Sequence record: MW876471
DNA length: 38,954 nucleotides
Strand: one strand, 5' to 3'
Origin: Escherichia phage P762
Shown: positions 1-38,954 of the stretch, piece after piece
Layout of the letters: each line of letters begins with the position of its first letter
Numbering within the stretch: position 1 is the first letter of the stretch
The notes under the pieces: generated by a model
Database searches by the model: none
Seen by the model: only the letters and a program-made list of their open reading frames with translations
What the model was told of the DNA's origin: nothing
Position numbers and translations under genes: made by a program

Positions 1-1931
1 ATAATGTCTCGACCAACCTGCCACGACTCTGGGTTATCCCCGACCATAAGCTGGTGTTTGGACACCATGCCTATGGACTTACCGTCAGAACCTTCAGACT
101 GGAACGTTACGGTGTTCTCATTCAGCCAGCGTTGAGTCTGCTGAGTTGCAGCGTCAGCGTTACCTGTACGATAGTACCATGAGTCCCAGACCTTACGAGC
201 ACTTGCGTCCAGAGACGTAGGAAGGCGAGAAAGGTCCTTATTCCGAGAGTCGTTCTTCAACTCCTGCCACGCCTTGTCTGACTCCATGCGCATCTCACGG
301 CTTTGACTTGCAGCTTGCTTATCCGCTTCAATCATCGTCTGAGGGTCCAGACCCATCTTGTCCATCTGGTCGAACGTAGAGAACAACTGAGCTTGGTCAG
401 GATACAGAGCAGCAAAACTTGAAGGGTCCTGAGTGTAGGCACGACGAAGAGATTCGAAGCGTTGCATCTTGTCTGGGTCGTACTGCCCACGGATGACCGC
501 AGCTTGCCACTCACCAGCAGCGTCCTGAGTCAGCGTCTGGAAGGCATTACGGAACGGACCATTGTTAGTGTCAGCCCTTAACAATGCCACCTTCTGCGCG
601 TCTTTAGCAGCCTCAGGGATGTCCATCTGGTCAATCTGCTGTAGCTTGGCAGACGCATAGTTGTTCATGTCCGAACGTTTGAACTCGCCTGTAGCATCTG
701 AGACCGGAAGGTCCTCATAGTTGGTGGACACGTTGTCCCCAGCCAGACGTCGCTGATACACTTGGTCTATGACTAGTTGCTTGTTCTGGGTCTGGATTAA
801 CTTAGTGTTCTCCTTCGCCTGTTCAGCGGACTTACGCTTGACCGCTTCCAGTAAGCTGGCTTCGGCATTAATAAGCATCTGACGCTGAGGCGTTAGTTCT
901 TCACCCGGCTGAAGCAGGTTGTTCTGCTCCTTGAGTTTCTGAATCTGTGCAAGACCAATGGTTGGGTCATCCTGAAGAATCGCAGACTGAACGCCTAACG
1001 CTAAGTCTTCCTGATACTTAGCCACCAGCTTGTACTCAGTTCCTTGTGCCTCAACAATAGCAGCGTTGAAGATATCAGGTCCTACAATCTCTTCGACTGT
1101 AGCGTCCACACCGTTAAGGGTGATTCGCTCGCCTCGTACTTGCTGTAGGAAGTTTGAGCCGCCAGACTTCTGGATTGCGTCACGGACCGTCTGGGTAATG
1201 ACCTCTCGTGCTCGCTGGTCAGAAGGGATAGCAGCAGTCGTCAGTCCATCCCGAAGGTAGGCCATGAAGGTCTTTCCAGACTCAGGCGAACGCATCAGGT
1301 CCCCATCGTTAAGGAACGAGTTCATCTCAATACGAGTGTTCAACATTGCTGTCTCTTCAGACTGCTTGCTGAAATACTTATTGAAGGACCCGTAGATAGC
1401 GATGTTTCGGTCCGTGATGTTATCGTTGAATCCACGCTGGAAGAACTCGTCGGTAGGGTTAATACCCGCCTCTTCAGCATAGGACTTAGCGGCATCCTGA
1501 AGTCGCTGGTGGCGATATTCTTCCATTTCCTGACGTGTGCGGAACTCACCGTTCTGAATCTTAACGTTAATCTCGTCGTCTACAGCAAAGGCAGCATTAC
1601 GACCAGTCTTGACTCGAAGTGCTTCCATAGCGTAAGGGTCGTCCTGATACAGCAATGTGCCGTTCTGGATAGCCTCACGTCTTTGCTGAGGTGTCAGTTT
1701 ACGGATAATCTCGTTAGACCGCTCGTCAGCTCTGGTCTTCTCATCGTCCTTGAACTGCTTGTACAATCCTGTCCCAGACTCAACGAAGTTAGTCAATGCA
1801 CGAGCCAGCCCGGAGTCCCCAGTCGGAGCCTGAACGTTGGCTGCTTGATAGTTGACGGCGATAGTTTTACCCGGCGCTCTGCCGCGACCCATAGTCCGAT
1901 TAGCCAGAGCTGATTCAATATTACTAGCCAT
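1..1931 (-). CDS. gp15: internal virion (core) protein gp15, 5' part; CDS runs off the window start and continues at 38476..38827
   Basis: ATG near 1931 preceded by GGAGG; translation MASNIESALANRTMGRG... contains DERSNEIIRKLTPQQRREAIQNGTLLYQDDPYAMEALRVKTGRNAAF, matching T7 gp15 as recalled; no stop before coordinate 1; in frame with the window-end ORF through the duplicated 127 bp. Confidence 0.85.
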   Translation of the reverse strand, partial: MASNIESALANRTMGRGRAPGKTIAVNYQAANVQAPTGDSGLARALTNFVESGTGLYKQFKDDEKTRADERSNEIIRKLTPQQRREAIQNGTLLYQDDPYAMEALRVKTGRNAAFAVDDEINVKIQNGEFRTRQEMEEYRHQRLQDAAKSYAEEAGINPTDEFFQRGFNDNITDRNIAIYGSFNKYFSKQSEETAMLNTRIEMNSFLNDGDLMRSPESGKTFMAYLRDGLTTAAIPSDQRAREVITQTVRDAIQKSGGSNFLQQVRGERITLNGVDATVEEIVGPDIFNAAIVEAQGTEYKLVAKYQEDLALGVQSAILQDDPTIGLAQIQKLKEQNNLLQPGEELTPQRQMLINAEASLLEAVKRKSAEQAKENTKLIQTQNKQLVIDQVYQRRLAGDNVSTNYEDLPVSDATGEFKRSDMNNYASAKLQQIDQMDIPEAAKDAQKVALLRADTNNGPFRNAFQTLTQDAAGEWQAAVIRGQYDPDKMQRFESLRRAYTQDPSSFAALYPDQAQLFSTFDQMDKMGLDPQTMIEADKQAASQSREMRMESDKAWQELKNDSRNKDLSRLPTSLDASARKVWDSWYYRTGNADAATQQTQRWLNENTVTFQSEGSDGKSIGMVSKHQLMVGDNPESWQVGRDI

Positions 1932-1942
1932 TAGTCCTCCTC

Positions 1943-2533
1943 TTAGCTATGACCTGTAGGTGTGCCTTTAGCAGCACTAATCGGTGCAGAACCACCGGAG
2001 CTAGATGCCCCAGCAATAGACTTACCAGCAGCATACCCTTGCATCCCGGCGCTAGCAACATTAAGTAGTGCATGGGCCAGTGGGCTGGTCTTTATGATTT
2101 TACCTTGACCACGGATAGCAGACTTGGTGTTCTCAATGTTGGCGATACGGTTCCCGAAGATAGCCGCATAGTCGCGGTTGTAACTTTCGGTAATCCCTGC
2201 TCGCTCCTTGACTGTATCTCCTTCGACCTGACGTTCAATCCTGTCCATAGAGTTCCCTTCCAGACCGGACTCAGCAACCGCAGCTCGGACCATACCCTGA
2301 TTGCGGATGCCGTTAAGCGTTGTCTCTGTAAGTTCAGCCATCTGCTGCTCCTTCAGGTCTCGCTCCTGCATCCTCAGGTTGGCGTCAGAGTAGTTCATCT
2401 GCTTAATCATCTCTTGAGCCTGTCGGTTCTGAGCGTCAATTGCTGCACCTTCGGCCTTGGCCTGCTGGGATGCGGACATAGTGGCCCCGGCTACAGCCAT
2501 GATACCCATGCCGATACTTACGGGTTCACACAT
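1943..2533 (-). CDS. gp14: internal virion protein gp14
   Basis: 196-aa ORF, same size and position as T7 gp14, between gp13 and gp15. Confidence 0.8.
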   Translation of the reverse strand: MCEPVSIGMGIMAVAGATMSASQQAKAEGAAIDAQNRQAQEMIKQMNYSDANLRMQERDLKEQQMAELTETTLNGIRNQGMVRAAVAESGLEGNSMDRIERQVEGDTVKERAGITESYNRDYAAIFGNRIANIENTKSAIRGQGKIIKTSPLAHALLNVASAGMQGYAAGKSIAGASSSGGSAPISAAKGTPTGHS

Positions 2534-2979
2534 ACGTCCTCCTTAGAGATAGTGAATAATTGAAAATGCTCACCAGTTACCGGGCTGATAGTCCAATCAT
2601 CATGGAACTTAGCCCCAAGCAACTTCAAGAATTTAATGTGAGACTTATTGCCTGACCACACGTAGTTCCAGATGGTCCCGTATTGGTCTAACATTAAGTC
2701 CCTGTATCGTGCAATGTGTAGTCCGAACTCTCGCTTCTCAGCCTTGGACAGACGGGAGACAAGACGGGAGGTAACGAACCAGACGTTATCACCTTGGTTT
2801 CCACCATAGGCGTATACTGTCCCCAGAGCATCGACCAAAACCACAGATGACGGAGTGAGGTGAGACATCAGGACAGGCTTCAAGTCTCTCCGTGGGTCAT
2901 TCGCCATCAGCTCATTAACGTCATCTATAGCAATTTCGAAGGACAATACATCCTGTTCAGTAGCTTTACGAATATACAT
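2518..2979 (-). CDS. gp13: internal virion protein gp13
   Basis: 153-aa ORF directly downstream of a phage promoter, in the gene 13 position between gp12 and gp14. Confidence 0.75.
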   Translation of the reverse strand: MYIRKATEQDVLSFEIAIDDVNELMANDPRRDLKPVLMSHLTPSSVVLVDALGTVYAYGGNQGDNVWFVTSRLVSRLSKAEKREFGLHIARYRDLMLDQYGTIWNYVWSGNKSHIKFLKLLGAKFHDDWTISPVTGEHFQLFTISKEDVCVNP

Positions 2980-3018
2980 AAAGTCTCCTCTTAAAGTATT
3001 ATAACTTAAAGGGCCTAT

Positions 3019-3041
3019 AGTCCCTATAGTGATAGTTAAGG
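3019..3041 (-). promoter_or_regulatory. phage RNAP promoter (phi13 position)
   Basis: minus-strand CTTAACTATCACTATAGGGA (plus strand tccctatagtgatagttaag), one of 11 copies of the same motif. Confidence 0.75.
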
Positions 3042-3065
3042 TAAATCTATAGGCCCTTCAATAAG

Positions 3066-5423
3066 TTAGACGGAACGAGCTTTCTTAGCGTATGACGCCT
3101 CCCAGCCACACCCAACGATGGACACTGGGGTAGGATAATCTGACTCTAAGGTTAGGCTCGTGGTTAATGCGTTACCATTCATAGCAAAGCGATACTGTCC
3201 ATCCCCAATGTTGGTAGTCCCGATGGTTTGCTGACCAAGTGTGTACCCGTTAAAGGTGTTCACGAACTCCCGCTCACCGTTTCTGACAATGAGCCTCAGA
3301 GCGCCAGTGTCTTTGTAGTTTACCCAAGCCCGACGAAGCTGTAGACGACCAGTGTCTTCAGACTTAGTTCCACTATCATCTTCAATCTTAATCAGGAACC
3401 GTGAGAACTTGTAGGACATCAGATAGGAACGTCCGATGAACACTGTGCGTCCTGACCAATCGCCGTTTAGGGTAACCACGGTAGAGATACTGGTCAAGTC
3501 CCCAAGGTCCACATAAGCACCCTGACTGTCAATCAGATAGTACCGACCGGGAGACGGAGCGTTGCCACCATAAGCAGCAGCAATGTCAACCGTAGTCTTA
3601 TAGGTGTCAGCATTATATGAGCCAATTGGAATTACCATAGACACCTTGGAGTCAATGTGTAGTCTATACGGCTCTGACGGGAAGTCAGTTGCCTCCTTGA
3701 TGAACTTAAGGTGCTCAATGTCTACCCCTCCTTGGTGCTGACGAATGATGAACATGGTAGAGCCAATAGAAGCAGACGCCAGAATCTTATCGTCTTTAGG
3801 GAACTCCCAGTGTGACCAAGAGGCTTGAAGCTGTACGCCGTCCTTAAACAAGAATTTGTAGATGTAGATTCGGTTGTATGCACCTGTAGAGTTGACGCAG
3901 ATGTAGTTCTCAGTCCCTGTACCTTGAATATCAAACACCCCGTTAGGGATGTAGGACAATACGTGACCAGTTGTATCATCGGCATCCTTCACATCAGACA
4001 CATCAGCTACAGCGAAGTATCGCTTAATGCTGGTGAATGACCCACGGGGGGCTGAGAAGAAGACTGAGCGTCCTACAGCGAACGGTCTGGCATTGTCACC
4101 TAAGGCAAACTCTGAGCCTACATCAAGCTGGATAGACTTCGAGGTAAGGACCCCAGAGCTTGTCATCACGAACTGAACCTCATCCGACCAAAGTAGTAGC
4201 TGCTCGCTAAACGGAACGGCATACTTAAGGATTGAGATACGAGGGTTACTTACAGCTACATCAATAGGGTCATCATCGCTCAGTGTCGCCACACTCTTAG
4301 GGAAGAACGCAAAGTAGCTGGCTGAACGGCTCATTATTACGTTCTCACCCGACAAGAACCCAAGTCTGTTCCTGTAGAAGAACACATCATTAATCGCAGC
4401 ATCCACGAAGCTAGGCATAGGGTTTGTGTCATCGTTACCAGCACCACGCTTGGACCAATCCAGAGTCTTAAACTCAAAGGAGCCATCAGGCTGTCTGACC
4501 AGAGCATGTGGCATTGTGGTGACATCAAAACCAGTGACAACTCCCGGCTCCACTGTCTCCTTCCACGTCTTAGTGTTGGAGTCATACATCACGTAGTATT
4601 CATCGGCGCTACTGTTTGTCTCACCTTGAATCTTAATGATATACCCATTAGGAGCGGCAAGAGGCAGTTTAGAGATTGTCTGCACAGTGTCTAGGACTGG
4701 GCTTATTAGCTGGTTAGCGTAGCCATCCTCCGTCTCCACTGAGTTAATATCGGTCCCTGAAGGAGCTGTGATTAGCAGGAAGCCAGACCCAAGGTCGAAC
4801 GTGAAGTCAGGATAGGCCTGAACAAGAAGGTCTCTCAGAGCTGCACCAATGGCTTGAGCGTCCACCTTAGGTGGGTCATTCTCGGCATCATTACCTGCTG
4901 GTAGCTTATGCGAGACCTTAACTCCACCGTTGATTCCCACCTTAAGGGTTCGACCATACTGTCCACCACGCAGGTTAATTAAAGCTCGTGCTTTGCGGTT
5001 ATAACCAGAGTGTGACTTCTCGCTTCCACCTTTGACGACAACCTTACGGTTAACGACGAACGTATAGTCTGCTACGGTAACGACACGGATGTCATCTCGT
5101 GGGTTGGAGGACTTAACGTAATCTACCGCACCTGACACTGAGTATTGATTGCCACTCAAGTCAACTACCTGAATGTTGGACCCATTGAACACGATGTAAT
5201 ACTGCTCATGCTCGTCACGGTTAATCAGGTGGAACTTAGGGTTGCTCCCAACGTCGATGTTAAGACGTCGCTTGAAGACTGTAGGTGGGCGCTTCTGGAG
5301 GCCATCACTCTCGGATGACCAGCAGTTAACCTGTGCCTCGCCTTGGTCTGAGAACCTCAGTATATCAGGCTGCTGGCTAATGCCACCTTTAAGGTTCTTG
5401 ATTGATTGAGTAATTAGTGGCAT
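3066..5423 (-). CDS. gp12: tail tubular protein B (gp12)
   Basis: 785-aa ORF, size and position as T7 gp12 (794 aa), downstream of gp11. Confidence 0.9.
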   Translation of the reverse strand: MPLITQSIKNLKGGISQQPDILRFSDQGEAQVNCWSSESDGLQKRPPTVFKRRLNIDVGSNPKFHLINRDEHEQYYIVFNGSNIQVVDLSGNQYSVSGAVDYVKSSNPRDDIRVVTVADYTFVVNRKVVVKGGSEKSHSGYNRKARALINLRGGQYGRTLKVGINGGVKVSHKLPAGNDAENDPPKVDAQAIGAALRDLLVQAYPDFTFDLGSGFLLITAPSGTDINSVETEDGYANQLISPVLDTVQTISKLPLAAPNGYIIKIQGETNSSADEYYVMYDSNTKTWKETVEPGVVTGFDVTTMPHALVRQPDGSFEFKTLDWSKRGAGNDDTNPMPSFVDAAINDVFFYRNRLGFLSGENVIMSRSASYFAFFPKSVATLSDDDPIDVAVSNPRISILKYAVPFSEQLLLWSDEVQFVMTSSGVLTSKSIQLDVGSEFALGDNARPFAVGRSVFFSAPRGSFTSIKRYFAVADVSDVKDADDTTGHVLSYIPNGVFDIQGTGTENYICVNSTGAYNRIYIYKFLFKDGVQLQASWSHWEFPKDDKILASASIGSTMFIIRQHQGGVDIEHLKFIKEATDFPSEPYRLHIDSKVSMVIPIGSYNADTYKTTVDIAAAYGGNAPSPGRYYLIDSQGAYVDLGDLTSISTVVTLNGDWSGRTVFIGRSYLMSYKFSRFLIKIEDDSGTKSEDTGRLQLRRAWVNYKDTGALRLIVRNGEREFVNTFNGYTLGQQTIGTTNIGDGQYRFAMNGNALTTSLTLESDYPTPVSIVGCGWEASYAKKARSV

Positions 5424-5432
5424 AGGCCCTCC

Positions 5433-5660
5433 TTAAATCATACTCATTAGGACGTATCCTTCAGCGATGTCATCAACGTCAGCAATGTGGACAACCTTAC
5501 GTGCTACCTGTTGTCCAGTATACCCGTTGTCCCACTCATTCAGGATAAGCCAATCGCCAACCTTAAAGTCCCGGTCGTTGAGTCTTAGCTCTGCTGTCTT
5601 TAGACCTAGTTGTACCGGACCAAAGTGCTGGCGGTGAATCTTCAGGTTGTGACTAGCCAT
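5433..5660 (-). CDS. DUF3850/ASCH (PUA-like) small protein, inserted between genes 11 and 12
   Basis: 75-aa ORF with GGAGG SD; start overlaps gp11 stop (TAATG); pattern H.LKI...F..V..G.KT.E.R.NDRDF.VGD.L.L.E.D...YTG...EGYV.MS matches the DUF3850 signature as recalled. Confidence 0.75.
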   Translation of the reverse strand: MASHNLKIHRQHFGPVQLGLKTAELRLNDRDFKVGDWLILNEWDNGYTGQQVARKVVHIADVDDIAEGYVLMSMI

Positions 5661-6226
5661 TAGTCCCTCCCGATGTCGGACATCATGTTGTAGCGACCCG
5701 TGTCCATCTCGTACTCCATAACCTGCTGATAGAGTTCTGCTTCCTGCTCACGAAGGTATAGCTCTGACTCTGGGCTACCGAAGAACTTAGCATTGAACTC
5801 ACGGCTAGCTTTAGTGACGATGTAGTCCCTGAAGACAACAGGCATCTCAGCGAATGGTTTCATCTCCACAAGCTCTACCGTGATAGGGTCGGTGAAAGTG
5901 GTTGACTGAGTGGATAGGTCGTACAGGTATCCACCCATGTTGCTGTAGTAGCTGGTGGCCCCCGCGGTCATTACACGAAGGTATGACGGCAGGAATCGAA
6001 TCCTATTGTCTTGGACATCAGGTGTCAGGACGGCAGCTTCGTTGATATTAAAGTTCCAGCCTTTAGCTTGGACCTGACGATTGACACGATGCAGTATACG
6101 TTGAGCGTTAGAGACGTCAGCGTTCCCCTCGTCAAGCTGTAGGACTGCTGGTTCACCGATAGCAGCTAACATATCGTTGATGGCATCTAAGTCATCGTTA
6201 GCATTCAGTGGAATGTATTGAGCCAT
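5660..6226 (-). CDS. gp11: tail tubular protein A (gp11)
   Basis: 188-aa ORF; AINDMLAAIGEP, IVTKASREFN and MEYEMDTGRYNM blocks match T7 gp11. Confidence 0.9.
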   Translation of the reverse strand: MAQYIPLNANDDLDAINDMLAAIGEPAVLQLDEGNADVSNAQRILHRVNRQVQAKGWNFNINEAAVLTPDVQDNRIRFLPSYLRVMTAGATSYYSNMGGYLYDLSTQSTTFTDPITVELVEMKPFAEMPVVFRDYIVTKASREFNAKFFGSPESELYLREQEAELYQQVMEYEMDTGRYNMMSDIGRD

Positions 6227-6246
6227 AAGTCTCCTCTCACTTTAAG

Positions 6247-6290
6247 CAAAAAAAACCCCTCAAGCACCCGAAGGCACCCAAGGGGTTTCA
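6247..6290 (-). terminator. T-phi-like rho-independent terminator after the capsid gene
   Basis: minus-strand AACCCCTTGGGTGCCTTCGGGTGCTTGAGGGGTTTTTTTT: GC hairpin with TTCG loop and U-run, same place and near-same sequence as T7 T-phi. Confidence 0.85.
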
Positions 6291-6291
6291 A

Positions 6292-7466
6292 TTAGTTGTT
6301 GGACTCAGCCAGTTTAGCGGCCCTGTTCGCAGCACGAGTACGCGCAGCTTTCTGTTGAGGAGTTAGAGTCTCCTCTTCAGGTGCAGCCGCTACTGTAGCG
6401 ACGTTAGGTTGGCTAAAGGTGCTTACGCCGCTGGGCTGAAAACCAGTGCGCCAGCCGCTTCAGGACGCAGACCACCGTGACCCATAGCGTATTTACCAAC
6501 AATCAGGTCGCCCTGAGCATCGACGTCACGGTCACGTTCCAGCGCCAAGTCACGCAGCTTCACAGTACCTACAGCAGAACGGTGAGAGAACAGACCCACA
6601 ACGTTATCCATAGCAACTTTAACGTCTCCAGTAGCAGTTGCCGGGAATGCGTGTTTCTGACCGGAAGCGATAGAGATACCATCGTCACCACGAGTCTCAC
6701 CAGCGCCACCCTGTACCAGATGCGGAACTTCAACAACAACGAAGCCCATCACGTTACGGATGTTACCAGTCTCTGGGTCAATCAGCGCAGCATAGTTAGC
6801 AGCGTTCGGCATCAGAGCAGCGAGGATTGCAGAGTAGTTGTCAGGCGTGGTGTAGAAGTAACGGTCGCCAGCAGGAACGTAGTTGGAGGTTAGCTTCGCA
6901 CGAGCAATGGTCAGTTGACCAATGATTGCTTCACCCAGTTTAGCCGGGGTGTCGAGGTCAGCTTTCTTGCCTACTTCAAGTACGGACGCGGTGCCCAGAC
7001 CAGCAATATTCTCGTTGGATGCAGCCGGGAGGTTACACAGGAGAGCCATTTCAGCCAGAACAGCACCATCGGCAGCGATAGCCAGAGCTTCCCCCAACTG
7101 GTTGGAATACTCGCCAGCCACGTCATAGTGGTTCATAGCGTCTTCAATGTCGAAAATCATCACATCGGCAGTCAGCAGACCATCAATGGTAATCACTTTC
7201 TCGGTATGTTTGATACCTTTACGCTTATCAGACAGTCGCTCACCCGGAGCCAGATACACACCAGAGGTGCGACCCATGACCGGGAACTGAGCAGACTTAC
7301 CGTTCTGAATGGTACGGACAATATGCTTGTCAGCAGTTACAGAGCGGCGAGTGAATGCGGTCAGGACTTCACCAGCAAAGACCTTCAGGAACAACGCAAG
7401 AGCGTCGGAACTGGACTTGCCTTTACCTTGGTCTGTACCAATTTTCTGACCCGGAACGTTTGCCAT
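6292..7466 (-). CDS. gp10B: minor capsid protein 10B, predicted by -1 ribosomal frameshift near the end of 10A
   Basis: heptamer GGTTTTC (~6438..6444) 5 codons before the 10A stop; the -1 frame is open for 47 further codons (QPSGVSTFSQPNVATVAAAPEEETLTPQQKAARTRAANRAAKLAESNN) and stops at ~6292, right against the terminator hairpin. Confidence 0.55.
6423..7466 (-). CDS. gp10A: major capsid protein 10A
   Basis: 347-aa ORF; long identical blocks to T7 10A (KHTEKVITIDGLLTAD, MPNAANYAALIDPE, HRSAVGTVKLRDLALER, AKYAMGHGGLRPEAAGA). Confidence 0.97.
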   Translation of the reverse strand: MANVPGQKIGTDQGKGKSSSDALALFLKVFAGEVLTAFTRRSVTADKHIVRTIQNGKSAQFPVMGRTSGVYLAPGERLSDKRKGIKHTEKVITIDGLLTADVMIFDIEDAMNHYDVAGEYSNQLGEALAIAADGAVLAEMALLCNLPAASNENIAGLGTASVLEVGKKADLDTPAKLGEAIIGQLTIARAKLTSNYVPAGDRYFYTTPDNYSAILAALMPNAANYAALIDPETGNIRNVMGFVVVEVPHLVQGGAGETRGDDGISIASGQKHAFPATATGDVKVAMDNVVGLFSHRSAVGTVKLRDLALERDRDVDAQGDLIVGKYAMGHGGLRPEAAGALVFSPAA

Positions 7467-7568
7467 ATGATAATTCTCCTATTCAATTGAAAGATAAAGT
7501 TTATTACTTACTGTATGCCCAATCCGTATGGACTGAAGTAATAGGGAAACCTTGAGTCTATCTCTCGG

Positions 7569-7591
7569 TCTCCCTATAGTGATAGTTTAGT
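7569..7591 (-). promoter_or_regulatory. phage RNAP promoter (phi10 position)
   Basis: plus-strand ctccctatagtgatagtttag; upstream of capsid gene with ~100-nt leader ending in AGGAGA SD. Confidence 0.8.
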
Positions 7592-7592
7592 C

Positions 7593-8477
7593 CTACAGGC
7601 TTGAGGCAGCTACCTTAGCGCGAACTTCCATCGTGTATTTAGCGTCACGCAGGTATCGCGGGTCACTCATAGCCTTAATCATGTCAGCCTTTGAGCTGAA
7701 TGCTTCGGTCTGAGGAGCCTTAGGTGCAACCACAGGTTTAGCCTGATTGGTGAGGGTACGCTGAGGTTTAACGCCTACAGCTTTACCCAGAGTCTTGCCA
7801 GCCAGATTCAGCAGAGCTTTGGTCGTAGCAATGTCCTTACGAACGATAGCAGCTTCCAGTGCCTCACGAGTTGACGGGTCGTTGGACTCAAGGTGTGACA
7901 GGATGCGATTAAACTGTTCAGCACCACCAGCGTAGCGAACCACACCAGCAGCATACTGTTCAGCCAGAGCTTCCTGACCACGGACAAACGAATCTACGAA
8001 ACGCTTGGTGTAACCTGCTTCCTGCAACTTAGCGTAGGATGCGTCAGACAGCTTACCGTCCTTGGCGTATTCAGCCTTGATAGCGGTAATTTCATCAGCA
8101 GTGACCTTGCCAGCTTCTACAGCAGAAGACACCATGTCGTCAAATGCAGCTTCGTTTTCATCCAGAGCGGTGACACTTTCGGTCAGCTCTTTCGGTGCAT
8201 CACCAAGTTCTACGAACTCAGGTTGCTCACCATCGGTCTCAGACTCTTCGTCATCGGACTCGTGGTCTTCCTCACCTTCAGCCTCTTCGACGTTCTCGTC
8301 TTCTTCGGTCACCTCTTCGTTTTCGGCTTCCAGTTGCTTGAAGGTAATAGCGTCATCGCCATCACGAACAGCTACGTCCTGTTCAAGCATAGACTTCTGG
8401 TGTTCGTTCAGGTCCTCAACGGAACCAGTGATTGCATTAGAGCTAACGCCGAACTCGGCATAAACTGATTGAGACAT
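7593..8477 (-). CDS. gp9: capsid assembly (scaffolding) protein gp9
   Basis: acidic protein; C-terminal MIKAMSDPRY and N-terminal VYAEFGV blocks match T7 gp9; start placed at internal ATG (MSQSVYAEF, AAGGAG SD) rather than the track start at 8543. Confidence 0.85.
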   Translation of the reverse strand: MSQSVYAEFGVSSNAITGSVEDLNEHQKSMLEQDVAVRDGDDAITFKQLEAENEEVTEEDENVEEAEGEEDHESDDEESETDGEQPEFVELGDAPKELTESVTALDENEAAFDDMVSSAVEAGKVTADEITAIKAEYAKDGKLSDASYAKLQEAGYTKRFVDSFVRGQEALAEQYAAGVVRYAGGAEQFNRILSHLESNDPSTREALEAAIVRKDIATTKALLNLAGKTLGKAVGVKPQRTLTNQAKPVVAPKAPQTEAFSSKADMIKAMSDPRYLRDAKYTMEVRAKVAASSL

Positions 8478-8565
8478 TGAGTCATTCTCCTTTAAGTCGT
8501 TAATAGGTAACGGGACAGAGTATGGTGGCTCCAAGTGGCACACTCTCGGTGAATGTGTGTCCCGT

Positions 8566-8588
8566 TGTTCCTATAGTGATAGTTTAGG
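8566..8588 (-). promoter_or_regulatory. phage RNAP promoter (phi9 position)
   Basis: plus-strand ttcctatagtgatagtttag between portal stop and scaffold gene. Confidence 0.75.
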
Positions 8589-10152
8589 CTTGAGCCATGT
8601 CCTCACCAGCTCCCTGACCTACAGCAGCACCCATGTTAGCACCAGCAGCAGACGCACCGTTGACTACAGCTCCTTGAGCGGATTGTTCAGCAATACGTTG
8701 CATCTTCTCGTCCTGAGTCAGCAGAAGACCAGCAGTGTCAATGCCTAAGGCATTCAGCAGTCGCAGCTTCAGGGTCGGCAAGTTAATGTCTGGGTCCTGA
8801 GAGAGCTGCTGGAGACCGGTCATCATGTTGACTGCCTGAGTTAGCTTCTCTAAGTCCTGACCACGGCCTAACGCTTCCAGACCAGTGGAGACAGTAGGCT
8901 CTACCGCTTCTTTTGGAAGGTCAGGAATCATGCCAGCAGACTGAAGTTGGTTCATCAGCACACGGACGATAGGTAACTGAAGCTCTTGGGATTGTACTGA
9001 GTACACACCACCTAGGGTCGCCTCCAGTTCGCCAGCAACATAACGAATCTCTTCAGCAGTGACTCGCTCGGCATTACGCTGAACAGCACTATTAAGAAGG
9101 AAGGCCCAGCCTAAACGTTGCTCGATAGCGTCAGCCACCGACTTGGCAATCGTAAAGTCCTGACCCTTCGTCAGTTGCAGGAAGTTGATGTCCTCAACGC
9201 GACCTGCAACGAACTCACCTGTAGCCGCCTTGTTTAGACGACGAGGTTGCGTGATACCGTTCGGGTTAACGAGGCCCACCACTTTGGAGGCTACCTTAGC
9301 CATTTTGGTGATAGCTTCTGTAATCGTCTCCAGCGAGTTCAGGTCTCCCAGATACTCCTCGCAGTAAGAACGACCATAGTCTTCACCATCCAGTCGAACC
9401 ATTCGTACCGGGATGTACGGACATGCAGTCAGTGGGTAGGAACCCTCGGTCCCTGCTACCTCAATGCCTTCCACTTCCTCATAACGTAGATACTCGTCGT
9501 CCTGACGGTAGATGTGCGTATACACTTCCAGCTCGGTGTCAGGCTCATAGTCGTCTGCGTTGAGTTGAGACTTCACGTCTTCCGGTAGAGCACTAAACGC
9601 TACCTTGTCGAGAGTCACAATCTGCAAGATATTACCGAAAGCATCACGTTGAACAACGTAGGACACTAAGCGGTACATTCGCATAGGACTGTAAGTACCC
9701 TGTTCAGGCTCTGGAATGTAGAGCAGACAGTTACCGGAGACGATAAGCTGCTTCAGAGCTTCGAACAATGGCACACGGAAACTGTTAGTCTCCATGTAGG
9801 CCATCAACACACGCTCGACCATAGCAAGCCCTTCGTCAACACGAGCAGCAGCCTCTGAGTCCTGACTCAAGGTCTTGGCCTCATATTCGGAGACTGTCAG
9901 TCGCATCCACGGTGACTGGGGGAATAACGCCAACATCAGCTTTGCAGCCAAGTTGTTCAAGCAGCGAGCGCCTACAGCTTGCCACGGAGTTGTGTACTCA
10001 GTAGACGAGTTGTCGGACTCCTTAGGAAACAGTGACGGGATAGTGACAGCAGCACAGTTCTGAGCGCGTGTCTCATATGGCTGTCTACCATTCTTCAGTC
10101 GGTCATAGACCGCTTTGGCTCCTTCAGCAGCGAACCCTTCACGTTCAGCCAT
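8584..10152 (-). CDS. gp8: portal (head-tail connector) protein gp8
   Basis: 522-aa ORF in the gene 8 position, size as T7 gp8 (536 aa). Confidence 0.9.
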   Translation of the reverse strand: MAEREGFAAEGAKAVYDRLKNGRQPYETRAQNCAAVTIPSLFPKESDNSSTEYTTPWQAVGARCLNNLAAKLMLALFPQSPWMRLTVSEYEAKTLSQDSEAAARVDEGLAMVERVLMAYMETNSFRVPLFEALKQLIVSGNCLLYIPEPEQGTYSPMRMYRLVSYVVQRDAFGNILQIVTLDKVAFSALPEDVKSQLNADDYEPDTELEVYTHIYRQDDEYLRYEEVEGIEVAGTEGSYPLTACPYIPVRMVRLDGEDYGRSYCEEYLGDLNSLETITEAITKMAKVASKVVGLVNPNGITQPRRLNKAATGEFVAGRVEDINFLQLTKGQDFTIAKSVADAIEQRLGWAFLLNSAVQRNAERVTAEEIRYVAGELEATLGGVYSVQSQELQLPIVRVLMNQLQSAGMIPDLPKEAVEPTVSTGLEALGRGQDLEKLTQAVNMMTGLQQLSQDPDINLPTLKLRLLNALGIDTAGLLLTQDEKMQRIAEQSAQGAVVNGASAAGANMGAAVGQGAGEDMAQA

Positions 10153-10163
10153 TCGTCACCTCC

Positions 10164-10412
10164 TTAAATAGAAATACCACCACCAGAGGTGCGAGAGACC
10201 TGAAGGCTACGCTTACCGGAACGCTTCACTTTCTTCTCGTCAGATGCGGTTGTTTCAGTATCCACATCTTCCACTTTGTCGTTCGGCACTTCTACTGGTG
10301 CAGCTGGGGTTTGAGCCTCAACAACTTTAGGTGCATCATTGGCTCCAAGACCAACTGTACCTAACGCACCTTTTACTACTTTCTTGAAAGCCTTACTGAT
10401 TGATTTACCCAC
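10164..10412 (-). CDS. gp7.3: tail assembly protein gp7.3
   Basis: 82-aa ORF starting MGK, Ala/Val/Lys-rich, ending RTSGGGISI as in T7 gp7.3 (..SSGGGINI). Confidence 0.8.
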   Translation of the reverse strand: MGKSISKAFKKVVKGALGTVGLGANDAPKVVEAQTPAAPVEVPNDKVEDVDTETTASDEKKVKRSGKRSLQVSRTSGGGISI

Positions 10413-10809
10413 GGTTAATCTCCTTAGTTGTTACGATGTCTACCGACCCAGAAACATGCTTGACACGAGAATACCAGCCAAGACCCCAACGCTTGCACTC
10501 TTCGTTTACGATGTGCCTGACAGTCTCAAGAACCTTGCGGGAGGACTGCGAGTCACGACGAATAGCGACGATTGAAAGGTCAAGACCGGGAGTCGGTCGG
10601 TGCCAAGATGCGGTAGCCAGCATGTATAGATACGCTACTGGTTGACCTGAGACATCGTAGATTGTGTATTCTTCACCGTCGAACTCGTCAGCCATACGGT
10701 AAGTATGAGCCTTGAAGTCCTCGAATGACTTGAAGTTAGACTGCCCGTCTTCCCAGAGGCGACAAGCGCACATGTGGCGACCTTCGCGTGAGTTGAGATA
10801 TGGTAGCAT
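10405..10809 (-). CDS. gp7-position protein (virion/host-range protein)
   Basis: 134-aa ORF in the gene 7 position; size matches T7 gp7 (133 aa); positional call. Confidence 0.65.
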   Translation of the reverse strand: MLPYLNSREGRHMCACRLWEDGQSNFKSFEDFKAHTYRMADEFDGEEYTIYDVSGQPVAYLYMLATASWHRPTPGLDLSIVAIRRDSQSSRKVLETVRHIVNEECKRWGLGWYSRVKHVSGSVDIVTTKEINRG

Positions 10810-10813
10810 TGTC

Positions 10814-11038
10814 TTACCCCATGTTGACGCCAGAGGCTCGCATAGCGCGACTCACTGACGATTTATCTTTAGGTGTAGACTCCTTCTTGACCTTCAGGTC
10901 TTTGATACCTTTGGTCTCGTTGGTGTCCACATCCGATTCAGCCCCGATGTCAACTGACGCAACTTCCTCACTCAGAGGTGCTGGTTCAGGTGCTTGGACC
11001 GAAGGCTTCGGAGTGCTAATCTTTGGACTGAAACACAT
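10814..11038 (-). CDS. gp6.7: gp6.7 small virion protein
   Basis: 74-aa ORF beginning MCFSPKI..PEPAPL as T7 gp6.7. Confidence 0.8.
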   Translation of the reverse strand: MCFSPKISTPKPSVQAPEPAPLSEEVASVDIGAESDVDTNETKGIKDLKVKKESTPKDKSSVSRAMRASGVNMG

Positions 11039-11052
11039 AGTCCCTCCTACAG

Positions 11053-11325
11053 TTAATCGAACTGAACGGTATCTTTCAGCTCACGACGCATAGCAACCGC
11101 AGAGTCGAGAGTGTCAGAACAATACTGGAGACCCTTGATGAACCCGGCAATGAACGCATCGCTGTAGCCCTGCTGCTTGAGGAGACTGATAGCTCCCATC
11201 TTCTCAGCGTAGCTTGCGTTGAACAATACGTGCAGGAACTGGATGGCAGACTGGGAGATGTTCGGGACATCAAGTCTTTCTTCCTGTAACTGCTTAACAA
11301 CGTTTTCAATAGCATTAATAGCCAT
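11053..11325 (-). CDS. gp6.5: gp6.5
   Basis: 90-aa ORF downstream of the phi6.5-position promoter; MAI.AIE..VK and NASYAE blocks resemble T7 gp6.5. Confidence 0.7.
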   Translation of the reverse strand: MAINAIENVVKQLQEERLDVPNISQSAIQFLHVLFNASYAEKMGAISLLKQQGYSDAFIAGFIKGLQYCSDTLDSAVAMRRELKDTVQFD

Positions 11326-11386
11326 CTTGAATCTCCTCTTTAAGTTAAGACTAAAGTCTATCTTATAGTCATATCTTAGGTCCTAA

Positions 11387-11409
11387 AGTCCCTATAGTGA
11401 TAGTTTAGT
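11387..11409 (-). promoter_or_regulatory. phage RNAP promoter (phi6.5 position)
   Basis: plus-strand gtccctatagtgatagtttag. Confidence 0.8.
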
Positions 11410-11535
11410 GTTTCACCTATGGATGACTGTTGGATTGATAGGATATGACTATCGGTTAGACTCAGTGTTTAGGGCGGTTGTTCGACCCGAACCACTTGTA
11501 CATGCAGTAAAGGGCCAGAAGTCCGGCCCAGTAAA

Positions 11536-12402
11536 TTACATGGATGGTGTCCACAGGATGACCTCCTTGGACTTAGGGTCGTAGTCGGAGGCTCGACAAA
11601 TACGAGCGACCTGAGCTTGGACCAGAAGTTCCTCCTCGGTCATCCCAGCTTTAGCAGCCAGAGTCACCATGCAGTCCCACAGCGTCATGTCTTCACGCTT
11701 CGGATACTTCTTCCACTCAGTCTTAATCTGGCCTTTGTTCTTGCCAGTCTTAAGCTCACGGCTCTCCTGCACGAAGTAGTACGGCTCGTCAAGGAACGCA
11801 CGAGTGGTGTCCTCACCCATCCCCGGAATACCACCGTAGCCATCTGTAGTGTCACCCTTGATGGTCTGCTCCATGTGCCAGTAGTCTGCCTCAGCAGTCG
11901 TATGACTCAGGATTTCACCAGTGGTTAACCAGAAGAACTCACAGTTCGGGATTGTCTTGAAGTCCTTATCACAGGACACAAGAACCGCATGGTCGCATCC
12001 GACAATCTGAGGTCGGGTCCCGATGATACCCATACAGTCATCACCCTCAAGCGTAGGACGCAGGAAGCTGTTGAACCGTGGGTCAGCCATCACTTCGGCT
12101 ACGAACTTCTTGTAACCTACGGGCTTGCGAGAACCTTTACGGTTGGCCTTATAAGTAGGAAGAACGTCCTTACGCCAGTTATTATCGTCAGTAAAGCACA
12201 TCACAATCTTAGCGTCTTTCCACGCCTTACGCTTCTTAATGATTTCAGCGATGGTGTTCTCAAGGATACGACGAGCCTTGGCATGGTCGCATATAAGGGT
12301 CCAGATGTCATCACCCCAGTCTGTCTCGTCCTCGGCAGCAGCCATAGACGAAAACACTAAGTAGTCACCATCCAGAACCAGAGCTATTTTCTTCTCTGAC
12401 AT
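11536..12402 (-). CDS. gp6: 5'-3' exonuclease gp6
   Basis: 288-aa ORF; CDHAKAR, NWRK, YKANRK, DKDFKTIPNC, TIKGD.TDGY, GKNKGQ, LWDC blocks match T7 gene 6 exonuclease. Confidence 0.92.
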   Translation of the reverse strand: MSEKKIALVLDGDYLVFSSMAAAEDETDWGDDIWTLICDHAKARRILENTIAEIIKKRKAWKDAKIVMCFTDDNNWRKDVLPTYKANRKGSRKPVGYKKFVAEVMADPRFNSFLRPTLEGDDCMGIIGTRPQIVGCDHAVLVSCDKDFKTIPNCEFFWLTTGEILSHTTAEADYWHMEQTIKGDTTDGYGGIPGMGEDTTRAFLDEPYYFVQESRELKTGKNKGQIKTEWKKYPKREDMTLWDCMVTLAAKAGMTEEELLVQAQVARICRASDYDPKSKEVILWTPSM

Positions 12403-12620
12403 TATGCCTCCTCAACGATGCAAACTGAAGCGAAGGCACGTACCGTTTCGACTTCCTCGGTCATTCCCTTCCAGCGGATATACGTCTCGTGTTTGATGGC
12501 TACCGTCTTTGGCATTACCCGGACTACTTTGCCTATACACATAGCGTATGACTTACCAGCTAGGCAGAAAGCAACCTTTTGCCCTACCTTAAGTTCTCGG
12601 CCTGATACGTCTTGACTCAT
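12402..12620 (-). CDS. hypothetical small protein in the gene 5.9 position
   Basis: 72-aa reading from internal ATG (MSQDVSGRELKVGQKV...) overlapping gp5.7 stop; does not resemble the acidic T7 gp5.9 as recalled. Confidence 0.55.
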   Translation of the reverse strand: MSQDVSGRELKVGQKVAFCLAGKSYAMCIGKVVRVMPKTVAIKHETYIRWKGMTEEVETVRAFASVCIVEEA

Positions 12621-12835
12621 AGACAGCCTCCGTGTTGGTTCAGGAACTTGGTGCCAGCAACGGTAATCTCCCACGCACCGTTGTTACGCCCGTCCATAGA
12701 CAGGCAGCTTAGATGTCCACGACTCGCAGCCTCAGCCACAAGTGCAGCGTTGTTGCGCACATAGTTGGACTGAAAGGTCTTCGGGCAGGACTTAAGGGCC
12801 GCTAGGACCCGTAAGTATTCACTCATCGTTCGCAC
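12617..12835 (-). CDS. gp5.7: gp5.7-like protein
   Basis: SCPKTFQSNYVRNNAALVAEAASRGHLSCL...GAWEIT block matches T7 gp5.7. Confidence 0.8.
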   Translation of the reverse strand: MRTMSEYLRVLAALKSCPKTFQSNYVRNNAALVAEAASRGHLSCLSMDGRNNGAWEITVAGTKFLNQHGGCL

Positions 12836-13113
12836 TCCACCCGGAAGTTGCCAAATCTCGGCTGGTTAGAGTAGGTGCTCAGGTCTTCTTTCAGACCGTC
12901 GACGATGGCTTTCTTGAGGACAAGTTCGACTACAGCTTCCAGACCTTCAGTCACGCCAACCTCTACCATCTTACGCTCAAAACCAGTGGTCTTCTCTCCG
13001 TTGAGGACCTTACGGCTCAGCTCGCAAAGGTCCTTCTTGCAGTAATCCACTTCTTCAGTGGACAGCACAACACCTAGCGAGAACGAAACTCGCATACGTT
13101 TGGTCATAGCCAT
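12823..13113 (-). CDS. gp5.5: gp5.5-like protein (H-NS-binding family)
   Basis: starts MAMTKRMRVSF as T7 gp5.5 (MAMTKKFKVSF); ATG overlaps DNA polymerase stop (TAATG). Confidence 0.8.
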   Translation of the reverse strand: MAMTKRMRVSFSLGVVLSTEEVDYCKKDLCELSRKVLNGEKTTGFERKMVEVGVTEGLEAVVELVLKKAIVDGLKEDLSTYSNQPRFGNFRVECER

Positions 13114-15284
13114 TAGTGACACTCCTTCCACGTTGGTCCAATCTTACCTTCGGTATCAAGGACACATTTAAAGTTATAGAACTCACCCACCTTACGCATA
13201 GCAAGTTGAGCAATCTTGACGACTTCTTCGGCAATCTCCTGAGTACGACACGCAATCTGCAATTCGTCATGCACCCAAGCCATGTACGCAAAGTCACCTT
13301 CCCAGCCGTGAACATACCCGGCCTCTTCAAGCATACGTTCAGTCTCGACAATCCAGTGCTTACAGACTACCGCACCATCGCCTTGAAGTAAGGCGTTCAG
13401 TGCTGAGTGCGGCGACCGGATGTGGATACGGCGACCATCAAGTCCACGTAACCAACGGCGTTTCCACTTGACGATGTTCTCTCCATCCACCCACTTAGAG
13501 TCTGAGATTAACGTATTACTCACAGCTTCCCTTAGGTCTTTGATGGCTGGTGTACCCTCAATGAATTTCTTCATGAGAGCTGACCCTTCCTTCTTACCAC
13601 CGCCTACTATCAGTCCAATCTTAGCTGCCCCTGCACCATACAGGAACGCATAGATGAACGTCTTAGCGTTGTTACGGAAAGCATCATGGTCGTGGTTCGA
13701 CTTATCGCGGGGGACGTTAGGTGCTAACCCAGCGTTTACTGCGTTGGCCCAGTGGATGTCACCTTCGACCACAGTCTTCGCATAGGCACCACCATCAAAC
13801 GGAGCCGCTCGGTTCCCCAGACAACGAAGCTCAAGACCTGAGGCATCCACACCCACTTGAATCCAAGGGTCTGGCTTACCATCCGTCTTGTTCCAAGCTG
13901 CACCGAAAGCACCACGGCAAATCTCGCCATATGGAGCACCGTTAGCCGGGACTTGAGCCATGTTTGGTGAACTATGGGTCGCACGTCCGGTTACTGCACC
14001 GCATGGGTTGATTGAACCGTGCATACGTCCGTCTGGACCTACAAGTTTCAACCATGCGTTCTTACCTTCAGCCGCCTGACCGATTCGCTTCTGGACTACC
14101 AGATACTCACGAACCAGCTCTACGCAAGCCTGAGCCTCTGCGTCTGGCAACTTAACGTGTTCTAACGTCTCGTCATCGACTACAGGTTTCCCGGTGTCAG
14201 TGAAGTCCACAGGCTCCCAGCCACGCTCCATCAATACTTTCGCTAAGTGGTCTCCGCTTCCCGGATTAAACTCAACGTAAGTGATAGGTGTGAACGGTGC
14301 TCCCTCCATCGTGTCTCGTGAGTCGAACTCGCAAGGCTCCAGACCTAAGCGTTGAGCTTTGTTCTTCGGCTTCTTAAAGATGCCACCGACCTTAGGATAC
14401 ACGACTCGCGGATACTTCGGAAGGTCCTTGCCTGTCCGTGGGTGCTTGAAGAACTCCTTGCCTCCATTTGGTGCGTACCAGCTACCGAAAGTCGAACGCA
14501 GCTTGTCCAGCAGCTCTGCACGTTTGACGGTGAGTTCACGATATAAGCCTTCGACCATCTCGGTGTTCATCGGATAGCCGTTACGTTCCATCTTCGCACA
14601 GGTCCACGCAGCATCATGTTCCAGACGCAACGCATAAATCTGGTCGAAAGCGAACTGTTCAGACTGGAAGTAATACTTGTCATTCAGGAACTTCTTGAAC
14701 AACGCCAGTGTGACCACAACGTCTTGAACGTTATAGTCCAGCATCTCCTGAGACGGGAACAACCATTCGTCCCCAGCCTTATATTCGATACCTTCAGCCT
14801 TGCACTTGGCAACGTAATCGTGTTTGTACTCACCTTTCATCTCACCGAGACGATAACCCCAAGCCTCAAGAGACTGACGTCCCATCATAATAGGTGGCAG
14901 ACGACCAGCTTTCACTGCGCCCATGTCTGAGAACTTAATGTTTGGATACATCAAGCGGCCCAGCACCAAGGTATCAATCATCTTGTGTTTCGGGAAGTTA
15001 AAGCGTTTCCCAAAGTACAGACGCTTCAGCTTGTCAATAGCCGGGACGTCATAGTTGATACCGTTGTGGAATACCAGAATACCATCAGGTGATGCGGCAA
15101 TCTCTTCCACCTTCTGCACATACTCTTTGAAGCCGCCGACGATACCGACCATCGGAGCTACCCCATACTTAAGGGTCTCATTCGACTCGGCGTTAATCAG
15201 GACCCCACAGTGAAACTGGGAGACTGTATCAAGGAGACCGTTGGTCTCGATGTCAGAACCCCAGATACTCTTAAGGTCAAACAT
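13113..15284 (-). CDS. gp5: DNA polymerase gp5
   Basis: long blocks identical to T7 gp5 (HNGxxYDVPA, LEAWGYRLGEMKGEYK, YNVQDVVVT, KYPRxxxPKVGGIFKKPKNKAQR, GAVTGRATH, AKTFIYxFLYGAG, YMAWVHDE); start set at internal ATG MFDLKSIWGSDIETN with GGAGGA SD, not the track start at 15320. Confidence 0.97.
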   Translation of the reverse strand: MFDLKSIWGSDIETNGLLDTVSQFHCGVLINAESNETLKYGVAPMVGIVGGFKEYVQKVEEIAASPDGILVFHNGINYDVPAIDKLKRLYFGKRFNFPKHKMIDTLVLGRLMYPNIKFSDMGAVKAGRLPPIMMGRQSLEAWGYRLGEMKGEYKHDYVAKCKAEGIEYKAGDEWLFPSQEMLDYNVQDVVVTLALFKKFLNDKYYFQSEQFAFDQIYALRLEHDAAWTCAKMERNGYPMNTEMVEGLYRELTVKRAELLDKLRSTFGSWYAPNGGKEFFKHPRTGKDLPKYPRVVYPKVGGIFKKPKNKAQRLGLEPCEFDSRDTMEGAPFTPITYVEFNPGSGDHLAKVLMERGWEPVDFTDTGKPVVDDETLEHVKLPDAEAQACVELVREYLVVQKRIGQAAEGKNAWLKLVGPDGRMHGSINPCGAVTGRATHSSPNMAQVPANGAPYGEICRGAFGAAWNKTDGKPDPWIQVGVDASGLELRCLGNRAAPFDGGAYAKTVVEGDIHWANAVNAGLAPNVPRDKSNHDHDAFRNNAKTFIYAFLYGAGAAKIGLIVGGGKKEGSALMKKFIEGTPAIKDLREAVSNTLISDSKWVDGENIVKWKRRWLRGLDGRRIHIRSPHSALNALLQGDGAVVCKHWIVETERMLEEAGYVHGWEGDFAYMAWVHDELQIACRTQEIAEEVVKIAQLAMRKVGEFYNFKCVLDTEGKIGPTWKECH

Positions 15285-15304
15285 GGTTAATCCTCCGTTT
15301 AGTC

Positions 15305-15345
15305 TAATCATAAAGGCCACTCGATGTGAATGACCTTGAGTCTAG
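15305..15345 (-). promoter_or_regulatory. conserved hairpin, candidate RNase III site (R4.7 position)
   Basis: RNA CUAGACUCAAGGUCAU-loop-GUGGCCUUUAUGAUUAG; 8-bp stem AAGGUCAU/GUGGCCUU; same motif at 22301..22345 and 31831..31872. Confidence 0.5.
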
Positions 15346-15347
15346 AC

Positions 15348-15509
15348 CTAGAAGTCTGTACGCAAGAAGTGATACATAAACTTCCGGTTAGCTTTCTTCC
15401 ATGCCTTAGAGTCGAACCTTTGGTCTCCCAGAATGTTGGACAGGCAGGTTGCTTCATCGCTCCACCATTTGTACATGAACCGATGGTAGCGAGCTTTAAG
15501 TTTTCTTAG
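15348..15509 (-). CDS. small basic protein between genes 4 and 5
   Basis: TTG start with GGAGG SD right after the gp4 stop (about 54 aa, [16 protein letters not shown]...); start and reality uncertain. Confidence 0.35.
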
Positions 15510-15523
15510 CAATGTACTCCTCC

Positions 15524-17227
<1,704 letters not shown>

Positions 17228-17404
17228 TCACTCCTTAGTAAACTTTAGGTGATACAGAATGGCGTATTCCTCCATAATAGCAAGTACAGCAGCGCGTTGA
17301 TTAGCATCAGGTACTTCCCGCTTTAGTCTCTCTTTGAGTTTAGACCTTCGGTTCTTCCCAGTATTACCAACGTAATACCTCATGTGTCTTGGCACACCAT
17401 CCAT
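17228..17404 (-). CDS. hypothetical small protein upstream of gene 4
   Basis: 58-aa ORF (MDGVPRHMRYYVGNTGKNRRSK...) between a variant promoter and gp4; below the track cut-off. Confidence 0.45.
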   Translation of the reverse strand: MDGVPRHMRYYVGNTGKNRRSKLKERLKREVPDANQRAAVLAIMEEYAILYHLKFTKE

Positions 17405-17454
17405 TGGTCACTCCTTAATTACGAATGCGAACAAAGGGACAGGACTCATGGTCC

Positions 17455-17477
17455 CATCCCTAAGGTGATAGTTTAGG
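17455..17477 (-). promoter_or_regulatory. variant phage-promoter-like sequence
   Basis: plus-strand atccctaaggtgatagtttag: consensus with two changes in the TATA element (ctaaggtg vs ctatagtg); flanked by a GGGAC...GTCCC inverted repeat. Confidence 0.4.
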
Positions 17478-17688
17478 CTTTGAAGAACTGAGCCAACTGG
17501 TCAGCTTTGGTGTCAGCTTGACGTGCCTTCATGCCAGCTTCCAGTGACGCGATGGTCAGTTTGTCAGCCAGAGCAGCAGCATCAGCCGCACCGTCAGCAG
17601 TCTTCGCTGCTACCTTTCGTTCCATAACCGCAGCACGACGATAACCACGCACCACCAGACGACCAAGAAATTCGATAAGTTTAATCAT
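17473..17688 (-). CDS. hypothetical small Ala-rich helical protein
   Basis: 71-aa ORF between lysozyme and primase genes. Confidence 0.55.
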   Translation of the reverse strand: MIKLIEFLGRLVVRGYRRAAVMERKVAAKTADGAADAAALADKLTIASLEAGMKARQADTKADQLAQFFKA

Positions 17689-17711
17689 TTAGTGTTCTCC
17701 TTTAGAGTTTA

Positions 17712-18170
17712 TTAACCACGGTCGGAAGTGACCAGTTCATTGGTAGATAGCCAGCGTTGCAAGTCGAAACTTGGACACGCCTTAGGTGCTACGTCATGGT
17801 GTGCTTTGATTTCTGCCTGAGGATACAGGACCTTCAGGTCAGCCAGCTTGTTGCGCAGGGAGTTCATCTGGGCTGGAGTGAAGTTAGCTTCAAACTGACC
17901 CTTAGCGTTGATTCCACCTACAAGGCAGACGCCTACGGACTTGGAGTTCCAGTCCTTAACGTGTGACCCTACGACATTGACCGGGCGACCCTCTTCCACA
18001 GTGCCATCGCGCTTGATGATAAAGTGGTAGCCTACGTCCAGCCAGCCTTGCTGCTTGTGCCACATACGGATGGTCTCTACCCCAATGTCCATCTCTGGCT
18101 TGGTAGCCGAACAGTGAACGAAGATAGCGTCAGTACGTGACCGTGGGTTGAACTGAACCTTACTTACCAT
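17712..18170 (-). CDS. gp3.5: lysozyme / N-acetylmuramoyl-L-alanine amidase gp3.5 (also RNAP inhibitor in T7)
   Basis: 152 aa; DAIFVHCSAT, WLDVGYHFIIKRDGTVE, VGVCLVGGI, ANFTPAQM, AHHDVAPKACPSFDL, NELVTSDRG blocks identical to T7 lysozyme. Confidence 0.97.
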   Translation of the reverse strand: MVSKVQFNPRSRTDAIFVHCSATKPEMDIGVETIRMWHKQQGWLDVGYHFIIKRDGTVEEGRPVNVVGSHVKDWNSKSVGVCLVGGINAKGQFEANFTPAQMNSLRNKLADLKVLYPQAEIKAHHDVAPKACPSFDLQRWLSTNELVTSDRG

Positions 18171-18630
18171 TGTACACCACCAGCTCTACTACGACCAGAT
18201 TCAGATGTGACTGGAAGCGCTGTGCGTCAGTCGTGTGCATCTGGAGCAACTTGTGGTTGAAGACGTGAGAGTTGCTAATCTTCACGTACACTTCGTCAGG
18301 CTTACCGTGGACGATGAACGTCTGGCCTACACCAATCTTGTTGATGGTCAGGACTTCACGTTTAACGGTGACAGGAGGGACGCTTGAGGCTGGCAGGACT
18401 TGAGGTTTATCCTCTACGATTTCCTCAAGATGTCCTTTTAAAACCCACGCCCCCCACATACCGTCAGGCTGAGTGTCATAACCTGCTGCTCCGTGTTTGT
18501 AGGCTCCACGCTCAGTGGATTCCACCAGAACAAGTCCAGGTGATGGTGCAGGGTCTTTCGCACATTTCGTAACGATAGTACCTTTAGGCCACCCGTAGCC
18601 ACTAACCTTAAGTCTATATTTCTTGCTCAT
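18160..18630 (-). CDS. hypothetical protein (156 aa) inserted between endonuclease I and lysozyme
   Basis: AAGGAG SD; ATG overlaps gp3 stop (TAATG), end overlaps gp3.5 start; no T7 counterpart at this position. Confidence 0.75.
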   Translation of the reverse strand: MSKKYRLKVSGYGWPKGTIVTKCAKDPAPSPGLVLVESTERGAYKHGAAGYDTQPDGMWGAWVLKGHLEEIVEDKPQVLPASSVPPVTVKREVLTINKIGVGQTFIVHGKPDEVYVKISNSHVFNHKLLQMHTTDAQRFQSHLNLVVVELVVYNGK

Positions 18631-19082
18631 TACTTAACTCCTTTCTTCTTGGGAATGAGTATGCCTGAAGGCAGACGTACAGTCGCCTCTCGCAGCCACT
18701 CAACCGGGATGAACTTGTCGGCAAACTTAAAGCCGTTCTTTTCGCACCATGCGCCATACGTGGTCGGAGACCCTTTGTATAACTTTGAGCGGGAACTTGA
18801 GAACACGAACCGGATGTCTAACTCTGGGTGCTGTTCTCGTACCAGAAGGTGCTTCTTACGGTCATCACTATCGAAGATACCTTTGGTCTCTACGATGATA
18901 CCGTTAGGAAGGATAAAATCTGGTGTGTACTTGTGGTCGGAAGCCGGAATCACATAGTTGATATAATGGCTTTCGTACTCCGCTTTGACGCCGTTCTGTT
19001 CCAGCCACTGCTGGTTCTTGGCTTCAAGTCCAGAGCGGTAGGCACCCACAGAGTGCCCCCGTTTTGCAGACCATTGGGCCAT
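18630..19082 (-). CDS. gp3: endonuclease I (Holliday junction resolvase) gp3
   Basis: 150 aa; YVIPAS, YTPDF.LPNGI.VETKG, SDDRKKHLL.REQHPELDIR.VFSSSR.KLYKGSPT.YG, KFADK.IP blocks match T7 gp3. Confidence 0.95.
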   Translation of the reverse strand: MAQWSAKRGHSVGAYRSGLEAKNQQWLEQNGVKAEYESHYINYVIPASDHKYTPDFILPNGIIVETKGIFDSDDRKKHLLVREQHPELDIRFVFSSSRSKLYKGSPTTYGAWCEKNGFKFADKFIPVEWLREATVRLPSGILIPKKKGVK

Positions 19083-19780
19083 TAGAAGTCGTAATCGCCA
19101 CCAGAGTTGGAGTCGTCACCACCTTCGGAATCATCGTCACCGAAGTCATCGTCACCGAAGTCACCATCGGTTGACGCTTTGTAGCCCGTACCGAGGTCTT
19201 CATCATCACCCCAGCCACCATCTCCACCAGCACCATCACCTTTCCATTCCTTCAGTTCTACCAGAAGGCAGGACTCAAGCTGGAGCTTAACGCTTGCACC
19301 AGTCGCAGCGTTCCACTTGAACGGCAGGACTTTAAACTTGACCTTCAGTTTGGAGCCAGCGCCAATATTCGGGACGTCACGGATTAACTTAGCATCGGTG
19401 TCGTAGAACCGTAATACGATAGGCTCAGATTTACCATCCTTCAGGTAAGACGCGAAGCATTTAAACTTCAGGGTAACAGTACCGTCACCATTCTCAATCC
19501 ACGGCATGTCGCCTTCTCGTGGTTCAATAGGCTTCTTGCCACGCTGAACCTGAGGTGGGTTCTTCTCGTGGTCTGCGAGTGCTTTCGCATACGCATCGTC
19601 GTGAATCTTCTGTAAGACATCAATCATCTTACGGACCTTCGGGTTGCTCAGGTCGAATGTCAGGTTGACTTTGTGTTCACCACGCTCGTTGAACTTGGTG
19701 TCTGCTTTGTTCAGCCATGCGTAAGGCTCAACGATACCAGCTACCGGAGTGGTGAAAGTCTTCAGTTGCTCTTTAGCCAT
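19082..19780 (-). CDS. gp2.5: single-stranded DNA-binding protein gp2.5
   Basis: 232 aa as T7 gp2.5; RGKKP..P.EGDMP, NGDGT.T.KFKC.AS, GASVKLQLES..LVEL, acidic C-terminal tail ending DF. Confidence 0.95.
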   Translation of the reverse strand: MAKEQLKTFTTPVAGIVEPYAWLNKADTKFNERGEHKVNLTFDLSNPKVRKMIDVLQKIHDDAYAKALADHEKNPPQVQRGKKPIEPREGDMPWIENGDGTVTLKFKCFASYLKDGKSEPIVLRFYDTDAKLIRDVPNIGAGSKLKVKFKVLPFKWNAATGASVKLQLESCLLVELKEWKGDGAGGDGGWGDDEDLGTGYKASTDGDFGDDDFGDDDSEGGDDSNSGGDYDF

Positions 19781-19819
19781 CGGTGTAAATCTCCTATTTT
19801 AAAGTTACGAACTGGACGT

Positions 19820-19842
19820 CTGTCCTACAGTGATAGTTTAGG
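19820..19842 (-). promoter_or_regulatory. phage RNAP promoter (phi2.5 position)
   Basis: plus-strand tgtcctacagtgatagtttag (one change, ctacag for ctatag). Confidence 0.65.
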
Positions 19843-19995
19843 TCTCAGGACGAATCCGACCGACCACAAAACCAGCGTCCTCATACTCTTGGGACTTCAG
19901 GGTAGCCTCTTCAAGAGACTTTGCGTACACCGGAACCTCGAAGGACTGAACGCGACCCTCAAGCTCCACGATGTATTTCTTTTCTTCAAGGCTCA
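19838..19995 (-). CDS. gp2: gp2-like host RNA polymerase inhibitor
   Basis: 52 aa from internal ATG with GGAAGGAG SD; [14 protein letters not shown]...GFVVGRIRP resembles T7 gp2 (SFEVPIYAETLDEA...GFEVTRVRP). Confidence 0.8.
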
Positions 19996-20074
19996 TAGAC
20001 CTTTCTCCTTCCACATATGGTACATGGACAGGTAGTCCACATTCCCGGTTGAGACCCACTGTCTAAAGCACCAG

Positions 20075-20410
20075 CTACTTGGAGTCATAGCACTTGCCTT
20101 TATGCAGGTCGAACAGCTCCTGATAGAAAGCTGCTTTGTTCAGGTCCTTCTCCATAGTCGCCAGCTCTGACTTCTTACCAGCTCGGAGTCGATACTTCAG
20201 GACGTTACCCATGCAGAAACCACGGAACTCACTGACAGTCATGGACCGGGCGATAATCTCAATGGATTCCACACCGTCAAAGACCTGATAGTGGGACGGC
20301 TTGCGTACACCATCGTCTTCGCTGCCCTTCCGCAGTACACTAGGCACTGCACCACAGTCACAAGACCCGAAGCTCAGGACCGAGCGGCACCACTCCTTGT
20401 GTTTAGTCAT
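20075..20410 (-). CDS. gene 1.7-position protein, possibly DUF3310-like
   Basis: 111 aa with KPSHY...NVLKYRLRAGKK motif; shorter than T7 gp1.7 (196 aa). Confidence 0.6.
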   Translation of the reverse strand: MTKHKEWCRSVLSFGSCDCGAVPSVLRKGSEDDGVRKPSHYQVFDGVESIEIIARSMTVSEFRGFCMGNVLKYRLRAGKKSELATMEKDLNKAAFYQELFDLHKGKCYDSK

Positions 20411-20663
20411 TGAATACCTCCTTCACGAACTCAACGAACAGACGAACGCGAGGCCACTTGGTGTAGACCACAGGTACGTTGGTCTCGTGCTTCTGTCGAG
20501 CCTCTTCAGCTTTGCCAGGAGTAATGAGGGCGAAGACAGTAGGTGACAGCTTAACGGCCTTCCCGAAGTAGCCCAGCTTCTCGTTGCGCTTAATGCAAGC
20601 GAACGGGTTGTGAGACAGGTGGAATGTACTGGTATAACGGTTGAACATTAAGTTCTTAAACAT
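20403..20663 (-). CDS. gene 1.6-position protein
   Basis: 86-aa ORF downstream of a phage promoter, size as T7 gp1.6 (88 aa). Confidence 0.6.
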   Translation of the reverse strand: MFKNLMFNRYTSTFHLSHNPFACIKRNEKLGYFGKAVKLSPTVFALITPGKAEEARQKHETNVPVVYTKWPRVRLFVEFVKEVFND

Positions 20664-20691
20664 GGTCGGCCTCCTTAGGTCGAAGTTATGG

Positions 20692-20714
20692 TTGTCCTAT
20701 AGTGATAGCTTAGG
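20692..20714 (-). promoter_or_regulatory. phage RNAP promoter (phi1.5/1.6 position)
   Basis: plus-strand ttgtcctatagtgatagcttag. Confidence 0.75.
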
Positions 20715-20749
20715 GTCATGCTGGTGGCACAGACGATAGCTTTCAGCAC

Positions 20750-20786
20750 AAGCAAAGAAACCCAGCAGTCCGAAGACCACTGGGTT
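20750..20786 (-). terminator. rho-independent terminator after the ligase gene (TE-like early terminator)
   Basis: minus-strand CCCAGTGGTC-TTCG-GACTGCTGGG hairpin followed by TTTCTTTGCTTG; same position as T7 TE after gene 1.3. Confidence 0.65.
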
Positions 20787-20795
20787 GACATTTAG

Positions 20796-21836
20796 TTAAC
20801 TCTTAACGGTTGGATTGTCTTCCGTCCCGCGCCAGCACTTGAAGCTAGGGTGACGAAGGGAACCATCAGGGAAGCGCTCCATGAATAGGACCTCACACTG
20901 CCATCCTTCATAGGCGTGGTTGTCACCGTTTAGCTCCTGAGTCTTAACAGCTAGTGTGAACTCGTCCTTCTGTTCTTCAGTCAGACCGCAGGCGTTAACC
21001 ACCATGCCATCCTCAAGCAGAACCTCGAAGCCGATGACCTTACCTTCGTTAGCCTTACCCGGAGCCCCCCACACGAGGCCACACACTGTCCCGTCGATGG
21101 TCTCCTCAGGCTTCATCTTCCACATGCCTGACTTCTTGCCACGCTTGTATTTACCAAGTGGGTCCTTGACTACCAGACCCTCATGTCCTTCCAGACGCTT
21201 CTGTTCGTACAGGGAGTTGAGCGACTCAAGGTCATAGACCGTGTGTGACTCAGACAGAACCCAGTCGATTTCCGGGAAGTATTTCTGGAGGAGGGGGACG
21301 ATAGCTTCTGCCTTCAGGCGTGTGACGCTATGGATAGGACCTTCGGCTTTCGGGTCTGCTATGGTTGTCATGTCGATGACACCGTAAACCACAACCTGAA
21401 GTCGTGACCGGGCGACCCAGAACTGGACCTTCTTGCCACGGCCCGGATAGCATTCAGCGAACTCCTCGTTGTTAGGCTTCAGCCACTTCGTTCGGATGAG
21501 ACCTGAGGAGGTGTTGAAGTCTACACCTTTGACCATGACCTCGCCATCAATCATTAGGCCGATACCTTCATAGCCAGCTTGACGAAGGAACCACCGCCAG
21601 TCAGCCTGAGTCCACGCATTGCCCAACTCAGAGTTCATCCACTCAAGTGCTGGCAGTGGTTTAGACTCACGGCTTAACCAATAAGTCTCACCCTCTCGCA
21701 GCACCGGAAGGTTCAACCGCACACCGTCATACTTCACTTCAGCTTCCAGCGACCCGGCTGCTGCCAGTGCTTTCGTAACGCCAGACTCAGAGTAATCTAC
21801 AGCGCGGTGCGGGTTGGTCTTGAGAGTAGTAGTCAT
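20796..21836 (-). CDS. gp1.3: ATP-dependent DNA ligase gp1.3
   Basis: 346 aa; catalytic-lysine motif KYDGVR, MVKGVDFNTSSGLIRTKW, QKRLEGHEGLVVKDP, YKRGKKSGMWKMKPE, NEGKVIGFEVLLE, PDGSLRHPSF, RGTEDNP blocks match T7 ligase. Confidence 0.97.
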   Translation of the reverse strand: MTTTLKTNPHRAVDYSESGVTKALAAAGSLEAEVKYDGVRLNLPVLREGETYWLSRESKPLPALEWMNSELGNAWTQADWRWFLRQAGYEGIGLMIDGEVMVKGVDFNTSSGLIRTKWLKPNNEEFAECYPGRGKKVQFWVARSRLQVVVYGVIDMTTIADPKAEGPIHSVTRLKAEAIVPLLQKYFPEIDWVLSESHTVYDLESLNSLYEQKRLEGHEGLVVKDPLGKYKRGKKSGMWKMKPEETIDGTVCGLVWGAPGKANEGKVIGFEVLLEDGMVVNACGLTEEQKDEFTLAVKTQELNGDNHAYEGWQCEVLFMERFPDGSLRHPSFKCWRGTEDNPTVKS

Positions 21837-22087
21837 TATTTCCAGCTCCTATAGTCATGTAGTTGCCGCAAGCACCATTGCTCACAGCTAAAGATTTCAT
21901 CTTCGGTAAATTCGCGGGAGACCAGAATCCTCCAACCGTCTGCTTCAATGATGTGGACCAGCGTTGTGCGTGAGCGCGGCAGTTCATCCATTCGGACCTC
22001 AAGTCCCGCCTCACTCATCTCGCGGTGAGTCCGTCCTAACGCTGACCACTGGCTCGGGGATGCATCAAATAACCAACGTTTACTCAT
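21836..22087 (-). CDS. gp1.2-position protein (dGTPase-inhibitor family in T7)
   Basis: 83 aa vs 85 aa in T7, same position; only weak similarity (ends ..YRSWK vs ..LKDWK). Confidence 0.6.
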   Translation of the reverse strand: MSKRWLFDASPSQWSALGRTHREMSEAGLEVRMDELPRSRTTLVHIIEADGWRILVSREFTEDEIFSCEQWCLRQLHDYRSWK

Positions 22088-22090
22088 GGC

Positions 22091-22270
22091 TTACACTCCT
22101 ACGAAGTATTTCTCTTGGTTGACCAGAGAGTCTTTACCCTCAGCGTTTCGGAAAGCGCCCTTGACACCACCGCCACGCTTGGTCTTGTTCAGCTTGCGTC
22201 CCTTCGGAATGTAATCTTCAGTCTGCTGACGTTCACGAATGCGCTCGAAGTTGATAGTGTTCTGATACAT
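22091..22270 (-). CDS. gp1.1: gp1.1-like small basic protein
   Basis: 59-aa ORF (below track cut-off) with KGRKLNKTKR block identical to T7 gp1.1. Confidence 0.65.
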   Translation of the reverse strand: MYQNTINFERIRERQQTEDYIPKGRKLNKTKRGGGVKGAFRNAEGKDSLVNQEKYFVGV

Positions 22271-22300
22271 GTGGTAGCTCCAGTTGTTTAGGTTATAGGG

Positions 22301-22345
22301 TTAATCATGAAGGCCACGACTTTGAGTCATGACCTTGAGTCTAAT
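22301..22345 (-). promoter_or_regulatory. conserved hairpin, candidate RNase III site (R1.1 position)
   Basis: RNA UUAGACUCAAGGUCAUGA-loop-GUGGCCUUCAUGAUUAA; same stem as the 15305 and 31831 sites. Confidence 0.5.
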
Positions 22346-22364
22346 CCTATAGTGATAGTTTAGG
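22342..22364 (-). promoter_or_regulatory. phage RNAP promoter (phi1.1 position)
   Basis: plus-strand aatcctatagtgatagtttag. Confidence 0.75.
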
Positions 22365-22826
22365 GTATAACCGTTGTCTGTTGCGGAAGACTTGGTTTAT
22401 ACGTTCCTGTTCAGCCTCCTCACCATAGACCTTAACCAGCTCGTAGTCATACTGGATGCGACCGTCGATGTCGCTAAGTCGATACTCAAAGTCTTTCTGA
22501 GACCCGTCTACGTGGTGCTGGTGGATGGTCAGTGTGCGTTCAGTCTTCGAGATGGTGAAGTGCTTAACGTTCTTCCCGCAGCTACCCGGCCCGGTCTTGA
22601 ACTCAGTCGGTTGGTATAGACCGTTGAACAGTGCCCAGAACTTGATGCCAACCATACGCTTGACAGTTACAGCCGGTGGTGGCGTTAGGCGCTTACGCTC
22701 TGATTCAGCAAGTTTAACCTTCAGTCTCTCGTTGTCTTTATCCCGTACCGTTACGACTCGCTCCAAGTATGCCACCTTCATGTTCAACTCTTTGATTTGC
22801 GCTTTAAGTTTTGACTTACCGAACAT
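22347..22826 (-). CDS. hypothetical protein (159 aa), N-terminal coiled coil plus beta-rich C-terminal domain
   Basis: ORF with GAGG SD between RNAP and gene 1.1; no T7 counterpart. Confidence 0.7.
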   Translation of the reverse strand: MFGKSKLKAQIKELNMKVAYLERVVTVRDKDNERLKVKLAESERKRLTPPPAVTVKRMVGIKFWALFNGLYQPTEFKTGPGSCGKNVKHFTISKTERTLTIHQHHVDGSQKDFEYRLSDIDGRIQYDYELVKVYGEEAEQERINQVFRNRQRLYPKLSL

Positions 22827-22904
22827 AGGGTTAACCTCTTCTGCGTTGGATTAAAGTGAATACTGCGAGTGCTCCCAGCCACAGGGCCAGTAACTGTAGG
22901 TATG

Positions 22905-23120
22905 TCATTTGGTCTGCTCCAGCTTGGACACTACGTCTTTCAGGTATTTCTCGTGGCTGGATTCCACAAGATAGACGAGGGTCTTGAATGGGACGTTAAG
23001 CTGTTTTGACATCTCGGTAGGAATGACCGTGGTCTTCACCAGACCCTTGCCGTTATGTTCTGTTACAGTCACGATTTGAGTCCCGCCATTAACGCCAGCC
23101 TGCTTGTGTGCAAATTTCAT
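22905..23120 (-). CDS. hypothetical protein (71 aa) immediately after the RNAP gene
   Basis: AGGAG SD 8 nt upstream of the ATG, just after the RNAP stop. Confidence 0.6.
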   Translation of the reverse strand: MKFAHKQAGVNGGTQIVTVTEHNGKGLVKTTVIPTEMSKQLNVPFKTLVYLVESSHEKYLKDVVSKLEQTK

Positions 23121-23132
23121 AACTCTCTCCTG

Positions 23133-25814
23133 TTAAGCGAATGCAAAGTCTGAAGACAAGATGTCTTCGATATTCAGTTTACCTTTCTTCGGAAGCTCAG
23201 GCAACTTGTCGCGCTGGCTTTCATGAAGCTGGTATTCAAACTGCTCGTAGAAGTCAAGCAGCACATCGTTGTCGCGGTAGGTCTCGACCATTGTCTCACG
23301 GACGCCACGGAACAGATACTCAGCGTCAGCCGGGATGGTCCCGAAGCTATCGTGAATCACTGCGAATGACATCACACCATACTTGTGGTGCGTGTGGACT
23401 ACAGTCTTGCGGAGGTGGCTACCATCTTGTGAGTGGACGAAGTTCGGGCTAATGCCTGACTCCTGCTTGTGCTTGTCCAGCTCTTTCTTCGTGCCTTTGT
23501 TGACTGTAGGCTGAAGGTTGAATGACCCTAAGAACATCAGGTTCAGACGAGTGGTATCCTTCTTGCGGTACTCCTGCCAGACAGGGAAACCATCAGGTGT
23601 GACCCAGTGTACCGGAAGGCAAGGCTTCAGGATTTCTCCAGTCTTCTTGTCTTTCACTTCAGCAGCCAGCAGCTTGGCAGCACCTTGAAGCCACTTCATC
23701 GCGTCAACCGCAGCAACTACGGTCACACTCACAGCTTCCCAAATCATCTTAGCCATGAAGCGGGACGCTTGGCTTGGTTCAGTGAACATAGCGCCAGACC
23801 CTGAGTCAATCGCTGGCATAACGATATCCTCGTAAACTTGGTCTGCGAATCCATACTCTTTCGACCCGTAGGCTAGAGTCATGACCGAACGCTTAGTGAC
23901 CTTGCGTGACATACCGTATGTCAGCCACTGACGGGCCAGCTCTCGTGTTCCCAGCTTGAGACGCTCGGTAATCTCACCAGTCTTCTTGTCCTCGTGAGTC
24001 ACCATCTCGTTGTCCGTACCGTTAACCAGCAGGACTTTAAGCTCCTCCTCAATGCGGTCAGACACAATGCGGTAGATGTCTTGGACCTTACCGGATGGCG
24101 TCAGGTTTACTGCATGTCCACCGATGTGGTCACGAAGCATCGCGCTGAAGTGCTGAATACCAGAGCAGGACCCATCGAACGCTATCGGTAGCGAGCAGGA
24201 GTAAGACAGGCCGTGGTGCATTACGCCAGCATACTCGAAGCAGAACGCGAGGAAACAGAACGGAGAGTCTAACTTGCCCCACCACTCAATACTATCCATC
24301 GGTGCCTTAGCAGTAGCCATAATGTTGTCGTGGTTGTCTTCCACCCACTTGATGCGCTCCTCGAAGGTGACTTTATCGACACCCGCACAGTTTGCACCAT
24401 GGACCTTCAGCCATTTGAAACCATCAGCGCCAATAGGCTTGCCGACTGCCAGAGTCAGGAGACCCTTCTGCATGTCGTTACCTTGAGGGTTAAACATCGG
24501 GACAGCGTAGACACGACCTCGCCAATCCATGTTGTATGGGAACCAGATAGCCTTGAACTGAGAGAACTTGTTCGCTTGGTTAACGATAAAGCTCAGTGAC
24601 AATCTTCGTGACTGTCTGGCCTTCTCGCGGCGATAGATACCAGCAGCAGCTTTCTTCCATGCCTTGAGTTCTTCTTCAGTCTCACCCGCATAATCCTCAG
24701 GCTTCAGTGGTTCCATCTGAGGGATGTCATCAATAGGCGTGTTGTTCAGCTTCTCGACCATGTTCACCACGTCCAGCACCTTCTTGTTCACTTTCCAAGG
24801 CGTATTCTGGATGATGTTAACAGCGTCATAGACTTCAGGCATGTACACGTCTTCGTAACGTGCTACCGCAGACTTAGACCCTAAGCGAATCAGTGGTAAT
24901 GGTCTGCGACCTTTGGCCCAGTACCCACCGCCTACGACACCCGTCCACGGCTTAGGTGGAACGACGCAAGGCTGATAGACCGGTGCAATACCCGCAAGAC
25001 TGAATCCACGTTGTGCCATCTTCTTGACCCAGAAGTCTGACAGGTGGACCATCTCAACGTCAGCCGCTGCATTACCAGCACCGTAACGCTTAAGCTCGAC
25101 CAGTTGTGTAGACTGGATGACAATCTCAAGCATCTTGATGCCAACGTGTACCGCTTCTGTCGGACTCCAAGTTCCCCACGCATCTTCCAGTTGTCCTTGC
25201 TCAAGCATGGATGTCTCAACAGCTTGCATGTAGGCTTTCTTGTAGGATACCCCTGCTCGCTTGTTCAGGTTCTCAGCTATCGCCTTCTTGAAGTGCTCCT
25301 GCTCCTTGTCACGGATGCGACCGAAGCGTATTTCATCCTCAAGTGTGCGACCTATCGCTGAGGCCATAGGTGTAATCGGTATCCCTTCAGGCTTGACCAG
25401 CTTGGATAGGATGACCTTTAGTATGATGACCGCAGCAGACTCGCAAGAGATACGCAGAGAGCGGTCCTTGACGGCCTTCTCTTCAGTGCTCAACATGGTG
25501 AACGCTACGCTTGGACGAGAGGTTGACATCTTCCCGTCTGGACCTTCGTGCCACTCCTTGACGGCTTGCGCAATCTTAGGGACCAGAGTCTGCATCAAAG
25601 GCTTGGCTACCTGATTGTCTGCCAGTTCCCCGCGCTCGGTCTGTCGCTCAAGGTTCTTGATGAAACGTCGCTCGCCTTCAGTGTATGCCTCGTGCTCAAG
25701 CTGAAGCTGTTTGACTGCAAGGTCTTGCCCGTAGTGGTCAGCCAGCAGGTTAAACGGCTCAATGGCGTTCGACACATCAGAGAAGTCGTGTTTGTCAATA
25801 GAGATGACGCTCAT
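23133..25814 (-). CDS. gp1: single-subunit DNA-directed RNA polymerase gp1
   Basis: 893 aa; collinear with T7 RNAP over the whole length (VPPKPWTG, WFPYNMDWRGRVYA, AFCFEYAGV, DGSCSGIQHFSAMLRD, TLAYGSKE, HDSFGT, C-terminal FAFA). Confidence 0.98.
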   Translation of the reverse strand: MSVISIDKHDFSDVSNAIEPFNLLADHYGQDLAVKQLQLEHEAYTEGERRFIKNLERQTERGELADNQVAKPLMQTLVPKIAQAVKEWHEGPDGKMSTSRPSVAFTMLSTEEKAVKDRSLRISCESAAVIILKVILSKLVKPEGIPITPMASAIGRTLEDEIRFGRIRDKEQEHFKKAIAENLNKRAGVSYKKAYMQAVETSMLEQGQLEDAWGTWSPTEAVHVGIKMLEIVIQSTQLVELKRYGAGNAAADVEMVHLSDFWVKKMAQRGFSLAGIAPVYQPCVVPPKPWTGVVGGGYWAKGRRPLPLIRLGSKSAVARYEDVYMPEVYDAVNIIQNTPWKVNKKVLDVVNMVEKLNNTPIDDIPQMEPLKPEDYAGETEEELKAWKKAAAGIYRREKARQSRRLSLSFIVNQANKFSQFKAIWFPYNMDWRGRVYAVPMFNPQGNDMQKGLLTLAVGKPIGADGFKWLKVHGANCAGVDKVTFEERIKWVEDNHDNIMATAKAPMDSIEWWGKLDSPFCFLAFCFEYAGVMHHGLSYSCSLPIAFDGSCSGIQHFSAMLRDHIGGHAVNLTPSGKVQDIYRIVSDRIEEELKVLLVNGTDNEMVTHEDKKTGEITERLKLGTRELARQWLTYGMSRKVTKRSVMTLAYGSKEYGFADQVYEDIVMPAIDSGSGAMFTEPSQASRFMAKMIWEAVSVTVVAAVDAMKWLQGAAKLLAAEVKDKKTGEILKPCLPVHWVTPDGFPVWQEYRKKDTTRLNLMFLGSFNLQPTVNKGTKKELDKHKQESGISPNFVHSQDGSHLRKTVVHTHHKYGVMSFAVIHDSFGTIPADAEYLFRGVRETMVETYRDNDVLLDFYEQFEYQLHESQRDKLPELPKKGKLNIEDILSSDFAFA

Positions 25815-25883
25815 ACTTAAAGTCCTTGTTATTAGTCTTTCACTTAAAGTCTCTTTGGTCTTTCACTTGGAGTCTTAGACCTT

Positions 25884-25906
25884 TAGTCCTATAGTGATAG
25901 TTAAGT
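25884..25906 (-). promoter_or_regulatory. phage RNAP promoter directly upstream of the RNAP gene
   Basis: plus-strand agtcctatagtgatagttaag about 75 nt upstream of the gene 1 ATG. Confidence 0.6.
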
Positions 25907-25911
25907 CAGAA

Positions 25912-26304
25912 TTACTTGCATATCAGTGGGTTAGCGTGCAGATGACTGAAGTCACCGTGAGTCGTGTGCTTGATGGTTGACCGTTGGTCTATCGCCTTCC
26001 AGCCTGAGACCAGAAGTTTACCATCGTCGGTGATTGGTCGTCCACCATACGCCAGCCACATCAGCTCGGACTTATGGCCCTCTGCCATGAGTCGTGCCCG
26101 CAGTACACGGTCGCGCTCCTGCTGTTGACGTGCGGTGTATGACGAGTGGCGATGCACATAATCGGTCTTGTTCCCGGTCTTCTCCCAGTAGTTGCGACCG
26201 CGAGAGTCCGTGCCGACGTACTTCCACTCTACGCCGTTCTTATCAGTGAATGTGCGAAGCGATATGATTGAGTCCATTGCGTGTCCCAGATTTGACATAT
26301 TCAT
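25912..26304 (-). CDS. hypothetical early protein (130 aa) where T7 has the gp0.7 kinase
   Basis: ORF with GGGAG SD; ATG overlaps upstream gene stop (TAATG); no kinase motifs. Confidence 0.7.
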   Translation of the reverse strand: MNMSNLGHAMDSIISLRTFTDKNGVEWKYVGTDSRGRNYWEKTGNKTDYVHRHSSYTARQQQERDRVLRARLMAEGHKSELMWLAYGGRPITDDGKLLVSGWKAIDQRSTIKHTTHGDFSHLHANPLICK

Positions 26305-26501
26305 TACAGTTTGCTCCCAAGTGTTGCTATATCCCAGACGTTCGCTAAGTTACGCGTGAATCGTCCGTTAGGTTGGCGTACAGTCCAGCGACCCAGACTT
26401 ACATGGTTGAATTTGTAGACGTTACGTGCCTTGTTGATGTCTCTCACCAGCACGTAGGCGATAAGTCCATAGCCTAAGATAACCAGAAGTCCCCAGCTCA
26501 T
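26304..26501 (-). CDS. small membrane protein (65 aa, one TM helix)
   Basis: internal ATG (MSWGLLVILGYGLIAYVLV...) used rather than the TTG start of the track ORF at 26606. Confidence 0.55.
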   Translation of the reverse strand: MSWGLLVILGYGLIAYVLVRDINKARNVYKFNHVSLGRWTVRQPNGRFTRNLANVWDIATLGSKL

Positions 26502-26590
26502 TAGAATGACCCTCGCTTGATTGCGTCCAGAAGGCCCCAAGCTATCAGAAAGATGATCGGAGATAAGCACACCCAGTAACCGATATTCAT
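26501..26590 (-). CDS. putative 29-aa hydrophobic peptide
   Basis: MNIGYWVCLSPIIFLIAWGLLDAIKRGSF with AGGAG SD; stop overlaps next ATG. Confidence 0.35.
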   Translation of the reverse strand: MNIGYWVCLSPIIFLIAWGLLDAIKRGSF

Positions 26591-26667
26591 AGTTAACTCC
26601 TATCAATGTAAGTGGTAATCTTTGAGGCCACCTATCAGTTAGATGACCTCTCGTCTATCACTCGCAG

Positions 26668-26793
26668 TTAGTAACCACCTGTCAGCGTTATGGTCAAGCT
26701 CTGGTGATTAGCCACGTAGCAAGCCCCGCGCTTCATCATCTCGTAGCACCCCTCGTAGAACGCCTGTTCACTGCTATAAGTTATCTGGTACAT
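26668..26793 (-). CDS. putative 41-aa early protein
   Basis: MYQITYSSEQAFYEGCYEMMKRGACYVANHQ... with GAGGA SD. Confidence 0.4.
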   Translation of the reverse strand: MYQITYSSEQAFYEGCYEMMKRGACYVANHQSLTITLTGGY

Positions 26794-26794
26794 G

Positions 26795-26941
26795 TTACTT
26801 GTCCTCACTGTCGTGTATGCGCTTGCGGCCCTCGTAGACCGCTTTCAGATGACGCATAGTCGCATCGTGGTTTAACTGCCCGGTCTTGACCATAATCCTG
26901 GCGTTGGTGACGTGGTGCTGGCAGAGACCATAAGTTACCAT
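26795..26941 (-). CDS. putative 48-aa early protein (gene 0.4 position)
   Basis: ATG overlaps ocr stop (ATGA); size and position like T7 gp0.4 but no sequence similarity recognised. Confidence 0.45.
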   Translation of the reverse strand: MVTYGLCQHHVTNARIMVKTGQLNHDATMRHLKAVYEGRKRIHDSEDK

Positions 26942-27273
26942 CACTCGCAGTCCTCTTCAGGCTCGAACCATACCACATCACGGCTATCAGACACATCGTT
27001 ATACAGTGCCTCGTAAATGCGAGCTTGCAGTATGCGCGTTACGTCCTTGGTATCAGGCATCAGCCCAGAGTCTTCGAACTCAATGTCTATACCATCAGCA
27101 GCCATCACCGTGAAAATCTCGTGGTAATAGTGCGGAACCTGACCGTCTACGACCTCATGCAGCGCATCGTGATAATCATCGCCTTCAGTTATTTCGTCGT
27201 ACTGAATGCGATCGTTAAATGCTTCAACAGTTGCAGCCAGCAGCTCATAGTATGCGTTAGCGTTACGTTCCAT
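26941..27273 (-). CDS. ocr: Ocr-like DNA-mimic anti-restriction protein (gene 0.3)
   Basis: acidic 110-aa protein; [41 protein letters not shown] almost identical to T7 Ocr. Confidence 0.93.
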
Positions 27274-27485
27274 AGTTATATCCTCTCAGTTGTTAGTGAC
27301 TATCAGTCAGGGCCTTCAGTCGCTCAAGTCAAGCCCGTCTCGCGGTAGACTCAAAGACCCTGTAGTTAGTCGCTATCGGCGCACATTAAGAGTTTATCCA
27401 GATTGTTAAAGAGCATTCGCGTTGGCTGTCGTCGCCGTGCTATCCCGTTTCAGTGTTGGGACTCACCGTTGTTTCAATGTGGTAC

Positions 27486-27515
27486 AGCTTACATCTTATC
27501 TTTACCGCTTGTCAA
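27486..27515 (-). promoter_or_regulatory. host sigma70-type early promoter (T7 A3-like)
   Basis: minus-strand TTGACA-18 nt-TAAGCT followed by GTACCACAT, as in T7 A2/A3. Confidence 0.6.
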
Positions 27516-27627
27516 CTACTTTCCGTCATCTGCCTGTTTTTCGTATGACTTATCAGGCTGTCTACTTGACCGGGATGACCCGGCGTCTTCACTATCCGGT
27601 GGGTGCCGTGTCGTGTTGACGGAAGCT

Positions 27628-27656
27628 ATTAAGCCATAGTCGAGACTTATAGTCAA
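27628..27656 (-). promoter_or_regulatory. host sigma70-type early promoter (T7 A1-like)
   Basis: minus-strand TTGACTATAAGTCTCGACTATGG-CTTAAT, close to T7 A1. Confidence 0.6.
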
Positions 27657-27808
27657 TAGGTGATTTGAAATTAATATTGATTAAACTATCGTCGGCCCCA
27701 TAGTGACTAAGAGGATATAGTCTTTGACTAACATGTCTTAGACCTTAAGTCTATAGCGTTGTGTCTATTAGCTGTATGTCTCTGACTGTAGGTGTTGGTG
27801 TCTTATGG

Positions 27809-27840
27809 CTGAGACTGTAGGTTGCTGAGACTGTAGGTTG
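27809..27840. repeat. 16-bp tandem direct repeat (ctgagactgtaggttg x2) within an array of short iterated motifs
   Basis: exact tandem duplication; nearby recurrent gactgtaggt, cctatgg and cctatcgt motifs, analogous to the short repeats next to the T7 terminal repeat. Confidence 0.7.
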
Positions 27841-27869
27841 TAGGACCTATGGCTGTTGAGACCTATGGT

Positions 27870-28058
27870 TATACAGATAGAGACTCAGAGACAGACCAAT
27901 AGTCCCAACCTATCGTCCCGACCTCCAGCCATAGCCTCAACCTATCGTTGACCTGAAGTCTTGACCATTGGTCCAACCTTATGATAAACTGGGGTAGGGC
28001 CTTTGGTCTGGACTGAAAGAGGGCCTATGGGGAGACTTGAGGTTCTTGAACTGTGAGA
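27870..28058 (-). repeat. predicted direct terminal repeat of the linear genome, single collapsed copy; left genome end near 28058
   Basis: minus strand from ~28058 reads TCTCACAGTTCAAGAACCTCAAGTCTCCCCATAGGCCC, homologous to the first bases of the T7 terminal repeat; boundaries inferred only. Confidence 0.45.
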
Positions 28059-28304
28059 TGTGGTCTCAAACTTTTGGTCCAAAACTCATCGTCCCTCCTT
28101 AGGAGCCAGCTACTGTAGGTCAAGGACCGTAGGTCTAAGACCATCGGATGACGACCAGTGAACCAATCAGTAGGTAGACCAGAAGTGAGAGCCTGAATGG
28201 TGTTACCTAAAGTCCTTGACTACAGTAGCTAAGGTCAGTAGAGTGAGTCTTTATCCACGTACTGACCTTAGGTCTTCCGCTCATGAATCGTTACCATGAT
28301 TGCG

Positions 28305-28463
28305 TTAATTACACTGAGACACCAGAGAACATACGAGAGTCTCGACCCACCCGACCCACTGACTTCCAGCAGTAACGCCAGCAGCAAGTAGAACAGCAGC
28401 AAGAAACCTGTATGTAGATCGATTGGTCGCCAGAGCTTTAAGTACAGCTTTGGTCTTTGCCAT
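28305..28463 (-). CDS. gp19.5-position small membrane protein (52 aa)
   Basis: AGGAGG SD; MAKTKAVLKALATNRSTYRFLAAVLLAAGVTAGSQWVGWV..., last gene before the genome end. Confidence 0.5.
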   Translation of the reverse strand: MAKTKAVLKALATNRSTYRFLAAVLLAAGVTAGSQWVGWVETLVCSLVSQCN

Positions 28464-28643
28464 ATGCTACATACCTCCTGTATCTATGGTCGGTGACTAT
28501 CTGTATTGGAGGGATTATGATTAATATCACCATCCTTCCATCGGTGCAAGCCTTAGGTAAGAACTCGGAGTCTGCCTCCTAAGGTCTTGCATAAAGTCTG
28601 CATATGTATATTCACTACAGTAATACTATAAGTAACCGGGGGT

Positions 28644-28666
28644 CTTCCCTATAGTGATAGTTAAGT
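28644..28666 (-). promoter_or_regulatory. phage RNAP promoter (phiOR position, after the terminase gene)
   Basis: plus-strand ttccctatagtgatagttaag. Confidence 0.75.
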
Positions 28667-28760
28667 CCAAACTCCTTGTAAAACAGTAGGTTAGACTGGT
28701 AGTAACTATAGGTTACTAACCGCGTATTAATGCAGTTTTCACCCATAGTTATTCATACAG

Positions 28761-30524
28761 CTAGTGGAACGTAACGTATGACCCTAGTCCTAGCTCGTCG
28801 TCAGTATCGTGAGTTACCCGGACCCCATTGTCCCAGAACTCAGTGTGGATGGACTCGAAGCCTTTCCGTGGGTTCTCCATCTGTTCCTCCAGCCACTCCT
28901 CAGTGACTTCACGTTCGCCTTTGTTGGCATCCTTAGCCATAGACTCAACGAAGAACTGCACACCGATAGCCAGCGCATCAAGTCGGTCATCGTGTGCCAA
29001 TGCTCCACGTTCACGAGAGATACGGGTCATCTGGTAGAAGAGAGAGTAGATAGGGTTACGAACACCATCCTTGTCAGAGGCTGTCTGGTAGTCTTGGACG
29101 ATAGCAGCAGCGTTGACGATAAGTCTGTGAGACCCCATGATAGGCTCCAGAACGTCACAGATGCGGAGTTCTTTCTGACCCTTACTCTTCACTTCAGTTA
29201 CAGCCGCAGGATGTATACGTGCCGCTACAGGCTTGAATAGCTCAAGGTACATACCATCACCGAAGTTACCCTCAATGACGTATTCGTTGACCTTCCACTT
29301 ACGACCAATCTTAGCCAAGGCTTCCAGCGTAGAGTCTTCATAACCACCACGCATACCACCAACTTCCATAGCGAAGATGTAACCGTTTAGCTGATACAGT
29401 ACCGCATAACCAGTTTCATCCTTACCACGACCACTAGGGTCAATGACCAGAATCTTCTGGGTGTACGAACTGAAGGCAGAACCTACAGTCTGATACGTGT
29501 GGTATGAGTCACCCATGAGTCCAACGTTAGGGACGTCCTCGCGCTTGTTCTGAGGGTTTGGCAGCCATTGGTAGACCATTGGGCTGGACGCTGGGTCCAA
29601 GTCGGCTACGATAAGGTCACGGAGCTTCAGAGGGTACTTCTCAGCATCACTCAGGTTCGGGTTAAGCATGAATTGTAGAGCGAAGCCAGCTTTACCATAG
29701 GACAGCTCACGTTCCTTCAGGTCCGTATCATCAAATCGTACTTCGTCTGTCGGACGCCAGTAGAAGGACTCAGGGTCCTCTTCCAGTTCTGCCTGAAGCA
29801 TAGGAGCCAGACGGTCGCCGTAAGACTGCCAGTCCTTCCTGTCGCGTGGATAACGAGCTGGCCAGATAGTAGTGGTATACCCACGACCCTCCAACTCACG
29901 ATACAGGGTCATCTCGTTCTGAGGAGTGCCCAGATAGATGATTGTACCTCCCGGCTTCAGGATAGCGTCGAACTCTTTCACAAGCTCTGACAGTCGGTCT
30001 CGCGCAGCCTGAGTAGCAGAGTTGTTTGGAACCTCCACGTCATCAGCAATAAGGATGTCAGCACGACTACCAGTCAACTGACCAGTGATGCCAACGGACT
30101 TAACCGAAGGTGAGTGGTCCGGCTTTGCTGGTCCAACGTCGAAGCTGATAACCGCATCCCTCTGTCCCTGCTTAGGTTTGAGTTCCTGAAGCTGAGGCAT
30201 GAGGTCGATGATTCGCTTGATGAAGATGGAGTTAGCATCTGCTCGTTCCTTTGAGGCCGACACAATCATGAACTTCAAGTCTGGGTTATTCCATAGCTTC
30301 CAGACCACGAAGGCACACGTAATGAAGGACTTCCCGATACCACGGAACGCCTGTAGGATGAAACGCCTGTTGTCCCCAGCCGATAGTTTCTTCGCCATGT
30401 CAATCTGGCAGCGAGTTGGTACTGGGAGTGACAGAGCTTTCCACAGGACGAACAGGAAGAACACGAAGTCTGCCTTCATACGGGCAGTCATTAGCGCCTG
30501 ACGCGCCACTAAGTCTTTACTCAA
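28761..30524 (-). CDS. gp19: terminase large subunit gp19
   Basis: 587 aa; [125 protein letters not shown] blocks match T7 gp19. Confidence 0.97.
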
Positions 30525-30536
30525 TGCGTCACCTCC

Positions 30537-31328
30537 TTATACGTTAAAGATTCGGTCTACACGTACTGTAAGCGATGATAACGTTAGGTCTTCTGACCCA
30601 GTAACGATGATACCAAGCATGATGCCAGTTTCTACAAACGGGTCGTCCGAATCAGCGATGTAGCTGTGGATAGCTGATTCACGGATGGTGAAGAGCTTCT
30701 GGTCAGATGTATCCGTAACAGACGATAAGGTCGTATTATCTGGGCGACGAAGCTGCACTCTCCATTTATGAGACGTTTCTGTAGGGAATTCACCAGCGAA
30801 TCGAACTACGAAGTTTACACCACTTAGCCCCTCTTTAGCTGGGAATATCATCTTTCCGTCTGAGATAGTCACAACACCGCTGTTAACTCCCCTAACTAAA
30901 GGTAGAGTCATTAGGTTAGTGAACTGTCCAGCCGTACACACTTGAGTCCCTGACCAATTGAATGTGTCTAGAGAATACTCAGCGTGAGAGACAGGACGCG
31001 ATTCTCGATAGGTATACTCCACCTTAACCAGCCCGATTCCACTATCATCCAGCTTGGCGACCTTAAGAATTAGGAAACCATCTTCAGTAGCCCCATCAAC
31101 TTCCAGACGCACACTTTCTGTCTGTAAGGGCCAGCCTCCACCATCGGAGAAATTACCAGTAGTAGACGTACCGTCGCTTAGTGTAATTTTAGTAGACTCA
31201 GCGTTAGCTGGGACCTTCACGTATATTGTTCCAGCCAATAAGTGACCGGATGGGTTCTTCAATCCAGTTGGTGCTCCAGTCACAAAGTGCCACACCACGT
31301 CAGTTTTCAAAGTAATGATGTTACCCAT
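30537..31328 (-). CDS. hypothetical protein (263 aa) inserted between Rz/Rz1 and large terminase
   Basis: AAGGAG SD; start overlaps Rz stop; beta-rich, Gly/Thr/Ser/Val-rich; T7 has no gene here. Confidence 0.8.
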   Translation of the reverse strand: MGNIITLKTDVVWHFVTGAPTGLKNPSGHLLAGTIYVKVPANAESTKITLSDGTSTTGNFSDGGGWPLQTESVRLEVDGATEDGFLILKVAKLDDSGIGLVKVEYTYRESRPVSHAEYSLDTFNWSGTQVCTAGQFTNLMTLPLVRGVNSGVVTISDGKMIFPAKEGLSGVNFVVRFAGEFPTETSHKWRVQLRRPDNTTLSSVTDTSDQKLFTIRESAIHSYIADSDDPFVETGIMLGIIVTGSEDLTLSSLTVRVDRIFNV

Positions 31329-31773
31329 TGTCGTTCTCCTTGCCTTGTTGAAGTTTGCGAATAGTATCCTGTAGTGCTTTAATCCAAGCGTCCCCTTTTA
31401 GTCCGATGGCGATAAGACGTTTAGCATCTCGTTCGTCAAGTTCGGCGTAACCATCAATGATGCATCGACCGTCACTTTGCGTGGCTCCACTCGTAGGTTT
31501 GACTCGGATGCGCAGCCGCTTATTGTCAGACTGAAGGTCAGCAATAATCCTATCAGTGCTGCCTTCCAGCGAGGACATTTCGTCCTGAAACCGTTTGGAC
31601 ACTTTGTTGACTTCAGCTTGGACAGCAAGCCTTGTATCTTCCGATGCCTTAAGATTCGAGGTGTATTCTGCATTGACCTTAGCCTCCCACTTATTGTTAG
31701 CGGTGTGGTAGCCCCCAGCAAACATCACTGCTGCGAGTAACCACGGAGCCGCTCTCTTTAGAAATTCGAGCAT
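31321..31773 (-). CDS. gp18.5: Rz-like i-spanin (gp18.5)
   Basis: 150 aa, N-terminal TM segment then coiled-coil periplasmic domain; position after small terminase. Confidence 0.8.
   Translation of the reverse strand: MLEFLKRAAPWLLAAVMFAGGYHTANNKWEAKVNAEYTSNLKASEDTRLAVQAEVNKVSKRFQDEMSSLEGSTDRIIADLQSDNKRLRIRVKPTSGATQSDGRCIIDGYAELDERDAKRLIAIGLKGDAWIKALQDTIRKLQQGKENDNG
31398..31560 (-). CDS. Rz1-like o-spanin embedded in Rz in another frame (gp18.7), start uncertain
   Basis: embedded frame encodes ..ALIGLLLTFSLTISGCASES..: lipoprotein signal with lipobox-like I-S-G-C; no in-frame ATG nearby. Confidence 0.45.
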
Positions 31774-31830
31774 AGGCGCCCTCCCGGTTTATCAGATTTC
31801 ACGTAGAGTCTCCTCCACTAGTTAGTGTTA

Positions 31831-31872
31831 ACCATAAAGGCCACTACATACAGTAATGACCTTGAGTCTAAC
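31831..31872 (-). promoter_or_regulatory. conserved hairpin, candidate RNase III site (R18.5 position)
   Basis: RNA GUUAGACUCAAGGUCAU-loop-GUGGCCUUUAUGGUU, same stem as the other two sites. Confidence 0.5.
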
Positions 31873-31874
31873 AC

Positions 31875-32138
31875 TTATTGAACACCATACCCGGTGTCAT
31901 TATCTTCCGTAGCTGAGAGCACCTTATCGTACTCTGCGTTCAGGGCCTCCATATCAGCCAGCGTCTTCTCGTCCACAGACACCTTACTTAACACAAAGTT
32001 GTGACGAGCAAGCAGCTTCTCAATGGCGTTGTAAAGCTGAGGTGAACGCTTAGAGTCATCCCGCAGGTCTTGCAGCATGAGTCGAGCACGTTCAGTATCT
32101 AGCATTAAGAGGAACTTCTCTAAGTCCATCTGCGTCAT
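31875..32138 (-). CDS. gp18: terminase small subunit / DNA maturation protein gp18
   Basis: 87-aa ORF, size as T7 gp18 (89 aa), after the holin. Confidence 0.75.
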   Translation of the reverse strand: MTQMDLEKFLLMLDTERARLMLQDLRDDSKRSPQLYNAIEKLLARHNFVLSKVSVDEKTLADMEALNAEYDKVLSATEDNDTGYGVQ

Positions 32139-32329
32139 GTTTTACCACCTCCTTTAATCGTTTTGTAGACTAGCACACCAATCTGGACAACGGTGTACGC
32201 GATAGCTGCAACGTAGAACCATTCGTTCAGTGTAAGTCCGAAGAAGAACCGACTGGCACCATCAGCCGCAGCGGTCCCGACGATAGGAGAGGCTTTAAGG
32301 ACCTCATTCTTGAAGTCTAACTCAATCAT
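32135..32329 (-). CDS. gp17.5: class II holin gp17.5
   Basis: 64 aa; KA.PIVGT..AD...R.FFGL.LNEWFYVAAIAYTVVQIG block nearly identical to T7 gp17.5. Confidence 0.92.
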   Translation of the reverse strand: MIELDFKNEVLKASPIVGTAAADGASRFFFGLTLNEWFYVAAIAYTVVQIGVLVYKTIKGGGKT

Positions 32330-32381
32330 AAAACCTCCAGTTTAAAGCGGGTCGTCCGTGACCCAAAGTTGTTACCATACG

Positions 32382-34520
32382 TTAATCATTCTCAGTATTA
32401 TACATCAATACAACCGGACCTGTATACGTTGCCGTAGATGCCAGGTTAGTCATGTTGTAAGGCCGCATTCTAACCTGATTGGTACTAATGAGGCGGGCCT
32501 TAAGTAGCCATGTATCATCATTTGTGTTTGCTGATGTCTCTTGAATAATTACAGAGGTTGCAGGTTGAAAATGGTCTGGTATGTTTCTGGTTACCACTCT
32601 AGCTGTGTCTGTACTTGTTAGAGTAAAGAACTCCCGCCCTGATGTAGATATTGCTGTACAGTTCTCTGTATAGTTATTCCTAATATCTGGCCTACTTGTG
32701 CGACCCTCCGCTAAAGTCTTCATCTTAATAACACTAGTATTCATAGCAGTTCCTGTCGTGTTACGGAACCTGCACTCAGTAACCTTCACCTGATATGGGT
32801 TAGATATCAGATTAATAGCCACCCCATGCGGAGGCACTAACCAGTTACAAGCATTAATCGTAAAGCGTGCACCATCACCATTTGATTCAATAAGACATCC
32901 ATCAAAATAACAATTAGAAAACTGGTCAGCATTAGACATGATAACAACACGACCCTTAGTACTATCCGTATCCTGATCTGGATAGAAGTGACAGTTACTA
33001 AATGCGTTAGCACCTTTACGCAAAATCATAACGTCTTTGTACTGGGAACCGATGATAATATCGGAGAAGTTATTATCATAGCAGTCAATGTCTAAACCTA
33101 CACCCTCTGTAACATGGGAAGGGAACGGGTAACGCCAGTCTGGTTGCTGGAATATATGAGTTTTACCCATATTCAACTCATGAGGTGTAGACCCATTTGG
33201 TTGCATTTTTACCCCATGCTGCAAATACCTAGTTAACAATCCACCCCATACGGTTACTTTTAAGAAATCACCGGTAATACGAATAGAACTTGCTGCCTTC
33301 CAGTTAGCATCAATATTTGGGTTAAAAACAACAATATTTTCAATTGGTCGTATACCATTAACCTTACGAAAATCCAGTACAGCGTCCGTATTAGGGAAAG
33401 AACCAATAGCGATGAGTGAAGGGTTCATCACAGCAAAGTTAAGGCAGTCATCAATAGTAAATGAGCGAGATACATAGTAGGCACCTTGGCTCATATCAAA
33501 AACAGCACCCCCAAGGTTAAACATGTTTGGGTCTTCTCGGCCTGTAGGATATGCGGTCTTACGGTTTCTTGCAATTACACTATCTCTCCAAAGAGCTAAT
33601 GCATCCGAACTGTCGAAGGTAGCTACATTGGGTTTGGCTCCATAGTTCCTTGGATCGTCAACAGAATATGCTGATAGATAGCCAACGCACACCCAATCAT
33701 CATCTGGCGATGAGTTCGGTGGTACAGTTATCGTTCCAGATATTGGAGAGTAATACATGTTATCCAGTGGGTTCAAAAGTGCAGATTCATTAGCTGTCGC
33801 TGAACCTCCAGTTAAAAACGTAACACCAGATATTTTTTTATATTCAAGTGCCATAAAATATGACTCAGCCCACTGCCTTGCAGAGGCATCACCAACGCTA
33901 ACCCACGCACCTAATCCAATCCCGCCGGAAGTTTCAGGAGTTGAACCAGCAGGAACGTTCTTTGGAAGCGTACCATCCCAGCGGTAATAAGCACCATCCT
34001 CTTCCCATAGCAGCACCTCGTTCCATGTTATAACGTTGAAGCCTTTCTCGAAGGAGCGGCGGGTAATATAGCTAATTCGACCAGATGCCTTGATACTCTC
34101 AGCGATTCGTCGTGCTTCATCCTCGCTATCCTTAGCGTTGCCAGCAGAGTTACCAGCAGCATCGGCATATTCCTTCGCTAAGTCAACAGTTTGGTCTCGA
34201 CCTTCTTCTGAAATATGGATAGCCTGAAGCTCTGCATTGGTCAGGTCACTAGCTGTCAACACTGATCCATTCCTGAAGTCTACCACTAAGTCAGTTCCAG
34301 TCTGACGGTGAATACGAACGATGTCAAAACCTGATTGGTCAACCAACATCTCAATCATCGTTGGATTAAGGAATCTGTAATCTCTACCAACTTCCAGTAC
34401 ACGGTTCAGGGTAGGGTTAGAGCTATTCACCAGCGTAACAACAACAAACGTTCTTGCTAGGTAGTCGAACTCAATCCTGTACTGAGTGTTTCCTGAAGGG
34501 AATTGTGTAATCGTGGACAT
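32382..34520 (-). CDS. gp17: tail fibre/tailspike gp17: T7-type N-terminal adaptor plus unrelated beta-helix-like, probably enzymatic, C-terminal domain
   Basis: N-terminal ~150 aa ([31 protein letters not shown]) match T7 gp17; the remaining ~560 aa are unrelated to T7 fibre, AT-richer, with [16 protein letters not shown]-type repeats. Confidence 0.9.
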
Positions 34521-34565
34521 TATGCCTCCTTTGTGATTTAAATGGAGACCTATGGTAGCGCCTCC

Positions 34566-34588
34566 GTTTCCTATAGTGATAGTTTAGT
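34566..34588 (-). promoter_or_regulatory. phage RNAP promoter (phi17 position)
   Basis: plus-strand tttcctatagtgatagtttag. Confidence 0.8.
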
Positions 34589-37500
34589 CCTTGATGTGGA
34601 TACCTTGCTCCTCAAACGTTCCCAGTAGCAACTTCTGGGTAATTGGGTCGTTCGGAACCAGTTCACGGAACGTATTATACATCCCGGTCATGTAGTCACG
34701 CTCGTTAACACGAGTATCAGCCTTGAGGTAGCCAGCCAAGTTGTAAGCCGAAGCGCCAACGTTAGCAGCATATCCGAAAGCTGGGACCTGCTCCAAGAAG
34801 TTACCAACAACATTCATCACAGGGTCACTTGTAGCCGCACCATATGTGATAGCACGTTCAGGCTTCTCTGTAGGTGAACGAGGTAGGATAGACGAGCGGA
34901 GCATCTTAGTGTCCTCATACCCAGCGATACCGCCAAGAATATTAGCGACCCCAAGTGGTCCACCTAGATGTGAACTACGGGACAGAGCCGCATAGCCGAT
35001 CATCGTCGGGTTCAGAGCTTGCTTGAGATACTCACGGTCTCGACCATCCTGCATAGCGTAAGCCTTGATGTGAGCCTGAGCCATGTAGTAGATACCAGCA
35101 AGACCCATAGACATCACAGTGGACAGGGCGGCGTCCATCGCTCGGTTATTCTTCGTGGCGTTATAGAAGGTTCGCATGGTTCGCCCATTGATGGACTTGA
35201 TGACGAAGTTCTTAAACTGAAGGACAGTCTTAGCGAGAGGACTATAAGCCTTGGCGTCCATGTTTGACAGCTTGTGGGGCCGGAGTAACGTTTCGTCAGC
35301 GATGGTGTCACCCATACGCCACAGGTCCATAGCCCTTGGGTCCTGACTAAACGCCTTCTTATCCTTGATCGTGTACTTCCCGTCTGGACCACGAGTCACT
35401 GACTCACGGATTAATGACTTAATGCCCTTCCACTGCTCGTCAGAGATACCAGCGGTCTTCAGCCAGCGGTCATCGAACCGACGCTTACTACCAGTCAGAC
35501 TATGCTCCACTATGTCAGACAGGAAGCCTTGACGTCCAGCATCTAACAGGTAGTTTGTCGTACCGTTGAGGACTTTAGTTAACGGAGAGCGTACTGCAAG
35601 TTCACCAGTGTAATACTTGGCAGTCCCCAGAGCTGTAGCCGTACCACGACCGAGGTCACTGTAAGACCGCAGACGGTCAATGACATCCTGTTTAGACGGA
35701 CGGATTGAGTCATCCAGTTCCTTACCGAATATAACATTGTGCAGGTCCTTAATCTCTGAGGCCCCTACCTTCTTGTTACGGAAGGCTAGGTCACGGAACA
35801 TCGGGACTCCATGTAGTAGCGCACGAACGTTACCACGAGCCAGCATACCACCAATCTCCGTTAAGTTCTGAATACCCATGTAGGCATTCTTAGCGAAGAA
35901 CGATAGGTCTGTCATTGTGCGCAGAACGGTATTGAAGGCTGCATCGTCGGCACCATCACGTCGAGCACGACCGGTGAGAATCTTCAAGGTGTCACGTAAG
36001 GTAGATACCTCACCTTTCAACTTACCGTCATCCCCAGCCTTGTTCATCATGGTCTCAACCAAGTCCTTCATGTCCTTCGTGGTCTTTCCTGTACCAGCCA
36101 TGATAGCTATGTCCCCATTAACTCGACGGTTGTACGCCGGAACAATCTTGTCCATGTCCCACTCACGCAGGTTGTTGACACTGAAGGTCTGACCATTAGG
36201 TAGGACGATTGACATATCGCTATCGAACAGGTTACGAGCCTCAAGGAAGCTGTTGTTCTCCAGACCAACCAGACCGTTGATGTTCTCTTCCATTACGGAT
36301 GAGCGTTCGAACTGCTCGGTGTGAGAGATACCGTAAGCCTTATCGTTGGCGTACTTATCGACCGCAGCCGCAAGTCCTTCTGGAGTCAACGTAGGGTCAG
36401 CCTCTAAGAGTGCCTCGTCCACGCGTTTCTTTACTTCAGGTCGAGACGCATAGCTGGTCAACCATGACTTCTTGATGGCCTCCTGCAACGCCTCTGGACT
36501 CCCAAGCTCCTTGATGTACAGCTCCTTCATCTGTTTGCTATACACATGAGGGACGTAGGTTCCCTTGAAGCGGCTACCCGGAAAGATAGACTGAGCGTCT
36601 GGCCGACCAAACATAGCTGGGTTCTCCATCATCTCACGCTTGGCGTCAAACTGGTTCTTCAGCAGGTCATAGACTTTCAGTTCTCCCGGAGTCAGTTCAG
36701 CCTTCAGGTTTCCGCTACCATCTTCGATAGCCATAGACACACGCTGGTAGATGTCCTGACGGAATGCGCCAGAGTCTCGCCAGAATGCTGTCTGGAAGTA
36801 CGGGTCCTTTAGTGCCTCAGTAACCGCATCGTCGATGTCATTGTAGAACCGATGGTCCACAGCACGAAGTCTCTCGAATACGTCTGACGCAGTGGTCCCG
36901 ATTTTACCTGAAGCACCAGACTGCATACCAGTTGGTGAACGCACTAAGTCAGCAGCGACTCCACGAATCTCAGGGTTCTCAGACCGAAGCAGCTTCAGGC
37001 CAATCTCAGTCAGACCACCAAGGTTCACACCAGCAGCGGCACGTTCAGGCTCAATCACTTCGTCAAAGACCTGACGTGTCTTAGGGTTCAGAGGGTTCTC
37101 ACCAATCAGGATTGAACCATCTTCAAGTCGTACACTACCCGGCTCGTTAGGAACGTCAGCGAACTTAACGCCTTGATGACTAAAGGTCTGCTCACCTTCC
37201 TGAATAGGGAGACGAGACAGGTCCTGACCATCAACGTTACGAGCGGTCTCACGAGCTTCCAGACGTGTAGCTGGACCAGCAAACTCATTAGTGTTGCGGC
37301 CCAAGGCTCTTCCTAGTCCATCAGCGATAGCAGTCATACCCCCACCGAAGAGAGCACCACCAAGGATAGCCTCAGCCACATGAGCATCACCACCAGCCAC
37401 TGATGTACGGGCCATCTCTGACACACCAGCAAGTGCTCCAGATTGAGCAGCCACGGTGAACATCTTGTTGACCAGCTTACCACCTTTGCCAACCTGTCCA

Positions 37501-38471
37501 GCGATAGGAACGTAGGTCAGCGGGTCTACACCAGCACCAATCACACCAGCGGCTAACTGAGCGCCAGTCCCAGCCTTGGCCTTCTCTTGGTCCAACTTCT
37601 GGTTCTCCAGCGCCAAGTTGATCAGCTCTGTCAGATTCTGAGGAGAACCGCCAGTAATTACTCCGTAATACTGAGGCAGAACCCCAGAGTTACGAATCTG
37701 GTCAAGCTCTTCACGAGTCCACTTATGGTTGTTCCATCTGGTTGGGTTGAACACGTCGCCAATGACATCGAGTGAGTCCTCTGTTTGCCCAGCGCGGATA
37801 GCCACGCCGACCATAGAGTTCTTCACTTCAGCTTCTGTAGCAGCACCAAAACCGAACCACGTAGAGCGGTCCTCTCGTTCCTGCATGGTCTCTCCAGTAG
37901 CCTTATAGAACATCTCACCGAACGATTCGTTGGGAGCTTCAGGTGCTTGACCCTCAATGTTCAGACCAGCAGCGGTCGGAAGGTTCTCACCCAGAGCTAC
38001 TTTAGGTTTAGACTTGAGTCCTTCCGTGAGTGCGTCAAATACGTTAGCGCTTACTGGTGGCGTCTTTGGGCTGATACCGTTGAGTGCTCTTGCGACTCCC
38101 TGCTGATAGACTTCAGGGTTGTACCGGGAGCCTGTCTCGTGGAAGCTGATAGCTTGTGCCAGAGAAGACAGGGTGTCCGGGTCCGAGAGGTCTAGACTCT
38201 GGGTAGCTGGGATACCAGTCGCAGCCACCACTGAGTCAATATAAGCCTGAGTGTCATTCTCATTAGGAGGCGCCCATCGGTTGATGATCTTCTCGATGGA
38301 GTCATAACCTTGGCGACCGTAGGACAGCAGGTTTTTACCTAAAGCTCGGACGCCAGACTCTGGACTATCGAAAATGACAAATGCGCCATCATCTCCAGTC
38401 ATTCCTTCCCATTGGTCCTTACTTACCCGGATGTTCCCCGGATTGTTATTGCGAATACCACGAGTCGCCAT
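34584..38471 (-). CDS. gp16: internal virion (core/ejection) protein gp16
   Basis: ~1295 aa from ATG at ~38471 (AAGGAG SD) rather than the TTG track start; collinear with T7 gp16 from about residue 200 (TRWN..W, VVTGGSP.NL, GAGVDPL.YVP, RLEARETARN, RSPTGMQSGASGK, ENPAMFG, GTYVPHVY...); N-terminal ~200 aa differ from T7. Confidence 0.9.
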   Translation of the reverse strand: MATRGIRNNNPGNIRVSKDQWEGMTGDDGAFVIFDSPESGVRALGKNLLSYGRQGYDSIEKIINRWAPPNENDTQAYIDSVVAATGIPATQSLDLSDPDTLSSLAQAISFHETGSRYNPEVYQQGVARALNGISPKTPPVSANVFDALTEGLKSKPKVALGENLPTAAGLNIEGQAPEAPNESFGEMFYKATGETMQEREDRSTWFGFGAATEAEVKNSMVGVAIRAGQTEDSLDVIGDVFNPTRWNNHKWTREELDQIRNSGVLPQYYGVITGGSPQNLTELINLALENQKLDQEKAKAGTGAQLAAGVIGAGVDPLTYVPIAGQVGKGGKLVNKMFTVAAQSGALAGVSEMARTSVAGGDAHVAEAILGGALFGGGMTAIADGLGRALGRNTNEFAGPATRLEARETARNVDGQDLSRLPIQEGEQTFSHQGVKFADVPNEPGSVRLEDGSILIGENPLNPKTRQVFDEVIEPERAAAGVNLGGLTEIGLKLLRSENPEIRGVAADLVRSPTGMQSGASGKIGTTASDVFERLRAVDHRFYNDIDDAVTEALKDPYFQTAFWRDSGAFRQDIYQRVSMAIEDGSGNLKAELTPGELKVYDLLKNQFDAKREMMENPAMFGRPDAQSIFPGSRFKGTYVPHVYSKQMKELYIKELGSPEALQEAIKKSWLTSYASRPEVKKRVDEALLEADPTLTPEGLAAAVDKYANDKAYGISHTEQFERSSVMEENINGLVGLENNSFLEARNLFDSDMSIVLPNGQTFSVNNLREWDMDKIVPAYNRRVNGDIAIMAGTGKTTKDMKDLVETMMNKAGDDGKLKGEVSTLRDTLKILTGRARRDGADDAAFNTVLRTMTDLSFFAKNAYMGIQNLTEIGGMLARGNVRALLHGVPMFRDLAFRNKKVGASEIKDLHNVIFGKELDDSIRPSKQDVIDRLRSYSDLGRGTATALGTAKYYTGELAVRSPLTKVLNGTTNYLLDAGRQGFLSDIVEHSLTGSKRRFDDRWLKTAGISDEQWKGIKSLIRESVTRGPDGKYTIKDKKAFSQDPRAMDLWRMGDTIADETLLRPHKLSNMDAKAYSPLAKTVLQFKNFVIKSINGRTMRTFYNATKNNRAMDAALSTVMSMGLAGIYYMAQAHIKAYAMQDGRDREYLKQALNPTMIGYAALSRSSHLGGPLGVANILGGIAGYEDTKMLRSSILPRSPTEKPERAITYGAATSDPVMNVVGNFLEQVPAFGYAANVGASAYNLAGYLKADTRVNERDYMTGMYNTFRELVPNDPITQKLLLGTFEEQGIHIKD

Positions 38472-38475
38472 TATG

Positions 38476-38954
38476 TTACTCCTTACCAATTAGTGCGTTT
38501 GCGATACCCTCCAGTGAGACGTCATTGTACATCCCACCGCGCTTCTCGATATTGGCCTCTCGGTCAGCTCGACGTTTATCACCAGCAGCTTTAGTCCCGA
38601 CGATACGCGCTCGCTTGTTAGCGTCACGTTCTGCCTGAGCGTATGCGGCATCTTGTGCCTTCTGCTGTTGTTCGCGGTAGAGTTTACCTACAATTTCTTT
38701 ATCGTATCGAATACGAATAGTCCCTGTAGCGTCTTGGAGGAAGATAGAGCCGTTCTGTTCAACAACGGACAACTGAGAGTTCACTACCCAAGGGTTAGCC
38801 TTAATGAGTTGCTGACGAGCTGTGTCGATAATGTCTCGACCAACCTGCCACGACTCTGGGTTATCCCCGACCATAAGCTGGTGTTTGGACACCATGCCTA
38901 TGGACTTACCGTCAGAACCTTCAGACTGGAACGTTACGGTGTTCTCATTCAGCC
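38476..38954 (-). CDS. gp15: internal virion protein gp15, 3' part (same CDS as 1..1931)
   Basis: C-terminal translation ..SWQVGRDII..ANPWVVN.QL...GSIFL.DATG.IRIRYDKE matches the T7 gp15 C-terminus; upstream part lies beyond the window end. Confidence 0.85.
   Translation of the reverse strand, partial: LNENTVTFQSEGSDGKSIGMVSKHQLMVGDNPESWQVGRDIIDTARQQLIKANPWVVNSQLSVVEQNGSIFLQDATGTIRIRYDKEIVGKLYREQQQKAQDAAYAQAERDANKRARIVGTKAAGDKRRADREANIEKRGGMYNDVSLEGIANALIGKE
38828..38954. repeat. 127-bp exact duplicate of window positions 1..127 (circular-assembly overlap)
   Basis: end sequence ataatgtctcgaccaacctgccacgactctggg...ttctcattcagcc is identical to the first 127 bases; lies inside the gp15 coding sequence. 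Confidence 0.9.

Follow-up and report, generated by a model that had tools for sequence, protein, structure and literature searches.

The P762 genome and its RNA polymerase gene

We analyzed a 38,954-nt stretch of DNA from Escherichia phage P762 (sequence record MW876471; the window), which represents the entire genome, in circularly permuted form, of a Kayfunavirus, a K1F-like coliphage of the T7 family. Its placement in this genus (Autographiviridae, Studiervirinae) follows from nucleotide similarity to, and synteny with, K1F-like phages across the genome: many Kayfunavirus records match the first 25 kb of the window with 93-98% query coverage and ~92-95% identity, and the closest deposited genomes, at ~94-95% nucleotide identity, all belong to Kayfunavirus. 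The RNA polymerase (RNAP) gene reaches at most 95.6% nucleotide identity to deposited records. Gene 1 and its specificity-determining segments are located as follows.

23133..25814, minus strand: gene 1, T7-like single-subunit DNA-dependent RNA polymerase, 893 aa (open reading frame, Pfam, homology)
25506..25538, minus strand: AT-rich-recognition-loop equivalent, residues 93-103, DGKMSTSRPSV (T7 93-101, KAKRGKRPT) (MAFFT and HMMER alignments)
23475..23570, minus strand: specificity loop (beta-hairpin), residues 749-780, equivalent to T7 739-770 (alignments to T7)
23511..23549, minus strand: codons for RLNLMFLGSFNLQ, residues 756-768, Arg-756 to Gln-768 of P762 being T7 Arg-746 to Gln-758 (translation, codon map)
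23517..23519, minus strand: codon AAC, Asn-766, at the T7 Arg-756 position (alignment, codon map)

The gene product contains the Pfam domains PF00940 (RNA_pol; 1.2e-106, 357.7 bits against a cut-off of 22) and PF14700 (RPOL_N; 6.4e-14, 52.5 bits against a cut-off of 30.1), and it aligns end to end with T7 RNAP chains from the PDB (HMMER; 1277 bits, 64% identity). This full-length homology above the curated Pfam thresholds places it among the T7-like single-subunit RNAPs. In the catalytic and specificity-loop part of the enzyme, P762 numbering equals T7 numbering plus 10. The catalytic T7 residues Asp-537, Lys-631, Tyr-639, and Asp-812 correspond to Asp-547, Lys-641, Tyr-649, and Asp-822 in P762, all in invariant columns of a five-RNAP alignment. 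The AT-rich-loop equivalent has diverged from T7 and is followed by an 11-residue insertion in both the MAFFT and HMMER alignments; by analogy with T7, it may serve the same function in the P762 enzyme.

The specificity loop is identical to that of K1F RNAP

A sequence-only reading of the window had assigned 23511-23549 to the RNAP specificity loop, and the reverse complement of this segment indeed translates to RLNLMFLGSFNLQ within the open reading frame 23133..25814(-). In three independent alignments (HMMER against PDB T7 RNAP, MAFFT, and tblastn), Arg-756, Asn-758, and Gln-768 of P762 lie opposite T7 Arg-746, Asn-748, and Gln-758, whereas Ser-764 is found opposite Gln-754 and Asn-766 opposite Arg-756. 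None of them places an arginine at the Arg-756-equivalent position. The claimed conservation of the first three residues and the claimed Arg to Asn substitution are thus borne out, as is the description of Arg-756 as a base-contacting residue: T7 RNAP makes the contacts Arg-756 to G-9, Gln-758 to A-8, Arg-746 to G-7, and Asn-748 to the non-template strand (NT) at -11 (PMC8874028). At T7 positions 746/748/754/756/758/761, the P762 and K1F polymerases both have R-N-S-N-Q-V, as compared with R-N-Q-R-Q-I in T7. The P762 loop, TTRLNLMFLGSFNLQPTV, is the same as in K1F and carries the Asn-748, Ser-754, Asn-756, Gln-758, and Val-761 (T7 numbering) of K1F-type loops; residues 730-790, including the entire specificity loop, are 100% identical to K1F RNAP. 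Ser-754, Asn-756, and Val-761 also match the residues listed for a published graft (754S, 756N, 761V).

Eleven cognate promoters lie on the coding strand

When up to 3 mismatches are allowed, the 19-mer TAAACTATCACTATAGGGA occurs 11 times in the window, each time on the minus strand, as compared with 0 expected from 100 shuffles. This count agrees with the number of phage promoters proposed earlier. The 11 sites deviate from the 18-mer CTAAACTATCACTATAGG by 0-2 mismatches, and no other site in the window comes closer than 4. Each of the 11 promoters lies between genes or at the end of a gene and is oriented with the coding strand. They are listed here (-17 to +6) together with a hairpin.

34566..34588, minus strand: promoter, +1 at 34571, 51 nt upstream of gene 17 (phi17-like); syntenic with K1F 32603
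28644..28666, minus strand: promoter, +1 at 28649, downstream of the terminase large subunit (phiOR-like); syntenic with K1F 38858
25884..25906, minus strand: promoter, +1 at 25889, 75 nt upstream of the RNAP start codon
22342..22364, minus strand: promoter, +1 at 22347, after the gene 1.05 homologue
20692..20714, minus strand: promoter, +1 at 20697, G at -12, after the ligase-sized open reading frame 20796..21836
19820..19842, minus strand: promoter, +1 at 19825, 45 nt upstream of a 232-aa open reading frame (gene 2.5 position)
17455..17477, minus strand: promoter, +1 at 17460, CACCTTAGG variant (also in K1F, at 10872), upstream of a 566-aa open reading frame (primase/helicase position)
11387..11409, minus strand: promoter, +1 at 11392 (phi6.5-like)
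8566..8588, minus strand: promoter, +1 at 8571, 28 nt upstream of the gene 9 position
7569..7591, minus strand: promoter, +1 at 7574, GGGAGA start, 108 nt upstream of the major capsid gene position (phi10-like)
3019..3041, minus strand: promoter, +1 at 3024, 45 nt upstream of the gene 13 position
6252..6289, minus strand: putative Tphi-like intrinsic terminator hairpin, 17-bp stem and T-run, between the capsid gene and gene 11 (hairpin, position)

The 11 sites have CT[A/T]A[A/G]CTATCACnnTAGG in common, with a full consensus of [A/C]CT[A/T]A[A/G]CTATCACTATAGG[G/A] and a cognate consensus sequence of ACTAAACTATCACTATAGGGA. The 19-mer consensus proposed in the sequence-only reading captures the shared motif but is matched exactly at only 2 of the 11 sites. 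Its GGGA does not hold as a consensus because +3 is divided between G (5 sites) and A (6 sites), and it lacks C-16 and T-15, which are invariant in the P762 promoters. Positions -12 to -8 read ACTAT in 10 of the 11 promoters and GCTAT in the remaining one, followed by the core CACTATAGG, which makes them K1F-type promoters; K1F and 18 further loci show this pattern as well. Annotated promoters have CGACT (T7), ACCCT (T3), GGaCa (K11), and gGtGA (SP6) in this block. The proposed difference from T7 at -8 to -12 stands for -12 to -9 only, since -8 is a T in both phages. A promoter scan found no T7-, T3-, K11-, or SP6-type promoters in the window.

A phage promoter upstream of the RNAP gene is retained at a distance of 75-81 nt in 20 of 20 K1F-type loci, an arrangement that would place synthesis of the polymerase under its own direct positive feedback. 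This promoter is annotated as a predicted promoter in CR44b, and a narrow full-text search returned no paper that treats it as a regulatory feature. The hairpin at 6252..6289 agrees in position with Tphi of T7, T3, and K11 and probably acts as a terminator. A sigma-70 scan of the early region gave nothing on the coding strand at the scan threshold. By eye, A1/A2-like TTGACT/TTGACA motifs are seen near 27655 and 27515 on the minus strand, just below the -10 rule of the scan.

Loop and promoter types co-segregate

We next consider natural covariation between the specificity loop and the promoter. In 80+ loci, each type of loop is found with its own type of promoter without exception. A scan based on the core CACT[AG][AT]AG[GA] missed several of the Arg-756 loop groups, for which a k-mer count gave ...CGACTCACTA[TA]TGG-type sites. 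K1F-type loops occur with [A/G]CTAT promoters in 20 of 20 sampled loci, with -16, -15, and -13 essentially invariant over their 125 sites, and every sampled Arg-756 loop is paired with a C at -9. These counts uphold the earlier proposal of a co-varying polymerase/promoter pair. KP32-like loops combine Asn-756 with T-10/A-9 (GGTAG). Likewise, in a direct coupling analysis published in 2025, the promoter positions corresponding to -10/-9 are linked to residue 756, specificity is attributed mainly to 748/756/758, and the specificity network includes a 'K1F' node.

It could be argued that R756N alone switches specificity by changing the base read at -9 from C to A, in the manner of N748D for T3. 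The contact of T7 Arg-756 with G-9, the presence of C at -9 with Arg-756 loops and of A at -9 with the Asn-756 loops of the K1F type and, in T-10/A-9, of the KP32-like type, and the dominant role assigned to 748/756/758 would all be consistent with such a switch. However, K11-type RNAPs contain Asn-756 and yet have a C at -9 (GG[A/G]C[A/C]), and Asn-756 alone therefore does not dictate an A at this position. Moreover, the promoters depart from T7 at four positions (-12 to -9) rather than one, the -17 to -13 bases and the AT-rich loop differ as well, the published graft contained three substitutions (Q754S, R756N, and I761V), and a split-polymerase K1F variant (K1FR sigma fragment) regained activity only with an additional M750R mutation (Segall-Shapiro 2014, PMC4299498). 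We thus consider a single-residue switch unlikely.

The P762 polymerase could also differ in specificity from K1F RNAP, defining a new sub-specificity within Kayfunavirus by way of its 10 amino acid differences, one of which (Met-96 in P762, Leu-96 in K1F) maps to the AT-rich-loop equivalent. This idea is very improbable and we reject it: the specificity loops are identical, the -17 to +2 consensus is the same in both phages, the near-invariance of -16, -15, and -13 extends over the 20 K1F-type loci, and Ro45lw RNAP has a serine at position 96 and yet uses the same promoter. That the 11 repeats, recognized in P762 by their sequence only, represent another conserved intergenic element (e.g. processing or packaging signals) next to a neutrally drifting loop is effectively refuted, and we reject it as having a negligible probability, by in vitro transcription from the same sequence by purified Ro45lw RNAP with +1 mapped to a G, by its activity with K1F RNAP in vivo, by the -7 to +2 core CACTATAGG of the T7 group, by the placement of the sites immediately ahead of genes, with the orientation of the coding strand and in synteny with the phi promoters of T7, T3, and K11, and by the co-segregation described above.

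A model for promoter recognition

The gene 1 polymerase would transcribe the middle and late genes from the 11 cognate promoters, initiating at the first G. As in T7, the specificity-loop beta-hairpin would insert into the major groove and read about -11 to -7, with Arg-756 and Gln-768 of P762 (T7 Arg-746 and Gln-758) recognizing the conserved base pairs at -7 and -8. Q754S, R756N, and I761V, the K1F-type substitutions, would re-target -12 to -9 from CGAC to ACTA, the replacement of Arg by Asn at 756 accompanying the loss of the template-strand G at -9. The diverged AT-rich recognition loop is probably behind the K1F-specific C-16/T-15. A PDB search for a K1F-type RNAP-promoter structure returned T7 RNAP and mitochondrial RNAP chains only, and we therefore infer the atomic contacts of Asn-766. 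Asn-756 (T7 numbering) is associated with T-10/A-9 in two separate lineages, the K1F type (ACTAT) and the KP32-like type (GGTAG), which suggests that an Asn-adenine contact shifts the register of the hairpin. Asn-748 is retained although the T7 contact bases at -11/-10 have changed from G,A to C,T, which a simple T7 contact map does not explain. It is a tentative and rather doubtful notion that the K1F-type loop reads its promoter differently from the T7 contact map and that Kayfunaviruses are unique in having a feedback promoter upstream of gene 1.

These findings together indicate that P762 contains a real and distinct RNAP/promoter specificity pair, which is ordinary and already known. We put the probability that gene 1 and its 11 cognate promoters are the K1F RNAP/P_K1F system described previously, and not a new one, at about 0.93. 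The pair probably has its own, orthogonal specificity, as the sequence-only reading had suggested; experiments published on the K1F-loop graft, native K1F RNAP, and Ro45lw RNAP have already shown this for what is essentially the P762 polymerase. The novelty it implied is absent, with the K1F loop being identical and the pair already published. By analogy with the K1F, Ro45lw, and T7(K1F) graft literature, the P762 pair would be functionally separate from T7, T3, K11, and SP6, and P762 RNAP is predicted to transcribe from its cognate promoters and to discriminate against T7 and T3 types. As a discovery, the pair carries little weight: K1F RNAP and its promoter have been mined, grafted, and used in synthetic biology since 2012, the K1F-type pair has been purified in a close relative, and the covariation of 756 with -10/-9 was published in 2025. 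Its main use is as a clean positive control, a real specificity module having been correctly recovered from raw sequence. Modest value remains in the structural basis of ACTAT reading with an unchanged Asn-748, and in the genus-specific promoter immediately upstream of gene 1.

Comparison with known RNAP/promoter systems

We compared the P762 pair with other characterized systems. K1F RNAP (NC_007456) is identical to P762 RNAP in 883 of 893 residues (98.9%; ~95% nucleotide identity for the gene), with the 10 substitutions scattered and none in the specificity loop. K1F has 11 promoters at sites syntenic with those of P762 and an equal -17 to +2 consensus. The two records are circularly permuted relative to each other, and gene 17 encodes 712 aa with Tail_spike_N in P762 and 1064 aa in K1F. 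Native K1F RNAP and P_K1F are in established use for orthogonal expression, and also as a mutator system, with an on-target response of 46,470-fold as compared with 6- to 27-fold on non-cognate promoters and little cross-talk with the MmP1 and VP4 systems (PMC12218169).

In the T7(K1F) loop graft, the substitutions are exactly those found in P762 (listed as 754S/756N/761V for ACTAT in PMC11880802 Table 2), again with ACTAT at -12 to -8. The graft is active (17-fold induction) and orthogonal (Temme 2012, PMC3458549), with activity below wild-type T7, and the K1F loop/promoter block is thus a transferable specificity module. Orthogonality within the grafted polymerase set is limited, with a minimum cognate/non-cognate ratio of 8 (PMC11880802). 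The graft is a chimera with a T7 scaffold and the T7 -17 to -13 promoter bases, whereas P762 has its own AT-rich-loop region and C-16/T-15.

Ro45lw RNAP, from another Kayfunavirus species, has been purified, and its minimal promoter ACTTAACTATCACTATAGGGA was mapped in vitro with +1 = G (Takatsuki 2025, PMC12272871). The enzyme is 94% identical to P762 RNAP; its loop differs only by Met to Leu at T7 position 750, and 50 residues differ elsewhere, among them the serine at position 96. The mapped sequence equals the P762 promoter at 28649 exactly (-17 to +4), and the 3024 promoter differs from it only at -17.

T7 RNAP (PDB 1CEZ, 1QLN) shares its fold family and domain order (RNA_pol, RPOL_N) with P762 RNAP, the -8 to +2 promoter core TCACTATAGG is identical, and the layout of phi promoters and Tphi is common to both phages. 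The P762 loop departs from T7 by Q754S, R756N, I761V, and changes at 740-744, and its promoters by ACTA instead of CGAC at -12 to -9 and [A/C]CT[A/T] instead of TAAT at -17 to -14. P762 has a phage promoter 75 nt upstream of gene 1, whereas T7 has phiOL at the left end of its genome. K11 RNAP (59% identity) resembles the P762 enzyme in having an Asn at the T7-756 position but, unlike it, contains Lys at 748 and 758 and pairs with GG[A/G]C[A/C] promoters with a C at -9.

The polymerase and its specificity loop

Window genes run in minus-strand orientation. The polymerase features are:

23133..25814, minus strand: RNAP open reading frame (gene 1), encoding 893 aa
23511-23549, minus strand: segment flagged in the sequence-only reading; encodes RLNLMFLGSFNLQ (residues 756-768) on its reverse complement
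23517-23519, minus strand: codon for Asn-766, at the T7 R756 position

The RNAP matches Pfam RNA_pol and RPOL_N and aligns end to end with PDB T7 RNA polymerase chains in HMMER. It is a T7-family enzyme with intact catalytic residues and the specificity loop of phage K1F. Numbering is offset by 10 from T7 in the loop part of the protein, with R746, N748, Q754, R756, Q758 and I761 corresponding to R756, N758, S764, N766, Q768 and V771, respectively. HMMER, MAFFT and tblastn all place these residues identically, and none of the three alignments puts an Arg at the T7 756 position. The sequence-only reading, which had proposed an Asn there with R746, N748 and Q758 conserved, is thus borne out.

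A cleanly delimited set of K1F-type promoters

With up to 3 mismatches allowed, the 19-mer that this reading had proposed for 11 shared promoters occurs 11 times in the window, on the minus strand in every case, and never in 100 shuffles. The number of sites stands, but the exact full 19-mer occurs in only 2 of them, with position +3 being G in five and A in six. Compared with the 18-mer CTAAACTATCACTATAGG (-16 to +2), these sites differ at 0-2 positions; the closest other sequence in the whole window has 4 mismatches, so the promoter set is cleanly delimited. Their +1 positions (minus strand) are 34571, 28649, 25889, 22347, 20697, 19825, 17460, 11392, 8571, 7574 and 3024. All 11 lie between genes or at the end of one, immediately ahead of a gene, and are syntenic with the φ promoters of T7, T3 and K11. 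No T7-, T3-, K11- or SP6-type promoter was found in the window (best matches, 4-6 mismatches). A degenerate promoter-like second copy, CCTAAGATATGACTATAAGATAG, lies in the 11363 region (minus strand), 29 nt downstream of the φ6.5-like 11392 promoter and with 4 mismatches to the 18-mer; the 3024 promoter carries a partial core duplicate, GACTATAGG, at +4.

We compared loops and promoters with those of four reference phages, taking the promoters of T7, T3 and K11 from annotation and those of SP6 from a core search.

Promoter consensus and loop residues (T7 positions 746/748/754/756/758/761)
Phage; -12 to -8; loop
T7; CGACT; R N Q R Q I
T3; ACCCT; R D Q R Q I
K11; GGaCa; R K Q N K Y
SP6; gGtGA; R R D K S V
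K1F and window; ACTAT; R N S N Q V

The window consensus is distinct from all four, as had been claimed. The difference from T7, said to span -12 to -8, covers -12 to -9 only, T-8 being present in T7 too. Asn at 756 is shared with K11.

Natural covariation of loop and promoter

We scanned IMG/VR with an RNAP alignment, which gave 80 loci, and grouped these with reference genomes by loop sequence; a k-mer search was used for loop groups missed by the core promoter pattern.

Loop types (T7 positions 746/748/756/758) and their promoters (-12 to -8)
K1F-type (all 20 loci, L086 included); R N N Q, with S754; [A/G]CTAT
T7-type; R N R Q; CGACT
T3-type; R D R Q; ACCCT
Vibrio-N4-like; R D R A; ACCCA
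K11-type; R K N K; GG[A/G]C[A/C]
KP32-like; R K N F; GGTAG
Other R756 groups (k-mer search); R at 756; CGACT, AGACT, GAACT and similar

The K1F-type loop occurs with [A/G]CTAT in 20/20 loci, which supports the proposed interpretation of a co-varying polymerase/promoter pair. Every Arg-756 loop sampled has C at -9. Two lineages, K1F-type and KP32-like, combine Asn-756 with T-10/A-9, but K11-type loops combine it with C-9. The covariation is thus genuine yet context-dependent, and there is no one-residue/one-base code.

In T7 RNAP, R756 contacts G-9, Q758 A-8, R746 G-7 and N748 the non-template strand at -11 (PMC8874028; PMC11880802). Because both residues and bases are conserved, Arg-756 and Gln-768 of the window enzyme likely read -7 and -8 as T7 does. 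Asn-766 would contact the T:A and A:T pairs at -10/-9 in place of the Arg-guanine contact, and Ser-764 and Val-771 may tune the hairpin. The equivalent of N748 is unchanged though -11/-10 moved from G,A to C,T, which the simple T7 contact map does not account for. No K1F-type RNAP-promoter structure was among the hits of a PDB search, all of them chains of T7 or mitochondrial RNAP.

C-16 and T-15, absent from the sequence-only description, are invariant across the window promoters, whereas T7 promoters have A-16 and A-15. Among 125 K1F-type sites, three positions outside the search pattern are almost without exception constant (C-16, 124/125; T-15, 125/125; A-13, 125/125). The AT-rich recognition loop of T7 RNAP (residues 93-101, KAKRGKRPT) reads the promoter region around -16/-15. 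Its equivalent in the window (25506-25538, minus strand) is the strongly diverged DGKMSTSRPS, two residues longer than in T7 and directly followed by an 11-residue insertion (~33 nt). By analogy with T7, this loop would read C-16/T-15, and together they probably form a second co-varying module, which the earlier reading had missed.

A phage promoter directly upstream of gene 1

The elements considered here are:

25884-25906, minus strand: phage-type promoter, +1 at 25889, 75 nt upstream of the RNAP start codon
6252-6289, minus strand: strong Tφ-like terminator hairpin, 17-bp stem GAAACCCCTTGGGTGCC...GGGGTTTT plus T-run, between the capsid gene and gene 11

A phage promoter lies 75-81 nt upstream of gene 1 in 20/20 K1F-type loci (L001, 2480; L086, about 2400; L006-L024). 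None is found at this distance in T7-, T3-, K11- or KP32-type loci, which instead have φOL ~2.5-3 kb upstream, before the early genes. This position would place gene 1 of Kayfunavirus under direct positive autoregulation. In the CR44b record the site is already labelled 'predicted promoter', and a limited full-text search found no paper discussing it.

A sigma-70 scan of the early region (27200-28660, minus strand) gave no coding-strand host promoter at the scan threshold. By eye, T7 A1/A2-like elements with weak -10 hexamers fall just under it: TTGACT...17 nt...CTTAAT near 27655 and TTGACA...TAAGCT near 27515. From these, host RNA polymerase may make the first gene-1 mRNA. The hairpin at 6289..6252 is the putative Tφ terminator, and Tφ has the same position in T7, T3 and K11.

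Many short repeats of the CCTACAGTCTCAG / CCATAGGTC type lie at ~27760-27900. Two IMG/VR relatives carry repeats at the contig left end, namely at least 7 tandem copies of the 21-bp unit AGACTTCTAGATAACCTCTAG (L018, 99-250) and CTGTGGATAACT-type repeats (L030, 40-170); these are probably terminal-repeat or concatemer-junction elements unrelated to the polymerase/promoter pair.

Relation to K1F and published systems

The window is a Kayfunavirus genome. Its RNAP gene is ~95% identical at the nucleotide level to those of dozens of deposited K1F-like phages. The first 25 kb align with many Kayfunavirus records over 93-98% of their length at ~92-95% identity. Since the nearest deposited genomes (ST31, TM1, yong1, ZH4) show only ~94-95% identity, it may represent a distinct species by the 95% rule. 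Along the minus strand, genes 16 and 17 are followed by the lysis and packaging genes, a φOR-like promoter, the ocr-containing early region, gene 1 and onward. The map is a circular permutation of that of K1F (NC_007456), and the 38,954-bp sequence, which starts inside the internal-virion-protein genes, looks like a complete genome. The 712-aa product of gene 17 (32382-34520, minus strand) combines a T7 tail-fibre N-terminal adaptor with a Tail_spike_N (TSP1/Gp66) domain, unlike the 1064-aa K1F product. A swap of the receptor-binding module is probable, and with it a different host capsule or O-antigen specificity.

The transcription system closely resembles that of K1F: 883/893 RNAP residues are identical, residues 730-790 (the whole specificity loop included) are 100% identical, and K1F has 11 counterpart promoters of nearly identical sequence at syntenic positions. 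Temme et al. (2012) sorted phage RNAPs by loop sequence, each loop subfamily having an identical promoter binding region. They replaced T7 Q744-I761 with the K1F loop and T7 -12 to -7 with the K1F bases; the transplanted T7(K1F)/P_K1F pair took on K1F specificity and was active (17-fold induction) and orthogonal (PMC3458549). Zhu et al. (2025) list this T7(K1F) variant as 754S, 756N and 761V with promoter ACTAT, exactly the window's substitutions and bases. In the split polymerase that Segall-Shapiro et al. (2014) built with the K1F loop, M750R was required to restore activity (PMC4299498). The specificity network of Zhu et al. has a named K1F cluster, and their direct-coupling analysis links residue 756 with positions 8 and 9 of the promoter alignment (PMC11880802), which are -10 and -9 by our mapping (positions 6-10 being -12 to -8). 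Native K1F RNAP and P_K1F are in established use for broad-host expression and as a mutator system; the on-target effect was 46,470-fold, against 6- to 27-fold for the non-cognate promoters of MmP1/VP4 (PMC12218169). With the purified native polymerase of Kayfunavirus Ro45lw, Takatsuki et al. (2025) located +1 at a G and delimited the minimal promoter ACTTAACTATCACTATAGGGA (PMC12272871). The Ro45lw enzyme shares 94% identity with that of the window, its only loop difference being M to L at T7 position 750, and ACTTAACTATCACTATAGGGA equals the window 28649 promoter exactly over -17 to +4 and the 3024 promoter except at -17. The window RNAP would likewise start at the G of ...TATAGG, as these close native enzymes do (PMC12272871). 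Recent Kayfunavirus genome papers give this same repeat, CTWAACTATCACTATAGG, as promoter (PMC13298934). The window pair is thus the already well-known K1F polymerase/promoter pair, and what is new is the isolate, from a genus that has been heavily sampled.

Follow-up and report, generated by a model that had tools for sequence, protein, structure and literature searches.

The window analysed here, that is, the whole 38,954-nt stretch of DNA from Escherichia phage P762 (MW876471), is a complete Kayfunavirus genome in permuted and reverse-complemented form. All of its genes are on the minus strand, as are the promoter, leader, repeats and polymerase gene that form the subject of this analysis. 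Positions 25815..25911 correspond exactly to the gap between the stop codon of an upstream early ORF (25914-25912) and the ATG of gene 1, which encodes the single-subunit RNA polymerase (RNAP). The gene 1 product matches Pfam PF00940 at E=1e-106, and also PF14700, and it shares 93-99% identity with the polymerases of Kayfunavirus loci of types A and C, and 88-89% with those of type B. No Pfam domain was found in the upstream, gp0.38-like ORF. An indel in this upstream gene, and not the leader, is the cause of BLAST matches having 84% coverage. The window also encodes a lysozyme/amidase homologue (Pfam) and a gp2-like ORF. Coordinates of the features are collected in Table 1.

Table 1. Features in and around the gap upstream of gene 1 (window coordinates).
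Feature	Position	Strand	Remarks
Gene 1, single-subunit RNA polymerase, 893 aa	23133..25814	-	Pfam PF00940, PF14700
Upstream early ORF, gp0.38-like, 130 aa	25912..26304	-	Stop codon at promoter positions -25..-23
Phage promoter phi1 (K1F-type single-subunit RNAP), -17..+6, ACTTAACTATCACTATAGGACTA	25906..25884	-	Core match; annotation in relatives; loop covariation
75-nt leader, predicted 5'UTR of phi1 transcripts	25815..25889	-	Degenerate tandem units of ~11-14 nt (GACTnnAAGnnnAAGACy)
Repeat copy 1, AGACTCCAAGTGAAAGACCAA	25855..25875	-	Exact 11-mer AAGTGAAAGAC at 25868-25858; contains AGACUCCAAG
Repeat copy 2, AGACTTTAAGTGAAAGACTAA	25832..25852	-	Exact 11-mer at 25845-25835
Near-palindromic 10-mer GACTTTAAGT, upstream copy	25842..25851	-	Second 10-nt repeat
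Translation initiation region: Shine-Dalgarno AAGGA (25827-25823) and second GACTTTAAGT (25824-25815)	25815..25827	-	Abuts ATG
GGUCU, 5' arm of a small hairpin, the sole one predicted consistently	25877..25881	-	3' arm AGACC at 25861-25857, within repeat copy 1

A first-pass annotation of this DNA had reported a phage promoter of consensus type some 75 nt ahead of the RNAP start codon, and our analysis bears this out. The promoter, phi1, is a perfect family copy (25906-25884) on the gene-sense strand; it begins 5 nt past the stop codon of the upstream ORF, and its predicted +1, G25889, leaves a leader of 75 nt to the RNAP start codon (25814). Its 15-nt core, ACTATCACTATAGGA, occurs in four exact copies in the window (phi1 and three other promoters). 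When up to three mismatches were allowed, there were 12 core matches as opposed to 1.04 expected, a count reached in 0/100 shuffles. Eleven of these 12 matches are on the minus strand and align as a 23-bp promoter family, seven members of which share the -13..-1 segment of phi1 (AACTATCACTATA), and the bases of phi1 at the variable positions -17..-14 are also found in other members. With its match to the 23-bp family, the core CACTATAGG and a G at +1, phi1 is by sequence a K1F-class promoter and a bona fide member of this phage's own promoter family. The 11 same-strand promoters equal in number the "phi" promoters annotated in EcoDS1, the leftmost of which has the homologous location, immediately before gene 1. 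In the present phage, phi1 is likewise the leftmost phage promoter, ~2.2 kb from the left end. Its initially transcribed sequence is GGA..., as at this phage's early and DNA-metabolism gene promoters, while most of the virion-gene promoters start with GGG....

The phi1 element is already known from other phages. The "phi" promoter at 2244-2266 of Escherichia phage EcoDS1 (EU734172) is the same element at the homologous site, and the two 23-bp sequences differ only at +6, where EcoDS1 and nearly all other relatives have C and the window has A. The same element is annotated as "predicted promoter" upstream of gene 1 in the Citrobacter phages CR44b (NC_023576) and CR8 (NC_023548, Caroctavirus), and Pseudomonas phage gh-1 (NC_004665, Ghunavirus) has an equivalent; K1F contains the element, unannotated in its record. 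Although the leaders of EcoDS1, CR44b and CR8 carry the same repeats as the window, only the promoter is annotated in these records. In the PE3-1 record the same 23 bp are labelled "host RNAP promoter", which is probably a mis-annotation. We rejected a host sigma-70 promoter at this site, as a minus-strand scan gave no match there and no good -35/-10 pair was seen by eye. A literature search for Kayfunavirus transcript 5' ends, in vitro transcription or reporter activity, which did not extend to the K1F genome paper, found none; pairing of the K1F loop with its promoter is in use in synthetic biology (mentioned in PMC11880802).

The leader that follows phi1 is 36% G+C and 44% A, in a genome of 50% G+C. 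The first-pass annotation had also described an 11-nt direct repeat in it (gtctttcactt on the plus strand), and both copies are located precisely as claimed, at 25835-25845 and 25858-25868. When the leader was dinucleotide-shuffled 20,000 times, 0.45% of the shuffles contained an exact direct repeat of 11 nt or more (P = 0.0045), and only five such local repeats (spacing of 60 nt or less) occur across the whole 39-kb window. The repeat extends to 21 nt, 18/21 of which are identical (86%; 25832-25852 and 25855-25875, spacing 23). Since it does so, the element AGACUCCAAG (25875-25866) is the left end of repeat copy 1 and not a separate element. Judged by its sequence, the 11-nt repeat is units 1 and 3 of a tandem array with a period of ~11.5 nt, which is also present in Ghunavirus leaders. 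Tandem Repeats Finder reported nothing in the leader at a score of at least 30, since the units are too degenerate. A search of the whole window against Rfam gave no match at gathering score, and the region itself gave only noise-level snoRNA matches (E ~5).

Other elements of the leader were also considered. There are only three copies of GACTTTAAG on the coding strand of the window, two of them in the leader, which rules it out as a genome-wide ribosome-site motif. The last 14 nt of the leader, GGACTTTAAGTATG, are identical to the translation initiation region of T7 gene 1.1. The GTG in each repeat copy could open a small upstream ORF; these ORFs were rejected, as they lack a convincing Shine-Dalgarno sequence and are not kept in type B. 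Folding of the phi1 transcript gave z = -0.1 to -0.3 relative to shuffles, indicating that the leader is not significantly structured; the GGUCU/AGACC hairpin displays no covariation because its pairs are invariant. An unstructured "enhancer" leader would not obviously account for the near-invariance of every leader nucleotide or the 11-nt identity of the two units.

The promoter-leader module was identified in 218 Kayfunavirus records of GenBank (identity of at least 95% in 172), and no Kayfunavirus/Caroctavirus locus extending into the upstream region lacks it (20 loci from IMG/VR together with K1F, EcoDS1, PE3-1, LM33_P1, ST64, CR44b and others). Its position relative to gene 1 is -75/-76 in types A and B, -81 in type C and -102 in CR8. 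By clade, it occurs in Kayfunavirus, Caroctavirus and Ghunavirus, and is absent from T7-, T3- and K11-like relatives. Among 18 type-A genomes, nucleotide diversity was 0.005 in the promoter, 0.012 in the leader and 0.000 in both repeat copies, whereas third codon positions in the neighbouring genes gave 0.10-0.14; the module is thus ~10-fold more conserved than synonymous sites. Repeat copy 1 is invariant in type A and degenerate in type-B relatives (CAGTTTAAAGACC), and AAGTGAAAGACT of repeat copy 2 is kept in types A and B and shifted in position in type C, where the repeat units are rearranged.

The promoter also changes together with the polymerase. A polymerase loop of TRLNL..GSFNLQP accompanies the promoter AACTATCACTA in types A and C, TRLDL..GTFRLQP accompanies AAACCCTCACTATAGG in type B, and TRIKL..VQYRP accompanies GGTACACTATAGG in CR8, and in each of these three specificity classes the promoter upstream of gene 1 is the same as the one downstream of it. 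Since phi1 changes with the specificity loop and with the other phage promoters, these results provide strong comparative evidence that it is used. They also bear on the possibility that the region is functionless, consisting of a promoter-like remnant and a duplication produced by slippage. Short A-rich sequences do repeat easily as a general matter; however, the number of promoter matches and the 11-nt repeat both exceed what shuffled sequences yield (0/100 and P = 0.0045, respectively), the leader is ~10-fold more conserved than synonymous sites, and the promoter covaries with polymerase specificity. A chance or neutral origin is therefore effectively refuted, and we assign it a negligible probability. 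The promoter-leader feature is real and, to judge from these comparisons, probably functional.

Considering both its family membership and the comparative evidence of use, self-transcription of gene 1 is the natural inference. The explanation that we favor, and consider probable, is that phi1 is the leftmost cognate promoter and drives the polymerase's own gene in a self-amplifying loop, with the constrained, A-rich leader acting on RNA. By homology to the EcoDS1 annotation, host RNA polymerase would make the first gene 1 mRNA from sigma-70-type early promoters near the left end; sequences homologous to two host promoters annotated in EcoDS1 are found at ~27656-27628 and 27515-27486, where a simple sigma-70 scan made no calls. 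The first phage polymerase would then initiate at G25889 and transcribe its own gene and those downstream, as promoter identity, conservation and covariation suggest, and the resulting loop would amplify itself with no further need of the host enzyme. The cognate promoter stands directly before the polymerase gene, the 75-nt leader intervenes with no terminator, and no intrinsic-terminator-like sites were detected in 25500-28760. Since phi1 has the GGA... start, rather than the GGG... of most virion promoters, it is expected to be of moderate strength, and T7 biology suggests that the loop would later be damped by the lysozyme/amidase homologue. The leader would be a constrained, A-rich, weakly structured 5'UTR composed of degenerate ~11.5-nt tandem units, and most likely acts at the RNA level, on ribosome loading or on the behaviour of gene 1 mRNA; this is the least secure step of the proposed mechanism.

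The first-pass annotation had contrasted this arrangement with T7, whose gene 1 it took to be transcribed only by host RNAP. That statement stands as a textbook simplification, but it is not absolute, since T7 phiOL precedes gene 1 and points the same way, and phiOL-type promoter sequences are found 1-1.4 kb upstream of gene 1 in several relatives. In 1991, Dubendorff and Studier reportedly engineered a T7 "autogene", in which the T7 RNAP gene was under a T7 promoter. The circuit logic is the same, but the T7 autogene is artificial, whereas the arrangement described here is natural and conserved genus-wide. The autogene concept is also found in PMC6395690. If phi1 is active, K1F-type phages would embody the T7 autogene in natural form, their polymerase synthesis would become independent of the host enzyme once the first molecules exist, and the timing logic of the early-to-middle switch would be altered relative to T7.

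A positive-feedback model for an RNAP promoter has already been published for Pseudomonas phage LUZ100, which likewise has a phage-specific promoter, phi1, directly upstream of its RNAP gene and in which the phi1 start site was mapped by ONT-cappable-seq (PMC10134795). The LUZ100 loop differs in having a MarR-like repressor as its proposed gate and in coming with temperate features (PMC10134795); no such module is present in the window, where the loop is predicted from sequence. Since both the idea and the annotation exist (EcoDS1, CR44b, CR8, gh-1 and LUZ100), our finding mainly re-identifies a known feature. What is added here is the covariation argument for selection on the promoter, its distribution among clades, the strong constraint on the whole leader, and a tandem-unit architecture that recurs across genera. 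An active phi1 would also be relevant to the use of K1F-type polymerase/promoter pairs as orthogonal parts and to the engineering of K1F therapeutic phages.

In T7, the R1 RNase III site is situated just before gene 1. The leader might therefore be the counterpart of R1, cut in host-polymerase read-through transcripts to free gene 1 mRNA. It resembles the T7 R1/R1.1 sites in its position and in the 5'-arm motif GACUCAAGGUC. In the structure that this would entail, UCACU of the promoter core pairs with AGUGA of repeat copy 2, followed by AGG/CUU, CUC/GAG and GGUCU/AGACC, the helices together making up an irregular hairpin of ~16 bp. Folding predicts such a hairpin for types A and B, with 93.8% of alignment cells paired as against 25-52% when the partner is slid, and in type C there is a perfect 10-bp stem (AUCACUAAAG/CUUUAGUGAU) in which a T>A change at promoter position -2 is accompanied by an altered partner. 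The resemblance to putative RNase III sites noted in the first-pass annotation concerned AGACUCCAAG, and it holds for the 5'-arm motif only; the 3' arm, GGCCUUUAUGAUU, is missing, and the element is part of repeat copy 1. A better match is GACTAAAGGTC at +2..+12 (25888-25878), with one mismatch to GACTCAAGGTC. Set against the 5'-arm pattern (A)GACUCAAGGUC, the sequence at 25888-25878 (GACUAAAGGUC) has a single mismatch here and is exact in nearly all relatives.

However, the clear hairpins of this type in the window (~15342, 22341 and 31868) have both an upper stem of 10-12 bp and GGCCUUUAUGAUU, and the leader has neither, its upper stem being just 5 bp. Folding energies were no better than those of shuffles (z = -0.03 to -1.5), compensatory changes were found in 0 pairs, and the pairing of promoter to leader is not kept in CR8. 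In addition, the two repeat copies have different roles in the model, and so their identity is left unexplained. Because the 3' arm is missing, folding is not significant and there are no compensatory pairs, a canonical RNase III site in the leader is rejected. In contrast to T7 R1/R1.1, the leader lacks both a long upper stem and a conserved 3' arm and has neither thermodynamic nor covariation support, and we regard a functional counterpart of R1 as quite improbable.

Selection on the promoter need not concern gene 1 expression, since replication of T7-type phages can originate where a polymerase promoter precedes A+T-rich DNA (PMC8373140). Phi1 and its A+T-rich, purine-rich leader may accordingly serve primarily at the DNA level, as an origin of the T7 type at which promoter transcripts prime adjacent DNA synthesis. 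In an added or alternative form, phi1 would be where the phage polymerase first engages the incoming genome and takes charge of drawing it into the cell. Transcription of gene 1 from phi1 would in these cases be incidental, and either form is compatible with the autogene explanation. A T7 promoter is required by every T7 origin; the primary origins, phi1.1A and phi1.1B, adjoin gene 1, and the secondary ones include phi6.5 and phiOR (PMC8373140). The present locus has a phage promoter followed by an A+T-rich segment (36% versus 50% G+C), and of the 11 promoters in the window only phi1, phi6.5 and phi13 precede such DNA; the promoter downstream of gene 1 (22347) precedes an R1.1-like hairpin without an A+T-rich stretch. 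Phi1 is also the leftmost phage promoter, close to the left end.

The leader shows further likeness to the T7 phi1.1A/phi1.1B module: both have a promoter by gene 1, an A+T-rich leader with TTAAG-type units and an identical GGACTTTAAGTATG. Genome-wide, this leader and the T7 leader between phi1.1B and gene 1.1 are each other's best match (score 58, versus 20.7 +/- 4.0 for shuffles), and one canonical T7 primase site, TGGTC, occurs in repeat copy 1 (25856-25860, plus strand; the site is defined as 5'-(G/T)(G/T)GTC in PMC12839067). However, the T7 module follows gene 1 and serves to express genes 1.1/1.2, and the similarity beyond the ribosome-binding region is not significant: without the shared 14-16 nt of this region, the best T7 match lies elsewhere. 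Homology of the leader to the T7 phi1.1B/gene 1.1 leader was thus rejected as anything beyond a weak lead. Furthermore, ~0.45 primase-type sites per 75 nt would be expected by chance, A+T-richness and short TTAAG-type units occur in several leaders, and no mapped origin in any Kayfunavirus was found in the literature. Therefore, a primarily DNA-level role is a possible but unlikely explanation for the module.

The repeat units themselves (two 21-nt copies, 23 nt apart) could conceivably be protein binding sites that control the self-amplifying loop, recognized on DNA or mRNA by a host factor or by a phage protein, whether the polymerase or a different one. Consistent with this, both copies are invariant in the 18 type-A genomes and the repeat is non-random relative to shuffles. 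For temperate T7-like phages, it has been proposed that MarR sites flank the promoter ahead of the RNAP gene (PMC10134795). A further comparison is with gh-1, in which a consensus phage promoter annotated as "phi1" lies ~100 nt upstream of the RNAP gene, an arrangement kept in Ghunavirus-like contigs. Its gene 1 leader has an exact 11-nt direct repeat with 23-nt spacing that ends in AAAGAC, at a near-equal distance from +1, and forms an array of three units, the first and third of which are 23 nt apart. Relatives of gh-1 have related arrays of 2-3 units with a period of ~12 nt, and all of these arrays, that of gh-1 included, share AAAGA(C/T).

Nevertheless, copies and spacing are not kept across the relatives of the window as would be expected of iterons or operators, since type B has a degenerate copy 1 and type C a different arrangement of the units. 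Even at 100% RNAP identity to gh-1, one phage has a repeat of only 8 nt, and no candidate regulator gene is evident by Pfam. The gh-1 module also differs in promoter specificity (AAAAACCCTCACTGTGGCT) and in having CTTAAAG/CTTTAAG near-palindromic units within a significant hairpin, whereas the type-A leader is not significantly structured. In single-sequence folds of Ghunavirus leaders, these units pair together within the hairpin (z = -2.3 to -3.6), which points to structure rather than to protein sites. We therefore consider binding sites to be a very unlikely explanation of the repeats.

A broader proposal is that the ~11.5-nt array following phi1 in Kayfunavirus, Caroctavirus and Ghunavirus is an undescribed control element of natural polymerase autogenes, either an operator or RNA element that would limit or time polymerase synthesis, or the priming zone of an origin coupled to gene 1. 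This is a doubtful suggestion that we put forward as speculation. In both the window and gh-1, units 1 and 3 of the array are 23 nt apart and have AAAGAC in common.

The open reading frames of the window all lie, where long, on the minus strand, and comparison with EcoDS1 mapped the physical genome ends to about 28058 (the left end) and 27879, with the terminal repeat between them collapsed, which makes the window a complete genome, circularly permuted and in reverse complement. The 1-kb region around phi1, the predicted phage-polymerase promoter upstream of gene 1 (RNA polymerase), and its leader was 94-96% identical to Kayfunavirus phages (EcoDS1, PE3-1, and K1F relatives), and the leader was 100% identical to that of Escherichia phage vB_EcoP_LNA5. 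The span singled out in the first-pass annotation is exactly the gap between the upstream early ORF and the polymerase gene, and the consensus phage promoter proposed ~75 nt before the polymerase start codon was confirmed as a family match: read on the minus strand it is ACTTAACTATCACTATAGGACTA, with a predicted +1 at G25889 and thus a 75-nt leader. The promoter core had 12 matches at ≤3 mismatches in the window (1.04 expected; no shuffle gave 12), and the 11 on the gene strand align as a 23-bp family, MCTWAACTATCACTATAGG. EcoDS1 likewise carries 11 "phi" annotations.

Features of the phi1 region, the window, and the compared phages
Feature	Position	Strand	Remarks
phi1 promoter	25906-25884	minus	
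Upstream early ORF stop codon	25914-25912	minus	read from sequence
Gene 1 leader	25815..25889	minus	
Repeat copy 1	25855-25875	minus	
Repeat copy 2	25832-25852	minus	
Polymerase ATG	25814	minus	read from sequence
Single-subunit RNA polymerase, 893 aa	23133..25814	minus	PF00940 (E=1e-106), PF14700
R1.1-like hairpin	~15342 (15300-15345)	minus	UAGACUCAAGGUCAU...GUGGCCUUUAUGAUUA
R1.1-like hairpin	~22341 (22290-22345)	minus	UAGACUCAAGGUCAU...GUGGCCUUUAUGAUUA
R1.1-like hairpin	~31868 (31820-31870)	minus	UAGACUCAAGGUCAU...GUGGCCUUUAUGAUUA
Decayed promoter-like sequence	~27737-27765	minus	GCTATAG-ACTTAAGGTCTAAGAC
Collapsed terminal repeat	~27879-28058		
17-nt unit, two copies	27808/27824		GCTGAGACTGTAGGTTG
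Direct repeat	27906/27938		CAACCTATCGT
18-nt exact tandem duplication	19131-19163 (plus-strand coordinates)		TCATCGTCACCGAAGTCA; inside minus ORF 19082-19780
Type A/C promoter			AACTATCACTA(T/A)AGG
Type B promoter			AAACCCTCACTATAGG; Cronobacter GW1, Shigella SFP21B
CR8 promoter			GGTACACTATAGG
PE3-1 23-bp promoter (L002, KJ748011)	2874-2896		
Ghunavirus gene 1 leaders	L097 (gh-1) 956-1060; L098-L103		
EcoDS1 phi promoters			upstream of gene 1; within gene 1.05-1.1 cluster; phi1.6; phi2.5; upstream of gene 4; phi6.5; phi9; upstream of gene 10A; phi13; phi17; phiOR

Among 80 contigs encoding polymerase relatives, every Kayfunavirus-like locus covering the upstream region (polymerase identity ≥88%) had a promoter 75-81 nt upstream of gene 1, and Citrobacter phage CR8 (79%; genus Caroctavirus) had one at -102. 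No promoter was found within 1.5 kb upstream of gene 1 in T7-like (63%) and K11-like (58-59%) loci, where the first lies 23-31 nt downstream of the gene; other divergent loci had only phiOL-type copies about 1-1.4 kb upstream. Three lineages showed three promoter specificities, and within each the copy upstream of gene 1 was the same as the downstream copy, while the polymerase specificity loop varied in step (N/N, D/R, and K-type residues at the equivalents of T7 748/756). Since the site tracks polymerase specificity through three changes, it is under selection for recognition, and the comparative evidence indicates that phi1 is in use. Nucleotide diversity in 18 type-A genomes (the window's lineage) was 0.005 in the promoter, 0.012 in the leader, and zero in both repeat copies; at third codon positions of the flanking genes it was 0.10-0.14. 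Promoter-like copies also occur in the early regions of two non-Kayfunavirus contigs: in L039, which is T3-like, at -617..-629 from gene 1 (ATCACCCTCACTAAAGGGAAT, downstream promoter TAACCCTCACTAACGGGAGA), and in L026 at -776, where 14 nt, TCACTATCAGGGAC, exactly match the first promoter downstream. In both, the phage polymerase may likewise transcribe into gene 1.

Annotations of this element already exist in Kayfunavirus and beyond: EcoDS1 lists these 23 bp as a "phi" promoter and the CR44b and CR8 records as a "predicted promoter", K1F has the identical promoter-leader module, and a 2026 Kayfunavirus paper lists the 18-bp promoter repeat at the 3' terminus of the gene that comes before that for the polymerase (PMC13298934). 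The PE3-1 record calls it a "host RNAP promoter", a mislabel, as its sequence is that of a phage-polymerase promoter. The gh-1 record places "phi1; putative gh-1 RNAP promoter", matching gh-1 phi4, ~100 nt upstream of the polymerase gene, and in LUZ100 a phage-specific start site was mapped directly upstream of the polymerase gene and a positive-feedback model drawn (PMC10134795). The suggestion of positive autoregulation is therefore sound but not new, and is partly supported by the comparative evidence and the LUZ100 precedent; its premise that T7 gene 1 is transcribed by host RNAP only is slightly too strong, since T7 phiOL precedes gene 1 and points the same way.

The leader does contain gtctttcactt twice (25835-25845 and 25858-25868). 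When the leader was dinucleotide-shuffled, only 0.45% of the shuffles contained an exact repeat of ≥11 nt, and only five such local repeats occur in the whole genome. The 11-mer extends to 21 nt (18/21 identical, spacing 23), so that the element AGACUCCAAG noted earlier is simply the left end of copy 1; the 21-nt repeat is in turn part of four degenerate 18-nt units, GACTnnAAGnnnAAGACy. Another repeat, of 10 nt (GACTTTAAGT), occurs mid-leader and in the ribosome-binding region. When types A, B, and C were aligned, three units of about 11-13 nt emerged in a row: type A has a degenerate unit 2 between identical units 1 and 3, in type C the perfect unit is unit 2, and in type B the degenerate unit is unit 1. 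Like the window, gh-1 has an exact 11-nt repeat in its gene 1 leader (ATCTTAAAGAC, twice, 23 nt apart), at +25/+48 versus +22/+45, with AAAGAC common to both. All Ghunavirus-like contigs have phi1 followed by 2-3 yCTTAAAGAyC units with a period of ~12 nt, making the tandem-unit leader a recurrent companion of phi1 promoters. The Ghunavirus units are near-palindromic and base-pair within a significant hairpin (z = -2.3 to -3.6 in three relatives; a similar, weaker stem in gh-1, z = -1.9), whose enclosing stems vary compensatorily by lineage (CUCAGAG/CUCUGAG vs CUCUGAG/CUCAGAG).

The resemblance to RNase III sites held only for a 5'-arm motif at +2..+12; the leader has neither the long upper stem nor the 3' arm of the window's R1.1-like hairpins. 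In read-through transcripts, UCACU of the promoter core is predicted to form a hairpin with AGUGA in repeat copy 2, but the z-scores of this hairpin were only -0.03 to -1.5, and although 93.8% of cells pair across 14 distinct leaders, no pair showed a compensatory change. For these reasons the leader was not filed as an RNase III site. The perfect 10-bp version in type C phages, with a -2 T>A promoter change, is a hint of this hairpin rather than proof. Position 25884 (+6) is A in the window and LNA5 and C in 17 of the 18 type-A genomes; the A costs the predicted hairpin one C-G pair of its CUC/GAG helix (-16.0 vs -18.4 kcal/mol). RNA initiated at phi1 showed no more structure than its shuffles did (z = -0.1 to -0.3). 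Because the leader is A-rich and unstructured, with an initiation region identical to that of T7 gene 1.1, we favor a role at the RNA level, in which it would act in the translation or behavior of gene 1 mRNA. A serious and non-exclusive alternative is that leader and phi1 form a replication origin, since T7 origins consist of promoters followed by A+T-rich DNA (PMC8373140) and only phi1, phi6.5, and phi13 in the window have ~35% G+C directly after the promoter; however, the apparent homology to the T7 phi1.1B leader rests on the shared ribosome-binding region, and the lone primase site in the leader is expected by chance.

Three clear RNase III-type hairpins resembling T7 R1.1 occur elsewhere in the window, one shortly before the DNA polymerase gene, one shortly after the 22347 promoter, and the third upstream of a 150-aa ORF (31321-31773); the motif GACTCAAGGTC is enriched (47 matches at ≤2 mismatches vs 14.8 expected). 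Near the left genome end, at the position of T7 phiOL, a decayed promoter-like sequence has the 12-mer AAGGTCTAAGAC and flanks in common with the phi1 transcript start (CTATAGGACTAAAGGTCTAAGAC). It is shared with CR44b (L094, about 320-350) but was not detected in EcoDS1, K1F, or PE3-1, and could be what is left of phiOL or a paralogue of phi1. Two short repeats in the 27800-27945 stretch, GCTGAGACTGTAGGTTG and CAACCTATCGT, adjoin the collapsed terminal repeat, and the TCATCGTCACCGAAGTCA duplication, close to the 3' end of the gene for the gp2.5-like ssDNA-binding protein, presumably copies part of the protein's C-terminal tail.

Follow-up and report, generated by a model that had tools for sequence, protein, structure and literature searches.

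In Escherichia phage P762, ocr and the phage RNA polymerase gene are separated by five genes, all on the minus strand and encoding proteins of 48, 41, 29, 65 and 130 aa. The interval is very probably the class I (early) operon usual for a Kayfunavirus, in an allele without the optional kinase cassette. The analysis covered a single stretch of 38,954 nucleotides (MW876471), referred to here as the window; its relevant features are compiled in Table 1. A preliminary description of this DNA had listed five ORFs of these sizes in this interval, all of which were recovered, and had regarded them as a cluster replacing the gp0.7 kinase, a view that is not borne out by the related loci.

Table 1. Features of the early block and its borders, in the order of transcription
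Feature	Coordinates	Strand	Supporting observation
Putative host (sigma-70 type) early promoter	27620-27656	-	92% identical over 37 nt to EcoDS1 "host RNAP promoter" 469-505
Gene 0.3, ocr DNA-mimic anti-restriction protein, 110 aa	26941-27273	-	Pfam PF08684 1.6e-32; PHROG 2568 6.4e-52
48-aa protein, T7 Gp0.4-family homologue (EcoDS1 gp0.35)	26795-26941	-	ATG start; PHROG 5058
41-aa soluble protein, two conserved Cys	26668-26793	-	intact in 17/17 related loci
Putative RNase III-type processing hairpin, T7/T3 R0.5 counterpart	26610-26662	-	separates the two coupled chains
29-aa single-pass membrane peptide (predicted), first gene of chain 2	26501-26590	-	strong RBS (TAGGAGttaactATG)
65-aa membrane-anchored basic protein (predicted), T3-type gp0.6 / BA14 and K11 gp0.6A	26304-26501	-	PHROG 2385 7.9e-29
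130-aa protein, assigned to the EcoDS1 gp0.38 family (PHROG 7066)	25912-26304	-	PHROG 7066 1.1e-42, residues 43-130
Predicted phage-RNAP promoter	25885-25906	-	22/22 identical to annotated EcoDS1 "phi" promoter
Gene 1, T7-type single-subunit RNA polymerase, 893 aa	23133-25814	-	ORF; downstream boundary of early block

Placement of the phage and layout of the early block

The early block matches 260 phage records, the best of which are Kayfunavirus genomes with 87-93% DNA identity; SEA1f and EcoDS1 are ~90% identical to the window. By sequence similarity the window is assigned to Kayfunavirus, as a K1F/EcoDS1-like member of the T7 group, and early regions of the same type also occur in K1F, SH3-SH5, Vec13 and SEA1f. 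The block is an ordinary one, namely one more ~90% identical copy of an arrangement that over 200 phage genomes in the databases already show. Its gene order matches that of EcoDS1 (0.3, 0.35, 0.6, 0.38, promoter, gene 1), with 93% identity for gp0.38, 85% for gp0.6 and complete identity of gp0.35 over residues 1-45, the C-terminus of the 48-aa protein being slightly shorter in the window; EcoDS1 differs in being without the 41-aa gene. A metagenomic relative, L114, has the identical order of 110, 51, 41, 29, 65, 130 and 893 aa. Other relatives depart from this layout: in K1F and Vec13 the slot of the 29-aa gene is occupied by that of a 55-aa membrane protein (PHROG 7319), and in some relatives there is a kinase, a 115-aa ORF or an HNH/Endo VII-like ORF, or ocr has given way to a SAM lyase. 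At the borders of the block, ocr of the window is 53% identical to T7 Ocr, and the first 195 aa of gene 1 are 92-99% identical in most Kayfunavirus relatives and 65-79% identical in three divergent loci.

The putative host promoter upstream of ocr was called by homology to the EcoDS1 annotation, in which its counterpart is the first annotated host-RNAP promoter; a simple sigma-70 scan found no promoter on the minus strand. The presence of a terminal-repeat homologue at 27879-28058 indicates that the promoter side corresponds to the genome left end. The early block is most likely transcribed by host RNA polymerase from left-end promoters, in keeping with the preliminary description of an early module between ocr and gene 1. 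The predicted phage-RNAP promoter lies directly after the stop codon of the 130-aa frame, upstream of gene 1, and the sequence ACTATCACTATAGG is found in 11 copies in the window, all on the minus strand, vs 0.31 expected by chance.

Two coupled gene chains separated by a conserved hairpin

Translational coupling of the small ORFs had been proposed in the form of one continuous chain. The linkage itself is real, but two chains were found. In the first, ocr and the 48-aa gene share the sequence TGATG and the 48-aa gene is joined to the 41-aa gene by TAAcATG; in the second, the 29/65-aa and 65/130-aa overlaps both consist of TAATG. A 77-nt gap with a structured hairpin lies between them. Every ORF is preceded by a Shine-Dalgarno-like sequence located 7-13 nt 5' of its start. 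The program-made ORF list extends the 48-aa frame to a GTG at 26944.

The hairpin has a minimum free energy of -23.7 kcal/mol (z = -2.9) and recurs in almost every related locus, doubled in those with an extra cassette. Its consensus structure comprises 17 pairs, of which 6 show compensatory changes. Both the architecture and the AGGTCAT...GTGGCCT upper stem match the annotated T3 R0.5 and R1 sites, and the element resembles the T7/T3 R0.5 and R1 sites in length (~50 nt), in having a lower stem, an internal loop and an AGGUCAU...GUGGCCU upper stem, and in its location between early cistrons. It can be aligned with the annotated T3 RNase III sites, to which it is homologous, and shows covariation. 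A search of Rfam over 25500-28800 returned no match. No significant structure was detected in the leader between gp0.38 and gene 1 (z = -0.09), so that we claim no R1-type site there.

Selection on the five reading frames

The ORFs are intact in 17-27 related loci each, with four exceptions: in L010 the start of the 48-aa ORF reads ATA, not ATG; in L011 a deletion has joined the 29-aa ORF to the end of the 65-aa gene; L009 lacks the 65-aa gene altogether; and the gp0.38 gene of the K1F reference is interrupted by an in-frame stop. Variation across the related loci falls mostly at third codon positions, and the pN/pS ratios are 0.26 for the 48-aa ORF, 0.17 for the 41-aa ORF, 0.28 for the 29-aa ORF, 0.33 for the 65-aa ORF and 0.28 for the core of the 130-aa ORF. 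All five ORFs are under purifying selection and are real genes, more than chance would provide.

The shortest frames, especially those of 29 and 41 aa, might still be suspected of being chance frames in leader or intergenic RNA. They are very short indeed; the 29-aa ORF has no match in PHROG, Pfam or NCBIfam, EcoDS1 annotates a different, wrong frame at its site and several records annotate nothing there. Such an explanation is nevertheless most improbable, given that the 29-aa ORF is intact in 18 of 19 loci and the 41-aa ORF in all 17 in which it was compared, with conserved ATG and RBS, that both have the low pN/pS ratios given above, with third-position sites outnumbering the others (28 vs 13 and 9 for the 29-aa ORF, 32 vs 11 and 6 for the 41-aa ORF), that substitutions in the 29-aa peptide leave its hydrophobic helix intact, and that both frames are tied to their neighbours by stop/start linkage. 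The 29-aa membrane peptide gene is therefore a real gene, yet one that is often left unannotated or called in the wrong frame.

Similarity of the early proteins to T7 Gp0.4 and T3 gp0.6

The preliminary description had found none of the products recognisable. This does not hold for the 48-aa protein, which falls in the Gp0.4 family, the 65-aa protein, a T3-type gp0.6/0.6A, or the 130-aa protein, which matches gp0.38 (PHROG 7066), nor are the remaining products singular, the 41-aa protein being present in 111 phage records and the 29-aa peptide in 94, often unannotated. Ordinary homologues of genes 0.4 and 0.6 (the latter of T3 type) are accordingly represented in the block and gene 0.5 has an equivalent by position only; the 41-aa and 130-aa proteins correspond to none of the three. 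The accompanying statement that most products are without known function stands for four of the five. Pfam, NCBIfam and PADLOC searches of all five proteins gave nothing significant, and literature searches turned up no functional studies of gp0.35, gp0.38, the T3-type gp0.6 or Kayfunavirus early genes.

Membership of the 48-aa protein in the family of the T7 FtsZ inhibitor Gp0.4 is indicated by reciprocal profile matches. Its best match is PHROG 5058 (4e-27), with a cross-match to PHROG 7202, the T7 Gp0.4 family (1.4e-5); T7 Gp0.4 in turn matches PHROG 7202 (4.6e-33) and, in the reverse direction, PHROG 5058 (9e-5). The two proteins thus differ in being assigned to separate PHROGs, and they are alike in their length of ~50 aa, in 39% identity over 41 aa (blastp) and in their position directly after gene 0.3, whose stop codon overlaps their start codon in both phages. 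A match to PF26807 (Phage_T7_GP04) was obtained with the 51-aa protein of the 0.35 family that occupies the same position in the close relatives L113-L115.

The residues of T7 Gp0.4 required for FtsZ inhibition are V15, V22, W28, M32, L35 and Y39 (PMC13423816). In our alignment the equivalents of V15, V22, M32, L35 and Y39 are kept, that is, five of the six FtsZ-contact residues, and the M, L and Y are invariant in all six sequences of the alignment. The position of W28 is occupied by a His that is invariant in the Kayfunavirus proteins, and both W28L and W28A in T7 Gp0.4 abolish FtsZ inhibition (PMC13423816), which leaves FtsZ binding by the 48-aa protein plausible, not assured. During K1F infection, division is blocked, FtsZ is mislocalised and filamentous multi-ring cells are formed (PMC9372555). 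We consider the 48-aa protein a probable FtsZ inhibitor; the "0.35" of Kayfunavirus annotations is a Gp0.4 homologue, which may explain the K1F division block. All of the T7 Gp0.4 residues sensed by CapRel-Ebc (A12, T14, L16, S19 and R23) differ in the Kayfunavirus protein, and for that reason it probably would not trigger CapRel-Ebc defence.

The 41-aa protein gave a weak match to PHROG 33188 (9e-6) and none in Pfam, NCBIfam, PADLOC or PDB. A single predicted transmembrane helix had been proposed for each of the 29-aa and 65-aa products, and hydropathy agrees: the KD17 values are 2.05 at residues 8-24 of the 29-aa peptide and 2.22 at residues 3-19 of the 65-aa protein. The 29-aa peptide is a positional analogue of T7 gene 0.5.

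For the 65-aa protein (pI 11.0), similarity points to T3-type gp0.6/0.6A, with 38% identity to T3 gp0.6 and 41% to BA14 gp0.6A over ~60 aa, and tblastn matches to the annotated 0.6A of K11 and BA14. It resembles these proteins in its length of 65 aa, in the N-terminal TM helix (KD17 2.33 at residues 2-18 of T3 gp0.6) and in a basic C-terminal part with a TVR-x-x-NGRF motif; the position is alike as well, in the early region shortly 5' of gene 0.7 or gene 1. The family, which counts 644 phage records, is among the most widespread uncharacterised early proteins of the Studiervirinae. T7 gp0.6 (PHROG 8393), the reported MreB inhibitor, was also considered as a relative and rejected: it gave no blastp match to the 65-aa protein, and T7 gp0.6A matches PHROG 8393 and PHROG 29241, not PHROG 2385. 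As the two proteins are unrelated, the shared name "0.6" implies no MreB-inhibitor function, and in Kayfunavirus annotations it should be read as the T3 type.

The gp0.38 family

The 130-aa protein is assigned by profile similarity to the EcoDS1/CR8 gp0.38 family. It consists of a conserved core of 84 aa (residues ~47-130), with the pattern ERD..VL...AEG.K.EL...YGG.P..DGKLL...HT..GDFSHL, and a variable N-terminal extension (residues 1-46). Among 1.84 billion proteins the family comprises 136 clusters at 90% identity and only 14 at 50%, and an exhaustive HMM search of 1.84 billion representatives returned just 14 clusters, all from this one small phage family; the exact 130-aa sequence of the window was absent from the contig index. 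Members fall into length classes of 130, 108 and 86 aa, with at least three forms of the N-terminal extension. The core lies ~100-165 nt upstream of gene 1 in 27 of 27 loci, including the distant L027 (CR8) and L111, and in 26 of these it follows the 65-aa gene, either directly or with one ORF inserted.

An AF2 model built with distant members added reached a pLDDT of 73, residues 60-110 being helical with pLDDT >90; an earlier model on a shallow alignment had given a pLDDT of only 53. Fold searches with gp0.38 against PDB and BFVD detected no relatives, sequence searches of PDB with gp0.38 profiles and with the 41-aa and 65-aa proteins found nothing, and a comparison of 26 family members with Pfam revealed no consistent family. 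For the N-terminal extension, the sole NCBIfam match was sub-threshold (phiSA1p31 domain, E=0.14). The protein therefore combines a confidently predicted helical core with the absence of any sequence or fold relative outside a narrow family.

The kinase gene as an optional cassette

The window contains no kinase-sized ORF, as the preliminary description had noted: tblastn with T7 gp0.7 and a Kayfunavirus kinase over its entire length gave one chance match (E=0.19). That the cluster takes the place of the kinase does not follow. A 244-aa gene encoding only the kinase domain sits between the 41-aa and the 29/65-aa genes in 8 of 27 related loci, in company with the 65-aa and gp0.38 genes, and phage B1 likewise has the kinase alongside both (PMC12785254). 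The kinase is thus an optional cassette, missing from the window, and the ORFs are not its substitutes. In L002, the one relative examined in detail, the cassette is flanked by two RNase III-type hairpins; the window has one hairpin and lacks the cassette; for annotation purposes the kinase should be treated as optional and, in that relative, as hairpin-bounded. In T7 and T3, the same stretch of the early region encodes gp0.7, which joins the kinase to a C-terminal shut-off domain; the Kayfunavirus relatives that have a kinase encode its domain as the separate 244-aa gene.

In a more specific form of the replacement reading, the cluster is a novel module functionally replacing gp0.7, and the shut-off of host transcription that the gp0.7 C-terminal domain exerts independently of the kinase would fall to the 130-aa protein. 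Directly upstream of gene 1, gp0.38 occupies the slot that this domain has in T7, T3 and BA14, the Kayfunavirus kinases are limited to the kinase domain, and the two are mutually exclusive, gp0.38 being found in 0 of 83 gp0.7 loci and the gp0.7 C-terminal domain in 0 of 27 gp0.38 loci. This exclusivity, however, separates genera and is for that reason confounded with phylogeny. Furthermore, the 65-aa and gp0.38 genes are not alternatives to the kinase, coexisting with it as described, and both gp2 and gp5.7, which inhibit host RNAP, have homologues in the window, leaving no shut-off gap to fill. In profile-profile alignments of the gp0.38 core with more than 70 gp0.7 C-terminal domains (hhalign, local and global; domains of ~120 residues taken from 80 IMG/VR loci), the probability stayed below 1%. 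We regard a functional replacement of gp0.7 as quite improbable, and prefer to see the block as an early operon that happens to lack the cassette. The related proposal that gp0.38 is a detached gp0.7 C-terminal domain was prompted by a weak blastp match to BA14 gp0.7 (E=0.03) and was rejected on the negative profile-profile result.

Proposed working of the early block

In the scheme that we propose for the early operon, the hairpin probably divides the transcript, through RNase III, into an ocr-0.4-p41 unit and a p29-0.6-0.38 unit. The 48-aa product would most likely bind FtsZ and stop host division. The 29-aa and 65-aa products would be delivered to the inner membrane, with the highly conserved basic tail of the latter (RWTVRQPNGRF motif) facing the cytoplasm. 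The gp0.38 protein, predicted to be soluble, basic and mainly helical, presumably binds a host factor early in infection. The 41-aa, 29-aa and 65-aa products, like gp0.38, gave no functionally characterised homologue, and for all four binding to a host factor is a generic expectation from position and size.

Another role that could be envisaged, mainly for gp0.38 and the 41-aa protein, is that of anti-defence proteins comparable to Ocr, each directed against a specific bacterial immune system. The block adjoins ocr in the early region, the classical anti-defence location; the region is mosaic, with ocr exchanged for a SAM lyase and cassettes gained or lost between close relatives (PMC12785254); and the several forms of the gp0.38 N-terminal extension are what arms-race pressure would give. 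Nevertheless, neither PADLOC nor the fold searches of PDB and BFVD revealed any similarity to known anti-defence or defence-associated proteins, and almost all members of the genus have the gp0.38 core and the 65-aa protein, both in strongly conserved form, a pattern more in line with a conserved host target than with a defence system confined to particular strains. We consider a specialised anti-defence role unlikely and favour early host-directed functions for these products.

A more speculative and rather doubtful suggestion is that gp0.38 may serve host takeover or anti-defence through a fold and a target new for phage proteins, and may be joined in this, at the inner membrane, by the 29-aa and 65-aa membrane proteins that are co-translated with it. 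It is based on the near universality of gp0.38 in Kayfunavirus, on its constant location just 5' of the phage RNAP gene and on its lack of relatives. The in-frame stop in the K1F reference suggests that the gp0.38 gene may be dispensable. The roles of gp0.38 and of the widespread 65-aa gp0.6 are of practical interest. Members of the genus are under development as therapeutic phages against K1 E. coli, Salmonella Typhi and Enterobacter.

Results and Discussion

Genome setting and coding status of the early region

This T7-type genome is recorded in circularly permuted form, and every gene lies on the minus strand. The 1.5-kb stretch between ocr and gene 1, the phage RNA polymerase gene, matches 260 phage records, with best matches (87-93% identity) to the Kayfunavirus (K1F-like Studiervirinae) phages Klebsiella SEA1f, Escherichia Bas105, Peacock and EcoDS1, and Citrobacter SH3. 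The region is an ordinary Kayfunavirus early block that lacks the optional kinase cassette. Of the products of its five ORFs (p48, p41, p29, p65 and p130, named by length in amino acids), two fall into named T7/T3 early families (0.4 and T3-type 0.6), while p41, p29 and p130 represent conserved but uncharacterised phage families.

Our ORF calls agreed exactly with the five positions in the preliminary description. The translational coupling proposed there was also found, in two chains rather than a single one: in the first, ocr and p48 overlap (TGATG) and p48 is followed by p41 (TAAcATG); in the second, separated by a 77-nt gap, the p29/p65 and p65/p130 overlaps both read TAATG. The one transmembrane helix predicted for each of p29 and p65 corresponds to a single strongly hydrophobic 17-residue segment. 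A phage promoter directly follows the p130 stop codon, making p130 the final gene of the class I unit transcribed by the host. The window contains 11 copies of this promoter, every one on the minus strand, versus 0.3 expected by chance.

GenBank phages and IMG/VR supplied 27 related loci, in which orthologues of each ORF were located. Wherever present, each ORF retains its ATG and Shine-Dalgarno sequence, with exceptions in L010 (ATA at the p48 start) and L011 (where a deletion has fused p29 with the end of p65), and L009 lacks p65. Judged by their conservation (see table), the five ORFs are genuine coding genes rather than chance frames. The p29 gene often goes without annotation in phage records: in EcoDS1 a 47-aa "unknown product" ORF (1493-1636) overlies this conserved membrane-peptide gene (1563-1652) in a different frame, and nothing is annotated there in SEA1f, Dev2, SFPH2 and others, a recurrent annotation gap.

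Features of the P762 window and of related loci
Feature	Source	Coordinates	Strand	pN/pS	Variable sites at codon positions 1/2/3
Terminase large subunit (ORF)	window	28761-30524	-
Terminal-repeat homologue	window	27879-28058
Counterpart of annotated EcoDS1 host promoter	window	27620-27656	-
ocr	window	26941-27273	-
p48	window	26795-26941	-	0.26 (45 codons)
p41	window	26668-26793	-	0.17	11, 6, 32
Single hairpin, no cassette	window	26610-26662	-
p29	window	26501-26590	-	0.28	13, 9, 28
p65	window	26304-26501	-	0.33	25, 16, 46
p130	window	25912-26304	-	0.28 (core)
Phage promoter	window	25885-25906	-
RNA polymerase, single-subunit, 893 aa (gene 1)	window	23133-25814	-
Hairpin pair	L002 (vB_VIPECLMC06)	2055-2104, 2859-2911
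Hairpin pair	L008	1741-1789, 2164-2215
Hairpin pair	L017	2653-2701, 3074-3126
~140-aa Cys-rich ORF	L014	3094-3516
~140-aa Cys-rich ORF	L015	3004-3426
~140-aa Cys-rich ORF	L022	3064-3498
~140-aa Cys-rich ORF	L023	2720-3142

The kinase gene and its flanking hairpins

As previously noted, a gp0.7 kinase gene is encoded nowhere in the window; the accompanying idea that the early cluster replaces it does not hold. Enterobacter phage vB_VIPECLMC06 and seven further relatives, CR8 among them, carry between p41 and p29/p65 a 244-aa gene that comprises only the kinase domain of gp0.7. These eight phages still have p65 and gp0.38 (the EcoDS1 name for the p130 family), so the window ORFs are no replacement for the kinase. 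Phage B1 has the same arrangement (PMC12785254). The kinase is an optional cassette, missing from this phage.

In a DNA alignment, each flank of the vB_VIPECLMC06 kinase gene matches one window segment of about 55 nt (26609-26663). This segment folds as a hairpin (z = -2.9) whose architecture and upper stem are those of the annotated T3 RNase III sites R0.5 and R1. The consensus structure of the Kayfunavirus copies and the two T3 sites contains 17 pairs, and 6 of these show compensatory changes. Where relatives carry an extra cassette, either the kinase-only gene or a 115-aa ORF (MTAKTRNVFS...), they have a second hairpin copy, the two copies bracketing the cassette. Like the early regions of T7 and T3, that of Kayfunavirus is thus a mosaic in which RNase III-type sites separate groups of cistrons. 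RNase III would be expected to cleave at the window hairpin, and the repeated hairpins could act as recombination points for cassette gain and loss.

Products with and without T7/T3 counterparts

p48 (gp0.35 in EcoDS1) matches PHROG 5058 (4e-27) and cross-hits PHROG 7202, the T7 Gp0.4 family; reciprocally, T7 Gp0.4 cross-hits PHROG 5058, and the two proteins share 39% identity over 41 residues (blastp). In close relatives, a 51-aa protein at the p48 position carries the newer Pfam family PF26807 (Phage_T7_GP04). T7 Gp0.4 binds FtsZ and blocks division, an activity abolished by substitutions at V15, V22, W28, M32, L35 or Y39 (PMC13423816); the aligned Kayfunavirus proteins conserve five of the six, with an invariant His in place of W28. 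During K1F infection, division is blocked and FtsZ mislocalised (PMC9372555). p48 is thus a standard homologue of 0.4 and probably shares the function of T7 Gp0.4.

p65 matches PHROG 2385 (7.9e-29), is 38-41% identical to T3 gp0.6 and BA14 gp0.6A, and recurs throughout Studiervirinae, in 644 phage records. Family comparison found it unrelated to T7 gp0.6 (PHROG 8393), so the MreB-inhibitor function reported for the latter is not transferable to p65. Given these profile and pairwise matches, the earlier statement that no product was recognisable is incorrect for p48 and p65. The converse possibility, that the ORFs are ordinary 0.4/0.5/0.6 homologues, applies to p48 and (T3-type) p65 and not to p41 or p130, whereas p29 corresponds to 0.5 by position only: it directly follows the RNase III-type hairpin, the place of gene 0.5 in T7, and like that gene encodes a short hydrophobic peptide, but the products share no sequence similarity. 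p29 occurs in 94 phage records and p41 in 111; p41 gave a weak match to PHROG 33188 and nothing further. Literature searches found no published functional work on the p41, p29 and gp0.38 families.

p130, a basic (pI 9.6), His-rich protein, is the gp0.38 of EcoDS1 and CR8 (PHROG 7066, 1.1e-42). Its family is small, with 223 phage records and, in a search of 1.84 billion proteins, only 14 clusters at 50% identity; the gene immediately precedes gene 1 even in distant relatives. Forms of 130, 108 and 86 aa differ in their N-termini, and family-wide conservation is limited to residues about 47-130. Pfam, NCBIfam, PADLOC and PDB sequence searches gave no match. An AF2 model, with distant family members included, reached pLDDT 73; its helical core is predicted confidently (above 90 for residues 60-110), and its N-terminal extension, a helix plus a beta-hairpin, with moderate confidence. 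If a role is to be guessed, gp0.38 may be a small protein that binds a host factor; confidence in any particular target is low.

The position of gp0.38 and the truncated kinases had suggested that it might be the detached C-terminal shut-off domain of gp0.7; profile-profile comparison with 70+ domains of this kind gave no match. gp0.38 and the gp0.7 C-terminal domain never occur together (27 versus 83 loci), a pattern that tracks genus boundaries and thus argues only weakly even for functional analogy. Homologues of gp2 and gp5.7 are encoded in the window. The remaining interest lies in the roles of two proteins, gp0.38 and the very widespread p65.

In the K1F reference (NC_007456, about 2208-2465), the gp0.38 orthologue is unannotated and has an in-frame stop after codon 13 (MKTVYINRPSIR*). 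Either this copy is a pseudogene, the sequence is in error, or translation starts at a later Met and gives a shorter product; the stop suggests that the gene may be dispensable in the laboratory. Synonymous divergence is roughly halved in the 3' half of the gp0.38 core (window 25912-26031; pS 0.19 versus 0.42). From there into gene 1 (to ~25701), relatives become more similar at the DNA level, with identity up to 95-96%. Overlapping nucleotide-level constraint (promoter/leader) or an intragenic recombination boundary are possible explanations.

Variation in related early regions

Some relatives, but not the window phage, have a ~140-aa Cys-rich ORF inserted between gp0.6 and gp0.38. Its motif AVDHCH..GKVRGLLC..CN..LG is one that by eye we take to be Endo VII/HNH-like, so the ORF resembles a homing-endonuclease insertion. 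ocr is missing from about half of the related loci (L011-L015, L018-L023). A SAM lyase occupies its place in at least one locus, L111 (2623-3087), and in phage B1 (PMC12785254); the anti-restriction slot is swapped within Kayfunavirus. Between the terminase gene and the terminal repeat, the window has a 52-aa hydrophobic ORF (28305-28463, minus strand) that probably corresponds to gene 19.5; gene calls in L111, L113 and L114 include one of equal length at the matching position. Finally, the ocr gene of Vec13 (L005, 1528-1860) is misannotated in GenBank as "protein kinase", a label that could mislead kinase surveys of Kayfunavirus.

Follow-up and report, generated by a model that had tools for sequence, protein, structure and literature searches.

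Genes and promoters around the junction

The window (the whole stretch of P762 DNA analysed here, 38,954 nt) is a complete Kayfunavirus genome, that of a K1F-like podophage of the T7 family. Two Escherichia phages of this genus, ST31 and TM1, share 94% identity with a 25-kb query taken from the window, and at least 80% of that query is covered in 184 records; a 1.5-kb query around the junction matched 380 phage records, in which the matching regions are mostly annotated as "terminase large subunit" and small hypothetical proteins. The genes of P762 are all on the minus strand (the contig is the reverse-complement of the usual form), so we describe the junction in the minus-strand, or sense, direction throughout.

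In this direction the locus contains gene 19, a φOR-like promoter, gene 19.5, a first group of short repeats (the right flank), the terminal repeat, a second group of short repeats (the left flank), and the early promoters (Table 1). Gene 19 is the last large gene ahead of the junction, and gene 19 of CR44b is annotated at the homologous place; the order of gene 19, promoter, and gene 19.5 is the same in CR44b and T7. The φOR-like promoter is one of seven matches to the phage-promoter consensus ACTATCACTATAGG in the window, where 0.03 are expected; all seven are on the minus strand. Both a predicted CR44b promoter and the T7 φOR are found in the homologous position between these two genes. CR44b also has an annotated gene "19.5" of the same position and length (159 nt, with one predicted transmembrane helix). 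Directly past the gene 19 stop, at about 28,700-28,730 (minus strand), we also observed the sequence TAATACGCGGTTAGTAACCTATAGTTACT, which resembles a decayed T7-type promoter; an inserted homing-endonuclease gene separates gene 19 from the promoter in CR44b.

The initial annotation had described a non-coding region of about 500 bp between gene 19.5 and the early promoters. The region is indeed there, but it is longer, extending over 648 nt from the stop of gene 19.5 (28,305) to the -35 hexamer of the A1-like promoter (27,656), which marks its end. Three small ORFs within it matched no family in a PHROG search and for that reason are treated here as non-coding; an Rfam search of 27,300-28,800 at E ≤ 1 gave no match. 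A scan of 27,000-28,900 with host-promoter and terminator consensus sequences returned four promoter-like sites (3.3 expected) and no terminators; we found it uninformative as promoter evidence, and it missed both the A1-like and the A2-like promoter because their -10 hexamers are weak. By eye, no counterpart of φOL was evident upstream of the A1-like promoter.

The early promoters themselves were placed by alignment with T7 and K1F. Between them (approximately 27,533-27,567, minus strand) is a block, AAGTAGACAGCCTGATAAGTC..ACGAA.AACAGG, that is almost invariant in P762, K1F, and T7 despite diverged surroundings. A 46-aa ORF running over the early promoters (27,516-27,656, minus strand) matches phrog_30192 (E = 3e-21), and a pseudogene "0.01" is annotated near its position in CR44b; phrog_30192 is probably a family of over-annotated ORFs and not a real gene.

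Table 1. Coordinates of the features at the P762 junction and at the contig ends (positions of the window).
Feature	Coordinates	Strand	Basis
Gene 19 homologue, large terminase subunit, 587 aa	28761..30524	-	ORF list; BLAST matches "terminase large subunit" / "DNA packaging protein"
Predicted phage-RNA-polymerase promoter, T7 φOR analogue, ACTATCACTATAGGGAAGA	28643..28661	-	Exact match to the window's promoter consensus
Gene 19.5 homologue, 52 aa, small membrane protein	28305..28463	-	ORF list; phrog_2193, E = 6.6e-25
Right-flank short-repeat array	28059..28304	-	Units of GACCTAAGGTC / GACCTACGGTC / GACCTACAGTA type; self-similarity z = 3.7
Perfect 12-nt inverted repeat, CTAAGGTCAGTA ... TACTGACCTTAG, 19-nt loop	28229..28271	-	Arms 28229-28240 / 28260-28271
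Predicted direct terminal repeat, 180 nt, single copy	27879..28058	-	Alignment to relatives' record ends
Conserved box CTATCTGTAT across the right repeat boundary	27871..27880	-	Position of the T7 class II pause signal ("CJ" site)
Left-flank short-repeat array	27700..27878	-	Self-similarity z = 8.1
Exact 16-nt tandem duplication, sense AACCTACAGTCTCAGC x2	27808..27840	-	TRF: period 16, 2.1 copies, 100% matches
Early host-polymerase promoter, T7 A1 homologue (TTGACT, 17 nt, CTTAAT)	27628..27656	-	Alignment with T7 and K1F
Early promoter 2, T7 A2 homologue (TTGACA, 18 nt, TAAGCT)	27486..27515	-	Alignment with T7 and K1F
Contig-end overlap	1..127 = 38828-38954		Exact terminal match, 127 nt

The predicted terminal repeat and its two ends

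The minus strand around the left end reads ...GAGACCACA/TCTCACAGTTCAAGAACC... (here and below a slash marks the boundary), where the T of TCTCACAGT is position 28,058; TCTCACAGT occurs only once in the window when both strands are searched. A 216-nt query across the putative repeat matched 241 phage records, several of which are linear with the match reaching the end of the record. Position 28,058 aligns with base 1 of K1F, SH3, SH4, and T7, and of three isolate records from IMG/VR, while the CR44b and GA2A records carry two and one extra bases, respectively, ahead of its equivalent. The homology of this strand to the start of the T7 terminal repeat, and a linear genome starting near 28,058, both proposed in the initial annotation, are thus supported by the alignments.

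The right end reads ...GAGTCTCT at 27,879, followed by ATCTGTAT. SH4, T7, and the three isolate records have their last base at the equivalent of this position and all end in ...GAGTC(T/C)CT; relative to it, the right end of the K1F record is at -1 nt, that of CR44b at +1 nt, and that of SH3 at +5 nt. The right boundary is therefore uncertain within 27,880 to 27,874 (-1 to +5 nt), the records of the relatives being spread over up to 6 nt. We predict from these alignments that virion DNA begins with base 28,058 (TCTCACAGT) and ends with base 27,879 (...GAGTCTCT), which would give a direct repeat of 180 nt. The presence of a direct repeat, which had been put at about 190 bp, is thereby supported through homology, and its length is revised.

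The 180-nt repeat shares 97% identity with the annotated repeat of CR44b, 93% with that of K1F, 80% with that of SH4, and 60% with that of T7 (z = 6.7 against shuffled sequences). In the relatives, the left and right record-end copies are identical over 160-191 nt, with the exception of GA2A, whose ends differ at 29 of 196 positions and whose own annotation gives a repeat of 165 nt; this 165-nt annotation looks unreliable, and record ends do not look uniformly trustworthy. Several of the ends are known independently: run-off sequencing of virion DNA located those of SH3, SH4, and SH5, with repeats of 183, 190, and 190 bp, and the K1F repeat is quoted as 179 bp (PMC4925675); PhageTerm recovers the 160-nt repeat of T7 (PMC5557969).

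Annotated repeat lengths within Kayfunavirus extend from 165 to 191 nt, and the right ends of the records scatter from -1 to +5 nt around 27,879. Both facts would be expected if the ends of P762 were of the T7 type but shifted by a few to tens of bases, for example to give a repeat of about 165 nt (the length annotated in GA2A and phage F) or one of about 190 nt (the SH4 and SH5 length). We consider such a shift improbable: in the alignment, the greater length of the SH4 repeat is due to an insertion within the repeat, and the gap in length between SH4 and K1F comes from internal insertions, both boundaries falling at the same positions of the window; the 165-nt annotation of GA2A conflicts with the ends of its own record; and five independent records, T7 included, end at exactly the homologous base. 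The boundaries at 28,058 and 27,879 are those used below.

The contig as a circularised assembly

The window has a single copy of the 180-nt repeat, and elsewhere an exact overlap of 127 nt is shared by the contig ends. Since these two observations go together, the contig is a circularised assembly, opened at an arbitrary point, in which the terminal repeat is collapsed to one copy; the collapse had been suspected in the initial annotation. This is in line with reports that short-read assembly opens T7-like genomes at arbitrary places and loses one copy of the repeat (PMC10438801). The layout of the window is that of a genome-genome junction in a replicating concatemer, with one repeat per junction.

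An exact direct overlap at the contig ends is also what an automated caller would report as a terminal repeat, and it could be argued that the 127-nt sequence is the true repeat and that 27,770-28,300 is only an internal regulatory spacer. We regard this as having a negligible chance of being correct. The overlap falls within a 760-aa ORF whose reading frame continues unbroken across the contig ends; we take this ORF to encode a gp15-like internal virion protein, from the annotations of its matches and by analogy with T7 gp15. The alignments of relatives pass through this point without a break and none of these phages ends there. Relatives with determined ends all start at TCTCACAGT. Moreover, 127 is a common largest k-mer length of short-read assemblers, and assemblers assign the first base of T7-like phages at random (PMC5557969). 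The 127-nt overlap is an artefact of circular assembly and no physical terminal repeat. Its removal leaves 38,827 nt of unique sequence, and with the repeat at both ends we infer from the sequence a virion DNA of about 39,007 bp (38,827 + 180).

An assembly that closes to a circle would also be obtained from a permuted genome, and in T7 the promoters φOL and φOR, which flank the ends, are associated with secondary replication origins. It might be proposed on these grounds that P762 packages by headful without fixed ends, and that the region is a packaging start or replication origin whose repeats bind initiation proteins. Several lines of evidence make this highly improbable. P762 is T7-like in its terminase and in its genome as a whole; terminase phylogeny groups the closely related phage F with K1F in the clade of short direct repeats (PMC5582158); relatives whose repeats are 80-97% identical to that of P762 have fixed ends, by run-off sequencing or PhageTerm annotation; and T7-like phages show fixed termini in high-throughput sequencing (PMC3896407). 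Judged by its sequence, the region does not appear to have the characteristics of headful (pac) packaging, and fixed ends with a collapsed repeat are the reading that we retain.

Many deposited genomes of relatives have "hypothetical proteins" annotated within the terminal repeat, or are in permuted form (e.g., EPr2, OM256482, L003 477-617; and several MZ234xxx records). EPr2 and the similar 216Ecol046PP records each have four matching places, with additional copies of the repeat in internal positions, which points to problems of assembly or finishing.

Short iterated repeats

The region from 28,304 to 27,700 is strongly self-similar: 179 pairs of 11-mers match at nine or more positions, compared with 34 ± 10 in dinucleotide-shuffled sequences (z = 14) and with a genome-wide median of 36.5 for the same count in 605-nt windows. 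The upstream flank, the repeat itself, and the downstream flank are each enriched (z = 3.7, 8.3, and 8.1, respectively). We used this motif-free test in place of exact k-mer enrichment, whose numbers were only modest owing to the degeneracy of the units.

The right-flank array ends in TTGAGACCACA directly before the cut site. The left-flank array contains two copies of CCATAGGTC, three of ACCTACAGTC, and one each of CCATAAGAC, CATACAGCT, GCTATAGAC, and CTTAAGGTC, and the exact 16-nt tandem duplication is located inside it. The three ACCTACAGTC copies (sense reading; at 27,784, 27,813, and 27,829 in plus-strand coordinates) are three of the four sense-strand copies in the whole genome. CCTATGG is found at 27,846, 27,862, and 28,024, and CCTATCGT at 27,909 and 27,941. 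All units that the initial annotation had named, including the 16-bp duplication recovered by TRF, were found where it had located them, and the self-similarity test supports the arrays as a whole.

CCTAAAG, the unit of T7, was picked before we looked at the region; allowing at most one mismatch, it occurs eight times on the sense strand where 2.2 are expected (binomial P = 0.0016), with no enrichment on the opposite strand of the region. A position-weight matrix grown from a single seed gave a near-palindromic unit of about GACCTAMRGTC, with 20 sites in 645 nt and 220 genome-wide; the matrix was fitted to the region, and these figures are a description and no test. A full-text literature search for CCTAAAG returned unrelated papers only. 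The short units of P762 are the family equivalent of the CCTAAAG arrays of T7, and the likeness to the T7 repeats noticed at first sight is confirmed in that the arrays on both flanks have T7 parallels (see below).

Just past gene 19.5 and about 190 nt upstream of the start of the repeat, there is also a perfect inverted repeat with 12-nt arms. Its arms, but not its loop, are conserved in K1F, and the DNA is predicted to fold with -11.4 kcal/mol (z = -3.0). In T7, a hairpin intermediate forms during concatemer processing, some 190 bp leftward of the repeat; by analogy, the inverted repeat of P762 may be related to it.

A conserved box at the right boundary

A conserved box, CTATCTGTAT, spans the right boundary of the repeat and reads T-ATCTGTA, matching the class II motif of T7, ATCTGTT, at six of seven positions. 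Its core, CTATCTGT, does not vary among the window, five further Kayfunavirus records, and T7, and lies between +164 and +189 nt from the start of the repeat in nine of nine related loci that span the junction (+178 in the window). In T7, ATCTGTT begins at the first base past the repeat, as in ...GTGTCCCT/ATCTGTTACAG, and the window has ...GAGTCTCT/ATCTGTATAAC. Every Kayfunavirus sequence examined has A and not T as the seventh base. A single ATCTGTA is found on the window's sense strand where 2.2 are expected, which is not a significant depletion.

The class II signal for T7 RNA polymerase is the non-template-strand sequence ATCTGTT with A, C, or T before it, and any base change in it is reported to abolish class II termination by the T7 polymerase. 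The pausing step is uncertain here because ATCTGTA lacks the seventh base that T7 requires; the Kayfunavirus polymerase is a different enzyme from that of T7, and we infer by analogy that the K1F-group polymerase would pause at the box. It is also conceivable, though in our estimate unlikely, that CTATCTGTAT in the K1F group is not a T7-like pause site but mainly a signal for the right-end cut by the terminase, or that the polymerase of this group has a different, co-evolved pause specificity.

An inverted copy of CTATCTGTAT is found on the plus strand at 28,497-28,506, between the φOR-like promoter and the start of gene 19.5. Its core, ACAGATAG, is present at about -437 or -515 nt from the start of the repeat in nine of the 16 Kayfunavirus loci checked, including those of K1F, CR44b, ST31, ZG49, F, and SH3, and is absent from SH4-type phages and T7. 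This copy might mark another site of the same process in the opposite orientation, or it could have been kept simply through shared descent.

Comparison with K1F-like phages, T7, and T3

The repeats of K1F, CR44b, SH3, and SH4 (178-191 nt) have the same first bases as that of P762 (TCTCACAGTTCAAGAACCTCAAGTCTCCCC...) and the same right boundary (...GAGTCTCT/ATCTGTAT), with 80-97% identity across the whole repeat. They also share the flanking genes and the flanking units ACCTACAGTC, CCATAGG, and CCATAAG, although the number and order of these units vary among the Kayfunavirus relatives. The CR44b repeat differs from that of P762 by point differences only (5 of 180 positions), and the 16-nt tandem duplication of P762 aligns with longer runs of ACCTACAGTCT in GA2A and SH3. 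The repeat is single in P762, as a consequence of the assembly, whereas the records of the relatives have two copies.

The T7 junction, CTGAGTGACTA/TCTCACAG, has the same order of parts and the same first nine bases (TCTCACAGT) as that of P762, a similar sequence ahead of the cut (TGAG...A/TCTCACAG), and a shared block at the right boundary (GTCTCT..G.GTC.CT/ATCTGT). The interval from gene 19.5 to the repeat is also of similar size (246 nt in P762 and 239 nt in T7). The right-flank array of P762 corresponds to the array that T7 has on the left side of its right-hand repeat, and the left-flank array to the CCTAAAG array on the right side of the left-hand T7 repeat; in T7, CCTAAAG occurs 11 times in the first 400 nt and five times in the last 400 nt. 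The two phages differ in the length of the repeat (180 nt in P762, 160 nt in T7), in the commonest flanking unit (CCTACAG or CCATAGG in P762, CCTAAAG in T7), and in the junction box (ATCTGTA in P762, ATCTGTT in T7).

In the T3 and φYeO3-12 group, the left end is TCTCATAGTTCAAGAACCCA and the right end ...GTGTCCCT (PMC3896407). Both boundaries are homologous to those predicted in P762, but the repeat is longer, about 230 nt. T3-like loci from viral contigs share only about 45-52% identity across the junction, and they blurred a conservation profile that we derived from 20 junction loci of such contigs; the first 18 nt of this profile are conserved by construction of the search pattern, and the profile is not used as evidence here.

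Interpretation and implications for annotation

The terminase gene, the φOR-like promoter, gene 19.5, the terminal repeat, the boundary box, the short-repeat arrays, and the A1- and A2-like promoters all have counterparts in K1F, CR44b, the SH phages, and T7. For this reason, we interpret the region as the concatemer junction of a K1F-like Kayfunavirus of the T7 family, which would have ends of the T7 type; we put the probability of this reading, drawn from sequence comparison, at about 0.9.

If P762 behaves like T7 and T3, its genomes would be joined through the repeat into concatemers during replication, with a single repeat at each junction. The gp18/gp19 terminase would recognise sequences near the junction and cut at two fixed positions, and extension synthesis would then copy the repeat, so that each packaged genome has two copies. 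Regeneration of the repeats by extension synthesis at staggered nicks has been described (PMC5557969), and packaging specificity resides near the genome ends and involves gp19, according to the work of Yamagishi et al. (1985) as cited in PMC3276506. Transcription from the φOR-like promoter would run into the junction, and a pause of the polymerase at the right-boundary box would probably help to start maturation, as has been proposed for T7. The short units would most likely serve for protein binding or DNA shaping during concatemer processing.

The junction of P762 is a feature of an already known kind in a close relative of sequenced phages, and it adds nothing new on the formation of T7-type ends; its value lies in annotation. 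The correct form of the genome is obtained by reverse-complementing the contig and rotating it to start at 28,058, and finishing it requires that the 127-nt overlap be dropped and a second copy of the 180-nt repeat be added, giving about 39,007 bp. The 127-nt overlap at the contig ends, which automated tools would miscall, should not be reported as the terminal repeat, and annotation should omit the small "hypothetical proteins" found inside the repeat in several database records. As for the short units beside the repeat, P762 provides one more example for the family.

Follow-up and report, generated by a model that had tools for sequence, protein, structure and literature searches.

A putative knob-tipped surface protein encoded between the spanin and large terminase genes of a few T7-like phages

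Phages of the T7 group are the textbook minimal podoviruses, thought to have one receptor-binding protein and undecorated capsids, and to our knowledge they are not known to carry an accessory surface knob such as the one proposed here. Comparable distal knobs are those of the Sf6 tail needle (gp9; 3rwn), of the PRD1 vertex spike P5 (1yq5), and of BclA/C1q/TNF-type proteins, in which a globular C-terminal trimer is joined to a collagen stalk. Optional surface proteins include phi29 gp8.5, Hoc, and gp45 of Shigella phage B2 (Ithacavirus), a 99-residue "head fiber protein" that was identified by cryo-EM and mass spectrometry as a homotrimeric capsid decoration (PMC11654681).

The locus described here lies in Escherichia phage P762, in a stretch of 38,954 nucleotides which we analyzed as a whole and refer to as the window. 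Judging from its modelled structure, the encoded protein would work like the distal knobs of Sf6 gp9, PRD1 P5, and the collagen-knob proteins of the BclA/C1q type. The Sf6 and P5 knobs are 9-13% identical to it, with no sequence-level relationship. The P5 N-terminal vertex-binding domain is missing, as is the Sf6/P22-type gp26-like needle coiled coil, the N-terminal half of the window protein being predicted as all-beta. Kinship with BclA, C1q, and TNF is also at the level of the fold, and no G-X-Y runs (PF01391 collagen) occur in the window protein. The resemblance to B2 gp45, phi29 gp8.5, and Hoc would be that of one optional surface protein to another, by analogy, since it lacks their anchors; by sequence, the window protein falls into none of the knob, head-fibre, or decoration families named here. 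B2 gp46 is closer, as its C-terminal knob belongs to the same family (about 30% identity) and it is likewise a small product of late expression whose gene follows those for lysis. However, the anchor of gp46 is a 47-residue module of gp45, whereas that of the window protein would be an unrelated 117-residue beta-sandwich, and the capsid location was shown for gp45 only, not for gp46. Within Autographiviridae, the products of genes 001 and 051 of Klebsiella phage FBKp16 display the knob and a modular anchor-plus-tip design, but they use a "TGQR" anchor and are encoded at the genome end after the large terminase gene (TerL), not between the spanin gene (Rz) and TerL. Gp045 of Yersinia phage Rambo and gp44 of E. 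coli phage Tarrare share both the two-domain architecture and the Rz-TerL slot at 17-26% identity; Tarrare differs in having an extra, longer paralogue, gp45, apparently with a coiled coil. The orthologues, gp18.8 of Escherichia phage CLB_P1 and ORF 0060 of Providencia phage EPr2, have the same slot and the same two domains, and neither has been characterised. The window protein is a putative member of an uncharacterised knob-tipped surface-protein family with a T7-like-specific anchor domain and a fixed genomic slot.

The window holds a T7-like genome of the genus Kayfunavirus, 92-95% identical at the DNA level to phages of the K1F group over the conserved parts. The entire genome is inverted, which is why the ORF is found on the minus strand. 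On that strand the genes follow in the order tailspike (32382-34520), holin, small terminase, Rz, the 263-codon ORF, and TerL (Table 1). An earlier note, made from the sequence alone, had placed a 263-aa ORF between the spanin gene and the large terminase gene, and the Pfam matches of both neighbours agree with this placement. The AAGGAG Shine-Dalgarno sequence and the start codon overlapping the Rz stop that it described could also be read on the minus strand, where the sequence around the start is CAAGGAGAACGACAATGGGTAA (AAGGAG, spacer, ATG). The overlap of start and stop points to translational coupling of Rz and the ORF. The downstream junction with TerL, TAAGGAGGTGACGCATTGA, recurs unchanged in contig L008, a close relative; in CLB_P1 the bases around the stop differ, and GAGGTGA (the Shine-Dalgarno core), ATTGAG, and TTG are kept. 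TerL apparently starts with this TTG (30524-30522), ahead of which lies a very strong Shine-Dalgarno sequence, TAAGGAGGTGA.

A pattern search of the window found no promoter-like core on the minus strand between the site ahead of the tailspike gene, at 34566, and position 28656. The next core, CACTATAGG, comes after TerL (28644-28656). With no core between the tailspike gene and the end of TerL, the ORF belongs to the late transcript of genes 17-19. Cores of the CACTATAGG type were seen nine times on the minus strand, at 3019, 7569, 8566, 11387, 20692, 22342, 25884, 28644, and 34566. With one further match on the plus strand, ten were found against 3.5 expected, and they are consistent with a K1F/SP6-like promoter specificity.

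Table 1. Coordinates of the gene, its signals, and its neighbours in the window, and of associated ORFs in related contigs
Feature	Position	Strand	Basis and remarks
Complete CDS, 263 codons plus TAA, ATG start	30537..31328	-	ORF list; counterpart of CLB_P1 gene 18.8
N-terminal domain, residues 1-117; proposed virion anchor	30978..31328	-	
C-terminal domain, residues 118-263; proposed trimerising, ligand-binding tip	30540..30977	-	
Shine-Dalgarno sequence AAGGAG	31336..31341	-	7-nt spacer to ATG 31328-31326; read on the sequence
ATGGGTAA, ORF start codon overlapping the Rz stop	31321..31328	-	8-nt overlap; Rz TAA at 31323-31321
TAAGGAGGT, ORF stop joined to the TerL Shine-Dalgarno sequence	30531..30539	-	TAA at 30539-30537 is its first triplet
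Upstream neighbour, Rz-like i-spanin (gene 18.5)	31321..31773	-	Pfam Phage_lysis; annotation of relatives
Downstream neighbour, terminase large subunit (gene 19)	28761..30524	-	Pfam Terminase-T7_RNaseH-like, E 6e-38
Phage-RNAP promoter-like core CACTATAGGAAAC, ahead of the tailspike gene	34566..34578	-	Nearest such site upstream of the ORF
phrog_25621 ORFs, function unknown	L013:7625-7999, L014:7627-8001, L015:7655-7999		

The ORF is not only present in the ORF list but also shows a dN/dS of 0.093 against CLB_P1 at a dS of 0.85, and its two domains taken separately give 0.091 and 0.092. Values this low in both halves indicate a true gene under strong purifying selection and not a chance ORF. 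Threonine (11.4%), valine (9.9%), glycine (9.5%), and serine (9.1%) make up 40% of the product and its predicted structure is all-beta, in line with the earlier description of a beta-rich protein dominated by these residues. It is predicted to be soluble, as neither a signal peptide nor a lipobox or transmembrane segment was recognised. The AT shift that had been claimed relative to the flanking genes was likewise found, with a GC content of 46.5% and a GC3 of 43.0%, against 51.7% and 56.9% in TerL and 49.1% and 48.7% in Rz; the GC content of the whole window is 50.0%. In its AT richness the gene is similar to the tailspike module, which is exchanged horizontally; the tailspike has a GC3 of 37%, and its distal part is very AT-rich (GC about 40%). 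The window tailspike combines a T7 gp17-type N-terminus with a Tail_spike_N domain and gave no GDSL match at E <= 0.001. Meanwhile, the 716-aa tailspike of contig L008 displayed Pfam matches to GDSL-lipase (SGNH esterase), which suggests that it is deacetylating.

The gene is rare. Among 50,697 phage records, the full-length form was restricted to CLB_P1 (two records; 87% amino acid identity, same position, labelled "putative protease") and EPr2 (47% identity, same slot, annotated from an internal start). Intact ORFs were found in the window, in these two phages, and in three metagenomic clusters. In contig L008, the nearest metagenomic relative at 97% amino acid identity, one nucleotide is deleted from the A-run TTTGAAAACT at about codon 8 (L008:5884-6010 versus window 31300-31345), so that the gene caller began at Met37; the deletion may have arisen in the assembly, or it may be a true frameshift that inactivates the gene. 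Phage Bas105 carries an in-frame, internally deleted copy (L003:1002-1424) in which residues 1 to about 41 are fused to residues from about 163 to 263. Since Bas105 is viable, the gene is dispensable, and this, together with its rarity, supports the earlier view of an accessory gene in the late operon. Unlike in T7, which according to the earlier note has no gene here, the slot is usually filled in Kayfunavirus, as most members, for example Baskent_phicoli_1 and Bas105, have a 56-aa ORF there (L003:1437-1607 in Bas105). Because Bas105 holds both this ORF and the deleted copy, they cannot be mutually exclusive occupants of precisely one site.

More distant relatives showed that the slot is shared beyond the genus. 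Profile hits included proteins of 260-290 residues whose N-termini align with that of the ORF product, W13, G28, G33, and G99 being invariant, and when these were used as queries they led to Rambo gene 045 and Tarrare gene 44 (labelled "putative hydrolase"). Both are two-domain homologues from Teseptimavirus with Rz and TerL as their immediate neighbours, and each turned up only once in the 50,697 phage records. Two metagenomic members, P0166 and P0109, have the same two domains and are flanked by Rz and TerL fragments. These four slot homologues are 17-26% identical to the window protein. Altogether, the synteny comparison that the earlier note had proposed showed that at least seven T7-like lineages have such a protein between Rz and TerL, with identities of 17-47%. 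Scans of IMG/VR with the window protein, P0122, and P0139 recovered no relatives, and tblastn with the N-terminal domain alone yielded no more than the Kayfunavirus copies, the remainder being noise at E > 0.1. From the publications on Rambo and EPr2 we obtained no information on the slot gene (a term search of the EPr2 paper gave zero matches), and we found no proteomics of carrier phages, the Rambo paper making no mention of mass spectrometry.

The description of the gene as an orphan did not survive these searches, as its C-terminal domain belongs to a widespread family and two-domain homologues exist in Rambo, Tarrare, and two metagenomic contigs. The idea of a moron-type acquisition was upheld in part: it fits the AT shift, but divergent homologues in the same slot of another genus argue for an old, sporadically retained occupant and not for a recent moron. 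As a sole history, a recent moron from an unrelated phage was rejected on the basis of these 17-26% identical homologues. The distribution suggests that the occupant is older than the split of Kayfunavirus and Teseptimavirus, or that it has moved repeatedly between homologous slots.

A second slot gene was observed in Tarrare (gene 45, L020:5856-6968) and in contig L022 (L022:953-2137), encoding proteins of 370 and 394 aa. Their N-termini (TDW...G.GL..GHIYFRY) and C-termini can be aligned, if only weakly, to the two family domains (hhalign E values of 1e-3 and 5e-3, versus 0.075 and 0.4 in cross-domain controls), and a coiled-coil-like stretch of about 100 residues lies between the aligned ends. 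Neither protein had a Pfam or PHROG match. This is suggestive only of a longer fibre on the same anchor.

The C-terminal 146 residues of the ORF product matched phrog_17779, a family of unknown function, over residues 117-262 (E 1.6e-21). The match spans about 145 residues and includes the W..G, FPA, R..G, W..Q.RRP, and DPF..G motifs of the family. A group of arginines in this domain (R176, R194, R195, R216, R256, R259) is conserved as well. Short proteins that share 30-35% identity with the domain occur in N4-like phages (Ithacavirus, Gamaleyavirus), in epsilon15-like phages and prophages, and in Chaseviridae of Aeromonas, and an exhaustive profile search gathered 192 clusters. The earlier statement that the protein falls into no family therefore holds for Pfam, NCBIfam, and PDB sequences but not for PHROGs or the profile search; neither the single protein nor the family profile matched anything in Pfam, NCBIfam, PADLOC, or PDB sequence searches. 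In 168 of the 172 retrieved family proteins, which range from 61 to 904 residues, the knob forms the extreme C-terminus, as in a fibre tip, and the window protein follows this arrangement. The parts upstream of it are collagen G-X-Y repeats, Phage_fiber_rpt, a GDSL esterase, or N-termini that are short and particular to a lineage. Four or more G-X-Y repeats occur in 39 of the 172 (14 by a stricter count N-terminal of the knob), along with Pfam Collagen matches, and from the collagen stalks of these homologues we infer that the knob forms homotrimers. In several myovirus-like contigs, a conserved ORF of 114-124 aa (phrog_25621; Table 1) always precedes the collagen-knob gene with a start/stop overlap, and its product may be a dedicated chaperone or partner of the collagen-knob protein.

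An AlphaFold2 model built on the family alignment was confident for residues 118-263 (pLDDT 78-94) and all-beta, and displayed a compact antiparallel jelly roll of about 130-150 residues that can be superposed on TNF, C1q, or BclA. The Foldseek search of such a model, which had been suggested in the earlier note, assigned this part of the protein to the TNF/C1q-like knob fold. Against viral models, Foldseek matched Sf6-type knobs, C1q-domain proteins, and tail-fibre proteins, and the closest structural analogues include the Sf6 needle knob, cyanophage tail fibres, TM4 gp23, and the receptor-binding protein (RBP) of lactococcal phage 1358; secreted bacterial proteins such as Chlamydia Pgp3 and a Photorhabdus lectin also share the TNF-like fold. 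Sequence identity to these matches is 6-14% and no PDB chain was matched by sequence, so the kinship with the TNF, C1q, and Sf6 knobs is at the fold level only.

Residues 1-117 were modelled with lower confidence (pLDDT about 67) as a beta-sandwich of seven to eight strands, and their structural matches were generic (Z <= 6.3). This domain, with its conserved W13, G28, G33, and G99, was found in T7-like phages only. The Phage_T7_tail domain (PF03906) is absent from the ORF product (Pfam, E <= 10), while the gp17 of the window itself does match it; absent as well are the N4-like anchor MAYSD...GG...QVLAAKD..ELP and the PF11133 head-fibre tip. We also considered whether the domain is a fused version of the small ORFs that precede collagen-knob genes (Bbp19, head-fibre-like, phrog_25621), and rejected this, as it showed no similarity to them.

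Evidence on where such knobs are attached comes from other phages. In B2, the gene of the capsid protein gp45 (L024:2456-2755) lies directly upstream of that of the knob homologue gp46 (L024:2833-3468). Residues 1-47 of gp46 are common to gp45 (PDB 9d82_J, E 1.3e-7), and while the rest of gp45 is a head-fibre tip of the phi29 and crAss type, gp46 has the TNF-like knob instead. The two proteins thus appear to be one anchor with alternative tips. The shared N-terminus is not mentioned in the B2 structure paper, gp46 is absent from its virion mass-spectrometry table, and its supplement holds no per-protein mass-spectrometry list (PMC11654681). The MAYSD...GG...QVLAAKD..ELP anchor was found in N4-like homologues and their paralogues. 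FBKp16, a member of Molineuxvirinae, displays a similar pattern: gene 001 (L027:13-729) encodes a knob (118 bits against the family profile), and gene 051 (L027:43474-44010), which adjoins it across the record ends, shares its "MALS.TGQR...INQ..SGK" N-terminal module but bears a Hoc-like Ig domain as its tip. The TGQR anchor also occurs in metagenomic family members P0044, P0051, P0055, P0064, and P0083, and one PHROG family joins it to a phi29-type tip. The PHROGs name of the TGQR anchor family, "acetyl-CoA acetyltransferase", looks like a misannotation.

Genomic context varies as well. The knob homologue of epsilon15-like prophages belongs to the head module, with portal/Bbp19 on one side and scaffold/major capsid protein on the other. 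Baseplate and tail-fibre genes are the neighbours of the homologues in myovirus-like contigs and Chaseviridae, where one of them follows an ORF with a tail-fibre assembly chaperone motif. The occurrence in both head and tail modules suggests that the knob is a portable distal tip, with the N-terminal part deciding the docking place. In podoviruses, the available links point to the head.

Among the readings that the earlier note had offered, a virion-associated protein serving as a second receptor-binding or decoration protein is the one best supported by the fold and the family architecture, and it remains putative. We put the probability that the ORF product is a virion-surface knob, with the head favoured over the tail, at roughly 0.5. 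Attachment to the tail is an unlikely variant, in which the N-terminal domains of a trimer would dock on gp11/gp12 or on the N-terminal part of gp17, so that a second receptor-binding protein broadens or strengthens host recognition as in the branched receptor-binding systems of other podoviruses. The tail-tip and receptor-binding knobs among the closest fold analogues (Sf6, cyanophage, TM4 gp23, 1358 RBP) speak for it, as do the homologues near baseplate and tail-fibre genes, the position of the gene within the 17-19 block, and the Tail_spike_N domain on Kayfunavirus fibres. However, the ORF product lacks the Phage_T7_tail anchor, all six gp17 sites of the T7 tail are already occupied, and the B2 and FBKp16 paralogues point to the head. 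The fibres of the carriers weigh in the same direction, as they are unrelated beyond the T7 N-terminal domain: Kayfunaviruses have tailspikes with Tail_spike_N, which is absent from Rambo and Tarrare, while the fibres of Rambo are of the T7 type and those of Tarrare of the T4 gp34/gp37 type. As the same slot is used in at least seven lineages with unrelated distal fibres, the partner is likelier to be the capsid or the tail core than a distal fibre. Docking on a special tail-fibre domain was considered and weakened, because the carriers share no fibre domain beyond Phage_T7_tail.

The product might instead be no part of the virion, an option to which we give a low probability. As a soluble, lectin-like trimer that is made late and set free when the cell lyses, it could cover receptors on debris or neighbouring cells, act in exclusion, or assist lysis. 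The direct coupling of the ORF to the spanin gene is compatible with such a function, and so are the knob gene that follows the lysis cassette in N4-like phages, the absence of B2 gp46 from the listed virion proteins, and the TNF-like folds of secreted bacterial proteins (Chlamydia Pgp3, Photorhabdus lectin). On the other hand, a signal peptide, lipobox, or transmembrane segment is lacking, no PADLOC match was obtained, the homologue in epsilon15-like prophages lies in the head module, and the family is built like fibres, with a C-terminal tip, collagen or coiled-coil stalks, and anchors in common with a verified decoration protein. The exclusion factor suggested in the earlier note likewise gained no support (no PADLOC match at E <= 1, no signal peptide or transmembrane segment). 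An enzyme, as implied by the labels "putative protease" (CLB_P1, Salmonella phage S5, a Salmonella prophage) and "putative hydrolase" (Tarrare), is highly improbable: the beta-sandwiches of both domains are non-catalytic, searches of Pfam, NCBIfam, and PHROGs gave no peptidase or hydrolase family, and the match to CspB is weak, covers 94 residues, and stands amid generic beta-sandwich matches. The protease label probably spread from the neighbouring prohead-protease genes of epsilon15-like prophages. There is equally little to recommend a decaying remnant without present function, for which one could cite the rarity of the gene, the internal deletion in Bas105, and the single-nucleotide deletion in contig L008; these are countered by the dN/dS of 0.09 at a dS of 0.85, the intact ORFs in the window and elsewhere (CLB_P1, EPr2, three metagenomic clusters), and the conserved translation signals.

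Based on these findings, we postulate that the knob gene is a dispensable late structural accessory, built as a miniature phage fibre. The ORF would be transcribed with genes 17-19 from a late promoter and its translation coupled to Rz and TerL, so that the product would be made alongside the packaging and lysis proteins, during particle assembly. Its N-terminal beta-sandwich (residues 1-117) would serve to attach it to some conserved component of the virion, while trimerisation and the binding of a surface ligand, probably a glycan, would fall to the C-terminal knob (residues 118-263). On the particle surface the product may be exposed as a knob of the head-fibre or decoration type, which we favour, or as a side appendage of the tail, and could thereby give the phage an additional means of adhering, with low specificity, to surfaces of the host or the environment. 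Probably, it is an optional adhesin of the virion surface which a few T7-like phages keep at the same spot of the genome. A more tentative extension, possible but not one on which we would insist, is that T7-, SP6-, N4-, and epsilon15-like podoviruses share an unrecognised optional modular head-fibre system, of which the window gene is the version of the T7 group. Such a head fibre would have a capsid anchor particular to the lineage, in some cases a stalk of collagen or coiled coil, and a tip that can be exchanged, which may be a TNF-like knob, a Hoc-like Ig domain, or one of the phi29 type.

The fold and likely role of the ORF product are conventional. They are now given to the unannotated PHROG 17779 family, which comprises 192 clusters and has no Pfam model, and the "protease" and "hydrolase" labels are corrected. 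As the shared anchor links the knob family to the solved B2 gp45, the question of virion location is directly testable. If our reading is true, an optional surface knob whose gene occupies a constant hot spot would add a new determinant of host interaction or adhesion. Since CLB_P1 and EPr2 are therapeutic candidates, it would matter for host-range prediction and phage therapy, and it could also offer a natural display site. Should the head-fibre system exist, P762 would be the first member of Studiervirinae to display a lectin knob on its capsid, and this knob would let it adhere to glycans of the host or of mucosa without involvement of the tail.

Follow-up and report, generated by a model that had tools for sequence, protein, structure and literature searches.

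Introduction

Exchange of the receptor-binding module behind a conserved virion anchor is an ordinary and well-known route to a new host, documented for K1F-like, N4-like and P22-like phages as well as for the Ackermannviridae. According to Pas et al. 2023 (PMC10408124) tailspike modules are exchanged at conserved DNA motifs, of which “motif one” lies where the coding sequence of the anchor ends and is common to lytic genera, while “motif three” is a conserved terminator-like site downstream of the tailspike gene. The same survey found the receptor-binding proteins of Kayfunavirus to be commonly specific for an O-serogroup (PMC10408124).

Several described tailspikes bear on the present case. 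The gp17 of K1F, the Kayfunavirus type species, is a K1-capsule-specific endo-N-acetylneuraminidase of 1064 residues. The gp17 fibre of T7 carries an N-terminal particle-binding domain followed by a coiled-coil shaft and tip. The endoglycosidases of Sf6, HK620 and P22 and the proteins TSP2-4 of CBA120 are beta-helix tailspikes that cleave O-antigen. Finally, PDB entry 9vvr holds an 843-residue “Tail spike protein”, and its 18 chains would be consistent with six trimers per particle; a literature search found no paper describing this entry.

Here we analyze gp17 of Escherichia phage P762, using the whole 38,954-nucleotide stretch of record MW876471, referred to as the window. Comparison of the genus backbone places P762 in Kayfunavirus, among the K1F-like podoviruses of the T7 family, and its gp17 gene lies between a gp16-like internal virion protein gene and a holin gene in an order identical to that of K1F. 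A search of the literature for phage P762 returned no paper, and the GenBank label of the protein (QUR34677.1) is “hypothetical protein”. The module swap described below brings no new principle; the receptor module itself is uncharacterised, and what the analysis adds is a proposed function for a protein deposited as hypothetical, together with a link between a rare beta-helix module and E. coli OX18. We consider it likely that gp17 is the single tailspike of P762 and combines two modules that differ in their history, the distal one of which would bind and cleave a host glycan.

Results

Two modules in one gene

The N-terminus of gp17 (Table 1) is T7-like. Pfam PF03906 (Phage_T7_tail) matched residues 10-115 with E=4e-15 and 56.2 bits, above its cut-off of 25.2, and in a PDB sequence search T7 gp17 (7boz, 553 aa) aligned with residues 6-126 only (E=4e-16), through residues 12-136 of the T7 chain. 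The Tail_spike_N stretch at residues 149-211 was matched by Pfam PF18668 (E=3e-20; 72.4 bits, exceeding the gathering score of 25) and, in the PDB search, by TSP1, TSP3 and TSP4 of CBA120; its coding DNA has a GC content of 0.50. The whole of residues 1-226 aligns end to end with 9vvr_A (E=8e-131), and a solved structure of essentially the P762 anchor therefore exists. The receptor module of 9vvr_A, in contrast, is unrelated in sequence, with only a spurious weak segment aligning. By homology with T7 and the 9vvr particle structure, the anchor (residues 1-211) would fix gp17 trimers to the tail, and the homologous anchor structures suggest that gp17 may assemble into trimers and hexamers.

Table 1 Features of the gp17 locus of phage P762 (positions in the window).
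Feature	Position	Strand	Basis
gp17 tailspike gene	32382..34520	(-)	712 aa + stop; ORF and exact-sequence look-up (QUR34677.1)
T7 gp17-type N-terminal particle-binding (adaptor) domain, residues 1-126	34143..34520	(-)	Pfam PF03906 and PDB 7boz
Tail_spike_N (TSP1/gp66-type) domain, residues 149-211	33888..34076	(-)	Pfam PF18668; part of the conserved Kayfunavirus anchor
5' crossover zone, 26-nt stretch GGTGCGTGGGTTAGYGTTGGTGATGC encoding GAWVSVGDA	33886..33911	(-)	Four-way DNA alignment
AT-rich receptor-binding cassette, residues 212-712 + stop	32382..33887	(-)	Composition, homologues behind other anchors, DNA identity to L003
Predicted small beta domain, residues ~227-280	33681..33842	(-)	Predicted strands at model residues 2-54
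Predicted right-handed parallel beta-helix, residues ~334-619	32664..33521	(-)	Predicted structure
Candidate active-site/binding patch: H447, E448, Q458, D482, N483, H511, Y538, F539, D540	32901..33182	(-)	Invariant, on four successive rungs
Predicted C-terminal beta-sandwich, residues ~628-708	32397..32639	(-)	Predicted long strands (model residues 402-482)
3' crossover at the stop codon (TAA-C)	32381..32384	(-)	DNA alignment

At the DNA level the gene is 96% identical to K1F gp17 through nucleotide 635, after which identity falls to a background of about 45% with no similarity left, and the likeness to K1F resumes at the stop codon and runs on into the 3' flank. Judged from these alignments the chimera junction lies at residue ~212. 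A sequence-only reading of this DNA had confined the T7 likeness to the N-terminus, which agrees with the matches above, but it let the foreign part begin at residue ~140-150 (window position 34100), about 60 residues too early. The segment of maximum GC deficit was also tried as a locator of the junction; it picked the broad interval 26237-34682, and the junction was placed by the DNA alignments instead.

In a four-way alignment P762 tracks K1F up to the stretch encoding GAWVSVGDA and from there on the N4-like locus L003. This stretch is identical or nearly so in P762, K1F, a second Kayfunavirus-type contig and the N4-like locus, and it is the “motif one” of PMC10408124, to which the crossover thus maps. 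At the other end P762 follows L003 to ...GATTAAC and then K1F from AACGTATG onward, with no extended shared motif seen in the alignment at this crossover. The terminator-like “motif three” was not found downstream of P762 gp17, where homology to the N4-like locus stops at the stop codon, and a GC-rich hairpin that follows the stop codon in the N4-like locus is absent from the P762 counterpart. In these alignments both crossover points are readable at the nucleotide level, and with such single-nucleotide resolution the locus illustrates cleanly how recombination occurs at the GAWVSVGDA-coding stretch.

Composition and proposed origin of the cassette

The 1.5-kb region encoding residues 212-712, referred to as the cassette, has a GC content of 0.415 and a GC3 of 0.347, compared with a genome GC of 0.50 and with GC3 values of 0.43-0.57 in the genes adjoining gp17. 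For residues 227-712 alone the values are 0.413 and 0.346, against 0.500 for the window, and this segment has the lowest GC among all 1458-nt windows of the whole stretch, about 3.9 SD under the mean. The AT-richness that had been noticed by eye in the distal part is thus borne out, and GC drops within a gene whose distal part lacks similarity to the T7 shaft and tip, by sequence as well as by fold.

No nucleotide match to the cassette was found among 50,697 phage records, and at 50% identity its family comprises only 39 clusters among 1.84 billion representative proteins, none of which has an above-threshold assignment to a Pfam or NCBIfam enzyme family. Homologues with 49-93% amino acid identity are joined to no fewer than four other virion anchors, N4-like and P22-like ones included; the N-termini of 14 close homologues (29-93% identity) are T7-type, TSP1/gp66-type, P22 head-binding or other, and the genome contexts comprise a T7-like contig, a P22-like prophage and a 71.6-kb N4-like contig. 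Since the same C-terminal module stands behind different anchors, these comparisons are direct sequence evidence of horizontal module swapping, as had been proposed for this gene.

Between the GAWVSVGDA stretch and the stop codon, the cassette DNA is 82-98% identical to that of the N4-like locus L003. The tailspike P0001 (657 aa), encoded by the N4-like metagenome contig, has a receptor cassette that is 93% identical in protein; it differs from gp17 in its anchor, which is TSP1/gp66-type and resembles CBA120 TSP1 and G7C gp66, as well as in virion type and downstream sequence. The GC content of the P762 cassette equals that of the N4-like carrier (0.42 for the gene and 0.43 for the genome). 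We propose that the cassette was acquired by recombination from a phage lineage of lower GC, the closest copy found being that of the N4-like phage. The GC match is the single indication of a transfer from N4-like to Kayfunavirus. The P22-like copies, too, are richer in AT than the DNA that flanks them (0.38 versus 0.50 GC), so that a third source is possible. One such P22-like copy is the prophage tailspike WP_023156183.1 (P0006, 632 aa), the gene of which, like the P762 cassette, is AT-rich against its own flanks. It shares 70% amino acid identity over gp17 residues 222-712, but it belongs to a temperate phage, carries a P22 head-binding anchor (PF09008) and has a DNA identity to the cassette of only ~70%.

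Predicted fold of the cassette

A monomer structure model of the cassette with a pLDDT of 82 predicts a small beta domain, a helical cap, a beta-helix of about ten rungs and a C-terminal beta-sandwich. The stacked three-strand rungs that mark pectin-lyase-fold tailspikes are present in this monomer prediction, Foldseek matched the model to the tailspikes of Sf6, K64-1, LKA1, CBA120 and HK620, and a fold search of BFVD added further unnamed tailspikes. The right-handed beta-helix that had been suspected from the sequence is therefore the predicted distal fold. The small beta domain is common to many otherwise unrelated tailspikes at 41-58% identity (P0023, P0025-P0030 and others, with matches confined to query residues 1-87).

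This fold has left little trace in sequence searches. The solved beta-helix enzymes are each 7-16% identical to the cassette, and the O-antigen-cleaving tailspikes of Sf6, HK620 and P22 and CBA120 TSP2-4 (8-12% identity) gave no sequence-level match. Residues 227-712 gave no match to any Pfam family, PF12708 (Pect-lyase_RHGA_epim) and PF13229 (Beta_helix) included, at a threshold as loose as E<=1, while among 20 relatives there were sub-threshold matches to PF12708 in four and to PF13229 in one. PDB searches with the distal module, either as a single sequence or as a 14-sequence profile, found other proteins by their N-terminal anchors only and were uninformative as to enzyme class.

The repeated N-C-x-F/Y motif of the sequence-only reading reflects a genuine periodicity that is weaker than claimed. 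The strict motif occurs only twice (SNCHFY at 509 and SNCYFD at 536) and a looser form, [DNAE]-C-x-[aromatic or other], on about seven rungs. Its cysteines are C359, C480, C510, C537, C558, C583 and C621, with a spacing of 21-38 residues from C480 on.

Two other architectures were considered for the distal part and rejected. A K1F-type endosialidase, with a GH58 beta-propeller and a cleavable chaperone, is incompatible with homology that stops at nucleotide 635, with the lack of any Pfam match in residues 227-712 and with a protein that ends at residue 712 in a predicted beta-sandwich; moreover, no endosialidase structure in the PDB matched gp17 at E<=1. A T7-type coiled-coil shaft and tip was discarded because the T7 alignment ends at residue 126 and T7 gp17 turned up neither in the profile search nor among the fold matches listed.

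Probable receptor of the cassette

Tailspikes of the WP_023156183.1 type were found in prophages of 8 out of 5426 E. coli genomes. Six of the eight carriers share one O-antigen gene cluster that is present in only 12 of the 5426 genomes overall (hypergeometric P=7e-16), and a sensitive search with its genes detected nothing related to it in the remaining genomes. The carriers JNE170426 and JNE181771 have been typed as OX18 (PMC8084502). This association of a 70% identical prophage tailspike with OX18 suggests that the receptor of the cassette is an O-antigen, and taken with the analysis of the helix below the cassette probably binds and cuts the rare E. coli O-antigen OX18. Its most likely substrate would be the OX18 O-antigen or a glycan of related structure.

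Because the anchor of gp17 shares 96% identity with the anchor of K1F gp17, which is specific for the K1 capsule, and because two of the eight prophage carriers lack the OX18 cluster, the receptor could instead be a capsular (K-antigen) polysaccharide, as it is for K1F. We regard this as unlikely. The cassette has no similarity to the endosialidase, its homologue co-occurs with a single O-antigen gene cluster with the probability given above, and the O-serogroup specificity common in Kayfunavirus (PMC10408124) also speaks against a capsule. So does the position of the homologue in P22-like prophages, where it adjoins an Acyl_transf_3 acyltransferase gene. Acyltransferase genes beside P22-like tailspikes often modify the O-antigen. 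In Ec40743, one of the carriers without the OX18 cluster, the prophage lies at another site than expected from synteny.

OX18 is an emerging serogroup of Shiga-toxin-producing E. coli that is missed by commercial antisera (PMC8084502). If the link between the cassette and OX18 is true, the cassette could serve to detect OX18 or to engineer the host range of phages, and if it is indeed an OX18-specific depolymerase, P762 with its tailspike would already be at hand as a reagent with which to detect or target strains of this serogroup.

Candidate active site and proposed mode of action

The residues of the candidate patch in Table 1 are invariant in an alignment of 20 family members at 19-93% identity (full-length numbering equals alignment position + 226), and they occupy equivalent positions on successive rungs of the predicted helix. 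From the invariant His, Glu and Asp residues on these rungs we infer a depolymerase activity of the beta-helix, which would bind the host surface polysaccharide and most likely cleave it as an endoglycosidase, with E448, D482 and D540 as candidate catalytic residues along with H447 and H511. Glycan cleavage of this kind would let the virion work its way down to the outer membrane. As a module that binds and cleaves a host surface glycan, the cassette is also proposed to set the host range, and this proposal, like that of depolymerase activity, draws on both the invariant polar rung residues and the OX18 association of the prophage homologue. More tentatively, and with somewhat less than even confidence, the cassette may represent a rare family of O-antigen depolymerases specific for OX18, with a catalytic arrangement of its own, a His-Glu / Asp / His / Asp ladder that spans four rungs in succession.

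With the architecture and history unchanged, the beta-helix could be not a hydrolase but a polysaccharide lyase, which would act on a uronic acid by beta-elimination. The invariant H447, H511 and Y538 and the near-invariant Y513 could then serve as base and acid, and in OX18 strains an additional gene for an SDR-type sugar epimerase, which could be a UDP-GlcA 4-epimerase, lies between ugd and wzzB. NCBIfam matches to this epimerase were all far under the cut-offs, too weak to indicate its specificity or, from it, the uronic-acid content of the OX18 O-unit. Against a lyase stand the carboxylate-rich composition of the invariant set (E448, D482, D540), which is typical of glycosidases, and the similar fold-search scores of the hydrolase tailspikes of Sf6 and HK620 and of CBA120 TSP2, so that a lyase seems to us a rather improbable alternative to the hydrolase.

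Still more doubtful is a receptor binder that does not cleave, or that merely modifies the glycan (for example by deacetylation), and that would serve adsorption without depolymerisation: cleavage is indeed deduced for a module with no recognisable catalytic motif, and Pfam and NCBIfam searches of gp17 and its relatives gave no enzyme family above threshold, but invariant His, Glu and Asp residues recur from one rung to the next down to 19% identity, a pattern for which catalysis accounts more readily than the binding of diverse glycans would, and nearly all of the closest structural matches from phages are active depolymerases.

D482, H511 and D540 stand 1-3 residues past the ladder cysteines C480, C510 and C537. 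Compared with the closest relatives, the most divergent part of the cassette is residues ~580-670, with a nucleotide identity of 58-77%.

Identity of the gene and extent of its conserved anchor

The gene order, the identity of the backbone and an exact protein look-up identify the object analyzed here as gp17 of a K1F-like coliphage. The gene is flanked on one side by the gene for a 1301-aa gp16-like internal virion protein and on the other by holin, small packaging protein and Rz-like genes, which is the order of the T7/K1F late genes in reverse reading. Kayfunavirus genomes, ST31, TM1 and Bas105 among them, share 92-95% identity with the first 25 kb of the window. The look-up returned QUR34677.1, labeled "hypothetical protein [Escherichia phage P762]". 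Its annotation is a modest novelty; a literature search on phage P762 found no paper.

A sequence-only reading had limited the T7 likeness to the first ~150 residues of gp17. The likeness is indeed N-terminal only, as the Pfam Phage_T7_tail match is far over the cut-off and T7 gp17 in the PDB aligns with residues 6-126 alone, but the conserved anchor runs on to residue ~211 through a Tail_spike_N domain. Residues 1-226 align throughout with the solved tail spike 9vvr (E=8e-131). DNA matches to the gene were found in 161 phage records, including the K1F endosialidase gene, each limited to nt 1-635 at 90-96% identity, and in none of them beyond nt 635. In 60-nt sliding windows the identity between P762 and K1F stays at 0.9-1.0 up to the window that begins at nt 571, then drops to 0.75 at nt 601 and ~0.45 from nt 631 on. 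Because the phage matches end and the K1F profile falls here, we place the module boundary at residue ~212, and the base composition agrees. By homology to T7 gp17 and 9vvr, and from established knowledge of podovirus tailspikes, gp17 trimers would be attached round the tail via residues 1-211.

Features of the gp17 region and of related loci (window coordinates unless a locus or residues are named).
Feature	Location	Strand	Remarks
gp17 ORF	32382-34520	minus	712 codons; contains the whole finding
Phage_T7_tail	residues 10-115		Pfam match
Tail_spike_N (TSP1/gp66)	residues 149-211		Pfam match
5' crossover zone	33886-33911		26 nt, encodes GAWVSVGDA
3' crossover	32381-32384		TAAC at stop codon
Small beta domain	residues ~227-280 (33681-33842)		AlphaFold2 model
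Helical cap	after small beta domain		AlphaFold2 model
Long series of short, periodic strands	residues ~334-619		AlphaFold2 model
C-terminal beta-sandwich	residues ~628-708		AlphaFold2 model
Diverged stretch	residues ~580-670 (~32510-32780)		last beta-helix rungs and start of C-terminal domain
Mild GC dip	26237-34682		late genes flanking gp17
263-aa ORF	30537-31328	minus	between Rz-like spanin and large terminase genes
HNH endonuclease gene (PF13392)	L001 (T7-like contig) 3583-4020		after spanin gene
Acyl_transf_3 acyltransferase genes	L002 7957-8943; L006 7378-8364 (P22-like prophages)	opposite to tailspike gene	after tailspike gene
O-antigen cluster, E. coli 2014C-4587	L008 25026-31209		six genes between galF and gnd

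Crossovers and source of the cassette

In a four-way DNA alignment P762 tracks K1F until the stretch GGTGCGTGGGTTAGYGTTGGTGATGC and the N4-like locus from there on; the N4-like homology extends to the gp17 stop codon, where K1F homology picks up again at the same TAAC. With these two crossovers the exchanged cassette is exactly residues 212-712. While the junctions, exact to the nucleotide, are modestly new, the general pattern, in which a beta-helix module is swapped behind a conserved anchor whose end is a recombination hotspot, is well established, and receptor-binding domains have been reported to move horizontally among Kayfuna-, Gamaleya-, Kutter-, Kaguna- and other viruses (Pas et al. 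2023, PMC10408124). The downstream "motif three", a terminator in that study, was looked for downstream of P762 gp17 and was absent.

The distal part is AT-rich, as had been proposed: GC is 0.415 (GC3 0.347) in residues 212-712 compared with 0.500 in the whole window, 0.504 (0.447) in residues 151-226 and 0.46-0.52 (0.43-0.57) in neighboring genes, and no other 1.46-kb window of the entire sequence has as low a GC as the cassette, which lies ~3.9 SD under the mean. The N4-like carrier (genome GC 0.43, tailspike gene 0.42) matches the cassette, and acquisition from such a lower-GC lineage fits; since the P22-like copy is likewise AT-rich (0.38 vs 0.50 in its flanks), the ultimate source may be another. 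The cassette is also the deep minimum inside a broad, mild dip (0.47 vs 0.50) whose deficit exceeds that in block shuffles.

A rare and mobile module

Residues 227-712 matched only 14 of 5.8 billion proteins, and 39 matches came from an exhaustive HMMER scan over 1.84 billion cluster representatives; the family is therefore rare. It is also mobile, and the proposed horizontal swap is borne out both by the two junctions in the DNA and by the differing N-termini behind which the module occurs. One homologue (P0002, on a T7-like contig) has the P762 anchor and is 93% identical over its full length; P0001 and P0004 have a TSP1/gp66-type anchor, on 70-72-kb contigs encoding N4 gp1 and gp2 homologues; P0006, P0009 and P0016 have the P22 head-binding domain, in P22-like prophage; P0021 has a tail-collar fibre N-terminus, and several further N-termini also carry the module.

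The small beta domain that opens the cassette, within its first ~80 residues, recurs at 41-58% identity in ~20 tailspikes of 560-1090 aa that are otherwise unrelated. It resembles a "neck" between anchor and beta-helix that is shuffled as a unit of its own. Residues ~580-670 have 58-77% nucleotide identity to the two closest relatives vs 90-100% in the rest of the cassette, which suggests further sub-module exchange or fast evolution.

Predicted fold and candidate active site

The AlphaFold2 model of residues 227-712, built from a 14-sequence alignment, has a mean pLDDT of 82 and a pTM of 0.70, and shows no likeness to the T7 shaft or tip; of the uniform GC and the T7-like distal fold that would together have refuted the sequence-only reading, neither is present. 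No beta-helix Pfam family matched P762 gp17, and PF12708 or PF13229 gave sub-threshold matches in only a few relatives. The repeated N-C-x-F/Y motifs proposed earlier were found in a looser form: the strict motif occurs only twice, but seven cysteines (C359, C480, C510, C537, C558, C583, C621) lie rung by rung in a similar [D/N/A/E]-C-x-aromatic context, spaced 21-38 residues from C480 on, and form a ladder of the beta-helix kind.

The invariant residues in an alignment of 20 members (identity down to 19%) include H447, E448, Q458, D482, N483, H511, Y538, F539 and D540. Because D482, H511 and D540 lie 1-3 residues past ladder cysteines on three consecutive rungs, with H447/E448 one rung earlier, the invariant residues should stack along one helix face, as do active-site residues in beta-helix glycanases, and from their conservation we infer that the module is an enzyme. 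K1F gp17 has the same anchor but is an endosialidase, which the distal part of P762 gp17 is not; no C-terminal chaperone domain was recognised in this part. Nearest in function and fold are the O-antigen-cleaving tailspikes of Sf6, HK620, P22 and CBA120, at ~10% identity, the function of P762 gp17 being the putative one.

Candidate receptor

Of 5426 complete E. coli genomes, 8 carry the homologous P22-like prophage tailspike (70% identity over residues 222-712). The O-antigen cluster of strain 2014C-4587 is present at >=99% identity in only 12 of the 5426, with no diverged versions elsewhere among them, and in six of the eight carriers (hypergeometric P=7e-16); the other two are not OX18. Two of the six, JNE170426 and JNE181771, are published as Shiga-toxin-producing E. 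coli of provisional serogroup OX18, which is not agglutinated by commercial O1-O188 antisera (PMC8084502). On account of this co-occurrence and typing, the receptor class is most likely O-antigen, and OX18 is the best specific guess for the module family, though the P762 copy is 30% diverged from the prophage copy. A candidate OX18-specific module family, otherwise uncharacterised, is again modestly new. The acyltransferase gene adjoining the prophage tailspike gene is plausibly O-antigen-modifying and superinfection-blocking, acting on the same glycan as the tailspike.

The P22-like prophage with this tailspike is present in half of the 12 complete OX18 genomes. Three of the six cluster genes are labeled "hypothetical" in RefSeq; one cluster gene has a weak O-unit flippase-like match and another weak TolB-propeller-like matches.

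A possible second variable slot

The 263-aa ORF overlaps the end of the spanin gene by 8 nt, has a slightly low GC of 0.46, no Pfam match and a sole PHROG match, in its C-terminal half, to phrog_17779 (unknown function). Of 50,697 phage records, CLB_P1 (87% identity, annotated "putative protease") and Providencia phage EPr2 (47%) alone have the gene in full length, and Bas105 has part of it; matches of ~33% are found in ~72-kb Salmonella/Escherichia phages and ~52-54-kb Aeromonas phages. This makes it a sporadic accessory gene. Since the contig of P0002, the closest gp17 relative, has an HNH endonuclease gene in its place, these genomes seem to have a second variable site behind the spanin gene.
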